A DNA stretch of 64,000 bases. It comes from Podarcis gaigeae. Taxonomy: Eukaryota. A program made the translations under genes and the position numbers. The stretch is taken from NCBI GenBank assembly GCA_964106915.2, contig OZ066924.1. One strand, 5' to 3'. Shown piece after piece: positions 1 to 64,000 of the stretch; within the stretch, counting starts at the first letter, position 1; each line of letters opens with the position of its first letter. Under the pieces are notes generated by a model. The model worked only from the letters and a program-made list of their open reading frames with translations. It made no database searches and was not told where the DNA came from.

Positions 1-19
1 AGATCTAGGGGTCTAGGCG

Positions 20-255
20 GCATCAACAGAAGTATTGTGTCCAGATCAAGGGAAGTAATGATCTCATTCTATTCTACCTTGGTTGGACCCCACCTAGAGT
101 TCTGTGCCAAGTTCTGGACACAAAAGTTTAAGAAGGGTATTTACAAGCTCGAACATGTACAGAGAATGACCAAGGTGATAGTGAGTCTGGAAACCAAACC
201 TTATGATGACCAGCTGTGGGAGCTGGGTATGCTTAGCCTTAGAGAATACTGAGGG
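20..255 (+). mobile_element. CR1 LINE ORF2 C-terminal fragment
   Basis: Peptide SRSREVMISFYSTLVGPHLEFC...KLEHVQR...ELGMLSL is typical of the CR1 RT C-terminus. Confidence 0.8.
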
Positions 256-615
256 GTCTGCAATATTCCCTTTTCAACGATTTCCTTAACAAACATCCTT
301 TAACTTGATGCACATACTTCAAAAATATCTGGAGTCTGTACTTAATAGGTTTTTTAATTGCCCTCTTTGTGGGGGTGGGAGTGCAGTCAGGTCATGAGTG
401 TTAACAGCTGCCACCCCATCAAGTAAATAAATAAAAATACTTAACTAAAAGTAGAAATCGCAGGAAGATTTTGACAGATTTTCCTGAGCCCTTGGGGTCA
501 AGAGAAAGCAACTGTTGTAGAGACATTTCATTCTGAACCTGCAGCTAAACAGAGCCAGACAGAGGATGATGACAGGTGGGTGTCCTACCCCACCCCCTAA
601 CCTAAATCATAGCTA

Positions 616-966
616 GGTGCATGGGTGGTGCTGTGGGTTAAACCATAGAGCCTAGGACTTGCCATCAGAAGGTCGTCGGTTCGAATCCCTGTGACGGGGT
701 GCGCTCCCGTTTCTCGGTCCCTGCTCCTGCCAACCTAGCAGTTCGAAAGCACGACAAAGTGCAAGTAGATAAATAGGTACCGCTCCGGCGGGAAGGTAAA
801 CGGTATTTCCGTGCGCTGCTCTGGTTCGCCAGAAGTGGCTTAGTCATGCTGGCCACATGATCTGGAAGCTGTACGCCGGCTCCCTCGGTCAATAAAGCGA
901 GATGAGCGCCGCAAACCCCAGAGTCAGCCACGACTGGACTTAATGGTCAGGGGTCCCTTTACCTTT
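616..966 (+). mobile_element. Sauria SINE
   Basis: tRNA-like head with GGTTCGAATCC B-box, CCTGCCAACCTAGCAGTTCGAAAGCA core, ACCTTT tail. Confidence 0.88.
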
Positions 967-1153
967 TACATGGGTCAGGTTATCTCGATTCAGATCCAGA
1001 GGTAGTAACCCTTTTGTCTAAAGAAGGATGGAGAAGTGAGATCCCAATTTCTCCTCTTCTCCACTCCTTACGTTTTGCCCCGTTGATATTTATTCTCAGG
1101 GTGATGAGCAGCCCTCCCCGTGAGAGAACTCTATTTGAAGGGAGCCTCTACTC

Positions 1154-1289
1154 CAGTGTTTCCCAACCTTGTGCCTCCAGCTGTTTTTGGACTACAATTC
1201 CCATCATCCCTTGCCACTGGTCTTGCTAGTCAGGGATGATGGGAGTTGTAGTTCAAAAACAGCTGGAGGCACAAGGTTGGGAAACACTG
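1154..1289. mobile_element. Palindromic hAT-type MITE
   Basis: CAGTGTTTCCCAACCTTGTGCCTCCAG...CTGGAGGCACAAGGTTGGGAAACACTG; near-identical to the copy at 49413. Confidence 0.85.
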
Positions 1290-1577
1290 CGAGTCTACTC
1301 CACCAGACGTGGAGTTCTCATCATGTGACTCGGAGAGAGGAAAACAAAACCTGGCATGCCTGAGTTTATTTGAGGAGGATTTGGGCTATAATGAAAAGGA
1401 CGTTACAGGCATTACCCCGCCTCCCTTTTCACCCTGCAGCCGCCACCAAGTTTCCCCTGCCAGAGCTCCAGTTGAAACGAAACATGTTTTCTGGGAAGTA
1501 TTTTCACCGGAGCCATCTCCCACGTCTCTCCCTTACCCTGCTTCCTCGTCTCTCTAGCTGGGCTGATGATCTAATAA

Positions 1578-1579
<2 letters not shown>

Positions 1580-1609
<30 letters not shown>
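1580..1609. repeat. (CT)n microsatellite
   Basis: Direct reading. Confidence 0.95.
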
Positions 1610-1614
<5 letters not shown>

Positions 1615-2083
1615 ACTTTGGCAGTCCTTTGCCACCTGGCAGCCTGAGCTGTCTGCGTGAAGCGAAAGGCCTGCATGCAGTTAACCCTGGATGGCGAGGT
1701 GCCTGCAGATTGTGGAAAGAGGGAGACCCCTGCTGAACCGAGCGCCTAGCAGATGAGCTGTCTGGTCCTGTCTCTCTGGGCCATCAGAGCCACGGGTAGC
1801 GCAGGGCTGCCACCTGCCCTGTATAATACAAGATTGCTCCATATTTCAATGTAAAACGCTACGTCCTGTATTCTTTGTCCTGTACTTCATGTCTTCTCCT
1901 TCTCCTTCTCTCTTTTTCTCTGTGCCAAGTTACGGATCCTCTCCAAATGAATGTGTTTGAGTGGCAAGGTTCTGTATTTAAATCCTGGGTAGCCAAGGAC
2001 AGACAGATTCACAAATCCATGTGTGTGCATGCGTGTGTGTCTGTGACCAGTTCCAGAGGGGCCATCCTGTTAGGCTGTAATGG

Positions 2084-2190
2084 TAGAATCATAGAATTTG
2101 GGAGGGACCACGAGGGTCATCTAGTCCAACCCCTGCAATGCAGGAATCTTTTGCCCAACTGGGGACTCGAACGCATGACTGTGTTTGCCC
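2084..2190 (-). mobile_element. tRNA-derived SINE with CR1-like tail (partial)
   Basis: TAGAATCATAGAAT...GGTCATCTAGTCCAACCCC is the reverse of a CR1 3' tail; related to the copy at 61660. Confidence 0.65.
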
Positions 2191-2399
2191 AACTGAGCTC
2201 GACTGTAACGCGTTGAAGCCCCTTCAGCAACAGATGAAAGAAGAATAATGGTTCACCAACCGCCCCGTCTCGCCCGGTCCTGTCTAAGGTGGCAACGCAG
2301 CCTTAGGGGTGAACGAGGCTGGAAGCCTGACAAAGGAGGCAGAGATGCGAAAAGAGGATTGTTGTTGTTGTTTTGTTTAGCGGACCTGGAACTGTGGAG

Positions 2400-2500
2400 C
2401 CGGCACGTTTCGAAGCGCATTACGCGAACAAATAGCGCAGGAGCCGCCTGCCAGAATGGGCTTGTGTAACTTTGCGAACGTGCCAGAAAAGTTTAAAAAG
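2400..2500 (+). promoter_or_regulatory. LOX core promoter/TSS region with RCGTG (HIF-type) cores
   Basis: ATTACGCGAACAAATAGC...GGCTTGTGTAACTTTGCGAACGTGCCAGAAAAGTTTAAAA resembles the 5' end of mammalian LOX mRNA as I recall it. ACGTG at 2478-2482 (+) and CACGT at 2404-2408 (- strand ACGTG). Confidence 0.6.
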
Positions 2501-2810
2501 CCCTCATCTCCTCCCGCCCACCTACCCTCCGCCTCTCCCTCCCTCCCTCCGCTGCCGCTTCATTCCAGACACCAGCAAAAGCAAGAGGGAGAGGCGGCTC
2601 GCTCAGTCCCGCGCCGAGCGCATTCCTTTTAACAGTCTTGGAGAGGAGGAGAGGGGAAGCTTGCTGCAAAGGGGAAATCTGCCACCTGTGTACGAAGAAA
2701 GCGCCCAGGCGCCTGCAAGAGCTGCTTCTTCGCCGTCGGGCTGTTGTTTGGCTCGACGGTCCTTCCAGGACCCAGGGGTGCCAAGGGGTACCCCACTCGC
2801 CGCCGCCGCT

Positions 2811-3456
2811 ATGCGCCTCTCCACCCGGCCGCCGCTGCTGCTCCGCGTAGCCCAGCTGCAGGCGTGCGTCTTTTGGAGTTGCCTGCTGTGCGCGCCGTCG
2901 GGCGCGCTGCCTCAGCCAAGGAACCCGCCGCCACCGGCCGTGTGGAGGCAAAGGATTCAGTGGGAGAACCAGGGGCAGCTATACAGCTTGCTCAGCGTGG
3001 GCTCCCAGTACCAGCCGCCTCGACGGCGCGCAAGCCAGCAACCCTCGCACGGCGGCCACGTGTTGCTCCTCCGGGGCAATGGCACCTCTCCGCGCAGGGC
3101 GCAAGCGGTCGCCGCCGACGGCACCACCCGGAGACCCGAGGCGCAGCACTGGTTCCAAGCCGGCTACCAGCAGCCCGCCGGCGACAGGGGGCGCGGGGCC
3201 GACGGCGCTGCCAGCAGCAGCTCTCGGCGAGCGCCCCTCGCCAGCGCTCCCTCCAGGCCGGGCAACAGCAGCGGCGCGCCTCCTCTGAGCAACTTCCCTC
3301 GGGCGCGCGGCTTAGACCGCATGGTGGGCGATGACCCCTACAACCCGTACAAGTACTCGGACGACAACCCGTACTATAACTATTACGACACGTACGAGCG
3401 GCCCCGGCCCGACAGCCGACAGCGGCCCGGTTATGGCACCGGTTACTTCCAGTACG
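2811..3456 (+). CDS. LOX: Lysyl oxidase exon 1 (signal peptide, propeptide, BMP1 cleavage site, start of mature enzyme)
   Basis: ATG at 2811 in gccgccgctATG context. Translates [11 protein letters not shown]...[25 protein letters not shown]...[31 protein letters not shown]...GYGTGYFQY, the characteristic LOX N-terminus. Donor G|gtaag at 3456/3457; 646 nt, phase 1. Confidence 0.97.
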
Positions 3457-3589
3457 GTAAGAGCGCGCAGTTCGCCACGCGACGGGAGAGAAAGTGTGGC
3501 GAGGAATTGCGCCCCTGCAGTGACTTAAACGTGGAGTTGGTCGCTTGCTCTGCCAACAGCAGTCGCCCTCCGAAAAAAAACCCCAACCA

Positions 3590-3765
3590 CCCCTTTTAAA
3601 ATGCGGTGGGGTTTTTTTGGGGGGGGGGCGGGGAGCGGGTATTGAGTCGTTGTTTTTATTTCGATTATATATTTTGCGGTTTTATATTTTGATTTTGTTC
3701 TGCCATTCGCCCTGAGATCTCCGGGTATAGGGCGGTATATAAATTCAATTAATAATAATAATAAC
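3590..3765 (+). mobile_element. L2-like LINE 3' tail inside the LOX CpG island
   Basis: CGCCCTGAGATCTCCGGGTATAGGGCGGTATATAAAT(TAA)n; aligns by eye with 46964-47097. Confidence 0.7.
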
Positions 3766-4923
3766 AACCCAACCCCGACGCAGCCACGTGGCAAATCCTG
3801 CCCTCCCCGCCAGACGGCACGTTTAACACGGAGCGCTTGGCAAGGCGGCCGGCTCCACTGCCGTTATTCGCCATCTGGTTCCAGCCCTCCCCCTTTGCCC
3901 CTCACCGTGTCTGCGTTGTTGTCAGCCTGGAACTTATTGCACGAGAATATCCCTTATTCACTGGAAACTTTTTTTTCAACAAGGGTTGTTTCTCTGTACT
4001 TTAAAAAGTAATGTTAAAACAACAACAACCACCCACAAATCAACTTCTACAATTCAGTGCAGAGCGCTGGAGTGGGAAGGTTTTTCAGGACAAACGTTCT
4101 GTTATCTTAGCGGTGGTTCATTTCCTTTATGCTGGAGGGAGTGGGGTTCTGTCCTACTGCTGCACTGACATTTTAACTCCAGCCCACAAGCCCCCTCCCC
4201 AGCCATCAAAAAAGCTTTCTGCGCATGGTCAGAGGCACTGTTATTATTAAATCTGGTCCTGTGCACAAACTGCTGGGGCTGAACCATGGATCAGTTAAGA
4301 CTCCTGCTGCACACTTTGAAGAAAGAAGCATTATGGTTATGGCACCCCTGCCCCCAAATTTCCCCACTCCTAGAACAAAGGAAACTTGCACCAACGCTCT
4401 GTCTCTTTGCTTTAAAGTAAGGTTGGAAGGTGCCCTTCATCTTCAGGCTCTTTGAACAGGGTTAATTCAAACCACAACCTGCCTAATGGATGGCCAGCGT
4501 CATTTGTTTCGGCATAGCTGCAGGTCCATATAACAAAGAGCAAAGCTCCACAGTGTCGGACACATTTCTGGTATTTTGATCTAGCAGACTTAAGTGTACT
4601 CCTCAGCTGGTGTCCTTATGAGGAAGAATCCCTTGAAGATTTATGAGAAAAAATTGCTTTGGAGAGTGCTGTGTTTCACAGTATCTGCCAATCTGCAAGG
4701 CACGTTGTCTTTTCATATCCCCCCCCCCCTTTGATCTTGAGAAAAATGACTCTTGCTTCTTGTTAACCAGCCATGGATGTGAGAGATGTGGATTGTATGT
4801 AGTGTTTAGGAAGATTTGGTTTGTGACTCCTCTAAGATAGGCAAAATGAAGTTTGCAAACATTTTCTGGGCTTGATCTGTTCTCTCTCTCTCTCTGTCTC
4901 TGTGTGTGTGTGTTGTGGCATGA

Positions 4924-5043
<120 letters not shown>

Positions 5044-6981
5044 TAAACAGGAGTCAATCCTACCCCTTGGTTTATGTTGACACTGGATTCCGAACTGAAT
5101 CTGATGGGAAGATCTGGAGTCTTAGAACGAGGGTTTGTAAAAGAGGCACCCACCAGATTAGATTCAGAATGTCACGTTGAAATTGGTGGGATAAGTTGGT
5201 TGTTATTACCTTACAAAGTACCGTTGCTTTCAATAGGACCAAAGCATGGCCAACTTTGTGTGGAACCACAACATTGCTTTTACAACACAGTTCAGGACAC
5301 GCTGACAAAAAAGTCAAAATGTCACACTGGCAGCTTAACAAGAGGGAAGAGGAGTTAATTTCATAAGTAGCAGAGAGTTCTGCCTCCATTCCAGTTGATG
5401 AAACATACTGTTTCTATTACCCTCTGCTGAGAGCTGGATGACCAAACTACAAGGCTTCCATGCCCTTATTGTTTGGGAATTACTGCCTTAAGAAGTGCCT
5501 GTTTTTCATTAAGTCAGTGCTTCACTAATTTTTGAAAACAAGTCCCCCTTGAACACATCGTTTACAAATTGTGAAATAAGTTGGTTTGTTTTTTTTTAAA
5601 AAAAGGTAAAATCTTGCTATTTGATAAATGCAATTTGCAATCAGCTCTTAATAAACCATTTACTTTCTGATTATTATTATTATTATTCCAAGGCTTTTCA
5701 ACCAATGCGTAGCTACTAGGGAGAAAATTCCATTGAACTCAGTGGGACTTCTTTGCAAAGATGCATATGCATAAGATGAGGCTGTGAGGATACTAATATA
5801 AAAAATGTATTTTAGATCTGATGGAATATTGTTATGCAAAACAGCCTCTCAAAATTAGTTCATAGCAATGCCAGCCAAGATTTGGTAATATGCTTTTTAC
5901 ACTTGCAGTAGTGCCAGCAAATTGATTAAGAGTATATTGTACTTGAGGATGATAGAAAAATAGCTAGCTAATGTTACACAACTCCATCATATTTTTAGTT
6001 GACATTTTAAAGGGGAAATATAGAAACTCTGCTGAAATTGGCAGGAGAGGAAGGAAGTGGAGATCACATGGACACGATCAGGAGGAAGAGGAAACAACAC
6101 CTACTCTGACTCGGCAGACACAAAAAATTCTGGTAAAAGATTTGGACTTGGTGGCCAAAGCAAATTTTGACCTATTGCAACAACAGAAAATCCACCTTTC
6201 ATAGGACACCAACAAGGGAAGATAAAAATAAGTTCAGTAAACAAAAGTAGGCATGGGATATGTTTTTTTTTCTGACATTCAGCCATGGCCTACTACTTCT
6301 TAGTTTTTAAAAAACATTTTCCTAAATATTTTATTGAAATAATGCACACTTCCTCTGATTTGAAGAGAGGAATTGGTTATGCTCATCAACTAGGCATGTG
6401 TTGGGCATAATCAAAAAGGAGTCAAACATAAACATTAATAGCAACTGGAACAACAACAACAGTAAATTGTTGGTTGTTTTTTTACCCATGAGGTCACAGG
6501 ACAGGTTTCCACAATTTAATAATACAATATTAAAATCAGTTAAAACAAAGCAGTCAATAGAATAGGGTGGCTCCTAAAATACATATTTCAGGTGTCAAAG
6601 GTCAGGGTAAAGAGGCACATCTTCAGCATATAATGGAAACTGCACAATGAAGATTTTTTCCTCTCTGGGGAAGGAATTACACAGCTTAGGAGTTGCCATA
6701 GAAACCCCCCTCTCCCATTCTCCCCCTCTCACAGTAGGGGTGGGGGAACTACCAAGAGGGCCCCCTCTGCTGATCTTAACACCTGAGAGGGTCTGTAGAG
6801 AAGGGGAAACCGCATTGGACATTGTTAAGCAGCTTCAGCTCTCGTTATGTTGCATTCTCTAAAAAGCCCCAAGAGATTGTTTCAACTATAATAAATACAA
6901 ATGTCGCACCATAAGGAAAAGTGTGTTTAACGAGCAATTTCAAGCCTATTTCATGCGCATGTATGTTTTACATATTTGCAG

Positions 6982-7119
6982 CTCAGCTTACAGGTCGGAT
7001 GTCAGAGACTATGATAATAGAATGCTTCTGAGATTCCCCCAGAGAGTGAAAAACCAAGGCACATCAGATTTCTTGCCAAGTCGACCACGATACTCTTGGG
7101 AGTGGCACAGTTGTCATCA
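6982..7119 (+). CDS. LOX: Lysyl oxidase exon 3 (start of copper-binding motif)
   Basis: cag|CTCAGC...CATCA|gtgagt; 138 nt; [45 protein letters not shown](Q). Confidence 0.97.
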
Positions 7120-7297
7120 GTGAGTGAAGGGCTCAGTATGGTACTTTCCAATTATGTTCACTTGCTGTTTGTTTGTTGTGATGTGGCTTCCAGCACTCCA
7201 CTCCACTCCCTTCCCCTGCTCTTGCTGCCATGCAGCAAATAGCAGGAGTTGAACCCTTACCCACTGAACTCAAGTTTACAACCCTGCTTTAGGAATA

Positions 7298-7529
7298 CAG
7301 TGGAACCTTGGTTTTCAAACGCAATCCATTTCAGAAGACCGTTCGACTTCCGAAACATTCAAAAACCAAAGCATTCAATTCCAGAAGCATTTACTTACAG
7401 AAAACTCAAAACGGAAGCCATTCGACTTCCAAAAAGCAGTCGAAAACCAAAGCAGTTACTTCCGGGTTTTTGGCATTTGTAAACTGAAACGTTTGACTTC
7501 TGAGACGTTCAAAAACCGAGGTTCCACTG
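7298..7529. mobile_element. Tc1/mariner (Tigger-like) MITE
   Basis: TA|CAGTGGAACCT...AGGTTCCACTG|TA terminal inverted repeats with TA TSD. Confidence 0.85.
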
Positions 7530-8061
7530 TAGAAAATAAATAGGAGCTATTCCAATGTGATGGAAAACGTAACTTGTTCATCTTCCATGTATACATTTTG
7601 GACATTCAGAACATACTTACTCAGTAATCAGTGGAAATGTTAGGTGGGTGAAATTGGTCAACTCAAGGTGATGTTGGTATCCGAGCTCTTTAACTCAATG
7701 AGCTTTTCCTGCATATGGGAAGGATTCAAAGATGTGCTAATATAGGTATGGTTTCTGTGATCTGAAGACTGCCATACAACAGAAGGTAGCCTTTGGTTTT
7801 CAGCTGCTTAGGCCACACATAGGGCAAATATTACCTTCGTTGATTTTAGACAAGCCTTTGCCAATCTGGTGCCCCCAGATGTTTGGTACCACGACTCACA
7901 TCAGCTTGGGAGGGCCTGCAAAGGCAGCTTTAGACCCAAAGAGGGACATTTGTGTTGAAACATGTTGCTTGATTCCATCTTCTGTTGGAATCAACAATAA
8001 GAAAATACAATGGAGAGAAGACGTTGAGGTGGCTGTCTAATGTTAACCTATTTCCCCTCCA

Positions 8062-8262
8062 AATAAATAAAAAAATTGTCCAGTAGCACTTTAGAGACCA
8101 GCTATGTATGTTCTGGGCATGCACACAAGAAGGTATCTGAAGAAGTGTGCACACACAGGAAAGCTTATATCCAGAACATACTTAGTTGGTCTCTAAGGTG
8201 CTACTGCACAATTTTTTAATTTATTTCGACTGCGTCAGATCACTACAGCTACCTACCTGAAT
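8062..8262 (+). mobile_element. Very short PLE insertion (inverted pLTR pair only) with hammerhead motif, LOX intron 3
   Basis: Same family as the 14.7-kb element (TAGTTGGTCTCTAAGGTGCTACTG terminus). Inverted arms about 8071-8116 and 8171-8217. Motif GTAT-CTGAAGAAGTGTGC...GAAAGCTTATAT at about 8133-8170. 14-bp TSD CTATTTCCCCTCCA at 8048-8061 and 8263-8276. Confidence 0.85.
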
Positions 8263-8793
8263 CTATTTCCCCTCCAGCTACTCTACTGTGAGAAATATAA
8301 TGTAGCAACAAAACAGGCCTTTCACAATATGACTAATGAATAATCAGAAGCATAATAAGGCAATGTGTGTAAAACTAGAACATATTTAACACAGTGGAGT
8401 TTAAATATGAAAATATTTTGCGTAAATACTTGGGGGCACTGATAGAAAAAGAATCAAAATCCATAGTATCCTTGGAATTTACAGTATACAAAGTAAGCAT
8501 TTTTAATTCAGATGAACAGTATTCAAGGGTAACAATTAGACACTCCGATATAGACACTTAGGTGCTTCCTACTTCTTGCAACAGGAAATTTTGCAACAAT
8601 GATTTTGCTTAGTCTTTAAACAAACTAAATGCTATGCAACAATTTACTCTCAAGAGCTGTATTTGTAATATAATTGTTGAATAATGAAACTATATGAAGA
8701 ACAGTATCATAGGGCAACAAAATATTAGCCCATTAGTTTGGAATAATAAACAGCGATTGTAAGGCTCTATGCCAACGTTGTTTTGCTGGGCCA

Positions 8794-8794
8794 C

Positions 8795-8832
<38 letters not shown>
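8794..8832. repeat. (ATT)n microsatellite upstream of LOX exon 4
   Basis: Direct reading. Confidence 0.95.
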
Positions 8833-8833
<1 letters not shown>

Positions 8834-8881
8834 GGTTGCTGGGTTAACACTTAATAAAAAAGTTTGCCTGTGGTTTAACAG

Positions 8882-9038
8882 ACACTACCACAGTATGGAT
8901 GAATTCAGCCATTATGACTTGCTTGAAGCAAGCTCCCAAAGGAGAGTAGCTGAAGGACACAAAGCAAGCTTTTGTCTTGAAGATACGTCCTGCGATTATG
9001 GATACTATAGAAGGTATGCGTGTACAGCACATACGCAG
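8882..9038 (+). CDS. LOX: Lysyl oxidase exon 4 (rest of Cu-binding [11 protein letters not shown]; LTQ lysine in AEGHKASF)
   Basis: cag|ACACTAC...ACGCAG|gtaag; 157 nt; [52 protein letters not shown]. Confidence 0.97.
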
Positions 9039-10297
9039 GTAAGGTAGTCGCTGATCATTTTTCATCTCTTGCTGTCAGAATATAGATGGATTTCAAACAT
9101 CAGTCTTGAAACAACAGCACCATATAGGCTTCAGGGAATCTGTTCCCCCTCCCTCACGGCAGGCTGCCAGTAATGGAAAGACAAGAAGCTCTTACTAAGG
9201 TCTTTTATTCAGTATTCACAGAGAGATGTAGAAGTGCCATCTCTTGGATAATGACGTTGAAACCGGTATCGCAGTCTGAACTTCAAACCAGTTTCAGACA
9301 ATGCATTGAGATATCTTCCAGCTCCGATCCCTATATTGGTTGCAAGGGGTACAACTAAGTTTAGAGGCAACTGGCAACTACCTTCTTGTGAAGGTCCTAG
9401 AATGCTTTCCTAACTTTTCTGCAAACTGGCTAGCTGAGTCTCTTAAGTATTATAGCATCTGATTGCTACTATGAATTCTTTTAGAATTCTTGCGGCTGTT
9501 TTGAGACCTGTGCTCTCTGCAAAGTATTTTCTTCAGCAAATGAAGATTGAATCCTATTTTTTTTAAAAAATGCGCATAGTTGCCAGCTCTCAGTATACCC
9601 ATGAGCTTTCTCGCTGCAGCCCTTGCCAAGTGACACACAGTCTGTGGCAAAACAGTGTACTTTTCGTAGGGGCAGCCAGGCACCGCTCAGAATGATTTCA
9701 GGGTAGGGAAAGGAACTGAACCGCACACATTACGTAGACCCAAAGGGCTGTGAGTTCATGGCTTAAGGGGAGCTGTCATTTCAGGACAAAAATATGCTTC
9801 CTAAAGTCAATCCGCCCTTTTAATCTAGCAAAATAACAATGAGACATGAAAAGAGTCTAAGTCTCGTTTTACCAAGTTACCCTAATGGGAAGCTCGCAAG
9901 GAGGTCCTCTCCTTGTGACTTGCAACAACTGGGGGGAGAATATAGTGGGGGGAAGAATATAGTGATTGTGTCTAGCAGCCATTGGTATCCTTGTCTTTCA
10001 TGAAAATGGCTCCCCTTTGCTTTGGAATGGGAAAATGCTGGATCTTTTGTTTGTTTTGGAAGGCAAAATTATTTTGCTAGAATTTAGACCTTTTCTATAA
10101 GGGTCATTCTATTTATATAGCAGGAGAGCAATCATTTTGATAGAAGTAATGGTGACAGTAAGGTGTCATGAATCACTGAGAAATGCTAACTATCTAGGCA
10201 AGCTTTTTGACATTTGTCAACATTGTACTTACATATATATATATATATAAGAAAGTTAAGACTTTCACTTCACTATCCTGCTACACTTCAATTTTAG

Positions 10298-10438
<141 letters not shown>

Positions 10439-10441
10439 TGA

Positions 10442-10591
<150 letters not shown>

Positions 10592-12812
10592 TAAGTAATT
10601 TCCTGTTTACACATTTTTACACAAAAATTGACACATTTTTATGGTCTTTCAAAAATCTGTTGCGCAGCATGTATTTTATAAAATGAGACTTTTTGGTCTT
10701 ATCTCAACCACATAATAACAAATCACATAATCCCTCCTTTCCTCCTCTTATCTGGTAGAATGATGAGCTCAAGAAGCATTCATTTGTGCTTTTAAATTAA
10801 CAGAGTTCCTTTTCATATCACAGGCGGTCAATGGCTAGTTCAAACTAGGCTTTGCTCAAACAAGCTAGGATCAAACCGTGGCTTATGACCATCACTTGTT
10901 TGAACAAACCATGGTTTAAATCAATTGGAATTCCTGAGTTCAAATGTAACAGGGAACTATGGTTAAGTTAAAAGTGAGAGCAGATGCTTCCAATGTCTTG
11001 GAGGAGGGGAATTGTGCGATTCTGAGTTATGTGCATATTATGCTAACATGTAGTTTAGTGCTATTGACTAAAAAGGCTCATTCTATAAAATGCATGCTTC
11101 CCTTCCTGTCATTGTAACAATGGCTGTGTTCATATATCACAATAAATCATAGTTACTGTGAACACAATCCCTGGCTCAGTGTTACATATAGATCAAGGAC
11201 CATGGTTTGCGTTCTCCAATCAAACCATGGCTAGTTTGAGGTTTGATCCTGGTTTATTTGTAACATGATCCCTGCTTCCTGCGTAATCCTAGGTCAGGAA
11301 TTGGAGTTTGTTACTACTTTGCTTCCCTGCGTCTGTATGAGTGGGAGCAACAATCTTAGTGTTGATAGTAAATCATTAACCATGGTTTATCATAATGTAT
11401 GAACATGGCCAGTTTGTATCATTTTTCTTAGACTTGGTTGTTTTGCTTTCAGATTCAAACCTCTTCATAGTGAAATGATGTGCTTTATCCTTTGGCTTTT
11501 CATAAAATCTATTTGATTGAATGGCCTAGAATGAACTTAAGAGTAACGCAAGTGTTGAATTGCTTGCCAGTGCAAGACACTCAAGTCAGATTCCTTCTGA
11601 AATACTTCTTTAGAAACCTTGTTTTGAGGATTTAAAGGGATTTGTACATTCCTACAGCAGTAGGACTTAGCAAGCGTCAGCTGTTATTTCTGGCTCACAC
11701 AACTTTTCGGATACTGCTTATGCATTCCACATACAGAGCATCCTTACAAAAACGCAGAGAACATTGCTAAGGAAGTTCAAACGAATCCAAGGGGACTTTA
11801 GTTTTACCAAGCCCCTTGGGGATTGCCCATATACAGTTGGTCTGGTCCATCGTCCAGGCCCACACTTGCATAAATAGATGGATTATGTTTGACACTGATA
11901 GCACTGCCAATGGTCTTTTGGACAGGACTTCCCCTAGCAGTTATGGGAGTCACTGTATCTGGTCTCGCTGTTTTTCCATGTAAATGTGTGCCTGGGGAGA
12001 TAGGATTGTTAACATGGTTGCATGGAGATATCTGTTGTGGGTGGGGATCTGTGCTTCAGAGGAAGTTGCAACTCTGGTGTTCAGTAATTAGCATGAGCTC
12101 ATCTATATATAACAATGCAACGTTTGTCTTTAATACCCCTGTTCCAATATCCATGTTTATTCTTCAGCTTGCATTAAGGAACGAGCTATTAAACGCATTC
12201 TAGAGAACACCAGCACCAGTACTAGCCCTAAGAATAGGCAATTATATTTATTCATCCAAACAAACCCACTGAACTTATTTTTGTCACCACTAGCCCAAAG
12301 TTGCAGTTGGTTTACAGAATCAACAAGTTAAGAGGCCTCGCCACAGGCTTTTATGAATTCTTGCAAGTGTGAGTTTCTAAGAGCCCAAGAGCTAGAACAG
12401 CAGGATTCTTAAGAGGTCAACAGTGACATTAGCAGAGCAGCAAGAGGAATTTGTCACAGCTTCTCACTATGCTAGGAAATAATTTAAAACGACGTTCGGG
12501 GAACAGCCCCTTTTCTTTAAGAACCTGGCACAATTCCTTTTGGAAGTAATGAAATGTTGTCTAAGTGCACGAGTGTTTAAACTCTTAACAAGACTTGTTA
12601 ATGTTAGAGACCTGTGCAAGGGTACAGTCAATAGTGATTTGTCTTTTACTGCATCTCATTTAGGTCAATCAATAGGAGCAGTTTAAGCAGAGGAAAAGTG
12701 TTGTGCTAATGTTGCTTAAATTTTAAATCCAGCGACGATATCTGAAGGTCTATTTAGTACTTTTGTCTTGATGTATATTATACTTAACGACTGCTTCTTT
12801 TCTCTTTAATAG

Positions 12813-12819
12813 GTATTAA
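12813..12819 (+). CDS. LOX: Lysyl oxidase exon 7 coding part (P-Y-stop), followed by 3' UTR
   Basis: Pyrimidine tract cttcttttctctttaatag|GTATTAA gives CC+G TAT TAA, the canonical ...ISPY* end. Exon lengths sum to 1269 nt in frame. Confidence 0.92.
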
Positions 12820-14704
12820 GATGAAAGAAAATTTATGCAACGGTGCCCAAGGTTTTGAGGTGAAATTATTTTATAAACTTGAGACAGGATGTAAAAACTT
12901 TTGAAAGCGAAAACGGAAAAAGGACCAGAGTATATACAAAAAGAATTTTAATGACTCTGAAGCATTAAGACCTCCTTCAGAATGAATGTTGTCACTCAAT
13001 TCATGTGTTCAACTTTTTGAGGACAGTGAAAGATTGGTGCTTTATATACAGTATTTCAAATTCTACAGGAAGTTTTAACCCATTCACAGAAATGCCTTTT
13101 CTCTGACTACTGGAAAATCAGTATGCTATTTGTGAATGAGCTTAAGGAACAATTTAAAGGATATTCAAAGAGGCTGAGATTCAATGAGTTACTTTAGGTT
13201 CATATATGCCCAATGGAATCTTACACATTTTACTTAAATGTGTTAAAAAAAAATCAACAGACTCCAACCCCTCCATATCAAAACTATGCTTTTTACATTT
13301 TCATTTTCTTTGGAGGTTTATTGCTATGTGGCAAGTGGCCAGGGCAGTGGTGTCCAAAGGGTCATGTAACTAATTTCACAATTATTTGGTCTGCAGCCAT
13401 ATAAGAAATACTGAGAGTAAGGAGGAGGAGGAAAAATCAGTGGTCATGGGGCAAAATCTGGACCAAACTCTGGGGAAATGAAACTTCCAACAGAGCTAAA
13501 CACCCAGCATGATAATTTTCTATCCTTGGGACAAAATGTATTGTTCACTTTTTAAGAACTGTTCATGCTTCATGTATAGCGATGGCTATTCATTACACCT
13601 TTTCAGATGAAAGTATTTGCATTTTAGACATATTAGCGGGCAAGTATCTTCTTAAACCAGATGCCTATTGATATTTTGACAAGCCATTTTTTCAGAAGAA
13701 ATATGAAATAGTGAATTACCCATTTCCAATGTTTGCTTCCGATTGCTTTGCACATTTTCTTCTTTTTTTTTCCGTACAGCTCTAAAGATTTTAAATTACG
13801 ATTATTTAGAAACTCTTCTCCCTTAATAGAATTTGAGTAACCTGGATTAAAGCTGATCTATACACTCGGCAGAAAAAAATAAGTCTATTTACAAAGGTGC
13901 AAACTTTAATTGGTTAAAAAAAAAGGTTAGGAGTAATATAGTTTGGTAGCCTCACCAAACAAGGCTTATAAGACCGATTCACAAGGAGCTAATGGATGTT
14001 CTCCATGAATACTATGTTTTAAACCTTGTAGGCAGTCAGAAAGAATGAAGGTTTTTTTAGTATAAAAAAACCATACTAGCAGGATATTCAGTAGGCTGCA
14101 TACTAAATAATGCAGTACTGTATTATATGATAATACCTGCCATATGCAGGATTCCACAGGCAAACTTGTAAATAATTCAAGTGAAGAAAATCATAACTCC
14201 AAATTGAAAATTGGTTGTTAGAGGTAGAAGAATCATTCCTCCTTTGGCTAAAGTGAAATAGAAGGGTTTCTCCACCTCCCAAAACTGTGAAATAATTTCT
14301 AGCAGATGGGAGTCTTCCTTCCCACTACTAGCTTGCTGAAAGGCCCTATAAATATTCAGTTGTTGGCCATGCTCTTTAGCTGTTAGAACTAAAACTTGAC
14401 GCTCAAGCTCCTCCACTTTTAGTACTACAATTTATTTTGCAAATTTAAACAAAAATTTGTCATCCACACCACTGTCTGTCCAGGCTGACAAGACCTGCTT
14501 CTGCCTATTTTGCTTGCCAATGCCTTCCCCTTAGCTTGGATAGCTCTGGTGGATGTTGAAATCACCAGTCCTACCATGTGTAATATGTCCAGTATCACAC
14601 ATGAACACAACCAACACCCTTTCATACGTCAACAACAATTGCTATCCACATGATAAAAAAATTCCTTCCAGTAGCACCTTAGAGACCAACTAAGTTTGTT
14701 ATTG

Positions 14705-14742
14705 GTATGAGCTTTCGTGTGCATGCACACTTCTTCAGATAC
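14705..14742 (-). ncRNA. Minimal type I hammerhead ribozyme (intact) in PLE pseudo-LTR
   Basis: Minus strand GUAU-CUGAAGA-A-GUGUGC AU GCACAC-GAAA-GC-UC^-AUAC: full core, stem II, palindromic AGCU stem III, 4-bp stem I. Confidence 0.85.
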
Positions 14743-15350
14743 ACTGAAACAGAAGTCACCAGACCCTTATATGGGGAGGGGTATTACTCAGAAGGGTGGT
14801 GGGAATAACACCATTACTGGCCCCAACAACATCAAACATACCATCTCGGGACTCTTTAATTGCTCATCTTCTAACATTGTGTATGCCATCAAATGCCAAC
14901 AGTGCCCTTCAGTTCTCTATATTGGACAAACAGGCCAAACCCTACGCCAAAGGATAAATGGACATAAATCGGACATCAGGAATTACAAGACAGAGAAACC
15001 AGTAGGAGAACACTTCAGTCTCCCAGGACATTCTATACAAGATCTCAAAGGAGCTGTCTTATTACAAAAGAATTTCAGAAATAGACTGGAAAGAGAACTT
15101 GCTGAATTGCAACTTAATACCAAACTTAAAACCATGGAGAGACCTGGTCTGAATTGAGACATTGGATTCTTATCTCATTATACATGATGAAGCCATCTCA
15201 CCTCTTGCTTTTTCCTATAAGACCAATTGCAGTCATTAACAGTTGTCAACAGGTCTACCACACCTATCAACCCATTCCCACTACCCTTCTGAGTAATACC
15301 CCTCCCCACCCTCTAACTATATATAGGGGTCTGGTGACTTCCGTTTCAGT

Positions 15351-15388
15351 GCATCTGAAGAAGTGTGCATGCACAGGAAAGCTCACAC
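15351..15388 (+). ncRNA. Minimal hammerhead ribozyme (degenerate) in PLE pseudo-LTR
   Basis: GCAU-CUGAAGA-A-GUGUGCAUGCACAG-GAAA-GC-UC-ACAC: core kept, but stem I has two mismatches and the stem II closing pair is G.G. Confidence 0.7.
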
Positions 15389-18150
15389 CAATAACAAACT
15401 TAGTTGGTCTCTAAGGTGCTACTGGAAGGAATTTTTTAATTTTTTCCCCCCAACTACGACAGACCAATACGGCTACCTATCTGTAACTATCCACATGATA
15501 CATGTGTAAGCAGCCTTGCTTGCTTATATGTAGAATTTTTTCTTTCTTTTTAAACATGTTTTAGTAGCAGCAGGAAAAACTGTGGGCTGGTATTGGGGAG
15601 CCAGTGACTAGTGAGAAGAGAAGGGAATCAGGAAAGCTGATGGCATGACGATGGCATCTCAAGGAATAGGGCCGAGCAACTTCGTAGGACCACTATCCCA
15701 CATTTAGCAGCTTTTCCAGTTACAAAATTGTGTTTTCATTTATTGGAGGGAAGCAGGTTATCTGCTGTTACATATGATGTGAACTGGAATATCTGACACT
15801 TTGGGATTCAGACCTCAGCCAAGATTCACTTTGCCAAGATCAGTTCTAACAAAGAAAGGTACTAATTCATGAAGATTCATGGCAGCTTGGAAGATTTTCT
15901 TGTGGTTTTTGGAACACACGAGGAATTAATGGGCTACATCTTTTTGCGAGAAACTAATCCTTTTCCCTTCCAGCTGCATGACACAGAGATAGATTTTCTT
16001 CACTTTTTTTGGCAGGCCCTTATTCGGACTATAGCACAGAAAATGTTTCTAATTCAAATATTTCACATTTAGATGAAAGGGATTTTAAGGGTAAACTGAT
16101 TTCCCCCCCAGTCACCCTTTTTGTACCTCCCCATAGGTTTAGTTGGAGATAACTGAAGTACTATACGCTTACAAGTGGTCTACCCTGTGCCTTGCATCAA
16201 AAACATCATTTTCACATTCCAGATACTACAAAGGTGCTTACATATTTTAACTTGAATTGAAATAAACAGTTTTCTGTCAGGAAATTTATAAGCAACCAAA
16301 TGTTACAAATTTAGTGAAGAGCCACTCTAACTTCTTGCAAGGAATTCTAATATTTACTTCATTATTTTTTTCAAAGAGCCTTGCTTTTAAAATCTTTGCA
16401 TCTTTCTCTGAGAAGTTATTTATAATTATTCATACACTAGCTTTGTTTTCTTCATTGCACTTCCATATTCTTGTTTAATTCTTGTATCGTGGTTGCAGAT
16501 TTATGTGAAAATGACCTGAATAAATTTGTTTTTCAAATGCTCAGAACGTCTCTCCAGCTTTCACCAAAATCTTTCTTACAGGTTAAGAGGAATCTCTATA
16601 TACATGATTGTATCATTCTTCTGTATGGGGGAAGCATTTCATTCTCTAAAAAATACAAACGTGATACTTCAGATGCAAACCTTAGATAATTTTGTAGTTA
16701 CCCTGCGAGGGAAAGGAGGGTCAACCTAAGAGAGCTAAAGGAGTTTACAGAAGTCATCACACATGGATGAGGAAAATTATATAAGCAGAAAGTTTGCTAA
16801 TCCTAATAGCTAACAGACCATATCGAGCTTGGAGAACAGACTATAACAGGGCTGCCTCTACTTTTCAGAGGGAAAGCTTGTAAAAATGCTACTAATTATG
16901 CATTATGACAAGATTATTATGGGACAAAGCTCATAGGATAAAAATAACAGTGATGTTCATGCCACAAGACTAGCCAGATAGTCAATGGGTCTTCAATAGG
17001 CTAGTTTATTGTCCTGTATCACCATTTTAGTAAGCCTGTCTGGAAACTTACTTTGAGTTCAAATGTATCCTTGAGTTCAGAATGTTTCTATTTCTACAAA
17101 ATGCGATACAGTATAAGACAGACTTTTGTATCAATACAGTATGACCACAATGGAATCCTAGTCCTCCATGCGCCCAAAACGCCGCTAAACAAAAACATTC
17201 AATAATGTATTTTAAGGTTGCTAGATTTTACTTCTATATTGGTGCTTTTCAACTGGTGCTACGTCTCTGTATGTCTTGCAGTTTTAAAAACACTGGTTTA
17301 TCTGAATAGAAGAAAACAAGAGATGTGATTTACATTCACCTGGTATTGCCCTCCTATGTAGACAAAGTCTACATAGCTCGTTCCTTAGATCAAAAGCTTT
17401 GCTGTAAATCCAGCACTTTTAAAAATGCTTTGATGTGCTAGACACCCCATAGGAATACTGCTAGGGTCATAAGTTATAGCAGTAAGAAATTCTCTCCTGT
17501 TCATCAATTGCCAAGAAAAACTAAGCACTCTTGGCAGTCCAGAGACATGTAAAGAGATGCTACCCAAGCTATGAAGTTTTCAAGTTTCTCTATTTTCAAC
17601 TAAAACAGGAAAAGGCGTTATCTTATTACTTTGTATGTAGTGTGCAAGTTTTCTTTAGCCATTCACAACTTGTTTTTACCCAATGGAAAGATGTTTATCA
17701 ACTAGAGAGATTCAGGGCATGTTGTGTAGTTGTAAATTTAGGAAAATGAGAGACTAAATAATAAAGGGATAGGAAACCCTATTATTGGGCTAGCATTAAC
17801 TTATGTAATATTTTTCTCTCCAACATGCATGTAAAATGGGGAAAGGCTTTTAAAGCAGTGGAGCCACTAATAGTTACAGCTTGTTAAGACGTAGCTTGAA
17901 TCCCAAGAGTAATGAAGGACCATATGAAAATAATTTCTTTTGGATGTAAAAGACAAATCCTGCAGTATTATAAGCAAACAGCTACACCCTACTTTTTCAA
18001 TTAATGCACTCTAGATAACCAAAAGAATTAACTGATCTGAAAATAGATGACATTCAATTCAGTCAAATGCCCTTCTAATCTCAGAATATCAAGACACAAA
18101 TGAATGAAACCATTGGACAGTATAGATACAAATTTCTGACTTTAACAGAT

Positions 18151-18342
18151 CAGTGGTAACTTGTCAAACTTAATCCGTTCCGGGAGACCGTTCAACTCCC
18201 AGAACCGTTCGAAAACCAAGGCGCAGCTTCCAATTGGCTGCAGGAGCTTCTTGCACTCAATTGGAAGCTGCGTCGGACGTTTGGCTTATGCAAAACATTT
18301 GCAAACCGGGACCCAAGCCATTCAACAACCAAGGTACCACTG
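18151..18342. mobile_element. Tc1/mariner MITE
   Basis: CAGTGGTA...AGGTACCACTG|TA; internal TAATCCGTTCC shared with other copies. Confidence 0.75.
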
Positions 18343-18726
18343 TAGTAAGGAGGTAAATATATGATCTAACACCAGATTCATTCCTTTAGAGCACGAATGG
18401 TGATCTTGTGTCCCTCCAAATGTTGTTGGGACTACAACTCCCATAATCCCTGACCATTTGCCATACTGACTGGGGCTGACAAGAGCTAGAATCCAACATT
18501 TGGACACAGGTTCCTGACCTCTGATGTAGAGTCTTCCTTTTCTGGACAGCATATGTCAGTTATTCACACTGCAAGACACATGCTGTTTTCCAGTGGTTTC
18601 TGTTTATACATTTGTTCCAGTAATTTAATACAAACTCTGACATTTCAAGCAAAAACAGCCAAGCCCCGCAGCATCTTAATAAGCAACAAAACACCATCAA
18701 GGTGTAATGGTATAATTTGCCATATG

Positions 18727-19056
18727 TGATAGTCATCTTCAAATATCTAAAGGCTGTCACATGGACAATGCAGCAAGCTTCTTTTTCCCTGCACCAGAAG
18801 CTAAGACCCCAACCAATAGATTCAAGTTGCAAGAAAGGAGTTTCCGACCAAACATCAGGAAGAACTTTCTGACAGCAAGAGCTGTTAGACAGTGGAACTG
18901 TCTCCCACAACAGATGGTGAACTCTCCTTCCTTGGAGGTTTTGAAGCAGAGGCTAGATGGCCATCTGTCATGTATGATCTAGTTGAGATTCCTATATTGC
19001 AGAGGATTGGACCAGATTACCTTTGGAGTTGCTTCCAACTACAATTCCAAGATCCT
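18727..19056 (+). mobile_element. CR1 LINE 3' end
   Basis: FKY-like coding remnant, NIRKNFLTARAVRQWN-LP...SPSLEVLKQRLD, then a CR1-like tail. Confidence 0.85.
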
Positions 19057-19068
19057 ATGATGTACAGC

Positions 19069-19554
19069 TAAAAAGCAGAGACATCACCTTCCCAACAAAG
19101 GTCCGTATAGTTAAAGCCATGGTTTTCCCAGTAGTGATGTATGGAAGTGAGAGCTGGACCATAAAACAGGCTGATCGCCGAAGAATTGATGCTTTTGAAT
19201 TATGGTGTTGGAGGAGACTCTTGAGAGTCCCATGGACTGCAAGAAGATAAAACTGATCCATTCTGAAGGAAATCAGCCCTGAGTGCTCACTGGAAGGACA
19301 GATCCTGAAGCTGAGGCTCCAATACTTTGGCCACCTCATGAGAAGAGAAGACTCCCTGGAAAAGACCCTGATGTTGGAAAAGATGGAGGGCACAAGGAGA
19401 AGGGGACGACAGAGGACAAGATGGTTGGACACTGTTCTCGAAGCTACAAACATGAGTCTGACCAAACTGCGGGAGGCAGTGGAAGACAGGAGTGCCTGGC
19501 GTGCTCTGGTCCATGGGGTCACGAAGAGTCAGACACAACTAAACAACAACACCA
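19069..19554 (+). mobile_element. BovB (RTE) LINE, 5'-truncated
   Basis: LKSRDITFPTKVRIVKAMVFPVVMYGSESWT...WCWRRLLRVPWTARR; (CAA)n tail; 12-bp TSD ATGATGTACAGC at 19057-19068 and 19555-19566. Confidence 0.95.
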
Positions 19555-19972
19555 ATGATGTACAGCAAAATGTTTTTTCTGCCTATGGGATTTCCACAAA
19601 GGCCTATTATTTTTGAACTTTTAGCTAGCCCTTCACTGAATGGTTCCCAAAATGTCTCTATGTATGGTTACAAAAATGTCTTGATGTAAGCGAGTACAAT
19701 TTGCATTCAAATCATAAAATAAAACCACAAAACCAATGGCAAAGCAACAAAACAGGAGCACAGAACAGTCATGAGGGAGAAGGAAAAGGATTCCATTGAA
19801 TCTAAGGCCTGGATAAAGAGGTGCATCTTCACCAATTGTCAATACCCATGATCTTTCATGCAAGTTCCCATTAAGAAGTTAAAAACATGGCAAATGGAGC
19901 TATTCCTGACAAGTGTAGAATAGTTTCTATAGAAAAAAAGCCTCCTGCAATGAACAACTTCAAAACCAACCA

Positions 19973-19978
19973 TTTATT
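19973..19978 (-). terminator. Likely SRFBP1 polyadenylation signal (AATAAA)
   Basis: TTTATT on + strand about 135 nt after the stop, followed on the - strand by GT/T-rich sequence. Confidence 0.6.
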
Positions 19979-20110
19979 TTATATATTAGTTATATTGGAA
20001 ATCTATAAATGAAATGTCTGTTTTTAGCTTATACAGCTGTGTCAACAAGCTGTCAACAGATGAGATAAAAAAGGAGGAAAAGAAGAGAGTCCTTAAGAAA
20101 TAACACCCCC

Positions 20111-20289
20111 TTAGTCTTCAAATTTAATTTTTTTCCCTTGGAATGCTGTAATTTGAGATACTTGCTCTCGACGTTTCCTGCTTGCCTCCCAGGAAGGATG
20201 AAGTGGCTGCTCCAATTGTTCTCTCTTAATACCTTGCTTCATACTCAAACCTTTGAACATCTGTTTCTGTGAACCGTTTCTTTCAAAAC
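20111..20289 (-). CDS. SRFBP1: SRFBP1 exon 8, coding part to stop
   Basis: gtgcag|GTTTTGAA...; ends with the BUD22-family motif [14 protein letters not shown]...[11 protein letters not shown]. Confidence 0.95.
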
Positions 20290-20453
20290 CTGCACAAGAA
20301 TTCATAGAACATTAAGAGCATCGACAATTCGCACACCATAGAGGTATATAGCTTCTAGTTGGTTCCTCAGAGATAAGAAGTCGGATCCAGATTTGCTCTT
20401 CTGCAAACAGATAGGATATTTCCCACCTAGGATGCAGTAGACTTCTCAATATA

Positions 20454-20708
20454 CAGTGGTACCTCTAGATACGAACGGGATCCGTTCTGGAGCCCCGTTC
20501 GCATCTAGAGGTAAACGTTATCTAGTGATGGCACGTCTGCGCACGTGCGCGTCACTTTTCGCCGATTCTGCGCATGACATCATTTTGAGCATCTGCGCAT
20601 GCGCAAGCGGCAAAACCCGGAAGTAACGCGCTCCGTTACTTCCAGGTTACCGCGGAGCGCAACTCGAACGCGCTCAACTTGAAGAAAATTTAACCCGAGG
20701 TATGACTG
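20454..20708. mobile_element. Tc1/mariner MITE (CpG-rich, young)
   Basis: TA|CAGTGGTACCTC...GAGGTATGACTG|TA. Confidence 0.8.
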
Positions 20709-21191
20709 TACAAAGAGCTGTAATTTCCCTGTGTAGCCCCCAGCACCACCTCTGATGGTGTTTCAGAACGTCTCCCATCCCTCCTGAGCAGCATTTGAGG
20801 GGGCATCTGGAGAAAGATATGGGAAGATCGCAGAGTTCCACTGAGCACAAGTCAGGATTCACCTTATCCTATGTGCTTTAGTGATTATTTATTATATATT
20901 TATGACGCAACATACCTGGTTACATTCACACATTAAACAGAAGCCACTGGCATTCTTTTAATTATCTTATGGAAAGCTTCCAGGCATGCCAATGCAAAGT
21001 GGAACTTCATGCAGTTTTGGAGGACAAGCAAAACTTCAAAATATGGTACAGAGTTATGTGGTTTTCAAAAGTAATTTCTTCTGATTGTATATAAAACAGT
21101 ACTGAATTATCCAGCATTGGTAAAGTTTTGGGCCATCAGAGGCCCAAATTGACCCTGGGGTGGGGCAGAGAGAACTTGCAGAACAGTGCCA

Positions 21192-21200
21192 TGTGTGTCT

Positions 21201-21273
<73 letters not shown>
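21192..21273. repeat. (GT)n(GA)n compound microsatellite
   Basis: Direct reading. Confidence 0.95.
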
Positions 21274-21277
<4 letters not shown>

Positions 21278-21694
21278 GGATTATTACATATGACAAGCCA
21301 AAGTGCTTTCTTTCCCTGACGGAATGATCTTCCTGGTGCAACACTGAATTCCTCCCGAAATTTAATAAAATATGAAAATGAGACTCCTGTGCCTTATAAA
21401 CCCTTTTGGAAAATATGAAAACAAGGATAGCACATTATTCCAAACTTCAGTAAAATCATAGCGATTGCTTGACCTCGAGTAGGGCTAGTAAAATTAGCTG
21501 CACAAACCTAGATTGTAAAAATGTCCTTCCAAAAACTGTAAATTTAAAAGCCTCTATAAAGTTCAAGTACAATGCTTTTAAAAAAATTCAATACAATTAA
21601 CTGCATTTGAAAAACTACTGCTACAGTTTAAATACAAAATGAGATTTTGTTCTGATGCTGCATGAATGCAAGTAGCAACATCAACCTGACTTAC

Positions 21695-21732
21695 CTTTTG
21701 CTTTACTTCTGGGAAGCTGGTCTTTTACAGTT
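21695..21732 (-). CDS. SRFBP1: SRFBP1 exon 7 (38-nt microexon)
   Basis: tttctgttctag|AACTGT...GCAAAAG|gtaagt; joins the phase-2 end of exon 6 to the phase-1 start of exon 8 in frame (TVKDQLPRSKAK). Confidence 0.85.
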
Positions 21733-22312
21733 CTAGAACAGAAAAAAGTGATATTTTTAGAAATCAAGACATTATTGAGTGCAACGAACATGTGATATCT
21801 GTGAAACCTAAAGCACATAAATAGACCTGAGAATTATCTATATCTGGGGCGGGAACCTCTGGCCATGGGCCAAATATGGCCAGCCAGGCATCCCCATTTG
21901 TCCCACAAGGCAACTTTCTCCAAACCACACCCATCTACTCCACACCTGACATTATATGCGACATGAGGTGGAGGTCAGGCAGAGATGTGGCTGTTTTCCT
22001 TGATGAAAGTCACATTGAACCCCGTTTTCTATATGCTGATGAGTGAGTGTCCATTCCTGCATGGGGACTTCTCTGTCCCCACCTCTGTAGGCCAACTTTA
22101 TTCACCGGGCATCATTTTTACACCAGATGATTGACAAGCAGTGACCCTGCCCACTTGTCAGTTGGTCTACGGAGTTGAGGAAGTTAAGAATTTCACTCGC
22201 TCTGCATAAATGGGGTTTGATAGCCAAGCCAAGCTCACGGTCTGATCGTGAGTAAGGCTCAGTTTCCATGACTTCCTTAAAGCTACTGAATCTGACAATG
22301 GTAGCTCCTCTA

Positions 22313-22677
22313 AAGGTAAAGGGACCCCTGACCATTAGGTCCAGTCGTGTCAGACTCTGGGGTTGCAGCGCTCATCTCGCTTTATTGGCCGAGGGAGCCG
22401 ACGTTTGTCCGCAGACAGCTTCCGGGTCATGTGGCCAGCATGACTAAGCCGCTTCCGGCGAACCAGAGCAGCGCGCAGAAACGCCGTTTACCTTCCTGCC
22501 AGAGTGGTACCTATTTATCTACTTGCACTTTGACGTGCTTTCGAACTGCTAGGTTGGCAGGAGCAGGGACCGAGCAACGGGAGCTCACCCCGTCACGGGG
22601 ATCCGAACAGCCTACCTTCTGATCGGCAAGTCCTAGGCTCTGTGGTTTAACCCACAGCACCACCCGCGTCCCATACC
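22313..22677 (-). mobile_element. Sauria SINE
   Basis: Reverse of the 616-966 family; 10-bp TSD AGCTCCTCTA. Confidence 0.9.
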
Positions 22678-22832
22678 AGCTCCTCTAGGGAAAGTCTAAT
22701 GCAAAAATTGACTCAACAGAGGAGGCTAGTCAGAAAATATGCAAACACTTTTCACAGCATGTAAGCTACTTGAAGGGTGAAAACATTTGTCCAAAAAGTT
22801 TGCAAACTAGATTGAGGGTTTTGATGGCTTAC

Positions 22833-23565
22833 CTTTTCACTGATTTGGACTTATTTGTTTCTGACAGTGAAGAGTAAAACATGGATTCTAGCTTCATTGT
22901 TTTTGAGCTTTGATTTTGGCCTTTTGCATCTGTGTCCTGGGCTGTGTCAGACTGCGAGCCCTTTTTGAGCTGGATACATTTGCCTTTCTGGTCTGTAGGT
23001 AATGAAATATCAGCTGCTCCCTTCTTTTTCTTCCTTCTCTTTACTTTGCCAATGAAGAAGTCATCATCGCTATCATTTTCATCAGAGCCAGAAGACTGAT
23101 TATAGAATCTCTCTTCAGTGCTGTCATCAAAGTATTCCTTCTCCATTCCAGCTTCCTCACTTGTCACTCTATCAGGTGAATCAACTTCTGTTCTACTCAG
23201 GAGGTCATCCAAACATTTTGTGACTTCGGAATATACTGACTTTTCTGCTTGAGCCTGAGCAGCTAATTTATGATGCTCTGCAGCCTGCACTGTAACATTA
23301 TCCAACAGGCATATTTCCTCACCGTCTGCCATTTTCAGCTTCTCTCTCACACAAATTTGTTCTTTTCCCATGTCAGAGCCTGGCTTCTCTTTCACCTTTA
23401 TTTTGTCTTGGTTTCCAGCTTGTTTAATTGTTTTCTTATGTAGACTGCTACTGGAATGCTGGGTTAGCTCAGATTGTTTGGTAAGTTGTTCTTCCGATTT
23501 ATGCTCTTCTGAAGAAATGGGTCCTGCTGGCTTCTGTCTCGCATCTTTGAAGGCTTTTACAGCAG
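22833..23565 (-). CDS. SRFBP1: SRFBP1 exon 6 (large low-complexity exon)
   Basis: tttttag|CTGCTGTAAAA...GTGAAAAG|gtaag; 733 nt; AVKAFKDARQ...EKEYFDDSTEERFYNQSSGSDENDSDDDFFIGKVKRRKKK...KLESMFYSSLS, within ORF 22829..23728. Confidence 0.95.
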
Positions 23566-23764
23566 CTAAAAAAAAGCAAGATTTTTTTTTTTTAATAATG
23601 CAGCATAAATGGTAAAAACACAGAAATGATAAAAGGGGTTCTAAAGCAAACTCATTTCGTTGTGGTGGGTGGTGGAGTGGGGCCGCATAGTGTAGTGGTG
23701 GAATAAAATATATTTTTCTCTGTGGCACCTCATGTGAAGAGGGTCTCTGGTAGCAGGAAGAGAA

Positions 23765-24088
23765 TAATAATAATTTATTATTTATACTCCGTCCATCTGG
23801 CTGGGTTTCCCTAGCTACTCTGGGCTGTTTGCAACAGAATGTTAAAAACGCAATACAGCATTAAACATTAAAAACTTCCCTAAACAGAGCTGCCTTCAGA
23901 TGCCTTCTAAAAGTCAGATAGTTGTTTATTTCCTTGACATCTGATGGGAGGGTGTTCCACAGGGCAGGCACCACTACTGAGAAGGCCCTCTGCCTGGTTC
24001 CCTGTAACCTGACTCCTCACAGGGAGGGAACCGTCAGAAGGCCCTTGGAGCTGGACCTCAGTGCCCAGGCTGAACGATGAGGGTAGAG
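23765..24088 (-). mobile_element. L2-like LINE 3' fragment
   Basis: Minus strand reads R-AFSVVVPALWNTLP; (TAA)n tail. Confidence 0.75.
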
Positions 24089-24260
24089 AATACATGGCCC
24101 AGACAGGGTCTGTGTTAGGGAAGGCAGTTTTCTAGAGGAATATGTTTACATCAAGTATAAGGCATCTGACCAACACCTTTACAAGTGTGCCCAAGTCATA
24201 CCCACTACTAAGCCTGGATCTATGCACATCAAAGAAGCGTTTCAGTTTAAAGCGTTGTAA

Positions 24261-24462
24261 ATTTAAACAGGGAAAGCAGGTAGAGAAAAAGGGGGCTCCA
24301 CATCGCCATCTGGTGGCACAATGTTATATCGCACACCCAACACATATAAATCACTTTTTTTTTTACCCGTCTAGCTGAGTCCTATGTCTGCTATAGGATA
24401 TAGGAAGCCTTCTCACCCACACAATTTGGATTCTACATCCAGTTCACTGAACCATGCACCAA
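24261..24462. repeat. Donor copy of a 202-bp inverted duplication (contains CTCF motif)
   Basis: Exact reverse complement of 25332-25533; it does not resemble a recognisable transposon. Confidence 0.92.
24301..24319 (-). promoter_or_regulatory. Candidate CTCF site
   Basis: Minus strand GTGCCACCAGATGGCGATG, a close match to the CTCF core consensus CCAC/GYAGRKGGCRS. Confidence 0.65.
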
Positions 24463-25331
24463 GAGGCACTGGAAAGGTAGTCAGGAGTATAGGACTGCAG
24501 GAGTGTTTGGACTTTTTACTCAATGGCTCCCGGTAACAATTATGCTATGGGATGGCCCTCAGTCTCTCATTAAATTCAATGGGACTTTCTCATGGGTAAG
24601 TGTGCGTAAAATTGAAAGCTAGTAACTTTTTACCTAATTAGAAAGGTATTAGAAGGCACTTAAGCATATTCTTACAGCTACTGGAGAAAGACAACTGAAA
24701 AATTTAAAGGAAGTTAAAGATGACCCCAGTGATTCAAGGCTGCAAAACTCCAAGTCTCTCCAAGTAACAGAGTAAAGACAGAGGTGGGGGAATTAGAGAC
24801 TCTTTCTTTTTCAGGGCTCTCAGAATGAAAAGATAAATTACCAAGAAAAATTGGCTGCAAAAGTAGACACACTTACTTAGTCACAGGCCCTACTGAGCAT
24901 AGTGAGATTACTTTCAATCACACACAGACTTAAACAGTTCATGAAGATCTCATTCTTAAAGCCTTTAAGTAAAAACTGAACTGCACATGTCTTGCTTTAA
25001 CAGTATGCATTCATTGTTCTACCAGAACCTCCTGAATCATTGTTTAATTTCACTAGTTTAGCAACTATAGAAATAGCAAGAGTGGTGATTATGAGTCAGC
25101 GTAACCCCTCAACTTGTTGGTATGAGTAACAATACATACGTGCAATAGTGGACATGGTTGTAGAATAGCCCTGAAAATCTTAAGACACACCCAGAAACAT
25201 TTGGCTTATGAGCGTGCTAGGCATCTGTAGATGAACTGCTTTTGAGATCTCTCTCTCCCATTATTTCAGGTACACAGAATACAATACATTTAGCTTACTT
25301 TTGCAATAGTATTTACTATTGCAAATACTAT

Positions 25332-25533
25332 TTGGTGCATGGTTCAGTGAACTGGATGTAGAATCCAAATTGTGTGGGTGAGAAGGCTTCCTATATCCTA
25401 TAGCAGACATAGGACTCAGCTAGACGGGTAAAAAAAAAAGTGATTTATATGTGTTGGGTGTGCGATATAACATTGTGCCACCAGATGGCGATGTGGAGCC
25501 CCCTTTTTCTCTACCTGCTTTCCCTGTTTAAAT
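25332..25533. repeat. Inserted inverted copy of 24261-24462, flanked by a 35-bp direct duplication
   Basis: TTACTTTTGCAATAGTATTTACTATTGCAAATACT occurs at 25295-25329 and again at 25539-25573. Confidence 0.92.
25475..25493 (+). promoter_or_regulatory. Candidate CTCF site (duplicated copy)
   Basis: GTGCCACCAGATGGCGATG on + strand. Confidence 0.65.
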
Positions 25534-25624
25534 AGTATTTACTTTTGCAATAGTATTTACTATTGCAAATACTCAGTTTGAGAAGGTCATCAATGCCTAG
25601 ACACACTGCAGCTTAAGACAATGA

Positions 25625-25625
<1 letters not shown>

Positions 25626-25667
<42 letters not shown>
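25626..25667. repeat. (ATT)n microsatellite
   Basis: Direct reading. Confidence 0.95.
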
Positions 25668-25669
<2 letters not shown>

Positions 25670-25725
25670 AGCTGTACATGCTCCAGTGTACGAAGATTAG
25701 CTGGGCTGGGCAAATTTTGGCTTAC

Positions 25726-25807
25726 CTTTAATATTGGCAATTTTTGTCTTCAGTAGTGGGTGTGTTGTCAATCTAGCAACGGCTCTTTCTTTTACTGTAG
25801 AATTAGG
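25726..25807 (-). CDS. SRFBP1: SRFBP1 exon 5
   Basis: tgcag|CCTAAT...ATTAAAG|gtaag; 82 nt; PNSTVKERAVARLTTHPLLKTKIANIK. Confidence 0.93.
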
Positions 25808-26558
25808 CTGCATGAGAAAAATGGTGAAGCATCTTGTTGAGTGAGAAAACAAAAAGGAGAAAAAGAAAATCAACCCTATCAAGATTAAATCTGCATATGC
25901 TGTAATAAGGGGCTTGAAAGGTTACCAATGGCAGTGGTATTACACCAAACTCCACCCTAGTCGGCATTTCTGAAGATCAAATACTATTATCTTCAGAGAC
26001 TTAGGAACAGCTAGAATCTGTATTTCTAAAAATGAATCTAACTTACTTTTGCCAACCTGCAGGATTAGGAAACACTTTCTCGTGACTAAAGAGCAGTCAT
26101 AGCTTCTGTGGGAGTACCAAATACCTTTAGTTCATGCACGAATGGAAAACACTAAAATCTTTCATTTTACAAGAAATTCAATTTCCTCCCATTTATAGTT
26201 ACAGTTGAGAAGGAAAGGGTCGCTAAACATACAATTTGACGTCCACATTTTTATAGCTTACTAGTATTTTTCTGCACACAAAACCCTGGCAAAAGATGGT
26301 AGCAGTCATATTTTCCCATAAGAATGCCCATGACACTATGCCAAAAAATTTGGCCCAAGTCTTTCAAAGCATCCAAGGTATGCAGATTATTGTACATATC
26401 TGCTGCAATCCTAAATCCTATGGAACTCAGTAAGATGTGCTTCTGATGAGCAGATACAGAACTGCACGGATAGATGAATCGAGTGAAAACCTGATGCTCT
26501 GTATGTTTGCTGAGAAGTACATTCCACCAAGTTGATTGGGCTTATTCCAAAGTCAGTA

Positions 26559-26777
26559 CAGTAGAACCTCTACTTACGACCGCCTCTACTTGGGCCCGAT
26601 CCAAGTTGCGACCGTAGCAAACCTGGAAGTAAATATGGGGTTTGCTGTGATTTGCGCCTGTGCAAAGCACGCCACCGCCGAATGCGCCTGCGCCCAACGG
26701 CGCTTCTACCAGCGACCTAGATCGACTTACGGATGGACCTCCGGAACTGATTACGTCTGTAAGTAGAGGTTCCACTG
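26559..26777. mobile_element. Tc1/mariner MITE
   Basis: TA|CAGTAGAACCTCTACTTAC...GTAAGTAGAGGTTCCACTG|TA. Confidence 0.85.
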
Positions 26778-29700
26778 TATAGGCTGCATTACTTTTTCAC
26801 TTCTCAATCTTAGCTTAAAAGTTCCCTCTGATGCTATAGCATTAAAAATGTAACATAAAATAAAAAGTCAACTGCATAGTGGATAACAATTATCCTAGGC
26901 TCGCTTATTCATAGATGTTAAAATGCCAAACAAAACAAAAATATTTTAAAGTCTTTCCCACAGTGACTGTAGCCACTGATCTCATCCAGATCTCTGCTGC
27001 CCATACTCCTTGTATGAAGTGCATGCCTTGCATCAGTAGGAGACTCATCAATGAGGCAGGATTTTGGACTAGTGTATGAGACAAAATTCGTAAGACGTTG
27101 ATTTAGGAACTGAACTCACTTCCTCTGTAGTTAGGAGCAGAGGGGACCCTTCATTTCTCAGGATCTCAGAATTGCATTGCCATTGCAAAGCTCCATTAAC
27201 AGCTTATTTGTAGCAGCTGTTCTGTATGGTGGCCACAGAAAACCCCATTAAATGGATTGTTCTCACTGAAATTTTCCCCAGGCTCCTGGTGGTGAAGAAA
27301 TAATCTATGCGATGGGGAAAGCCATTTGGCAGGCTATAGTACACATGGAAACTACCCATTATGATTTTGCACAGTGTTTAGAGGTAGACCAACAGGAAAA
27401 ATACACTGTCGGGCACCAGGACTGGATATTAACTCTTGAAACCGTTTTTGAGCTAGTTCATTTCCGTTCAAAAGCCAAAATTACCGGGCAGACAGTGTAC
27501 CTTTGGCACCGAGGAGACGTTAAGCTAGACAACAAATTCTTAAGGCTGTGAAAATATTTAAGAACATAGTTCAAACGTACAAATCTTTTGAAGACCACAA
27601 GGCTGAATCATCTGCATTACAGGAACAGAGTTAGTCACAGGGAGACAAATCTTACACCTTCATGAAACATTCCCACATCGCCAATGTTCTTAAGAGTAAC
27701 CACAACCATTTGTGTTTGAAGTTAGGGTCTGTTTGCCATGGAAATTTATCAGGAAACAGTGGTTTTTAAACACCCACAGTCAATTCCATTTCAGACAGAA
27801 TCAGGGGACTGTTCAGGCTCTATAAAGGTTATTCCTAGGGTATCTTATCTTGTGCCTTATGAAGAAACATTAAACTTGCTTCTTACTGCATTCGTGTCCA
27901 GGGAACTCCGAGCAGCCTTTTAAACTACTAGTAAAGCCCTACTGAGCAGAGTGATCTGACAAGGTGGGTTTGAATTCACAAAAGATAATGCCATAAGGGC
28001 CTTTAAGGGGCTACAACAGTCTGGGGTTTAACTGTTTTTTTGCAGCAAGAGACTAACAGGGCTACCCCACTGCAGTAATTTGGGATATCTTAGTATAAGG
28101 TCTGGCCCTGAAGACGTGCAGATCACAAAAGCAATGACACCTGCTCACCGCATGTATCTTTTGACTTTAGGATGAGATGCATATTGACAGAATCCCAAGC
28201 ACTCACTTCCTCCAAAGTACACATTAAGTATAAGATGTCACCAACAAATACCAAGACTTATTTAGCTAGAGATTTCACAGAAGTTTGTTTCTTCTTGGCT
28301 TAAGGACTGCACACAGAATTTTTAAATAAGGCAAAGAATGTTAAAAATCCAAGTAAGTAATTATGTGTTCTGTTATTAATGTCGTAACAAATGCCAGCAT
28401 CTTCTATCAAGTAACATAAATGTATAATTAGCATGAAGAAAACATAACCTTTTCAAAGTGAATAGCCTTGAGCCAGCAGAGAAACATCATGATTTGGATT
28501 CCAAAACTTCTGAATCAATAAATTTCAAGTGGCTGTAATGCACACTGCATAAAAGCAACGGGCTTTCCCATGCATTCCATCCCATGCATTGCTTAAGTAT
28601 TTTTTTTAATTATTAATTTATTTTTGAAGTGTATAAATGGCTCACAAAGAACACAGTAACAGTATTACCAATAAAATACTATTCAATCATTAGCCATAAA
28701 AGCTTGCCAATGTTATACTGAGTCCCAAATAACTGACAATCTATTGGCACATATATATTGGGGAAAAGACCTGTTTTCACCTATCTTCCAAAAAAATACA
28801 AAAAAGTGATGGTTGAGGCAGACTGTTCCACATGTGGACCAAGAAAACTCTTGCCTTTACACTTTTGATGATGGAGAAATGGTCTCCTTGTAAGATCACC
28901 GCAATTGAGGTAGGGAGAACTAGGTCTGGTCCGTGGGCTGGAGTCTTCTCTCCTCTCCACTAGGTGCCCTGTCTGATAGCTGGGCGGAGCCATCCACCTG
29001 TCAGTCACCTGATATCACAATAACATCAGATGACCCGTTTCCCTTTGTCTGTGTGGTCTCAAATCAAACCACACGGCTGAAGAACGGTACTTTGCAGGCA
29101 CTGCCGATAAGCTGATTGTCAGTGTTTTGCAACTTCTAAAGCCCAGTGCACAGCTGAGTATTGAGCAGTGTAGCTTGCAGGTGCTGTCAAGCCCCATTTA
29201 CCCTATTTCATATATCTATGATGTCAGGTATAGTACAGGTGGGTGTGACTTAGCTGAAAGGGCCTCACGACCCAAACAGAGAAGCCTGGCCCGCTTAATA
29301 AGGCCTGTGGGCCACAGGTTCCCCATTACTGAGGGGCACATGAGAGAAACTCTCTCTTCATGTACTTCTCTAAAGCAAATTCCCCACCCCACAAATATTT
29401 GACGCAATGATCAGCACTAGCACAATGGGGTTCCCCCTCTTCCCCAGGACATGCCCTAAACCATCCCAAAATCTGCTCCGAGGGCTTGAGGGAACTCCCA
29501 GAACAGATTTAGGGGGCACATGGGGGAGGAGAGTGGAGAACATTGTGCTAGGTTGACTGTAATCAGCTGCTCCACTTAAACATACTCGATTCTACATTCT
29601 AATTCTTCATCTTCCCCAAGCGTTGAAAATAATTTCCGCTTCCTTTTAATGTATGTATACTAGTTAAAACGTGGTGGCCAAAACAAAATGCACTGAGAAG

Positions 29701-31017
29701 CACCGAAAGGAGAAATGCCATTGCTTCCTGTACCTTGTATTAATAAATTGGTTTTTCCTTTAAAAACATCAACCAACGACAACAAAAAGAGATCACAACA
29801 AACCCTAAACTACCATATTGGTGAATTGTATGTATGTTGTGGTTTTGCTAGAAACAGAAATTCCGCCAAAGAAACTCACATTACATGTTTAAATTATATT
29901 ACACAGAGTAAGCAAATCTGCCTACATCGGCTCATTCCGCTTTGGCAAAGTTTGAAAGGAAAGCTAGGGCACTGGTAGAAATCTGAGAACTCTCCCCTTT
30001 CAAAAACAGCTGTAAGCTGGACACCGGCAGGCACAAGAAGTTTGCCTCTTACTAACTATATCCATTAACGAACAAGATGGATCTCAATAATAAATAAATT
30101 GCTCCATCCTGCAATAAGATATCCTTGCTATTAAGTTATCCACTGACCAAAGGAAATATACGATTTTTAAAACAAATGTTGACCATTTCAAGCAATGACA
30201 AACCTACAACACAAAGGTTTTCATTGCAAATGAACAACTTGCAGCCAAATCCTTTTTTTCCCCTGGAAAAAACAATCCCTGAAAAAATTAATGAGCAAGG
30301 TCCAATGTCGCACCAGCTAACATGATGGGACTTCTTCTCCAAAGGAACAAATGGGATTTCCCCCAAGCCTCTGCAGCAGATTTTGGGGACATATGAAGGG
30401 CTTCAGGGAGAAGAGAGAATCCCAATTCTTTGAACTGAAGTCCATTGTGCAAGTGTCTGACAGGGTTGAATGTCACCCAAAGTAAAATCTGCAAAATGTA
30501 TCTCAAAATGCCAGCCAGAAACTTTTGCCCTCTTTCTTGGATAGACAACTGCACCTAAAACCTATGTAATCAACTGTACCAGAGATGAGATTTGAAATAC
30601 AATTTATTTTGGCATCCGAATAGAGATGCTAGTTTATAAATAAAATAGGACAATGCAGATCAGCTGTGAGGTGCTTACAAAATCATCTAGAGTCCTATCC
30701 CCCAGCTCACCTCCCACCTCAAAAGCAAAAGTGCTGACAATCTAAATAGACACCTCTAAAGTATCTCCATGAGGTATGTATGGAGTTTTTCTTCTTCTAA
30801 ACTTGCAGTGCACCGAAAAAATGAAGGACAGAGACATTTGCAACTGAGAGCAGAAATCTCATCAAGGCATCCATCATGACCAAAGCAGGCATCTGCACAT
30901 ACCTTTGTTGTTGAAAAGTCAGAACGTTAGAAAAGTGCTCTGAAGGATCTACAATGACAAACGCCATCAGCACCAACATAACATGAAACCCTGTGACAAA
31001 CCTTTGGGATGGCTGTA

Positions 31018-31259
31018 CAGTGATACCTTGTGTTACATACCGTCCCCCTTACGAAAGCTTTGGGTTATGCGCTCCGCTAACCTGGAAGTAGATGCTCCTT
31101 GCTGCGAACTTTGCCCTGGGATGCGAGCGGAAGTCACGCTCCAGAGGCACGGCAGCACCGGGAGGCGCCATTAGCGAAAGCGCACCTCATGTTATGAGCT
31201 GTTTCCGGTTATGAACGGACCTCCGGAATGGATTAAGTACGTAATACAAGGTACCACTG
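31018..31259. mobile_element. Tc1/mariner MITE
   Basis: TA|CAGTGATACCTTG...CAAGGTACCACTG|TA. Confidence 0.85.
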
Positions 31260-31346
31260 TAAATATATTTGCTCAGGTTGAAAATGGGTTATTTCCCGCA
31301 AGCATGTTTACATGATGACTTAACACAAATGCACAAAGAATCCTAC

Positions 31347-31418
31347 CTTTTTGCAAACAATCTCAAAATTAATTTCTCTTTCGAGTGCTAATTTGGTAAC
31401 GTGGTCAAGCTTTATCTC
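31347..31418 (-). CDS. SRFBP1: SRFBP1 exon 4
   Basis: cacag|GAGATA...AAAAAG|gtagg; 72 nt; EIKLDHVTKLALEREINFEIVCKK. Confidence 0.92.
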
Positions 31419-32052
31419 CTGTGTGGGGAAAAGAGAGAGAGAAATAGAGTTAGCTAAAGGCTTTCATTTCCCCTTTTTGGCAAAACAGGATTAAAATCTA
31501 ATTTAGATTAAAATCTAACTGGAAATGCAGCTCATCCCTCTTGAAAAACAAGAGATATCTATGTTAATGGTGTTTAAATTTTTTAAATATATAGACTCAT
31601 TGTAATTCTATTATACCAAAAATCTGGAAGGCATTACTGAGGTCTCTGGCCTTCTTTTTGTTTCTGCTTTGATATTTCATATCTGTTTTCTGTGATGGTT
31701 TTGTTTTATGCTCAATTTTGTATGTTAATAAAATAAAACAAATCCACCACATGCACACAAGTTGACCTATAACACAGCTCTTCTAGGATAACGCCAGCTG
31801 CATAGTGCAGTAAACAATGTCCCCAAATTTCAATCACTCGGCATTTACAGTTCTCCACCTCCTGTACAGTTTTCTTTCGGAGTACATTGGCAACAATAGC
31901 CTTATTTTGTTGCAATTCACCCCTTTTTTTTTTGGTGGTGATGTGTAAATGGCTACACAGGTAGAGATACAATGTATAGTTATGAGGTAGAGTTACAATA
32001 CAGAGTAACAGCAGCTGGTTTAACAGGTAGTATGCATGTTATTTAGAAAATA

Positions 32053-32291
32053 CAGTGGAACCTTGGTTCTTGAACGCCTTGGTGCTTGAACCATTTTGGC
32101 TCCCACATGCCAAAAATCTGGAAGTGTTCCGGTTTCCGAATGTTTTTCGGCAGCCAAACATCCGATGTGGCTGTCGACTATTGTTTCCTTGGGCATTGGC
32201 GCCAATCAGAAGCAGTGCCTTGGTTTTCGGACGTTTCGGAAGTCAAATGGACTTCTGGAATGGATTACGTTTGAGAACCAAGGTACCACTG
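32053..32291. mobile_element. Tc1/mariner MITE
   Basis: TA|CAGTGGAACCTTGGTTCT...AGAACCAAGGTACCACTG. Confidence 0.82.
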
Positions 32292-33181
32292 GATATGAAA
32301 TTAAAAATTAAAATCTGCATTTGAATCGTCTATATTTAGAAAAAACAATCCACACAGCTTCCACTTCGGGTCACCCTGGAAATGTATATGATTTCTAACC
32401 GACATAAGGCATTACATTCTTTAGTGATGTTCTGTACAATGCAGGGGTGTCAACTTGAATAAAATATAGGGGGGGCAGGTAAGCGCCACCCTGCATAATC
32501 AATCACATGATACAGTGCACACACACCATTTGAACGGGAATGCCCATCAACTGTGTGGGGGGCCCACCCCCCAAATATTTCATTGTGGGGGTCAAAGCCC
32601 CCACAGCCCCTGGGAGTTGTCTCCTATGGTACCCTGATGTACTTCTGTATCTTGGCAACTCCATACAAGACATAATTCAAGTAATGGGTTGAGCAGTGGA
32701 TTGAACATGCAGTTCACCGAGTTTCATTTTAAATGTTCTTAATTTTTCCACATTATGCTACAATATGGAGAATGGCTTAGGCTAATTCAGTTTGTGACTT
32801 TCATTCCAGTATTCTATTTTAAAACTTGTTGTTTATTGCCTGGTTGTTGGTAAGAAATGCAAGTAACACATCACATCTGGCATTGCAAATTTAAAATAGC
32901 AAGGGGATTTTTTCCCCTTTTGGTCATAGCAAGGTGATGAAAGTTCCAGCCGTCCGATAGCTACTGTGGTCAAATTCACACCAGGTTTTGCAGATGGGAA
33001 TGTCATTTGAAGTTTTGGTGCCAACTGGGGAAAAACATCCTCATGCTTTCGGAGGGAAAACACACCCACCCCACTTACTAGCTTTACAATAAACTTCACC
33101 CACAAGGAGTTCCAACACCATCTCCACCTAATCTAAAGGAAGAATCGCCAGTTAAGACTAATTTGAACTTGATACCCACTA

Positions 33182-33343
33182 CAATCGTACCCTGGATCTC
33201 AAACCACTTGCGAGTCAAATGTTTTGGGTCCTGAACGCTGCAAACCCGGAAACGATTCTTCTAGCTTGCAAACATTCTTTGGAACCCAAACGTCCACTGC
33301 AAACTTCCAGAATGGATTCCATTCGACTTCTAAGGTACGACTG
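33182..33343. mobile_element. Tc1/mariner MITE
   Basis: TA|CAATCGTACC...GGTACGACTG|TA. Confidence 0.75.
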
Positions 33344-34946
33344 TATCTCCAAGTTCATATTTAAGGCTAACAATGAAGCATTGAGCGTGCATCTTGTGTG
33401 ATGGCACAGAAATAGAGTGTAACTGATAAAGTTGTGCAGTGGACCTGGCCTAAAATCACAACTCCAACAGAGCCGGCTGAACCAAGTCACAATCTCTCTG
33501 GTTACGTTTCCAAGCTTCTCTGTAAAATGAGAATGAACAGCTTAGACAAGTAGTGACAAAATGCATAAGGCATGGCGGGGCCTTTTCTAGCTGGTGGGCT
33601 AGATCCAGGGTTCCCCCCATGCCCAGAAGGGATGCCCACTTCCCCATCCCCCAACATCACAATCTTTCCTTTGTGGCTGGAATTCAAGGAGCACACAACC
33701 AATCCCTAGGGTTTGAAGTCAGTGTCAATCAGCTGATGGCAGTGGACCTCAAGCTGTGTTTTCAACAGGGGCAGCTGTGATACCGAGTTCTCCATCGGGA
33801 ACTCCACAGTGCAACCATGCTAGCCAGGTCAAATTCAGTACCTTACAGCTGACTGGCAATGACTTCAAGCCTCACTTTTGGCAGGGGCCAGCTATGCTAC
33901 AGAGTTCTTGACAGGCTGATTGGCAGCCTTGTGAAGGGCACCTTAAGGCTACTGACTGCTCCTTGGCAGTTTTGTCACTACCTGTCCTGCAGATGATGTC
34001 ACAATGGACATTAAGTATAGGGCGGCGGGGGTGGGGGAGTGGTTTGGAGAAAACTACCTCGCAGACCAAATGGGGCTCATGATGAGCCTAGTTACGGCTG
34101 CCCAGTGGAGTTTTCCCACTCCTGTGGTAAGGAATGCAACCCTATGGCACAGGGAAATCTTAGTCTACAGGTGTAAAGAAAAGAAACCCACAAATATCTT
34201 TACACACAAAGTAGACAGATGTGGGCAGGCTGCTAAAACACTTTGCTCTGTTGACAAGAGCTGTTATTTATCAAAGTTTCATAAAATATAAAATAGTCTA
34301 CAAGTACATAAAATTTAAGACGAAATTCAATCTTGAAGTAAACTCATGCACTGGTATTTTTACCAATAACAGTGACATTATTTCAATGTACTAAATCGAC
34401 ACAAATTTATCTTCTGCTGCTAAGAATCCCCACTCACTTAAATTCAGCCACAATACCATTCCAAATAATGACAAGAACCCAAATAAACATAATTCCTTTA
34501 TAAAAACTGGAGGTTGTATTCAATGTTACTCAGAGTAGCCCCACTGAAATTAATGACTATCTTTGGTTCATTCATTTCAGTGAGTCTTACTTGGCTGCAA
34601 CCTTCAGAGTTGAACTACTTTTTCTTCAAAACCAACAAGTAATGCAGTTTGTGATATGGAACAAAGGTATGTTGTTAAAATTATATCAAAAAACCCATTT
34701 TTTTAAAAAAAGGCCTTGGGCATGCATATGCCCTTAGAATCCCTAAAATAACCCCTTTGGATAATGCTTCCTTTTAAACTAAACTCTACTGGTTCACATA
34801 TAGATTTAAGACTGTAATTCTGTGCATACTTACTTCGAGTGCTCTGTAGACTGATATCTGTGGTCTTATATATACTAGCCTTTTGCACTCTTTCACTCTT
34901 GTCTGATGTTCCTAACCCTTCTTTTAGACTTTCTTAGCTTCTTTTG

Positions 34947-34986
<40 letters not shown>

Positions 34987-34989
<3 letters not shown>

Positions 34990-35922
34990 CTTTCGTAGAT
35001 TTTCACGGGTACAGGAATGCAGGTTTTGGTGTCCTCGGGTGTCTTCCCGTGTAAAAGTTGGGGTGTCTAGGCGACGTTTCGACGAGGTCTCACTCGTCAT
35101 CTTCAGGCTGGTGCTTTCGGCTTCTTGTTACTGGAACAGAGCGGGATCTCAATGTTTGAGTTCCTATAAATACTGTAGAGGGGGTGTGGTGTCTAGCCTC
35201 CAATGTTCTGGGCAGAGAGGAAGTTCCCAGGCTAGTGTGCCTTTTCTTCTTTTGTTCCTTAATTACTTGAGAGATACCTTGAGTGATTTCTTGAGTGAAA
35301 ACTGACACCAGATCCAGAGGCACACAGAACGCCAACACCAATCAACCACACCAGACCCAAACCCAGACCCTCTCCACAGATGAATTACTGACACCATCCA
35401 GTAGCCAATCCATGGTGGCACCTCCGGATGCTGCACCCCCCTGCAATCCCTACACAGATCTGGCTGACACAAGCCACAAAACCACAGCTCGCCCCTATAC
35501 ACGAAGCCAAGCCAAAGCACAACTAAGTGCAATACAGCCATCTTCTCAGGAAAACTCTTCACAAAGTTCAAGAGGTCAAGACACAAAGACTTTAGCAACT
35601 AATCCACACCTAATGACCCACCTAAGTGGTACTCAGGATATCACTCAAGAAATCACTCAAGGTATCTCTCAAGTAATTAAGGAACAAAAGAAGAAAAGGC
35701 ACACTAGCCTGGGAACTTCCTCTCTGCCCAGAACATTGGAGGCTAGACACCACACCCCCTCTACAGTATTTATAGGAACTCAAACATTGAGATCCCGCTC
35801 TGTTCCAGTAACAAGAAGCCGAAAGCACCAGCCTGAAGATGACGAGTGAGACCTCGTCGAAACGTCGCCTAGACACCCCAACTTTTACACGGGAAGACAC
35901 CCGAGGACACCAAAACCTGCAT
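34987..35922. mobile_element. Second-family Penelope-like insertion with 282-bp perfect inverted pLTRs, within a (TA)n microsatellite
   Basis: 35017-35298 is the exact reverse complement of 35641-35922 (the ORF track shows mirrored identical peptides). Each arm carries a hammerhead core. (TA)n lies on both sides. No RT or EN coding sequence was recognised, so the PLE call rests on architecture. Confidence 0.8.
35831..35868 (+). ncRNA. Minimal hammerhead ribozyme motif (mirror copy at about 35071-35108 on - strand)
   Basis: GC-CUGAAGA-U-GACGAG UGAGAC CUCGUC-GAAA-CG-UC^-GC: core, 6-bp stem II and palindromic ACGU stem III; stem I is short (2 clear bp). Confidence 0.75.
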
Positions 35923-37990
35923 ATATATATATATATATATATATATTCTGTTTTAACTCCTTTTAGTGTTTTGTTTTGTTTTTTAGATTTTATATGATTT
36001 TAAATGATTGTACCCCTTTCCTTATGCTGGTCTATGACTGTAATAAAATGTCATTGTTGTTGTTGTTGAAGTTGTTGAATTTGGGAGAAGTACCAACGAA
36101 ATCAGTGAGATACGAATCAGATAAGTACAAAGTGTTGGCACAGTTAACTTTTCAAATGCAGTGACATGTTCCTAAACTTATTTTCATGATTTTAAAAGGC
36201 TTCCAACACAAAATGGAAGCAATGACTTCAGCTTAAAGTTTAAACTGGAAACTATGATATGAGCATTTTAGACAGTGTAACTAGAGGAACGGTTTCAGCC
36301 CCATGGTTCCCATTCAACTCAGTAGTCACATATAGGAAATATAATTAACTGTCTTTCCTCTAGGATGAAAACATTCGTTTGCAAGACCGTAATTTTGTGG
36401 TGATTTAAAAAGCAGTCGCTCTCCAAACTGCTCTTTGCAAGCTACTGCAGAAAGTATTTTGGTTATCGATGCTACAAAAACCAAGTTGGACAAAAGGAAA
36501 AAGCTGGGTCATAACATCATTCAGTGGGGCAATCACAAAAACCAAAATTGCAATGTTTGAACATTCCATTTCCTTAGCAATTCTTCAGTTGTGTATGTCA
36601 GCATTCGCTTGGGATAGTATCCTCTATTTTTTCCTTGAAATGTGTTCCACATCACCTTCCCCAAAGTCAAAATCAAATTTCAATTATAAGCAATATCAGG
36701 ATTAAAGCAAGAATAAGCTTTCCTAGTTTTGATATGTGGGCATGGACTTAGGTAGTAACTATCACCATAAGCAGTTTTCTCTTTAATTTTCAAATACAGT
36801 TGTTCCTTGGATCCTGAACGCCTTGGTACTCAGACATTTTGGCCCCCGAATGCTGCAAACCTGGAAGTGAGTGTTCTGGTTTGCGAATGTTCTTTGGGAC
36901 CCGAATGTCCAACAGGACTTCCACGGCTTCCAATTGGCTGCAGGTAAAGCCAATCTATACTCATCATGACCTAGAACTTGAACAGTCCACTAAAACCCTT
37001 TCTGGCAGAAAATGGTATTACAGTTGGAAGTCCTAAAATTTAAATGTTATGGTATTTCACTGGCATAGGTATAACTGTAATTTAGCTAGCCACTGCTTTT
37101 ACAAGTACATTCAATGAAATATTCATGCCACTTTGTAAAAGTAAAGTAGAAAAAATCCTTCGCTTGGAAAGCGAGCTGTAAATTCACAGGAAGTACATAG
37201 TTCTGTCTCCTTTTTTGCTTTATAAATTCTTCAGGAAAACTCTAAACTCCATTTGTTAGCAAATTTAGAATTGAAGTTCAAGAAGTACACACACACACAA
37301 AATAAATGAAGCCATTTTCTTGCAATCATATTTACCAACATGGCACAGGCATTGAAAAACAACTGCAATAACTTTTAAAATGTTTGATATTCAAGCAGAG
37401 AGAAGAGAAAAGCAGCAAAAGCAGTCGGAACACAGAGCAGATTTTTAAAATTCCATTTTGGTCACAAGGCAAGCCATTAAGCTGTTTTGGATTGTATTGG
37501 CTGTCATTACCTAATAATTAAGAAAAACAAACATTATTTATGACCCTGCTCCCTGAACTGACTTCAGAAGAGACAATGCGGAGCATAAAAATTTCATCTT
37601 GAAGGCATTTGTTCTTCTCTTGTGTGGTATTAATACTCTTCCTGGCACAAAGCAAAAGTTCAAGCTGCCATAGCCATTCTAATCTGCTTATAATTTGCCA
37701 TCCTGCTGCAGCAGCTCACATATAGAAAAAAGGCAACTTGTGGCAACTTCACACACAGAAGGAAGCGCCCTTCATGCCAGGAACGTAGGCACCTCGCTGG
37801 GAGGAGAGAAGCACACAAATACACCCCCCAAGCTTGCAACTCATTCCAGAAACATTTTTTAAAAATGCAACTCTCTTCCATATCTTTCTTTGTCTTGCAT
37901 GTATCACATTATAGGCACAAAAAGTGAACTTGCATACATGTACAACTGCAGCCATTCTAAAGCAGGCAAGGGAGTTGCAAGGAAACTATA

Positions 37991-38191
37991 CAGCTTGGCT
38001 CCCGAACAAATTTGGCTCCCCAACGCGCAAACCCAGAAGTGAGTGTTCTGGTATGTGAACATTTTTCGAAAGCTGAATGTCCGATATGGCTTTCAATTGA
38101 GTGAAGGAAGCCATGCCTTGGTTTCCGAAACCATTTCGGGAATCAAATGGGCTTCCGGAATGGATTAAGTTCGAGAACCAAGGTACCACTG
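37991..38191. mobile_element. Tc1/mariner MITE (partial left end; a related fragment lies at about 36797-36943)
   Basis: GGAAGTGAGTGTTC internal motif and GAGAACCAAGGTACCACTG|TA end. Confidence 0.72.
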
Positions 38192-38277
38192 TATTGTGAA
38201 TGCAAGGCAGTACTTTATTTCCTGAATATGTACAATGCCTCCTTTTTAAGATTAACAGGTTGCTAGTGGGGGAAGGC

Positions 38278-38637
38278 GGGACGCAGGTGGCGCTGTGGGT
38301 TAAAGCCTCAGCGCCTAGGACTTGCCGATCGAAAGGTCGGCGGTTCGAATCCCTGCGGCGGGGTGCGCTCCCGCTGCTCGGTCCCAGCGCCTGCCAACCT
38401 AGCAGTTCGAAAGCACCTCCGGGTGCAAGTAGATAAATAGGAACCGCTTACCAGCGGGAAGGTAAACGGCGTTTCCGTGTGCAGCTCTGGCTCGCCAGAG
38501 CAGCGATGTCACGCTGGCCACGTGACCCGGAAGTGTCTCCGGACAGCGCTGGCCCCTGGCCTCTTGAGTGAGATGGGCGCACAACCCCAGAGTCTGTCAA
38601 GACTGGCCCGTACGGGCAGGGGTACCTTTACCTTTAC
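38278..38637 (+). mobile_element. Sauria SINE, full length, CpG-rich (young)
   Basis: GGGACGCAGGTGGCGCTGTGG head, GGTTCGAATCC, (ACCTTT)n tail; 15-bp TSD CTAGTGGGGGAAGGC. Confidence 0.93.
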
Positions 38638-38914
38638 CTAGTGGGGGAAGGCAGTCCTGGAGGCAGTAAATTGATGAGAGTGGAGACAACGAACAGAACA
38701 AGGAGTGATCACACCTCGATTAAACGCCAAAGGTGGCCTTGCCTCTTTGGGTATTTTTCTTCAGGTACTATCCCCAAACAGTCATCGTTTTATTCTTAAG
38801 AGTTTGTACTTGACATCCTCAAATAGCACTCTGACTGATGTATGTGAGAAGATATATCCAGTTTTGTTAAATGATGTGTGGCGATTATTTCAGAAATTAA
38901 CAATAACGAACTGA

Positions 38915-39182
38915 CTCAGCTCCTGCCAACCTAGCAGTTCGAAAGCACATCAAAAATTGCACGTAGATAAATAGGCGGAAAGGTAAACAGCGTTTCCATG
39001 CGCTGCTCTGGTTTCAGTGTTCCGTTGCGCCAGAAGCGGCTTAGTCATGCTGGCCATGTGACCTGGAAATACTGTCTGCGGAGCGGACAAACGTCAGCTC
39101 CCTTGGCCTGAAAGCGAGATGAGTGCCGCAACCCAGAGTCGTTCGTGACTAAACTTAACTGTCAGGGTCCTTTACCTTTACC
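38915..39182 (+). mobile_element. Sauria SINE, 5'-truncated
   Basis: Core CCTGCCAACCTAGCAGTTCGAAAGCA through the ACCTTT tail. Confidence 0.85.
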
Positions 39183-39434
39183 CTGCTGTTCAGAGCTGGC
39201 CATAACAGCTCAGTCCCATTTCCTTCCTGTTGAAGGATTTCCCCACTTCCTCTGTGGCTAACGTAAAACTATTATGCAAGGTGTAGCTAATGAACAGGGC
39301 AACTTGATCAATGCGCTGTCATTTGCCACCACACTTTGAAGAAATACACTCAAACAATTCCAAAGAACTATTGCTGATACGCAAACAAATATACAAATTT
39401 ATCTAGAAAACTGTTTATATCTATAAGGTCCATA

Positions 39435-39924
39435 CAGTGGTACCTTGGTTCTCAAACTTAATCCGTTCTGGAAGTCCATTCCAAAACCAAGGAGAGCTTT
39501 CCCATACAAAGTAATGCAAAATGGATTAATCCGTTCCAGACTTTTAGAAACAATCCCTAAAACAGCAATTTAACATGAATTTTACTATCTAATGAGGCCA
39601 CTGATGCATAAAATGAAAGCAATGAACAATGTACTGCAGCCACACAATCAATCAGTAGCTGATTCCACACAGTCACAAAAAAGCAGCAAAAACAAAAACG
39701 CAAAATAAATCACAAAACCAGATAGACCTCAGCATAACACTCAAAATGGAAGTGTGGCACTCAAAACCGACAGATGTGTCACTCAAAACGGAAGAATAAT
39801 CAAAACAGAGCACGTTCAGCTTCCAGAAAAAAGTTCATAAACTGGAACACTTACTTCCGGGTTTGCAGTGTTTGGGTTCCAAGTTGTTTGAGTATCAAGG
39901 TGTTTGAGAACCAAGGTACCACTG
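39435..39924. mobile_element. Tc1/mariner non-autonomous element (about 490 bp)
   Basis: TA|CAGTGGTACCTTGGTTCTCAAAC...GTTTGAGAACCAAGGTACCACTG|TA, perfect 23-bp TIR. Confidence 0.9.
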
Positions 39925-41266
39925 TATTTGCAGACAAATTCATACCTAACTTTGAACCATAGGAGGCAGATTATTCTTGAAATTTCTTTAGCTTTAATGG
40001 TCAGCTGTGTTGATACTGATGTGCGCTTTAACTGCTGTTAAGGCAGGAAGAGTGAATTTGTTCCTTGCCAGGACCATGGAATCTTATGGCAAGTTCCCAA
40101 TTTCTTAATTAGGGTTTGCAGATCATAGGCAACATTCAACTAATACACAATATCAGCAGATCCATGGAAATCAATGAACTTAAGTAACATAAGTCCACTG
40201 ATTTCAATGGGTCTACTGTGAGTAGGGATTAGCTGGGCATCACCTCAGCTCTGTTACACTGGCCCAGAATGCTCATTTCAGAACAGTGACATGGGTTTAC
40301 ATAAAAACTTGTAACATGTCATGTGATGTGAAATAGGATAAATTGAATCAATGAAGGCCAAATAATAGTATTACTGTAATCCACCCTCTTTTTCTACAAA
40401 TACATCTTTATGTCCAGTTTGGACATCCATAAAATAAATCACGTACAGAGGAAGAACTAGCAAGGTTCATAGCGTTCTTTGTCTCTTTCCTGTATTTTAA
40501 AATAAATGTTTTATACAGTTCTGGCAAAATGAAGCCTGAAGAATCTAAAAACAGTTTTCTGTTCCAATAGCTTCAAGAACTCCTGCAAACAATTAACCCA
40601 GTTTTTTCATCCACGTAGCTAGAATTTTTAACCAATGTTGTTTGCCTGCAAAGAGGATATTTCTAGCTTTTGAGTTTGGAATGTTTGGGATTTCTGAATC
40701 ATCTGATTACTACATATGCCTATTAGTCCTCTTTTAATAAATATAAAGTGCAAATATCAAGGGGGAAAGCCCCTTGGACCAGACCACACTGATGTCATAA
40801 GAACAAACCTGCCATAGAGAAAAACTTTAATCTTTTTAACAGTTAGTGACAGGACTTCTCAAGTTCCATCAAATACATACCATCCTCTGGCTGGTATTCA
40901 TTTTTTAAGCGCAAGTGCCTAAATCTTATTGGGTACCATACACAGTGACTACTGAACAATTCTTCATATGTAACTGTTAGCACCTAGCAGAATGTTTTAA
41001 CCCCAAAAAGTATTTTACATTAAAATAAAAAAACAGGTAAACTCACAGCCCAACATGACATGAGATTAAGAGTGCTCGACACACAGCGGTCTGTATTTCA
41101 AATTTTATATAATGCAAGTTACGTTGCAAAATAGAAATGGTTTTTTTCCAAGCTGAAGCTGTTTTTGCCCCTGAATCTATTTCGAAATCTGTTTCGCAAA
41201 GAAACTTCATGTTTACATATGAAAGAGGTACAAACATAATGAACTTCACCTAGAAAAAAGCTTGAC

Positions 41267-41402
41267 CAGGCATAGGCAAACTCGGGCCCTCCAGATGTTT
41301 GGCACTACAATTCCCATCATCCCTAGCTAACAGGACTAGTGGTCAGGGATGATGGGAACTGTAGTCCCAAACATCTGGAGGGCCCGAGTTTGCTTATGCC
41401 TG
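41267..41402. mobile_element. Palindromic hAT MITE
   Basis: CAGGCATAGGCAAACTCGGGCCCTCCAG...TTTGCTTATGCCTG with 8-bp TSD AGCTTGAC. Confidence 0.9.
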
Positions 41403-41987
41403 AGCTTGACAGTAGGAGTTATAGAATCTTTCGGGCAAAGTTCATTGTAAAATGTGAGAGCCTCTGCTTGAATGTTTGCAACCAGGATCGAAACAAGCAA
41501 TCCCTTTAATCCCGTGAACTGCCCCCAAACTCTGAAATGCACTATAGGCACAAGAAGACGACAGCAGAACTGGAGGCTTCACAGGCCACGGCAGAGAGTG
41601 TTTTCCTGCCAGGGATGATACTGGACTCCAAGTCCAAGAATACTAGTAGGAAACAAACTTTACACATAATTTCCACAAACAAAGAAGCCTTTTAGGGCAC
41701 TTTGGGTCTGGTAGTCTCAGTCCCATCAACAGCAGGAGAAGACAACCTGAGGAGCCCAAGGCGCACTCAATGCCTCAGCCACTTTCCCTCCTTTCGCCAA
41801 GGAAAGTTTCCAGACCTTGGAGCAGGGAAAGGAGGTTGACAATCTTGGCAAGGGCTGCTTTGTGTGTGTCCTCTAAGCATTCTGCAAGTGCTCCAAATGC
41901 AAGCTTACAACGGTTCACTTTAGGAGTGCTTCAAAGTTTCAAAGGCTTGACCCATTTCAAGGACAGCAACATGCTGAAATTCCAATT

Positions 41988-42229
41988 CAGTGGTACCTCG
42001 GGTTACATACGCTTCAGGTTACATACGCTTCAGGTTACAGACTCCGCTAACCCAGAAATAGTGCTTCAGGTTAAGAACTTTGCTTCAAGATGAGAACAGA
42101 AATCGTGCCTCGGTGGCGCGGCAGCAGCAGAAGGCCCCATTAGCTAAAGTGGTGCTTCAGGTTAAGAACAGTTTCAGGTTAAGAACGGACCTCTGGAACG
42201 AATTAAGTACTTAACCCGTGGTACCATTG
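41988..42229. mobile_element. Tc1/mariner MITE with internal CTTCAGGTTA repeats
   Basis: CAGTGGTACCTCGGGTTA...TAACCCGTGGTACCATTG|TA. Confidence 0.8.
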
Positions 42230-43744
42230 TATTAATGGTACAGGTAATCAGTATTTCTGGTTTCTGCAGGGAACTGGATATCTGAAACACACCATCAAGT
42301 TTCTGTAATGCAAGTCCGTTTGCTTGTCCAAAAACATAGCTGTGCCCTGCAATTCCACAGATACTAAAAAGCCTTCATTTTTGATGGAATGAAGAAAGGG
42401 CAAGATAGCTAAAAGACAAAGGGCTGGATCCAGAATGGCTATTTCTTCAATGGAAGAGTTCATTCATAGAAGGCATTGGGTTCTGGTTCTGTCCAGAGGA
42501 ATGGAAAAGGATTTCCACTGACTTCCCCTTTTGCCATGCTGTCTCTAGAGCTCCTGCAGGTCTCCAACCCTATGGAGCAGTTTTCAGGAGGTGTAGGGGT
42601 TGTCGGAGAAAAGGACAAATAAACTAAAATCACTTCTTCCTTCCAGTGCCAGTGAAACTTTGCTAAGCAAAATTCTGGATCCAACCCAGTTCTGCTATTA
42701 TTTTGTGTTTTTTTTTGGCTGAGAGAGAGAGAGACTTAAGTCTCAGAGAGACTTAAAATAACATTTCCTTATTTCCCCTCTTTTAAAGTTATCTTCTTCT
42801 TCTTTGGCGATCACAAAGACCAGTGCATTTGCTATGTGCTTTGAAAACTGCTGTATACATTTTAAGGCAATTCTATAGGCACCAAAGTGGAAGCTGTTTA
42901 ATCTACTTTTCATTAATAATGAGTTCTTAAATACTTCCAAGAACCAGCATATTGTGTAAAATTACTATAGCTCACCTGTTTAGAAAAGTAAACTATGCAT
43001 TCATTAGCAGGGCAAAACAGCATTCCTGCAGCTTAATCTTATGGCTAATTTGAAAGACCAGCCTTGCACTTTGAGGTTTAAAATTATAAATATTGTACGA
43101 AGAAAAGAGACTGTAATTAAGCTATTCATTGCTACAAAAAAGACCTGTTATTCAAAAGCCTGCCAGACATTTACTGGCTCAGCATGTCAGTGTAAGAGAA
43201 GTAAAAGAGCCTTGCAAATGCTAATGAATACCCTGGCTTCAGAAGAGAAAAAATACTTTGGTTTCAATCCATTTTGTCAGTTACTGCTTTGCACATTAGA
43301 GCAGTGACTGCATTGCAGAAAAATGTAAGGAGTTGGCAAGTGGGAAGACTAGGAACTATGATGTCAACCACCAAAATGTCCATCGCATTTCTGAGCAGCA
43401 GAGGCACTTAACAGTCATCATTCAGTTCAGGAATTAAAAATTGAGGCACACTGGTCTGTTGGAAACAAATGCTAGTTTAGCTTGGCAACACGTACAAGTC
43501 AAATTAGTCTAGCACCTTGACAGTTACACCAATAAAAAGTAAAATATAAATTTAAAAATAGTCTCCCACCACGTTTGTGGTCTGTTGCTCTCCCATATGT
43601 TCTATTTACAGCCAAAACTAGTCCATGCAAAATCTGAAACAAATTTATTTGAAGTGGATTTTTTTTTTTAAAAAGACCTGTACAGATGTTTGTAATTTAA
43701 GCAGTTTGTAGACTAGATATCCAAAGGCATATGCATAGCGTTAC

Positions 43745-43817
43745 CTTCATGGCATGAATTTCTTCCAGTAACCTCTCTGCACGTTTATGGTTTTTCAATA
43801 CTGCATCTTCCGTGCCC
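43745..43817 (-). CDS. SRFBP1: SRFBP1 exon 3
   Basis: tttcag|GGGCACG...ATGAAG|gtaac; 73 nt; GTEDAVLKNHKRAERLLEEIHAMK; phase matches exon 2. Confidence 0.93.
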
Positions 43818-44056
43818 CTGAAAGAGGAAGGTATTTAAATAATATTGCAATACTGCATATGTTATGTTCCGTTATTATTCACTGTAAAATAATTCATGGT
43901 AATAGCTACCAAGGCCTAGTGCAGTTCTCTCCCCCCCCCTTTCTTTTTTTGCAATCTCTTATCCATGGTTAGGAAATGCAAAGGTTGCACTGGGAGCACA
44001 TCATATGAGAGCAGAATGGCAGCTAATCCAAGGTCTGACTTAGCTTGGCTACAGGA

Positions 44057-44525
44057 CAGTGGTGTAGCATGGGCTGCTGGCACCCGGGGTGTGTGTGTGT
44101 GAGAGAGAGAGAGGGACAGCCATGCCAGCCCAAGCCCTCACTGCCAACTGAGTGGGCAGCAAGTGAGGTGAAGTGAGGGGAGGGGAGGAAGAAAGAGATT
44201 CAAAGCTGCCATTTGAGGACAGACCTGAGGGCTGAGGTGCCCTGTTGGCAAAGGAGGAGACGGCTCTCTCCTTGGTGGTGGTGCCCTCCCCCTCCCTCCC
44301 TCTCGGCCGGCTCAGGGCACACATGGGTGGCCCTTCACCAGCCACGAGGAGGAGGAGGAAGCACTGCTGCCCCAGCCCGCAAGGCCTGGACCAGGTGCAG
44401 CTTGGCTTGCCTTCTCACTGCTCCAAACTTGATGAGGACCCCTGGCTGCGCCCCCTCGTCGTGCCCCTTCAAAAATCTGTGCCCAGGGCCACGACCGCCC
44501 TGGTCCTCCCCACACTATGCCCCTG
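44057..44525. mobile_element. Probable old GC-rich DNA transposon (hAT-like ends)
   Basis: CAGTGGTGTAG...CTATGCCCCTG imperfect TIRs; this explains the GC-rich spurious ORFs here. Confidence 0.45.
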
Positions 44526-44808
44526 GTTAAGGAGGAGATTCCTTAACCATGATTCCAGGCTTGGAAAGTGCATTGGCTTAGCTACCAAAGTGACCTGGAA
44601 ACTCCAAAACACGTTACAGAAAATGAAAGAATGTGACGACTTGGGACTACTGGGGAGGCTGCAGGAAGAAATACGTCATCATGGCAAGAGGGATATTTTT
44701 TGGCCAGAGAGGGGCAGGGCACTTTCCTGCTAGAAAGAGCCCTCAGCTCCTACTACCAGTTGCCCTGCGACTGCAGAAAACCATAAAAAGAATAATTGTT
44801 AAGCTTAC

Positions 44809-44897
44809 TTTTTTGCCTTCAGTTTTGCAATATGTCTAGTTAGTTTGCGAATTGTCAGCACTCTGACCTTCCTCACTTCTTTTCTCATCTTCACAAC
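44809..44897 (-). CDS. SRFBP1: Serum response factor-binding protein 1 exon 2 (BUD22-related)
   Basis: Minus strand aaacag|GTTGTGAAGATG...GCAAAAAA|gtaag; 89 nt; VVKMRKEVRKVRVLTIRKLTRHIAKLKAK(K). Confidence 0.93.
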
Positions 44898-45766
44898 CTG
44901 TTTTTTGAGGGGGAAAGAAAATGCGTTGTAAAAAACAACAACCACCAATAGCATATTTTGCATGAACACTCAAAGTTTACAAACAGCTTTGAGCATAGTT
45001 AGCTCCCTTGCTTAACAAAAGACTGAATTCAGTTTTTCTGTTAAAAGTCAAAACTGCTTCCAAAAACAGCCAGCCAGTTGAGGAACAAACCAAGTCTCAA
45101 AACATGTCTGAGTTCTGAAAAGAAACAAGCCATGAAATAGCCAGGACATTCCTATGCAGTCATGTTTAATTTTCTTAGACCTAGGCTTGGCTATAGGTAA
45201 AGACAGCTTATTTGTGTTACATGTTCATTTATGTACTCACACTACCACAAAACACCTGTACTTTCTTCTAAGTCTTCTACAGAACAAGACTTCCTTCAGT
45301 TAACCACATGAATGTTTTAATTTAAGATGATGTTAATGCAAACCTGACTCATTCTTCGGTAAAACACTCTTTCAAATTCCATTTCACAGAGAAATAGACT
45401 GTTTTCTGGTGCAGTGAATGGACTAAATGGGCACTGACAGTCAAGAAGGCCCAAATTTTATCTTAGATCAAACATTTCTAGGCAACCCTATAAATTCCTA
45501 CAGCACTTCCATGATGTCCTACAACATGAGGTCAGCATGCAATACATAGGTAAAAAAAACCAAAATTAAGCACAAAGACAGGGTTAATGCCTTAAAAAAA
45601 GCAACCCATATAAATAAGACAGAAATCACCACACCCCAAAGTTAAAAATAGAATGCTAGCCTACCCAAGTTATTTAAAGTATGTTTAATAATAAAAAATA
45701 GCAACACTAGCCTCTCTTACAATGCTGCCATAGTTGAGGTCATTGCTTTGAGAACCTGAAATGTGG

Positions 45767-46006
45767 TAGTTGTACCTTGGATCTTGAATGGCTTAGTTGC
45801 TTAACATTTCGGCTCCCGAACAATCGAAAGCCGGAAGTGAGTGTTCCGGTTTTTGAACTTTTTTGGAAGCCGAACGTCCGGCGCAGTTTCCGATTGGCTG
45901 CAGGAAGCTCCTGCAGCCAATCAGAAACTGAGCCTTGGTTACTGAATGTTTTGGAAGTGAAATGGACTTCCGGAACGGATTCTGTTTGGCTTTCAAGGTA
46001 CGACTG
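45767..46006. mobile_element. Tc1/mariner MITE
   Basis: AGTTGTACCTTGG...CAAGGTACGACTG|TA; same internal motifs as the 32053 copy. Confidence 0.78.
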
Positions 46007-46789
46007 TATATGAACACTAAATTCTAACCAGAGAACACCACCAGATCTAGACTTTGTTCTCACTGATGGATGAACGGAGGTGATATGCCAATTTCTCCTA
46101 TAGCACCTCACACCCTCGAGGTAGGGAGGATTGGTAAATACTGCCTCTCCCTCCCCTTCCATTAATAGGAGCCCTCTGCTGGATCAAAAGTACACAGATG
46201 GAAGCTCTTCCATTCACAAAAACGTAAGTTTGGATCCAACTCAGTGAAAAGCTGCTATGTGGCAATGTGCGAATGCGTGTGTGTATCTAATTTAATTCCA
46301 CCATGATCAAAGCCGATTTGGATATAACGGTGTTTTTTGAAGCCTACCTCACAGACTCAATGCTAGAAAGGAACTTGGAATGCATTTTAAAGTAGCTCTT
46401 TCAGCTTACTCCGTATTTCTATTTACTTGCCTGGAGAGCTGCTGGTGCCAATTTTGCAGGGAGAAGCAGAACAAGGAGCTCATTTCTATCTTTCTCCAGG
46501 AAGATAGGGAAGGCCTCTGTGGGAAGCAAGTGGCTTTCAGAAAACTGGTACATCAGTTAACTGACAGTCAAATAATATCAAAGACTTCCCATTTTATTAT
46601 ATGACCACAATGAAATATCCAATGAAGTAAAAAATGCCACTTTGAAAGTGGCACCTGTTTGTAATAGAGTTATAGGGTCATTTGTTAACAAGGACAGAAG
46701 TGAGGGATTTACACTACAATGGTCTGAGGGGTGGGGAGCTAGTAGTAGAACAAAGTTTCCTGCACTACAGTATCAGCTACAAATGCAAG

Positions 46790-47500
46790 CAAGAGGTCCG
46801 GACGGTGGCAACACGAGAACCGGGCCTTCTCTGCAGTGGCTCCCGTCTGTGGAATGCTCTCCCCAAGGAAGTTTCCCTGGCCCTTTCATTATACACCTTT
46901 AGGTGCCAGGCAAAAATATTCCTTTTTAACCAGGCCTTGGTTTACCTTGAGTGACATCTTATGCCCTTTTAAAAGTGGTTTTGTGTGTGTTGGGGGGGGG
47001 GCGTTTACTGGGTTGTTGTTTTTATTTTTATTATATATTTTGTGGTTTTATATTCTGATTTTTTTCTGTGAACCGCCCTGAGACCTTTGGGTATAGGAGG
47101 CCCAGTTGGTAGTGCTACCTGTAGCTGTTGCCCAATTGGCATTGACCAGGAACTGGGTTAGGAGCTGCTTCCATTTCTAGAATGCCCTCCCTGGTGAGCT
47201 GCTTCTGCCTCCCTCATTGCTGACTTTCAGGAGAAAATAAAAAACATCTATTTCTAGCCAGGTATTGGATGGGATACTACTGACCATGGCAACCTTGAAA
47301 TTAGCAACTATGAAGATATGTGATTGCTCTAAAATGTTTTTAGATGCTCTACATTTTTTAAAATAGCTTTTATTTTAAATTGTATTGCTTTCAAATGTTT
47401 TTAGATGCTCTAAATGTTTTTATTTTGAATTGCATTGCCTTAAATTGTAAATTGTATTGCTTGCTGTCCTTGGAAGAGCAGGCTAGAAATTTAATAAAAA
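46790..47500 (+). mobile_element. Two adjacent L2-like LINE 3' fragments
   Basis: GCCTTCTCTGCAGTGGCTCCC-TGTGGAATGCTCTCCC (AFS-VAP-LWNALP) followed by an L2-type tail; a second degenerate copy follows. Confidence 0.65.
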
Positions 47501-49412
47501 ACAAATAAGTAAAATGTCACTATTTCCTCCCCTAAGACCCGAGAAAATATTTATTAATATTACTTGATATGGGAGGGGTACTTTATTATTCAAATTCCGA
47601 CTCTGTAGACACTTCCTATTTGTTTAGTAGTGCGAAGTATAAGTGTAACAGCCAATTCCAAACCATCAGTCTGACCTCTTATTTAAGGTTGGGGGGAAAA
47701 GGAGTCAAGAGAATTTGCAAGGCTTGTTTTCCTTTTCCTTGTGACAGTCTCCAAAAAGACAGCCTCCCTCTGGGAAAATGCACCCCATGTGGAACAAATA
47801 TTGATGTAAAATGATACTAAAACTAAAACCCTTTAAAAACAGTTTATTGCAAGGTAGAAGTGTTTGCATATTTGAAACCAATTGGGTCAGGAATTAGAAA
47901 TTTGGCCAGAGTGACCGTGTCATGCTACGGTTCCATCTTACTACCGTGCAAACAGGAAGCACTGGCTTGCAAAAACACTTCTGCAGAGTCAAAATTTAAA
48001 TAAACGATGCCTGTAATAGCAAGTGATTGTCCATAAATATTATCCCTGATAGTGTTTATAAGGAAAAAGGCTCAACGCACACAGCTTAAAATAAACTGTG
48101 ATGTAAAAAATAAAAATATTTTAATCGGAACTGACTAGGCCACTCTTTTAAGTACGGATATGAAAATGGAGTTTATAAACAACAAGTACTCAAACTGAAC
48201 TTGGGGTTCCCATCAGTTGTTTTTGGCCACCCTAGATAAATGTTTCTCTGCCAAAACTTCAGGGCCAAACAAGGCCCATCTTCTTTCCTGCACCTGCCCA
48301 TCCAACCTGTTCCAACCAGATTTCCAACGTTATCCTAAGGAATCAGGTGCTCAGACTTGTACATCTGACTTGTCACTACAACACTGCTCCCCAACAAGGG
48401 ACTGTGCCTTGGATTTTGACACGTCTGCAGCTGTTAATACATTCTCTCTAGCCGGAATAGCTGCACAAGTTCAATTCTTGCCTGTCACAGATCTGGCTAA
48501 CTGACGGCAAACCCACCTACTTCCATGGATACGTTAGCTGATATAGATGAAAAGTTCACAAGCTATAATAAAAACAACAACAACCAGGCACAGGCAAGGC
48601 CCACAATTTAGAGAATCACAGCAGATCATTACGTACTCAAACATATATTTTTAACTTCCTATCCAATATTTAATTTATTCTTTCCAGGACTACGTGTGGA
48701 GACATAGTATATTTTTAGGAACCCATTTAACCAAAGGTCAACTAACTGCTGGCCATGAATGCAAGAAAGAGGACACACCCTGTGGCGTAAGAACATATGG
48801 ACATGTTATCTTATACTGATTTGGCACATTAATCCAAATCAGTATAATGTGGAAAAATCAGCTGGTGTCCAATATCTCCAGCAAGCTTATTTCAACCAAT
48901 ATGCTTCCAATTTCTCCTTTTTCCTTTTTACTCATCTTCTAAACACGTGTTTGGATCAGCAATGAGAGAGAGTAAAGGTAATAAAGTGGTGCCCAATCCA
49001 GACAAGATGGAGGCAGAGTTCTCTGGAAGTGCAGTTTACTAAATTACTGGGATTTCCCACAGCCTGACAGAGCTATTAGATCTGACCTTGCATTTAGATG
49101 CCGAAGACTGGTTCAAAGAGGATTTCACTGGCTTCGGTGGGGTGTTAGCTGAAGCCACTTCTGGGTTAGCAGCATGAATGCAGTGAAAATTGTATGAATA
49201 CAATTGTATGATTCTGTAACTGCAAGACCTATTTGTGCTCACCAAACTGGAGGAAATAGCAGAAGGGAAAGGAGCCAAAGACTTTTCCTTTTCCATGCAA
49301 GAGGGCTTACCTACTGTTAACTGCGCATGTATGTGTCTCCTGAATCATTATGAGCTCAGGCACGTCAGCGATGCTGTAGCAGCTGAACAGCTGGCCTTTT
49401 TGTGCAATACAT

Positions 49413-49548
49413 CAGTGTTTCCCAACCTTGTGCCTCCAGATGTTTTTGGCCTACAACTCCCATCATCCCTAGCTAGCAAGACCAGTGGTCAGGGATGATG
49501 GGAGTTGTAGGCCAAAAACATCTGGAGGCACAAGGTTGGGAAACACTG
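49413..49548. mobile_element. Palindromic hAT MITE
   Basis: CAGTGTTTCCCAACC...GGTTGGGAAACACTG with 8-bp TSD CAATACAT. Confidence 0.92.
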
Positions 49549-49679
49549 CAATACATAACCTTACATGCAATGACTTGGGTGTCTGGTGGCCTGACAGAAA
49601 ATGTGAAGGGACTAGAATGTGTCTGGCAAACCAACCAGCTTCTGCAGATCCTACCATTGCCCTCAGAGTCCTGGAAATA

Positions 49680-50065
49680 CCGTATTTTTCTGTCTATAGG
49701 ACATCACCTTGTATAAGGACACCCCCCCCCATTTTGGGGAACTCAATTTTAGTAAAATGAGGGGAGATGACCCAAAGTTGTTGAGCTGCGGGCAAGAAAC
49801 ACTCCTTAGATCGTTTCCCGCATGCAGCGGCATCGGGGCAAGTTGTGCTCCTGGGAGCACAACCTTCTCTGATGCCGCTGTGCGGGAAACGATCCAGGGA
49901 GCGCCCGCCATGCGCAGTGCCTTCGGGGGAATTTGCGCTCTCACCAATGAGCTGGCTGGCGGCGCACCGCTTCTCCCCCTATGCCACTATCCATGTATTG
50001 GACAACCCGTTTTTTGACGTAATTTTTGAGTCAAAAAACCTCGTCCAATACACAGAAAAACACGG
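49680..50065. mobile_element. pogo/Tc1-mariner-like non-autonomous element
   Basis: TA|CCGTATTTTTCTGTCTATAGGAC...GTCCAATACACAGAAAAACACGG|TA. Confidence 0.8.
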
Positions 50066-52066
50066 TAATTGTCTATGGACTTCATTACTCATCTGCCTCC
50101 TCTCCCTGCTTAAAAGCTTGGCAGAGAGGCGGGGAAATTTACTGAAACAACATAGCAGCTCCCCTGAAGTCTTGGAGCTCTTGCCAGTAACCTTGGCCTT
50201 TGCTGTCGGACTGAACTTTTTGTTGCTGCTCCTCTGCCTTTGCAAGAGCTCTTTCCCAGCTACCGAGTCTGTATTGCTAGGCTGATATAACAAGTGTTTA
50301 CTTCTTCACTTACATGCAATTTCCTTTGTTGTGTGGTTTGGGGCAAAAGCCAGGACCCTATTCATCCAAGGGGGCTGGTAAAGTGCAAAAGCCAATAGAT
50401 ATCAACTGTGCACATGGTGGGAACACATTGGCTTGGGATGTTTGCGCAAACCGCAGTGCTTTGAAATGTAAACATTAATATTTCTAATGTAAATGTTATT
50501 TTCTTAACAATGCAAGACATTGACCTGGGTATGGGGAAATATGTAGCAGATGGTTGGGAAATCCATGCTTGGAACTGAAGATACTTAAAGATGGTTAACA
50601 TAGCAATTTCAGAGCATCGCAGGGGGAGGGAAGAGGAAGGGCAGCATCGTGCATGGTAAGGTTTGAACTGGATTAGAGCCAGATGAGAATGAAGAAAAAG
50701 GAAATGGGGATTCATGTTCTAAACTTGGAAATTGGAATGGCAGCACTTCTGCGGTCCATGTGTCCACCATGCCTCCTCTAGCAAATTCACAAGTGTAGGT
50801 CATTCTTGCGCCATTTTCAAATATCACTTCATTTGACTCTCACGCAATTACTCCACTGTAATCATGTTTTCCCATGCAGCCAAAATAAACCCGACTTTGA
50901 GAAGGCTTACAGATTAAACTTACTTGAGAATGTTAATCAAATACACTTCCTTGCTTCCTTTCCTACACCCAATGGAATCCCAAGCATCTGATTATTCCAC
51001 TCATGACAACTGTGGTGCAGCGAGTTTAAGAAAGAAAAAAATCTAGCAGAGCCTAGTCAACTAACAAACTGCAGAGAAGTTTAAGGCATGCTTTAGAGAT
51101 TGCGGAGGGTGATGGAATGCTAAGAGGGTGTATTAAAAGGACTCACTGGATCACAGCCAAAGATTATACATTGTAAAGACCTTGTAAGGGGTGGCAAATA
51201 TTGGAAAGATGTATTGCATTAGAATAAAATGTTATGCTTGGCTACTTTGGGGGCTTGCTTTAAATCTGAAGAGAGAGAAGGGGTCCAACCTAAGCGAACC
51301 CACAGCCAAGAATTTAAGAACATTCATAGGAAAGTCTGACCAAAAGGGGAAAGAGCTCTCATGGACGGTACAAATCTATAGCTTAAAGCGTATCACCGTG
51401 GGTAGGTCAAAGTACGAAAACATTAACACCAACCTGTGTTAGGATGAGAGCTACATTCTGTTCTTGAACACCCAAGTAGTAAAAAAGAGTCAAGAAAATC
51501 TGACACTGAATTTATAGTAAAAGCCAAAGGACACTATTACATCACTTAGATATATACATCTTAGAATATACATCTATAAAACAACTTAAAATGCAGGTTT
51601 GACTATGATTCTAACAATGTTAACTTGGAAGCCATTCAGTGGGACACTATTCCCATCGCACTTCAATTCTGTTAGTTTCAAGGCATATGACCACTGAGCC
51701 CACAAGACATCAGCACCCGGTGACCATCCAACTGCTGAATGTTGTTGCCAAGGTCACTTTTTCAAGTGTCTTCAGCATCATGAACAAAGCTTAATTTTGC
51801 ACATGGCAGTGGCTATCTTCAGCAATCACAGTGTGAATTTGCCCCCAAACAGCCTTTGCATCAGGATGTGAGAGTGGCTTCTCTTAAGACTGGCAAATTT
51901 TGGCTTCCTCATTTAATTTTTCCATTCCTGCAATTCACCACAAGATCTCTGTAACTAAGAATTAGTGCCTGAGCTCATTTTTCCTACTCCCCTCCTGTCC
52001 ATTCTCCTTTCATGTTGTGTCTCCTATGTTGTGAGCCTGAGGGCTGGGACTGGCTTCTCAATGACA

Positions 52067-52652
52067 ATTCTTGGGCTCCATGATCACTGCAGATGGTGAC
52101 AGCAGCCACAAAATTAAAAGACGCCTGCTTCTTGGAAGAAAAGCAATGACAAACCTAGACAGCATCTTAAAAAGTAGAGACATCACCTTGCCGACAAAGG
52201 TCCGTATAGTAAAAGCTATGGTTTTCCCAGTAGTGATGTATGGAAATGAGAGCTGGACCATAAAGAAGGCTGATCGCCGAAGAATTGATGCTTTTGAATT
52301 CTGGTGCTGGAGGAGACTCTTGAGAGTCCCATGGACTGCAAGAAGATCAAACCTATCCATTCTTAAGGAAATCAGCCCTGAGTGCTCACTGGAAGGACAG
52401 ATCCTGAAGCTGAGGCTCCAATGCTTTGGCCACATCATGAGAGGAAAAGTCTCCCTGGAAAAGACCCTGATGTTGGGAAAGATGGGCACAAGGAGAAGGG
52501 GACGACAGAGGACGAGATGGTTGGATAGTGTTCTTGAAGCTGCTAGCATGAGTTTGACCAAACTGCGGGAGGCAGTGGAAGACAGGAGTGCCTGGCGTGC
52601 TCTGGTCCACGGGGTCACGAAGAGTCGGACACGACTAAACGACTAAACAACA
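52067..52652 (+). mobile_element. BovB (RTE) LINE 3' fragment
   Basis: Open 191-aa frame LGSMITADGDSSHKIKRRLLLGRKAMTNLDSILKSRDITLPTKV...VHGVTKSRTRLND*. Confidence 0.95.
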
Positions 52653-55600
52653 AGAACATAGGGGTGGCTTGGCTTTTTGCTTTTTTGCTGTAGAGCAAGA
52701 TAAACTGGTGAAATAAATAAGTGATCTGGCATCAGGTAAAGTAAAACTTTTCTCTCACTCAGGTTGCCCTGCTTTGTTCCGACAGGCTAAGTCTCACTCC
52801 CTTCCTCTTCCCCCTAGACATCCTTACCTGGACAATCTTGTTGAGAGCACTGGCTTTTCTGTACCCATTATTATGCACTCCTCCTTAAGCATCTTGCAAA
52901 TTGCAACTGGCAGACACTTTGCCTTGGGACTGATAGCAATCTCCAGTCTTAAAACAGCTTTGTCTTGCCAGCATCCTAGGCTTCACTGGACCCTAGGGAG
53001 AGTTTTGATGATGCCAGACACATCTTTTGACAGCAACATGCTTTTTCATGTTGGAAGGTGGTGGTGGTGATGAAAGACAGATGCAGCTGATCACCTGCTT
53101 GCCCCAAGAGCAACTGCTACGCAAGCAAGCATCAAATTTTGCACCTGCTTTTCAAGTTGGTCTGTGGAACCATTAGAAAACAGAGACTAATAACCCGTGA
53201 CTTGTGACATAAATTAGGGTACGAGATGGATGCGGGTGTGTTATTTCAATTACAAGCAGATTTCCCTTCTTCAGTTGGAAAAAAAAATGCTTTAAAAACT
53301 AAGAAGGAGGTGAGGAGTATTTCCTTACAAAATGTCTGCCTACTTTGTGGAATTTTTGTAAAACAATATTTCTTCTACTGTTCAGCATTCCCGCATGAAG
53401 AGAGTATTGAGTGAAGAAATGTACACAGATAAACTTGGCAGCAGTGCCCCCCCAACTGCTGCCACAATTGTAGGCATTGCAAACTTAAAATTATATACAA
53501 AGGAATACCTACACTTAAATCAGTAGTAGATATATTTTAGCAGATTAAATCATTTTGCAAAAAATAAATAAATAAAATGAAGATTTATGAATGGTCAGTT
53601 CTAAGAGAATGATGTTTTCTTAATTTTAGATTCTAGCCCCTTTTTCAGGCCTCCTTAACTGACATGAAAACAGCTGTAGCAAGCTTTATATAGAACACAC
53701 ATGCTATGGCCACAATTCTCTTAAATTGGCAGTAAGCTGTAAGTTCCCTTTCAAACTTGTTGGATTCTTCTTTGCTTTATTCTCATGGCTTGCCTTAATT
53801 CAAATATGATAAGCTACCAATCCAATTTGGATGGAATACAAAGACCAAATATAGACTAAATTGCTTCACTTAGCTAAACTTATTTGGATTATAATATGGA
53901 AGTCAGTATAATCACTTACAAATTAGCATAATCATCACAGTGAGAGAAAGCTACAGACAAAAAGAAACACACTAGAAAACTGTAGAGCAAAAAGTTAATG
54001 AACTGAAATCAATTTGACTTAAGTAATGAGCAATTTGTCCCAATGACTGCAAAGGGAATTTAAGTGCAACTAATTTCGTATGGATACTAATCCATTACCT
54101 GCTGTGGTTGCTTTCTTTAAAGAAAAAAGAAAAAGAAAAAAAGAACTAAGATTGGAACTAAATATCAGTGCCCAAGAAAGATTTCCAGTTTGGTGCTTAG
54201 CTCTGATATACAAAGCAGAATCACACAGTTGCAAGGAGAAGCAGCTAGAAAACAACAGGTACTTCACCTGTTCCCACCACAGCTTATCCCCTGCAACCCT
54301 TTCCTCTGTGTAGCTTTTCCCCATCCAAATCAATAAATACTGTAATGATCAGAAAGGTTTTAAGCACCTCCTCTCCACATCCACTGGTTCTCCACTCTGT
54401 ACTCTCTTTAAATGTCAAAAAGAAACCAAGACTGGGAAGGAAATATCCATTATCCATAAGTTCGATAATGACTCTTGCAGCGTGGCATACTTGTGTTCAC
54501 AGCTGTAGTTATATCTCATTCTAGGGTAGTGTATACCATTATTCCTCCCAACCATTTCTGACAATTGGCATTCCTTGCATACGTAATACTGGCCACCTAT
54601 ATTCCACCATCTATTATGGAGTCGCTGCAAGAAATAATTTTTTTTCTTATGCCAAATACATGGTCTCATAACCAAAACTTGTAACAGCTGACACTCCTAA
54701 AATGACGGGAAATATAAAATGGGAATGTTAACCTGGATGTTAAATCTTATTTGCCAAGTCACAAAAATCAAAAGTTTTTACTTGTGAACCTAGCTGGTAC
54801 TATCAACACCATTGTTTGCTGACTTGTTCAAAAATATCTTGAAGACTGACAAAATCCCTGTTAATGTGGAAGAAACATTGAAGAAAGATACCAAGAACCA
54901 ATGTCACACTCCACATTCTTTTCAAATGATAAATTACACATTATTACAACATTCCCACATATATTTGTTTGTTTGATTTATATACTGCCCTTTAAGGCAC
55001 AAATAAATAGTTAAAATGGAAGCAACAAAATAGTAACCACCCACCTGCAAACACAAAAGGCTGTAGAATATTAATCAGCCGAAGGCCTGGTTAAACTAGC
55101 TTCATGTAAAGAAGGCATTTAAATGGCACATTTCAAATGCTCCAAACATAAAAAGATATGCATGTGGCATGACTATCCCTACACTGTATATGGGTAGAGT
55201 GTGGTGGTGAGAGAGCAATGAATGAGGTCAAGTTGTTATCATCATCATGATAATTAGAATTTTAGTTGTTTTATCTTCCCCAGGGCAACCTAAACCAAAC
55301 AGGCGAGTGTTTCTAAAGCAAAGGACAATCAGATTAAAGCATGGCAGAGAATTCCAAACTAATTTATTCCTTTTCCTTGTTAGTTTATGCTGAGTGGGGG
55401 GGGGGGGTGGAGAGATGGGTATAGAGCTGGGAAAGTATAGGGGAGGGGCAGAATGTCCCACTTAATGCCCCAATTTACTTGTGGAGCCTGGGAACAGTAA
55501 GTGGCAAGGGGGTCTCTAGACATGTGCAGAGTGTCATGGTTGGGACTGTGGTCAATATTTGCTGTGGATTAAGAAAAGCACAGCCAAGCAGGACACAACT

Positions 55601-58109
55601 GAGGATCACCTACTGAGCATGTAGCTCCATTTAAGCTGAAAGAAGAGATCCTTGTAGCTCAGGGACATAGCTCCCAAGATACATAAGCTCAGTGGTTCAA
55701 ATTAGTGTTTACACCAAGAGAGTGTAAGCTGTGGTTTGTGCCCCTCTTGTTTTTGACAGGATCAGAAAGTTAAACAAAAAGAATTCTAACCACCATACTG
55801 CAAAGCCTTCGCCAGCAGAACTAGAGCAGGGAACCATGCAAAAACAAATGAAATGAACTGCAGAGCCTGGTGAGAAGGCAGGCAAAAGTTGCCATCTTTC
55901 TACTAAGGAGGTTCAGGAACGTCTATTTTGTGATGTGTTGCATGCAGTAGGGGGTCACTGAATCAGAAGAGAGACTGAGAAGTGGACTTGGGGGGGGGGG
56001 AACCTGCATCTTCCCTTCATATGCTGGAAAAACACCAAATCAAATTGAACTGTACGCATCACAGTTTCAGTTATACACAATGTGACTGTTCGGGTTTAGG
56101 AATGACATTCAGAGTTTAGTCCCAAAAAAACAGCCTCATGCCAATTACAAAAAAAAAAATATGAATGTTGTGTTCAACAGTTCAATGACTGAAAAGGAAG
56201 GGATGTCATATACAATAAGTAAAATGAATGATCAGTTCTGATTAAAAGTCACCTGGAACAATTAATATCTATTTTAGACACCTGTAGCTTTACCAGTTAA
56301 CCAGTCAGTGTTTTCATCACAGCTATGCTACAGCTCCTTTAAATATAGTCTACAGCAAGCTCCCATGACTGAGCTTGCAATTTTTTTATTACGCACCAGC
56401 TCAAGTAAGCAGCCACATGTTTTATTTCTGGCAACCTCTAACTAGCCTACGTGGCCCAACCAAATGCACTTCACACAAACCACTCTGAGCAGAAGGGGGA
56501 GGCAAAATCTCATTTTCATCTATATTCATTTAATACTGCTCAGTTTGCAACAAGTATGCAGGCTGCTGTTTCATTTTTAATTTCTTCATAATCTGCTGCA
56601 AGCAAATGTGCTTGAATCTGCTGGTCACAGTATGCTTTTAATGTTCTGCAACTGATGATGTGGCAACTCAAAACTTGAATAATAGCTGCTGGAAGAGATC
56701 CTAGGGGAAAAATGTTCTTCTAAATTCTATCTCAGAGGCTGAGCTTGGAAATTTCATAAGCTTTATCGGAATGGTTGCTGAGAACACTGACATGGTCCGA
56801 AAGAATGTCAAGAGATTTTTTTTCAGCAGAACTCAATCCATCACAGGAAATTCTTACTAAAGAACTTGCTAGAGAATATTAAACTATTTTAAACAAGAGA
56901 CAAACTTGTTACACGTATCCTCAAGGGACGAAGAAAGGCTTAGGGCAACCTAAGAATGGTTTCCTTCTTAACAATCTACACATTCATGCCTTTGGATAAA
57001 AAGACTAAATTGAATTGAATACAGTCTGCCAATGCCTTCTAGCAAACACTGAGAAAGTTCTATGAAGCAGATACTTGGTAGATGTGCAGAATTATCAACT
57101 TACTATAATAGTCTAAATTTAGCTCATCATTCTTATCCTTAGAAATTAAAGGGGGGAAAATCAGCCTATTTCTGGGCAGAGGGAAGTGTGTGTGTGATCT
57201 TTGTGGCCAGCTACTCTCCAGGTCATTCCACGTCAGTTCAACGCGGTCATGCCACCCACCGTCTTGGGTTTTGATGAAACTTGGTGTACACCCTTCCCTT
57301 ATGGTTGAAAGAAACCCCCTTAAATATTTCCCCTCTATCTTAAACAGTTTTAATTTTATAGCACTTCAAAGTTTCATGAAATCCGGGTTTCTGTTACTCT
57401 TTCATTCTATACTTCAGATGTATGAGTTTTTTGGCCATCGTAGTTCCAGACCTCTTTTGCAAGCTACAACCCATAAGGGCTAGGAAATGACCTTTCAGTT
57501 CTAAACCTACTTTCAAGATTTGATTTCTATAGCCTAGAAATGGTATTCTGAGATGTGCATGAGCACGAAGAAACCACCAGCCTTCCCACTTCTCCTCCTT
57601 GCAGCTGGGCGGACAAGTTGGGTAGCTTTTAAGTTTTGCTTTCCATTACCAAATCAACTTCGTGTGTTGTCCAGACCAAGGATCGTGCTCTCTATCAAAC
57701 TCCAAGTTAAACAAGTGAGCTTCAGAAACCACAGTTAGACATTGGCTTGATTTAAAACCTACCAAAGTTTGTTATAAAGTATGATCCTTGGTCTGGATAA
57801 CAAGACAATCCAGGATTCAGGGAAAGCAGGGGAAGAAACTGCTGTAGAACTTGTTGCAGCTGCAGAGAAGGAAGAGGAGAAGAGAGGATGCAAATTTTAA
57901 GTTATCAATACTTTGTTCCTGCTAATGCATGCCTCACAAAGCTATAATTTTGTGTGACATGTGAACCTTCCTGCTAATACACATGTAAACTAGACCAATG
58001 GATACTGTCCTAAATATATTTCTAACAGTGTAAGCCCCACTGAACAATATACACAAATTGTTTTGATTCACCTAGCTTACAATTCCACTTGATTCACTAA
58101 AATTATCAT

Positions 58110-58630
58110 CATCATCATTATTATTATTTATTATTATTATTATTTATTACTTATACCCCCCATCTGGGCAGTTCCCAACAGAATATTAATAATAAAAATA
58201 ATAAAAAAGTGACAATATCAAACATTAAAACAGGGGTCAACAACCCTTTTCAGCCGTGGGCCAATCCACCATCCCTCAGCCCTTGTGGGGGGCCGGACTA
58301 TATTTTGAAAAAAAATATGAATGAATTCCTATGCCCCACTAATAACCCAGAGATGCATTTTAAATAAAAGCACACATTCTACTCACGTAAAAACATGCTG
58401 AGTCCCAGACTGTCTGCGGATTGAGAAGGCCAATGGGCCGCATCCGGACCCTGGGCTTTAGGTTGCCTATCCCTGCATTAAAAACTTCTCTAAACCGCAG
58501 TGAGGGAACCGCCAGAAGGCCCTCGGCTGAGTGATGCGGGTGGAGACACTCCTTCAGGTATACGGGGCTTTAAAGGTCAGAACCAACACTTTGAATTGTG
58601 CCCGGAAATGTACTGGGAGCCAATGTAGGT
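58110..58630 (-). mobile_element. L2-like fragment interrupted by a hAT MITE
   Basis: (ATT)n tail then L2-like sequence similar to 23765-24088, split at CATTAAAA. Confidence 0.65.
58231..58475. mobile_element. hAT non-autonomous element
   Basis: CAGGGGTCAACAACC...GGTTGCCTATCCCTG with 8-bp TSD CATTAAAA; related copy at 63459-63683. Confidence 0.88.
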
Positions 58631-59923
58631 CTTAAATATAACAGATGCAATGGGAGAAACAAAGCAGTGGTATTTATTCCACTAGAGCAAAATCCTCACA
58701 AAATAAGTGAGAGGGCTTTGCTATGTTCCATCTACAGGAAAACAGAATGAAGTCCTGAAGTTTCACCCCAAATGCCCAAGTGCCATTAAAAATGTATACA
58801 TAAATTTAGGGCTGGGGGATTCTGTCCTAAAAGAATACATCTCACAATTCTATTTGGAACAGTACATATATTTAAGGCTTTAAATTAATCAGTTTGTAAA
58901 TTAAGCACATTTGCAAGAGAACTTGTACAAGCAGTGCAGGGGTGGGGGTTAGGAGGAGCTTATTACTTATTTTGTGCTGCCACCTAGCAACATTTTCAAG
59001 TATAATATGCGCATAAAGCCATTTTACGAGTATATTTTTAAATATGTTACCATTTCATCTTAATTTTTTTCTTTAGATTATTCTCTGCCAAAAAGTTATG
59101 ACCAGAAGAAACAAGATTCTATTATACAAATGAATGATGCATCGCTGATTGTTTAGGTCTCCGGGAAAAGGTTGTTTCCAGATCGCAAGTATAATTGCAA
59201 ATCGGGATCATTCCCTGCTCCAGCACCAACCTTAAATGAATTCTGCTTCATACCAATGTATGAATAGATTATTTTTCTTTTCCAAACAGTTCAGAGACTT
59301 GAATGAGATCAATAATATTCACACAAATACAGCACAATGGCTTCTTCACTTGTGGCTATATATTCCTATTATCCTGCCTGTGCATTAAGATAGGCTCATA
59401 TGACAAATGACATGCGATAAGGCCTTCTCTGTGTTGGCATCTTGTCTATGAAACTTATTTGGGGGTATGACTGGTGACATCATTATTGGCACCCAGCTGG
59501 TGACTTACCTCTTTACTCTGATCTTTTGGGGAAGCTAATTTGAGAAGTGATTATGAGCGATGTCTGCTGTTCTGATTAAAAATATAACTGTTGGTTGAAC
59601 GTCATTGTTTTAATATGACACTGGTTTTGTAAACAGTCCTGGGATCGTAACTGATTACGAAGGGCATTTTAGAAATTGAATAAAATAATAAGTATTTTTC
59701 TCTACTACCGATTCCTAGTCAACAACACACTCATGCAGTTCTTACCCAATAACAGCTATCTCCGATGCAAACGTGCTTTGCATGGATATGAAACAAACTG
59801 CAGCCATGGTGCTGCATGATCAAGTTGGACAGCAGGGAGAAGCAGATTAAGTATAGCGTGAATTTTACAAAAAAAATCATATAGTATAAACCAGTGTTAA
59901 ATTCTAAGTCTGATATTCAAACA

Positions 59924-60023
59924 GTGGAGGACAGAGGAGGACAGAGGTGCCTGGCGTTCTCTGGTCCATGGGGTCACGAAGAGTCGGACACGACTAAACG
60001 ACTAAACAACAACAACAACAACA
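59924..60023 (+). mobile_element. BovB extreme 3' end (100 bp)
   Basis: GGTCCATGGGGTCACGAAGAGTCGGACACGACTAAACGACTAAA(CAA)n; 14-bp TSD CTGATATTCAAACA. Confidence 0.9.
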
Positions 60024-61658
60024 CTGATATTCAAACAACCGCAAAATTAAATGTATTGCCGGAACGTATGATCCTTTTGTAACCTCAAACATTTTCTACC
60101 ACTTCTTGTATTTTTTAGCACTTGCAAGTGTGTCAGATCTAAATCTAAAATAGAAAATACAATTCACAATAAGAACAGCAAAAAACCAAAACACAAAGCC
60201 CACCTAAAATCAGAATAAAGCATGACAACTATCAAACAATTAAAACTAACGTTAAAAAGCATAAAAGATAGCAAGGGTAAACTTGGTGCAAGTATACAAT
60301 ATATTAAACACCCAATGAAAGAGAATAAGGCATCATGCGATACCTTAAAGCCTAAGAAAATTATTATGGAATAAGCTTTCATGAACTAGAGTTTACTTCA
60401 CCTGCTTTGTTTTTTGGTGTAACAAACTGACAAAGTGATCCCACTGGAAGTTGTCAAATAAAAGAATCATAATTGAATGTCAAGGGATCTAACTGGATCT
60501 ACAGTGGGACACTAGAGGACAGAGAAGTTCATCATTTACAGTCTTAGAAATTGACCTACTTCTTCAGGTGTCAAGGACATGATGCTGTTCCATGCAATCA
60601 CAAAAGAGATGCACACGTACGAAGAAATCCAACCTTCTCCTTCACAATTGGTGTCTTTAAGTATTTTGTAAGCCTTAGGGAGTTAGTCTAACTCCCAGGA
60701 AGAAGTAGCAGTACAGAACAATGCATCTGCAGCTCTGCCACTTATGGCCACAAGCTTCCGGTTTTCACTGCACCCAATCCATGCTGGTGCAGCATAGAGA
60801 CCCAACCAGTAGCTGAACCAGCAAATCCTTAACAGGCTCAGTTCCACACCTTCCCTACTCCCGCAATTCCCTGTTTTGAGGGCCGGTGCTGGCTACCACC
60901 AGTAAGGCCACCACTGGCAGTAGTACCTGCCCACTCAACAGAGTTTTCAGTTTTCAGCTCTTTTACTTCTGCACAGAAAATGCACAGCAACACTATGAAA
61001 CAGGGAAAGAGAAGATGTGGGAGAACATGAAACACAAAACTATGAAAAGAAGATAATGAAGACAGGTGTGTGTGAAAGAAAGAAAGAAAGGAGGAGAAAA
61101 GAAAGGCACAGAAATGGAGGAAAGGCAAAGTTAATGTCTCAACCAAATTGGGTCAACATGAGGAGTATTAAGACGTAAACTTTTGTGGACCACAGGTCAT
61201 TTAATCAATATAAACATGCGTTTTGAAAAGTTGCAAAAAAAGGTATGCTATAATAAATGTGATTGTTTTTTTCAGGTGTGACAAGACACTCGGTTGTTTT
61301 TGCTGTAAAAGACTAAGACGATACCCACACCGCAGACTTAAAGTGCTCTTATAACAGTTTAACAGCCATGGAGAACCCTATAGTTTGTTAAAGGTGCTGG
61401 CAATAGTAGGACTGTGAGGTCAGCACCCTTAAGAAACTACAGTTCCCGGGCTTCTTTGCGGGTAGCCATGACCATGTTAGAACAGTGCTTTAAATGTATG
61501 CTGTGGATGTGACCTAACACAGTGGCCCTTTGGCGAGAGGGAAAGTCAATACTGCAACTCACTGCACCCTTAATTGGGTCTACTTCTGAGGGTAAACATG
61601 CAGAGCATGGGGCTGCAGCTGTTCTAAGAGGAAGAAAAGGCACCTGGGAAATGTTGTG

Positions 61659-61797
61659 TGGGATAGCTCAGTCAGCAGAACATGAGACTCTTAGGTTCGT
61701 GGGTTTGTGGCCCACGCTGGGCAAAAGAGATCCTTGCATTGTGAAGGGGGTTGGACTATATGACCCTCCAGGTCCCTTTCAACTCTATGACCCTATG
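61659..61797 (+). mobile_element. tRNA-derived SINE with CR1-like tail
   Basis: GGGATAGCTCAGTC A-box-like head; GGTTGGACTA..ATGACCC..GGTCCCTTTCAACTCTATGA tail. Confidence 0.7.
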
Positions 61798-62029
61798 GAT
61801 AAACAAATGGGCACTACTCTCGATATCTGCAGGGCAACGGACACTGAGCAAGCTCAGGAGTTTTGCAGCAGCATACAAAGCCAAAACAGCCGAGGCAGAG
61901 CTCCTGAAGAAGAAACATCTTTATTTGCATCAGCCACTAGCCATAGCAATAAAATAAAATATACCGAAGATAGAAGTAAAAACTTAATTATACAAAATAC
62001 ATTCTGGAGGTTTATAACAATAATCAAAT

Positions 62030-62570
62030 AATAGATCTTATTCTAATAGCCCCTCCCTCCTAAAAAAAATTGCAGTTTTTGCTGTCACCTGACTATCTTG
62101 ATCTGCTGGAAGAAAGGACACAGTAGCAATAGTTGAGCGACCCCGCATGGACAATAATAGAGGGGTAATAACCTCACTCCTCAAATGTTTATAAAGAGTG
62201 CGAGCCAGAAACACATGAGCCACTGACTAAATACTGCCATCTCCACAGACACATAACTGTTTTTCCAGTAGGATTTTTTGAAACTGACCCTCACGTACAG
62301 TTGAAGGAAGTATATTCCATCTTGCGTAAGTAAAAGCACGCCTGTATTTTGGAATTGTTACATTTTGCAGATAGAGTGCCAACGGGTCAAAACGACTAGG
62401 TGGCAAATAACCATACCACAAACAAAATTTCCTTCTGGTGGCCAAATTACTCTGTCGCTCGATATATAGGCGGTGTCTGACTTAATTATTTGCTTTACCG
62501 AAGCCCAGTGTTAATAACTGTTGCGGTGATAAACCAGAAACGCAAAGCGTTGGGTTGACCATTTTAGTCC
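62030..62570 (-). mobile_element. Degenerate non-LTR retrotransposon C-terminal fragment
   Basis: YRRAFTYARWNILPS..EG-F...LCVCGDGSI...HVFL-R-LY--LR resembles the Cys/His C-terminus of LINE ORF2; clade uncertain. Confidence 0.6.
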
Positions 62571-62609
62571 AAGTGCTCTCGTGAAGATCTTGTGATACTA
62601 AGAGTAGTG

Positions 62610-63790
62610 GAGCGGGTGGCACTGCGGTCTAAACCACTGAGCCTCTTGGGCTTGCTGATCGGGAAGGCCAGCAGTTCGAATCCTGGCGGCAGTGAGCTCC
62701 CGTTGCTTTGTCCCAGATTCTGCTAACCTAGCAGTTCGAAAGCGCACCGGCACGAGTAGATAAATAGGTACTGCTGAAGCGGGAAGGTAAACAAACAGTG
62801 TTTCCGTGCACTCTGGCTTCCGTCATGGTGTTCCGTTGTGCCAGAAGCAGTTTAGTCATGCTGGCCACATGACCCAGAAAGTGTCTGTGGACAAACACCA
62901 GCTCCCTCTGCCTGAAAGCGAGATAAGTGTCACAACCCCATAGTCGCCTTTGACTGGACTTAACTGTCCAGGGGTCTTTTACCTTAACCTTAGATCCCAG
63001 GGCAGCTTACAATATAAAAATACACACCATAAGGGTAAAGGTATAAAAGGTAAGGGACGTGGGTGGCGCTGTGGCTTAAACCACAGAGCCTAGGGCTTGC
63101 CGTTCAGAAGGTCGGCGGTTCAAATCCCTGTGACGGGGTGAGCTCCCGTTGCTCGGTCCCTGCTCCTGCCAACCTAGCAGTTCGAAAGCACATCAAAGTG
63201 CAAGTAGATAAATAGGTACCGCTCCGGCAGGAAGGTAAATGGTGTTTCCATGTGCTGCTCTGGTTCGCCAGAAGCGGCTTAGTCATTCTGGCCACATGAC
63301 CCAGGAGCTGTACGCCGGCTCCCTCGGCCAATAAAGCGAAATGAGCGCCGCAACCCCAGAGTTGGTCACGACTGGACCTAATGGTCAGGGGTCCCTCTAC
63401 CTTTACCTAAACAAGGTAAAGGACCCCTGGATAGTAAAGTCCAGTTGAATTCGGCTATCAGCGGTCAGCAAACTTTTTCAGCAGGGGGCCGGTCCACTGT
63501 CCCTCAGACCTTGTGGGGGGCCGGACTATATTTTCTGTGGGGAAATGAATGAATTCCTGTGCCCCACAAATAACCCAGAGATGCATTTTAAATAAAACGA
63601 TACATTCTACTCATGTAAAAACACACTAGGCCGGATTTAGAAGCCGATTGGGCCTGATCCGGCCCTTAGTTTGACTACCTATGGGCTATGGGGGTGCAGC
63701 ACTCATCACCCTGAAAAACGAGATGAGCGCTGCAACCCCATAGTCGCTTGTGACTGAACTTAACCATCCAGACGCCCTTTACCTTTTGTT
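62610..63790. mobile_element. Cluster of Sauria SINEs (62610-62991 +, 63054-63407 +, fragments 63414-63786) with nested hAT element 63459-63683
   Basis: Repeated SINE cores and ACCTTT tails; the hAT element matches 58231-58475. Confidence 0.85.
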
Positions 63791-64000
63791 TTCTATTTTA
63801 CTAAGGGTAGTAGACCGGTGGGATTTAAATTCATCCGAAGCCAATACTTCAAGGTCCCACGCCTAAATCTGCAATTCGACATCTCCTGCCCAGCGGTGGG
63901 ATGAGCTTCACGGAGCTGGAAGGGTTCCCCAAGGGTCATCCAGTCCAACCCCGCGCAAGGACTCCCTCAGAAGGCGGCGTTTATTGGGAGGGCCCTGATC

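What the first reader, a model, noticed from the sequence alone, without database searches (positions are those of the whole stretch)
14642..15500. Penelope element with hammerhead ribozymes apparently inside the LOX 3' UTR; sense ribozyme broken, antisense intact
Seen: a GIY-YIG PLE fragment with inverted pLTRs and a 14-bp TSD sits 1.8 kb after the LOX stop, upstream of AATAAA signals (16261, 16519) and distal miR-29 sites (17240-17261). The - strand hammerhead (14705-14742) has all stems paired. The + strand copy (15351-15388), which would be in LOX mRNA, differs at three positions, each breaking a pair (two in stem I, one closing stem II). I count about six substitutions plus one indel between the arms overall. 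Established: PLE pLTRs carry minimal hammerheads that cleave best as dimers. Inference: an active sense ribozyme would cut off the polyA tail, so its decay may reflect selection. Caveats: numbers are small, and the 8.1-kb copy shares the stem II C>G change, so it may be a family variant.
Basis: partly seen in the sequence, partly recalled or inferred. Interest (0 to 1): 0.7.

Follow-up and report, generated by a model that had tools for sequence, protein, structure and literature searches.

The report
Penelope fold-back in lysyl oxidase UTR
A broken piece of a very common jumping gene sits in what is likely the tail of the lysyl oxidase messenger RNA; its small self-cutting-RNA motif carries three mutations, but it is predicted to be locked in a long hairpin anyway, so the damage is likely ordinary drift rather than selection.

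Summary
The anatomy is as described: a 5'-truncated, Neptune-type Penelope copy with an inverted arm, exact 14-bp TSD and two minimal hammerheads, the sense one with three pair-breaking changes. Spliced contigs from four studies of close relatives run from LOX exon 6 into the element, resume after it and fade near AATAAA 16519, so the UTR likely spans it; the distal miR-29 sites likely lie beyond the main end. The selection reading is not supported. The genome holds 16,694 such motifs, 1,596 with exactly three changes. The sense arm is no more changed inside the ribozyme than outside it (p=0.45). Most possible changes break the motif, and one would suffice. In the mRNA the motif is predicted to be paired with the upstream mirror arm (probability 0.92), and published minimal hammerheads do not cut alone. 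The changes are private, not a family variant. The statistical oddity is the pristine antisense arm (0 of 151), likely chance. The likely real effect is a ~150-bp double-stranded hairpin, a probable ADAR target. This scan has reported the same kind of element many times on other DNA.

The parts
12813..12819 (+). LOX last coding exon start and stop codon (G TAT TAA)
   Evidence: spliced joint 10590>12813 GT..AG in 4 of 4 runs; Lysyl_oxidase Pfam hit on an upstream exon
12820..16560 (+). Likely main LOX 3' UTR, about 3.7 kb including the 845-bp insertion; end approximate
14642..14655 (+). Left target-site duplication, 14 bp
14656..14807 (-). Inverted, tail-less pLTR arm; 0 of 151 positions differ from the family majority; 13-nt deletion near 14772
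14705..14742 (-). Minimal type I hammerhead, family-majority sequence; predicted cut after 14709; antisense to LOX
14807..15157 (+). C-terminal GIY-YIG endonuclease fragment of the PLE ORF (CCHH pattern), ending in a private premature TGA at 15155
15274..15440 (+). 3' pLTR arm, sense to LOX; carries all substitutions between the arms (15282, 15326, 15342, 15352, 15376, 15386, 15438) plus 15315
15351..15388 (+). Minimal hammerhead with stem I and G10.1-C11.1 broken; catalytic core letters intact; would cut after 15384
15441..15486 (+). PLE 'tail' extension, present at this end only; four substitutions and a C run against the family majority
15487..15500 (+). Right target-site duplication, 14 bp
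16261..16266 (+). AATAAA, possible minor poly(A) signal
   Evidence: X13 contig ends 16323
16519..16524 (+). AATAAA, likely main LOX poly(A) signal
   Evidence: X1 and X2 contigs end 16541 and 16593
17240..17261 (+). Two miR-29 seed matches, likely outside the main isoform
   Evidence: depth 0-4.9 there, like introns; seed identity recalled
19973..20113 (-). 3' end of the convergent neighbour (SRFBP1, name recalled from peptide motifs): stop 20113-20111, AATAAA 19978-19973, 5.2 kb before the intact hammerhead

Best explanation
This is one truncated, fold-back copy of an abundant Neptune-type Penelope retroelement that likely lies in the LOX 3' UTR, and its sense hammerhead likely decayed by neutral drift because it is predicted to be paired with the upstream mirror arm and so unable to cut. 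Shown: the TSD, the two arms, the GIY-YIG fragment, the three private changes, and about 17,000 family motifs in the genome. Shown in relatives, inferred for this species: the mRNA runs through the element to a poly(A) site near 16.55 kb, and the insertion predates the split from relatives 2-3% diverged. Predicted: in LOX RNA the antisense arm is made first and captures the sense arm in a ~150-bp duplex, about 65 kcal/mol more stable than the hammerhead fold. From print: such motifs need a dimer partner or the element's protein. Inferred: no cleavage, so no selection on the motif; the copy's likely effect on LOX mRNA is a long double-stranded hairpin that ADAR would edit.
For: Inverted 5'-truncated arm plus a one-sided tail is the standard PLE insertion form (PMC8557442); 48 other inverted pairs turned up among 186 other fetched loci. 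Genome counts: 9,021 exact, 15,098 with up to 2 and 16,694 with up to 3 changes, so 46% carry a change and 1,596 (9.6%) carry three. Among 31 motifs in loci picked by ORF likeness, not by ribozyme state, 18 have at least one change and 5 at least three; the rate inside the motif (4.2%) equals the rate outside (4.1%). No enrichment in the LOX sense motif (p=0.45) and the right arm matches the interior (p=0.66). Of 48 pairs, 19 have one intact and one changed motif, 4 have 0 against 3 or more; tailed and untailed arms carry 53 and 49 private changes in 46 pairs. Fold: mean pairing of the sense motif with the other arm 0.92, stem I and II probability under 0.0001, forced hammerhead costs 66.7 kcal/mol; on the minus strand, where the motif is intact, 0.97 and 64.0. 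Monomeric min-HHR gave no detectable cleavage, dimers low (PMC4209133); the Anolis PAc HHR cut only with protein and no RNA-seq reads began or ended at its site (PMC11167929). Penelope is named as the massively A-to-I edited repeat in lizard, over 40,000 sites (PMC5625713). Contig depth in relatives is not lower after the element (22.9 to 26.5, 22.9 to 36.4, 48 to 65, 121 to 188).
Against: All differences between the arms are derived on the sense side (0:6, p=0.03; 0:7, p=0.016), the most lopsided of 49 pairs over the 110-nt span compared (next 4:0 and 4:1). The left arm is 0 of 151 from the family majority against 19 of 465 in the interior (p=0.006; p=0.045 counting only 12 fully private changes). 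Two of the four 0-versus-3+ pairs (L080, L119) are short or junction-adjacent alignments. 99 of the loci were chosen because one motif was exact, which lowers their apparent decay. No contig spans the whole element, all RNA evidence is from relatives, and the state of their sense motif could not be read. Folding is an equilibrium prediction; ADAR unwinding or proteins could free the motif.
Confidence: 0.78

Rival explanations
1. One reading: an active sense hammerhead cut the poly(A) tail off LOX mRNA, so an inactivating change was favoured.
For: Element likely in the UTR; three private changes, all disruptive, one at the conserved G10.1-C11.1 pair (PMC4209133); all arm differences on the sense side (p=0.03). 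About 12,000 family cores could supply a dimer partner or protein in trans (inference).
Against: No enrichment in the motif (p=0.45); only the first hit could be selected; core untouched; disruption is the outcome of 72-84% of changes; predicted lock by the mirror arm; no cleavage as monomer or without protein; an intact hammerhead of another family lies sense to the neighbour gene's pre-mRNA at 35 kb, though young and intronic.
Confidence: 0.08
2. The antisense arm is the part under purifying selection, either as the lock that silences the sense ribozyme or as a minus-strand ribozyme that stops read-through from the convergent SRFBP1 gene before it reaches LOX exons.
For: Left arm 0 of 151 from the family majority while the rest is about 4%; only 1 of 34 and 1 of 23 sampled arms are unchanged over 110 nt, likely the same copy; SRFBP1 ends 5.2 kb away on that strand.
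Against: The arm has a 13-nt deletion; on the minus strand the intact motif is also predicted locked (0.97); no abundant contigs between 16.7 and 18.1 kb; in organism A one contig shows 13 other letters and a gap over 14398-14736 where two others show 10 over 14398-14681 and stop there, a hint that the left arm has changed in that species (positions not shown); a lock would tolerate a few changes.
Confidence: 0.06
3. Selection acted on the hairpin, not the ribozyme: mismatches were favoured because they shorten a long perfect duplex that would trigger dsRNA sensors or retention.
For: The changes cut the ~150-bp duplex into runs of at most 51 and a 13-nt bulge; three give A-C mismatches; lizard Penelope copies are heavily edited.
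Against: Total arm divergence is what age predicts; this would not favour one arm; perfect 202- and 282-nt inverted pairs persist in neighbouring introns.
Confidence: 0.05
4. In this species most LOX transcripts end before the element, so neither motif is in the mRNA.
For: An ATTAAA lies at 13846; no RNA run of this species was laid and no contig crosses the whole element.
Against: In four studies of relatives the exon-junction contig or its neighbours reach the element and cover resumes at equal or higher depth to about 16.5 kb; the 16519 signal is intact here.
Confidence: 0.03

Closest known systems
Neptune-clade EN+ Penelope-like elements (Craig et al. 2021, PMC8557442; passages seen)
   Same: C-terminal GIY-YIG with CCHH pattern, CX4CX2C linker in longer family copies, 5' truncation, adjacent inverted copy, tail at one end only, hammerhead in the pLTR.
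   Different: This copy has lost RT and the linker; clade placement was not tested by an RT tree, so Nematis is excluded only by its not being reported in vertebrates (10.64898/2026.07.22.740005).
Minimal type I hammerheads of metazoan PLEs (Cervera and de la Pena 2014, PMC4209133; parts 1-2 of 4 read)
   Same: 4-bp helix I, long helix II, extra base between A9 and G10.1, G10.1-C11.1, palindromic 15.2-16.2; motif pairs on opposite strands 100-700 bp apart are described there.
   Different: Here one copy is in an mRNA UTR and has lost stem I and G10.1-C11.1; this family's motif was not compared with their supplementary alignments.
PAc Poseidon element of Anolis carolinensis (Frangieh et al. 2024, PMC11167929; passages and section 3 part 2)
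   Same: Lizard PLE with pLTR hammerhead and tail; ribozyme inactive without the element's protein.
   Different: Poseidon clade, different motif; full-length and active.
Clec2 3' UTR hammerhead of rodents (as reviewed in PMC6155905; passages)
   Same: A hammerhead in an amniote 3' UTR.
   Different: That one is a conserved discontinuous type III motif regarded as co-opted; this is a minimal type I passenger, decayed and predicted to be locked.
Inverted-repeat dsRNA in UTRs edited by ADAR (Porath et al. 2017, PMC5625713; passages; inverted Alu analogy recalled)
   Same: Long fold-back from a mobile element in non-coding mRNA; Penelope is the main edited repeat in lizard.
   Different: Editing at this locus was not shown; contigs cannot show it.

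Membership tests
EN+ Penelope-like elements | C-terminal GIY-YIG endonuclease with CCHH pattern | tested here: met
   PF01541 E 1e-5 above cutoff; C..C..H..H visible in the translation
EN+ Penelope-like elements | PLE-type reverse transcriptase upstream of EN | not tested
   Absent from this truncated copy; not sought in longer copies
EN+ Penelope-like elements | pLTR, often with adjacent inverted 5'-truncated copy and a 30-40 bp tail at one end | tested here: met
   Arms 14656-14807 and 15274-15440, tail 15441-15486; tail on one arm only in 46 of 48 other pairs
EN+ Penelope-like elements | Dispersed multicopy family with target-site duplication | tested here: met
   14-bp TSD; 16,694 motif matches
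Neptune clade | CX2-5CxxC zinc-finger linker between RT and EN (shared with Nematis) | tested here: met
   Present in 27 of 45 family hits read upstream of the junction; the other 18 are truncated, inverted, mutated or frame-shifted there. Cut off in this copy.
Neptune clade | Placement in the Neptune branch of an RT tree | not tested
   No RT recovered, no reference set at hand
Minimal type I hammerhead | Core CUGANGA and GAAA..UH with H not G | tested here: met
   Both copies
Minimal type I hammerhead | Helix I of 4-5 bp and helix II closed by G10.1-C11.1 | tested here: met
   Met for the minus-strand copy (fold -6.0 kcal/mol)
Minimal type I hammerhead (sense copy) | Helix I of 4-5 bp and helix II closed by G10.1-C11.1 | tested here: not met
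   2 of 4 stem I pairs and G10.1-C11.1 broken; residual fold +3.2 kcal/mol
Minimal type I hammerhead | Self-cleavage as a dimer or with protein help | not testable with these tools
   Needs an assay; no same-strand partner in the element; predicted locked
Rfam hammerhead families | Score at or above gathering threshold | tested here: not met
   0 matches in the window
Co-opted UTR ribozymes (Clec2 type) | Intact, conserved, sense-strand motif that cleaves the mRNA | tested here: not met
   Sense motif broken here; conservation in relatives unreadable

The most novel reading that the evidence does not exclude
The fold-back is not neutral: after landing in the LOX 3' UTR its sense ribozyme was knocked out and its antisense arm has been held unchanged by selection, as a lock on the ribozyme or as a cleavage signal that halts read-through from the convergent SRFBP1 gene. 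This would be the first sign that PLE minimal hammerheads cut host RNA in cells.
Probability: 0.07. Interest if true: 0.65.

Novelty: new member of a known kind. Interest (0 to 1): 0.17.

Why it matters
As it stands it is an ordinary retroelement relic. Its modest value: a fixed ~150-bp hairpin in the UTR of a conserved matrix gene, shared by several related species, is a convenient natural reporter for ADAR editing, and a family of about 17,000 near-identical hammerheads on both strands offers real power for the open question of whether PLE minimal hammerheads ever cut host RNA in vivo. This single locus cannot answer that. If the selection reading were true it would be the first evidence that such motifs are active in cells and cost the host.

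Tried and rejected
Rfam scan: no hit. 'C>G is a family variant': rejected, 36 of 12,005 exact 29-mers; the 8.1-kb copy is an older, far more diverged relic (27 of 179 positions), so the shared change is likely coincidence at a CpG. Reading the sense motif in relatives: inconclusive; of 4 runs laid on 15240-15600, even X19, the closest DNA run, showed no contig with this copy's private letter at 15326, so contigs drop such variants or that individual lacks them. No RNA holder was on record as RNA; the four runs used are guessed RNA, supported by their exon-exon joint. I laid 4 and 4 of 24 listed runs (6 different). Lack of cover beyond 16.7 kb is a weak hint only. An unbiased anchor-based pattern sample could not be run; mismatch counts and fetched loci were used instead. 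Gene conversion between the arms: rejected, it would make them alike. Conversion of the left arm from another copy: unlikely, donors carry their own 2-3% changes. ADAR or APOBEC scarring of the right arm before insertion: rejected, mixed spectrum (3 T>C, C>T, A>G, C>A, C>G, T>A). Systematic faster decay of tailed arms: rejected, 53 against 49. Editing excess in contigs: none visible, A>G 18-29 against T>C 15-30, uninformative. Literature: no paper on orientation-dependent selection on retroelement hammerheads in UTRs; no LOX UTR paper of use; library is open-licence only and no supplements were read (those of PMC4209133 may list this reptile motif). No look-alike earlier findings by sequence or in relatives. 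One search was a bacterial promoter scan on two bases and carries no information.
Full report
Observation. The described anatomy is real. An exact 14-bp duplication lies at 14642-14655 and 15487-15500; the arms 14653-14807 and 15274-15440 differ by 7 substitutions and a 13-nt gap. The interior encodes a GIY-YIG fragment (PF01541, E 1e-5). The LOX stop is TAA at 12817-12819. The minus-strand motif 14742-14705 has the layout of a metazoan PLE minimal hammerhead: 4-bp stem I, CUGAAGA, an extra A, a 6-bp stem II closed by G10.1-C11.1, GAAA and a palindromic AGCU (PMC4209133, parts 1-2 of 4 read). The plus copy differs at 15352, 15376 and 15386, breaking two stem I pairs and G10.1-C11.1; its residual fold is +3.2 kcal/mol against -6.0. 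Rfam has no hit at gathering score.

What the element is. Longer relatives carry CX4CX2C just upstream of the endonuclease (27 of 45 hits), the linker of Neptune and Nematis PLEs; a 5'-truncated body with an adjacent inverted copy and a tail at one end is the standard insertion form (PMC8557442, passages). No RT tree was built. The family is abundant: 9,021 exact 38-nt motifs, 15,098 within two changes, 16,694 within three. Among 186 other fetched loci I found 48 inverted pairs like this one, 46 with the tail on one arm only. That the host is a lizard is taken from earlier scan notes and my recall of the repeat landscape, not from a call of mine.

Is it in the mRNA? I laid four guessed-RNA contig sets from four studies of two relatives, 2-3% diverged. 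All four show the GT..AG joint 10590>12813. In X1 and X2 the same contig runs on into the element (to 14681 and 14736). Cover resumes from inside the right arm or just after it (X2 from 15410, X13 from 15448) and ends at 16541, 16593, 16473 and 16323; beyond 16682 depth is 0-5.5, as in introns (0-7.7). So the UTR likely spans the element and ends after AATAAA 16519, and the insertion is shared with relatives. The distal miR-29 seeds (17240, 17254) are likely outside the main isoform; a proximal seed at 13035 is inside. Limits: no contig crosses the whole element, contigs cannot fix an end, and none is from a recorded RNA run of this species.

Are the changes a family variant? No. The exact 29-mer occurs 11,969 times with C and 36 times with G. 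Against the majority of 86-88 family hits every interior difference is derived in the right arm, and the three changes make up 0, 0 and 1 of 83 changes in 194 other motifs, leaving out the 30 loci picked for likeness to the right arm. They are private, post-insertion changes.

Is the decay more than drift? Five results say no. (1) The right arm has 3 changes in the 38-nt motif and 9 in the other 175 nt (Fisher p=0.45; 6 and p=0.20 if three commonly shared sites are dropped), and it is as diverged as the interior (8 of 165 against 19 of 465, p=0.66). (2) Genome-wide, 46% of motifs within three changes carry at least one and 9.6% carry three; in 31 motifs from loci picked by ORF likeness, 18 have one or more and 5 have three or more, with equal rates inside and outside the motif. 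At this element's 2.6-4.1% divergence, three or more changes have probability 0.08-0.21 and at least one 0.63-0.79. (3) 'Each breaks a pair' is the default: 96 of 114 possible single changes, and 81 of 112 seen in other copies, hit a pair, the core or a palindrome. (4) Selection to silence a ribozyme needs one hit; later hits are neutral, and none touches the catalytic core (inference). (5) One intact and one changed motif is common: 19 of 48 pairs, 4 with 0 against 3 or more, two of these four from short alignments.

Mechanism. In LOX RNA the antisense arm is transcribed first. The 941-nt region folds at -371.4 kcal/mol (z -23) with the sense motif paired to the mirror arm (mean probability 0.92; stems I and II under 0.0001); forcing the hammerhead costs 66.7 kcal/mol. 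The minus strand, where the motif is intact, gives 0.97 and 64.0, so an intact motif is predicted to be locked too. In print, a single min-HHR gave no detectable cleavage and dimers cut weakly (PMC4209133); the Anolis PAc motif cut only with the element's protein and no RNA-seq reads began or ended at its site (PMC11167929); 8 of 9 Xenopus retrozyme dimers did not cleave (10.64898/2026.07.22.740005, passages). There is no same-strand partner in the element. So the premise of an active sense ribozyme is weak. What the insertion likely adds to the mRNA is a ~150-bp duplex, longest unbroken run 51 bp. Penelope is reported as the massively edited repeat in lizard, over 40,000 sites (PMC5625713, passages), so ADAR editing here is likely but not shown.

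What stays odd. The outlier is the antisense arm: 0 of 151 positions differ from the family majority, against about 4% elsewhere (p=0.006 to 0.045), and the 0:5 split over 110 nt is the most lopsided of 49 pairs. Only about 3-4% of sampled arms are unchanged over 110 nt. With thousands of fold-backs and after-the-fact choice such cases must occur; tailed and untailed arms do not differ overall (53 against 49). One contig of organism A hints at changes in this arm there. The convergent gene (SRFBP1, named from recalled peptide motifs) ends 5.2 kb away on that strand, which keeps a read-through terminator idea alive at low odds; no abundant contigs lie between the two genes. My attempt to read either motif in relatives failed its positive control.

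Comparison and verdict. It works like, and by the tested features is, an EN+ Penelope-like insertion, likely Neptune; the minus-strand motif is a minimal type I hammerhead by anatomy, the sense one a decayed copy. It is unlike the conserved Clec2 UTR ribozyme (PMC6155905, passages). Searches found no paper on orientation-dependent selection of such motifs in UTRs; supplements were not read. Earlier scan notes describe the same kind of element and the same antisense lock on other DNA; they are unchecked and were used as leads only. Best reading: neutral decay of a locked passenger, 0.78; selection against cleavage 0.08; selection on the antisense arm 0.06; selection on duplex length 0.05; not in the mRNA 0.03. 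Interest 0.17.

Noticed in passing
window 35017-35922: Young insertion with perfect 282-nt inverted arms in a (TA)n tract, carrying a different hammerhead (CUGAAGA..stem..GAAACGUC) intact on both strands, inside an SRFBP1 intron (between exons near 31.4 and 43.8 kb): an intact motif sense to a pre-mRNA.
   Followed up: partly
window 24261-24462 and 25332-25533: Perfect 202-nt inverted pair 869 nt apart in an SRFBP1 intron; the full 202 nt was found only here, its first ~125 nt is an old repeat at about 90% identity. Looks like a recent local inverted duplication or inversion with staggered ends.
   Followed up: partly
window 8058-8250: Older, small fold-back relic of a related family in a LOX intron, 27 of 179 positions from the young family's majority; its sense motif shares the C>G change.
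   Followed up: partly
window 14398: Contigs of organisms A and B carry about 110-140 extra letters at this point of the LOX UTR that the window lacks (table 8): a lineage-specific indel 250 nt before the element.
   Followed up: no
window 13035-13042: A proximal miR-29 seed match inside the main UTR, upstream of the element (seed recalled).
   Followed up: no
window 14707/15386, 14741/15352, 14751/15342: Three of the arm differences make A-C mismatches in the predicted mRNA duplex, a context ADAR is known (recalled) to favour.
   Followed up: no
G000:C1 150 kb-9.1 Mb (L061-L159): Copies there belong to younger subfamilies whose two arms share 3-8 differences from this locus's subfamily, so both arms of an insertion normally come from one template.
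   Followed up: partly

What the first reader, a model, noticed from the sequence alone, without database searches (positions are those of the whole stretch)
24261..25573. Perfect 202-bp inverted templated duplication creates a divergent CTCF motif pair in SRFBP1 intron 5
Seen: 25332-25533 is the exact reverse complement of 24261-24462, about 870 bp away, and is not a recognisable repeat. The copied segment contains GTGCCACCAGATGGCGATG, a near-consensus CTCF core. The original points left (24301-24319, towards LOX) and the new copy points right (25475-25493). Established: divergent CTCF pairs typify loop and TAD boundaries. Inference: one local repair event may have turned a one-way anchor into a two-way boundary beside LOX, and perfect identity implies it is very recent or polymorphic. 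It would also form a 202-bp duplex in SRFBP1 pre-mRNA between exons 5 and 6.
Basis: partly seen in the sequence, partly recalled or inferred. Interest (0 to 1): 0.75.

Follow-up and report, generated by a model that had tools for sequence, protein, structure and literature searches.

The report
Local repair patch copying transposon motif
A 244-base insertion in an intron, found on one of the two chromosome copies of one sequenced animal, is a backwards copy of nearby DNA that was likely pasted in while a break at a DNA hairpin was repaired, and its CTCF-like motif comes from a transposon with hundreds of copies, so it is likely an ordinary neutral variant rather than a new chromatin boundary.

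Summary
The inverted copy is real: 25332-25533 is the exact reverse complement of 24261-24462, in SRFBP1 intron 5. The event is a 244-bp insertion with a 35-bp duplication of a hairpin-forming site, and every junction base is a copy of local sequence. One sample carries both alleles (left junction seen at half depth); four other samples show empty alleles; the right junction was seen only in the assembly. 'Not a recognisable repeat' is wrong: 122 of the 202 bp, including the CTCF-like motif, are the end of a 171-bp Harbinger-like MITE. The motif occurs exactly 556 times in MITE context (about 1,600 copies estimated) and decays at the background rate, CpG included, so nothing marks the donor as a conserved loop anchor. 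Best reading: a recent polymorphic 'duplication plus inverted local duplication', likely made by resection, self-annealing and microhomology-primed synthesis at a staggered break in the hairpin, and likely neutral. A second perfect local inverted patch about 100 kb away suggests such events are not rare here. Of residual interest: a DNA-transposon family scattering CTCF-like motifs, and a natural heterozygote in which binding could be tested.

The parts
24212..24382 (+). 171-bp Harbinger-like MITE (imperfect 14-bp terminal inverted repeats, 3-bp target duplication TAA/TAT); donor element, older than the insertion
   Evidence: the orthologous donor contig of other organisms runs into the MITE part
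24261..24462 (+). Donor segment of the duplication: last 122 bp of the MITE plus 80 bp of unique flank
24301..24319 (-). CTCF-like motif inside the MITE, pointing left (towards LOX); binding untested
   Evidence: consensus pattern recalled
25295..25329 (.). First copy of the 35-bp duplicated site; holds the palindrome 25300-25325 (12-bp arms, 2-nt loop)
   Evidence: hairpin -9.4 kcal/mol, z -5.2, 0 of 200 shuffles as stable
25330..25331 (+). Left junction filler, equal to positions 24-25 of the 35-mer, reached through a 4-bp repeat
   Evidence: junction spanned by a 62-bp contig with 0 differences in run X16
25332..25533 (-). Inserted inverted copy of 24261-24462 (MITE part 25412-25533)
   Evidence: depth 56.8 against flanks 38.8 and 43.8 in X16
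25475..25493 (+). Copied CTCF-like motif, pointing right; binding untested
25534..25538 (+). Right junction filler; 25531-25543 equals positions 11-23 of the 35-mer (3-bp entry and 5-bp exit microhomology)
   Evidence: seen in the assembly only, in none of 6 runs laid
25539..25573 (.). Second copy of the 35-bp duplicated site
   Evidence: empty alleles hold it once (skip 244, 35 shared bases)
25726..25807 (-). SRFBP1 exon 5 (82 bp); its donor site is 152 bp from the insertion
   Evidence: name and number recalled
22833..23565 (-). SRFBP1 exon 6
   Evidence: name and number recalled

Best explanation
This is a recent, polymorphic 244-bp templated insertion (a 35-bp duplication around an inverted 202-bp copy of DNA 870 bp away), likely made during repair of a staggered break at a hairpin-forming site, and likely without regulatory effect because its CTCF-like motif is a passenger in a common, apparently neutrally decaying MITE. 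Shown: the structure, the empty and filled alleles, the hairpin potential, that all 279 bases of 25295-25573 are copies of local sequence, and the MITE origin of the motif. Inferred steps: (1) nicks on both sides of the palindrome leave 35-nt 3' overhangs that each fold back and so do not re-anneal; (2) the left end is resected by over 1 kb; (3) its 3' end slips on a 4-bp repeat, then self-anneals on its own strand 870 nt back and copies 202 nt, which gives the inverted orientation; (4) it is released, primes on a 3-bp match in the other overhang, copies 10 nt, and re-anneals on a 5-bp match at the tip of that overhang; (5) fill-in fixes the duplication. A polymerase theta-type end-joining enzyme is the likeliest polymerase; which nuclease cut is unknown.
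For: Structure and junctions. Empty allele with one 35-mer in runs X1, X2, X3 (3 of 4) and X17. Left junction contig in X16 at depth 22.5 against flanks 38.8 and 43.8, with graph breaks exactly at 25329 and 25332; X16 and X17 are one sample, so that sample is heterozygous. Hairpin; only one other palindrome of this size in 64 kb. A second, different indel at the same palindrome in organism D (15 bp replaced by 2) marks the site as mutable. MITE: 3-bp target duplications in 38 of 63 full-length copies against 3.5 in shuffled pairs; 556 exact motif-in-context matches, control 0. Motif decay: invariant core 18 of 354 (5.1%) against background 370 of 5,476 (6.8%), p=0.27; CpG in motif 38 of 117 against 181 of 567 elsewhere, both 32%. 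Another perfect 141-bp local inverted patch, 790 bp from its donor, lies about 100 kb away. Published models of the same geometry: 10.1101/2024.12.14.628481 (passages), PMC7025897 section 9, PMC5728401 (passages).
Against: The right junction is in no run laid, and contig X16-1 runs through the 35-mer without the break that a right junction would cause; pruning next to high-depth MITE nodes may explain it but is untested. The carrier sample may be the assembly's source, so it tests the assembler but may not be a second animal. Empty contigs do not prove absence, since X17 looks empty though its sample is a carrier. The microhomologies are short (1-5 bp) and fitted after the fact, and fork template switching gives the same sequence. 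SD-MMEJ templates are reported within about 30 nt of the break, not 870. The decay test is an average over copies with modest power and cannot exclude a bound minority. The core 10-mer is the same in all three subfamily consensuses while neighbouring segments differ, and looked best conserved in the first 22 copies.
Confidence: 0.6

Rival explanations
1. Replication fork stalling at the hairpin with several template switches (FoSTeS/MMBIR type): the nascent strand passes the palindrome, jumps to the opposite strand, copies 202 nt and returns before the palindrome. Same product, no double-strand break needed.
For: Four short-homology jumps explain every base; a hairpin can stall a polymerase (established knowledge); iterative templated insertions from nearby sequence are the stated signature (PMC5120786 passages); short inverted template switches number thousands per human genome, up to 318 bp (10.1101/2021.11.26.470150 passages).
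Against: The duplication brackets the hairpin almost symmetrically (5 and 4 bp), which suits paired nicks; 870 bp is far beyond the short-range switch model. The sequence alone cannot separate this from the best explanation.
Confidence: 0.19
2. An abortive retroelement event: a non-LTR endonuclease made the staggered cut, and the patch was copied from local DNA or from SRFBP1 pre-mRNA by reverse-transcriptase template switching, with no element body retained.
For: A 35-bp duplication resembles a long target-site duplication. The similar patch in L155 is fused to 47 bp of a repeat end. L1 insertions with 52-220-bp local inverted duplications and one co-inserted local pre-mRNA are reported (PMC10191854 passages).
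Against: No element sequence, no poly(A) tail (the only A run is internal and is copied from the donor), and neither possible nick matches TTTT/A. The hairpin already explains the site.
Confidence: 0.11
3. One reading: the donor motif is a bound CTCF anchor beside LOX and the copy adds a divergent site that changes loop extrusion in carriers.
For: Good match to the recalled core on both copies; only 4 exact cores in 464 kb; the donor keeps its CpG; repeat-borne CTCF sites are bound and act as barriers in mammals (PMC3368268 passages); young sites join clusters at boundaries (PMC6945661 passages).
Against: Family-wide neutral decay and CpG loss point to germline methylation (inference). The orthologous donor motif in organism D has lost that CpG (G>A at 25490). 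No conserved neighbouring site was found by the exact core. In mouse species, losses of single sites leave local expression unchanged.
Confidence: 0.07
4. Assembly or library artefact (fold-back chimera).
For: The right junction was not seen in reads.
Against: Left junction contig at half depth with 0 differences, 1.4-fold depth of the unit, and a junction grammar built from local sequence.
Confidence: 0.03

Closest known systems
[quoted passage not shown] 2020, PMC7025897)
   Same: Two copy gains in one locale joined by two inverted junctions on one chromosome; copy-and-paste origin (531 somatic instances reported).
   Different: Germline, polymorphic, tiny (35 and 202 bp), in a non-mammalian genome, with extra micro-slips at both junctions.
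Inverted duplication by remodelling of staggered break ends (10.1101/2024.12.14.628481; PMC10191854)
   Same: Target-site-like duplication plus an inverted copy of nearby DNA after resection and self-annealing; reported copies of 52-220 bp.
   Different: No retroelement body or tail here; the donor is 870 bp away, not adjacent.
SD-MMEJ / polymerase theta end joining (PMC5728401)
   Same: Snap-back and loop-out slips on a hairpin-forming site and consecutive rounds of microhomology priming explain the fillers.
   Different: The main patch is far longer and farther away than the roughly 30-nt range reported.
Templated sequence insertion polymorphisms (PMC5110952)
   Same: Polymorphic insertion copied from an intact donor; duplication of recipient sequence as in class 1.
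   Different: The donor is local, not distant; no poly(A), no TTTT/A site; class 2 has no duplication.
PIF/Harbinger non-autonomous elements (MITEs); family features recalled
   Same: About 170 bp, terminal inverted repeats starting GG, 3-bp target duplications often TAA/TTA/TAG.
   Different: The repeats are imperfect; no autonomous partner with these ends was found.
Repeat-driven CTCF motif expansion (B2, SINEC, MAR1; PMC3368268)
   Same: A lineage-restricted repeat carries a CTCF-like motif to hundreds or thousands of places.
   Different: Here a DNA transposon, probably in a lizard (recalled from repeat content); no binding data and no detectable constraint.

Membership tests
Local templated insertion (Dup-invDup) | Donor intact and copy gained | tested here: met
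   unit depth 56.8 against 38.8 and 43.8
Local templated insertion (Dup-invDup) | Two inverted junctions phased on one chromosome with a second duplicated segment | tested here: inconclusive
   met in the assembly; only the left junction seen in reads
Local templated insertion (Dup-invDup) | Microhomology or templated filler at junctions | tested here: met
   all 279 bases are local copies; 1-5-bp homologies
SD-MMEJ / polymerase theta end joining | Fillers templated from repeats within about 30 nt of the break | tested here: met
   both fillers come from inside the 35-mer; the 202-bp patch itself lies outside that range
SD-MMEJ / polymerase theta end joining | Dependence on POLQ | not testable with these tools
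   needs genetics
Class 1 TSIP (L1-mediated) | Target-site duplication of 5 bp or more | tested here: met
   35 bp
Class 1 TSIP (L1-mediated) | Poly(A) tail and TTTT/A nick site | tested here: not met
Class 1 and 2 TSIP | Distant donor | tested here: not met
   donor 869 bp away
PIF/Harbinger MITE (donor element) | 3-bp target-site duplication | tested here: met
   38 of 63 exact, shuffled mean 3.5, max 10; other lengths 1-9 give 0-2 of 27
PIF/Harbinger MITE (donor element) | Short terminal inverted repeats starting with GG, fixed short length, high copy number | tested here: met
   the repeats are imperfect; feature list recalled
PIF/Harbinger MITE (donor element) | Autonomous partner with DDE_Tnp_4 transposase and the same ends | tested here: inconclusive
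   12 PF13359 loci, none with these ends within 1.5-kb flanks; flanks may be too short
Functional CTCF boundary | Motif match in divergent orientation | tested here: met
   (recalled IUPAC core, no weight matrix)
Functional CTCF boundary | Sequence constraint and CpG protection of the motif | tested here: not met
   family average; CpG lost in organism D's donor
Functional CTCF boundary | CTCF/cohesin occupancy and insulation | not testable with these tools
   no ChIP or Hi-C tool

The most novel reading that the evidence does not exclude
A Harbinger-like MITE has seeded about 1,600 CTCF motifs across this reptile genome, a DNA-transposon counterpart of the rodent B2 expansion; a minority of copies are bound, the one beside LOX among them, and a hairpin-triggered repair patch has just duplicated it into a divergent pair, giving heterozygotes in which the birth of an insulator can be read allele by allele.
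Probability: 0.08. Interest if true: 0.65.

Novelty: new member of a known kind. Interest (0 to 1): 0.27.

Why it matters
As it stands it is a clean germline example of a known class of copy-and-paste structural variant, with fully explained junctions and a second mutation at the same palindrome in a related species, which is useful as a mechanism case and a marker. It would matter more if the MITE-borne motifs bind CTCF: repeat-driven CTCF spread is documented for mammalian SINEs, and my searches (listings only) showed no report for this kind of element in lizards. Heterozygous carriers would allow an allele-specific test of whether one added divergent motif alters insulation.

Tried and rejected
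Whole 24261-25533 as a transposon with 202-bp terminal repeats: rejected, since the empty allele keeps the donor and the 869-bp interior and loses only the right copy. Second MITE transposition: rejected, since the copy lacks the first 49 bp of the element, carries 80 bp of unique flank and has a 35-bp, not 3-bp, duplication. Selection on the CTCF-like core: suggested by 22 of 30 copies when subfamilies were pooled (rank 1 of 126 windows), not upheld with 63 of 90 copies and a subfamily-aware background at three clustering thresholds (p 0.27-0.61); 27 copies without a right end within 215 bp were dropped. Autonomous parent: not found. Random-donor microhomology control was chosen after seeing the junctions and is not used as evidence. 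Rfam gave nothing at gathering level in the window and only one chance-level hit at 34.9-36 kb. A genome search with the 282-bp arm at 35017 returned nothing, not even itself, so it is uninformative. Read depth over the motif was not used as a conservation measure because private changes of the window copy bias it. Three look-ups of earlier findings were empty. PMC8082928 (passages) added nothing. No supplements were read; repeat catalogues in supplements of lizard genome papers may already name this MITE.

Full report
Observation. The two arms are exact: 24261-24462 is the reverse complement of 25332-25533, 202 of 202 bases, 869 nt apart. LOX coding exons lie on the plus strand at about 2.8-10.6 kb (PF01186; motifs). 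Exons that I read as SRFBP1 lie on the minus strand; the 82-bp exon at 25807-25726 and the large exon at 23565-22833 bracket both arms. The gene name and the number 'intron 5' are recalled; Pfam found no family in the large exon. That the animal is a lizard is likewise recalled from repeat types, not tested.

The copy is flanked by a 35-bp direct repeat (25295-25329, 25539-25573) that contains a palindrome with 12-bp arms and a 2-nt loop. It folds at -9.4 kcal/mol, z -5.2, with 0 of 200 shuffles as stable; only one other such palindrome exists in the window. The whole event is 244 bp: the duplication, 2 filler bases, the 202-bp copy and 5 filler bases. With T for the 35-mer, 25295-25573 equals T1-35, T24-25, inverted donor, T14-23, T6-35, all 279 bases. 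The jumps use a 4-bp repeat, 1 bp (3 bp with a one-base slip), 3 bp and 5 bp.

Is it real and how old? Of 23 runs listed I laid 6, from 5 samples under 4 organism labels. Runs X1 (A), X2 (B) and X3 (C) join 25294 to 25539 with 35 shared bases, that is, the empty allele with one 35-mer (3 of 4 runs). Run X16 (A) has a 62-bp contig across the left junction (25300-25361, 0 differences, depth 22.5), flanks at 38.8 and 43.8, and the unit at 56.8; run X17 of the same sample shows the empty allele. That sample is therefore heterozygous. Limits: the right junction was seen in no run; the carrier may be the source of the assembly; and a carrier can look empty in contigs, as X17 does. Organism D (X4) has a third state: 15 bp of the left palindrome arm replaced by 2 bases. 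Those 15 bp are a circular permutation of the reverse complement of the adjacent 15 bp, so the palindrome may itself be the scar of an earlier templated event; without outgroups this is not polarised.

The motif belongs to a transposon. The first 122-124 bases of the unit hit 637 candidate places (40 scored; 38 non-self, 86-92% identical), whereas the remaining flank hits only the two local places. The element is 171 bp at 24212-24382, with imperfect terminal inverted repeats starting GG. Among the first 90 of 234 copies picked only by an exact left-end 23-mer, 63 were full length, and 38 of these have exact 3-bp target duplications against 3.5 in shuffled pairs. These are the recalled features of PIF/Harbinger MITEs; an autonomous partner was not found among 12 PF13359 loci. 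The motif in element context occurs exactly 556 times, control 0 (91 times for the window's own 19-mer). As 22 of 63 copies keep that 18-mer, the family has roughly 1,600 copies (estimate).

Is the motif under constraint? In 60 of 63 copies grouped by subfamily, invariant core positions differ in 18 of 354 cells (5.1%) against 370 of 5,476 (6.8%) for non-CpG background, p=0.27; tighter grouping gave p=0.61 and 0.59. The CpG in the motif has decayed in 38 of 117 cells, other CpGs in 181 of 567, both 32%. This fits neutral, germline-methylated copies (inference). Against this reading: the core is unchanged among three subfamily consensuses, an early sample of 22 ranked it first, the test cannot see a small bound minority, and exact consensus cores are sparse around LOX (4 in 464 kb; 6 matches with up to one mismatch in the window against 2.96 expected, 7 of 100 shuffles as high). 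The donor in organism D carries a G>A change at the motif's CpG. Because the donor is a lineage MITE about 6% diverged from its consensus, conservation in other amniotes is not expected (inference).

Mechanism. I favour repair of a staggered break at the hairpin: resection, self-annealing of the long 3' end 870 nt back on its own strand, 202 nt of synthesis, then microhomology-primed joining to the other overhang. [quoted passage not shown] Fork template switching gives the same product (PMC5120786 and 10.1101/2021.11.26.470150, passages). A retroelement-started event is possible (PMC10191854, passages) but there is no tail, body or TTTT/A site, so class 1 TSIP membership fails (PMC5110952, passages).

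How ordinary? In 464 kb (window plus 200 kb each side, each stretch scanned alone) there are 4 local inverted pairs of at least 100 bp and 95% identity, three of them perfect. One, L155 5547-5687, is a 141-bp copy of near-unique DNA 790 bp away, fused to 47 bp of the repeat end also seen at 35 kb. Another is a longer perfect pair in SRFBP1 intron 3. The predicted pre-mRNA duplex of our allele is thus not unusual for this gene; it begins about 190 nt from the exon 5 donor and hides no known splice signal (inference).

Verdict. Real, recent, polymorphic, mechanistically legible, and of a known kind. The boundary idea rests on a motif that the genome holds in hundreds of passenger copies. Repeat-borne CTCF sites can work in mammals (PMC3368268, passages) and single-site changes are often buffered (PMC6945661, passages), so binding remains open but unlikely to matter. 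Searches (listings only) showed no paper on this element; supplements were not read. Interest 0.27.

Noticed in passing
window 35017-35922: Perfect 282-bp inverted arms 342 nt apart between (AT)n tracts in SRFBP1 intron 3; looks like a young Penelope-like insertion with a minimal hammerhead core (recalled; Rfam gave no support).
   Followed up: partly
L155 5547-5687 and 6478-6618 (G000:C23:18443547-18444618): Second perfect local inverted patch (141 bp, 790 bp from its donor) inserted in a (GATA)n/(AT)n tract and fused to 47 bp of the same repeat end as at 35 kb; the whole pair recurs 16.5 kb away (C23:18427001-18428072), a tandem duplication or assembly redundancy.
   Followed up: partly
window 25295-25329: Organism D lacks the left palindrome arm; the arm in A, B and C is a circular permutation of the reverse complement of the neighbouring 15 bp, so two successive templated events at one site are possible.
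   Followed up: partly
genome-wide, e.g. L043-L144: The MITE has at least three subfamilies that differ in the middle but share the CTCF-like core; some copies are interrupted by other repeats.
   Followed up: yes
window 14653-15440: GIY-YIG endonuclease fragment (PF01541) between 120-bp inverted arms at 95%; Penelope-like remnant.
   Followed up: no
window 46171-46182 (-): The only other exact CTCF-like core in the window, left-pointing, near the 5' part of SRFBP1.
   Followed up: no
L176 7477-9147: 581-bp inverted arms at 96% next to an (AT)n tract.
   Followed up: no
window 1149-1289, 41262-41402, 49408-49553: Three copies of a 140-bp near-palindromic MITE with 58-bp arms.
   Followed up: no
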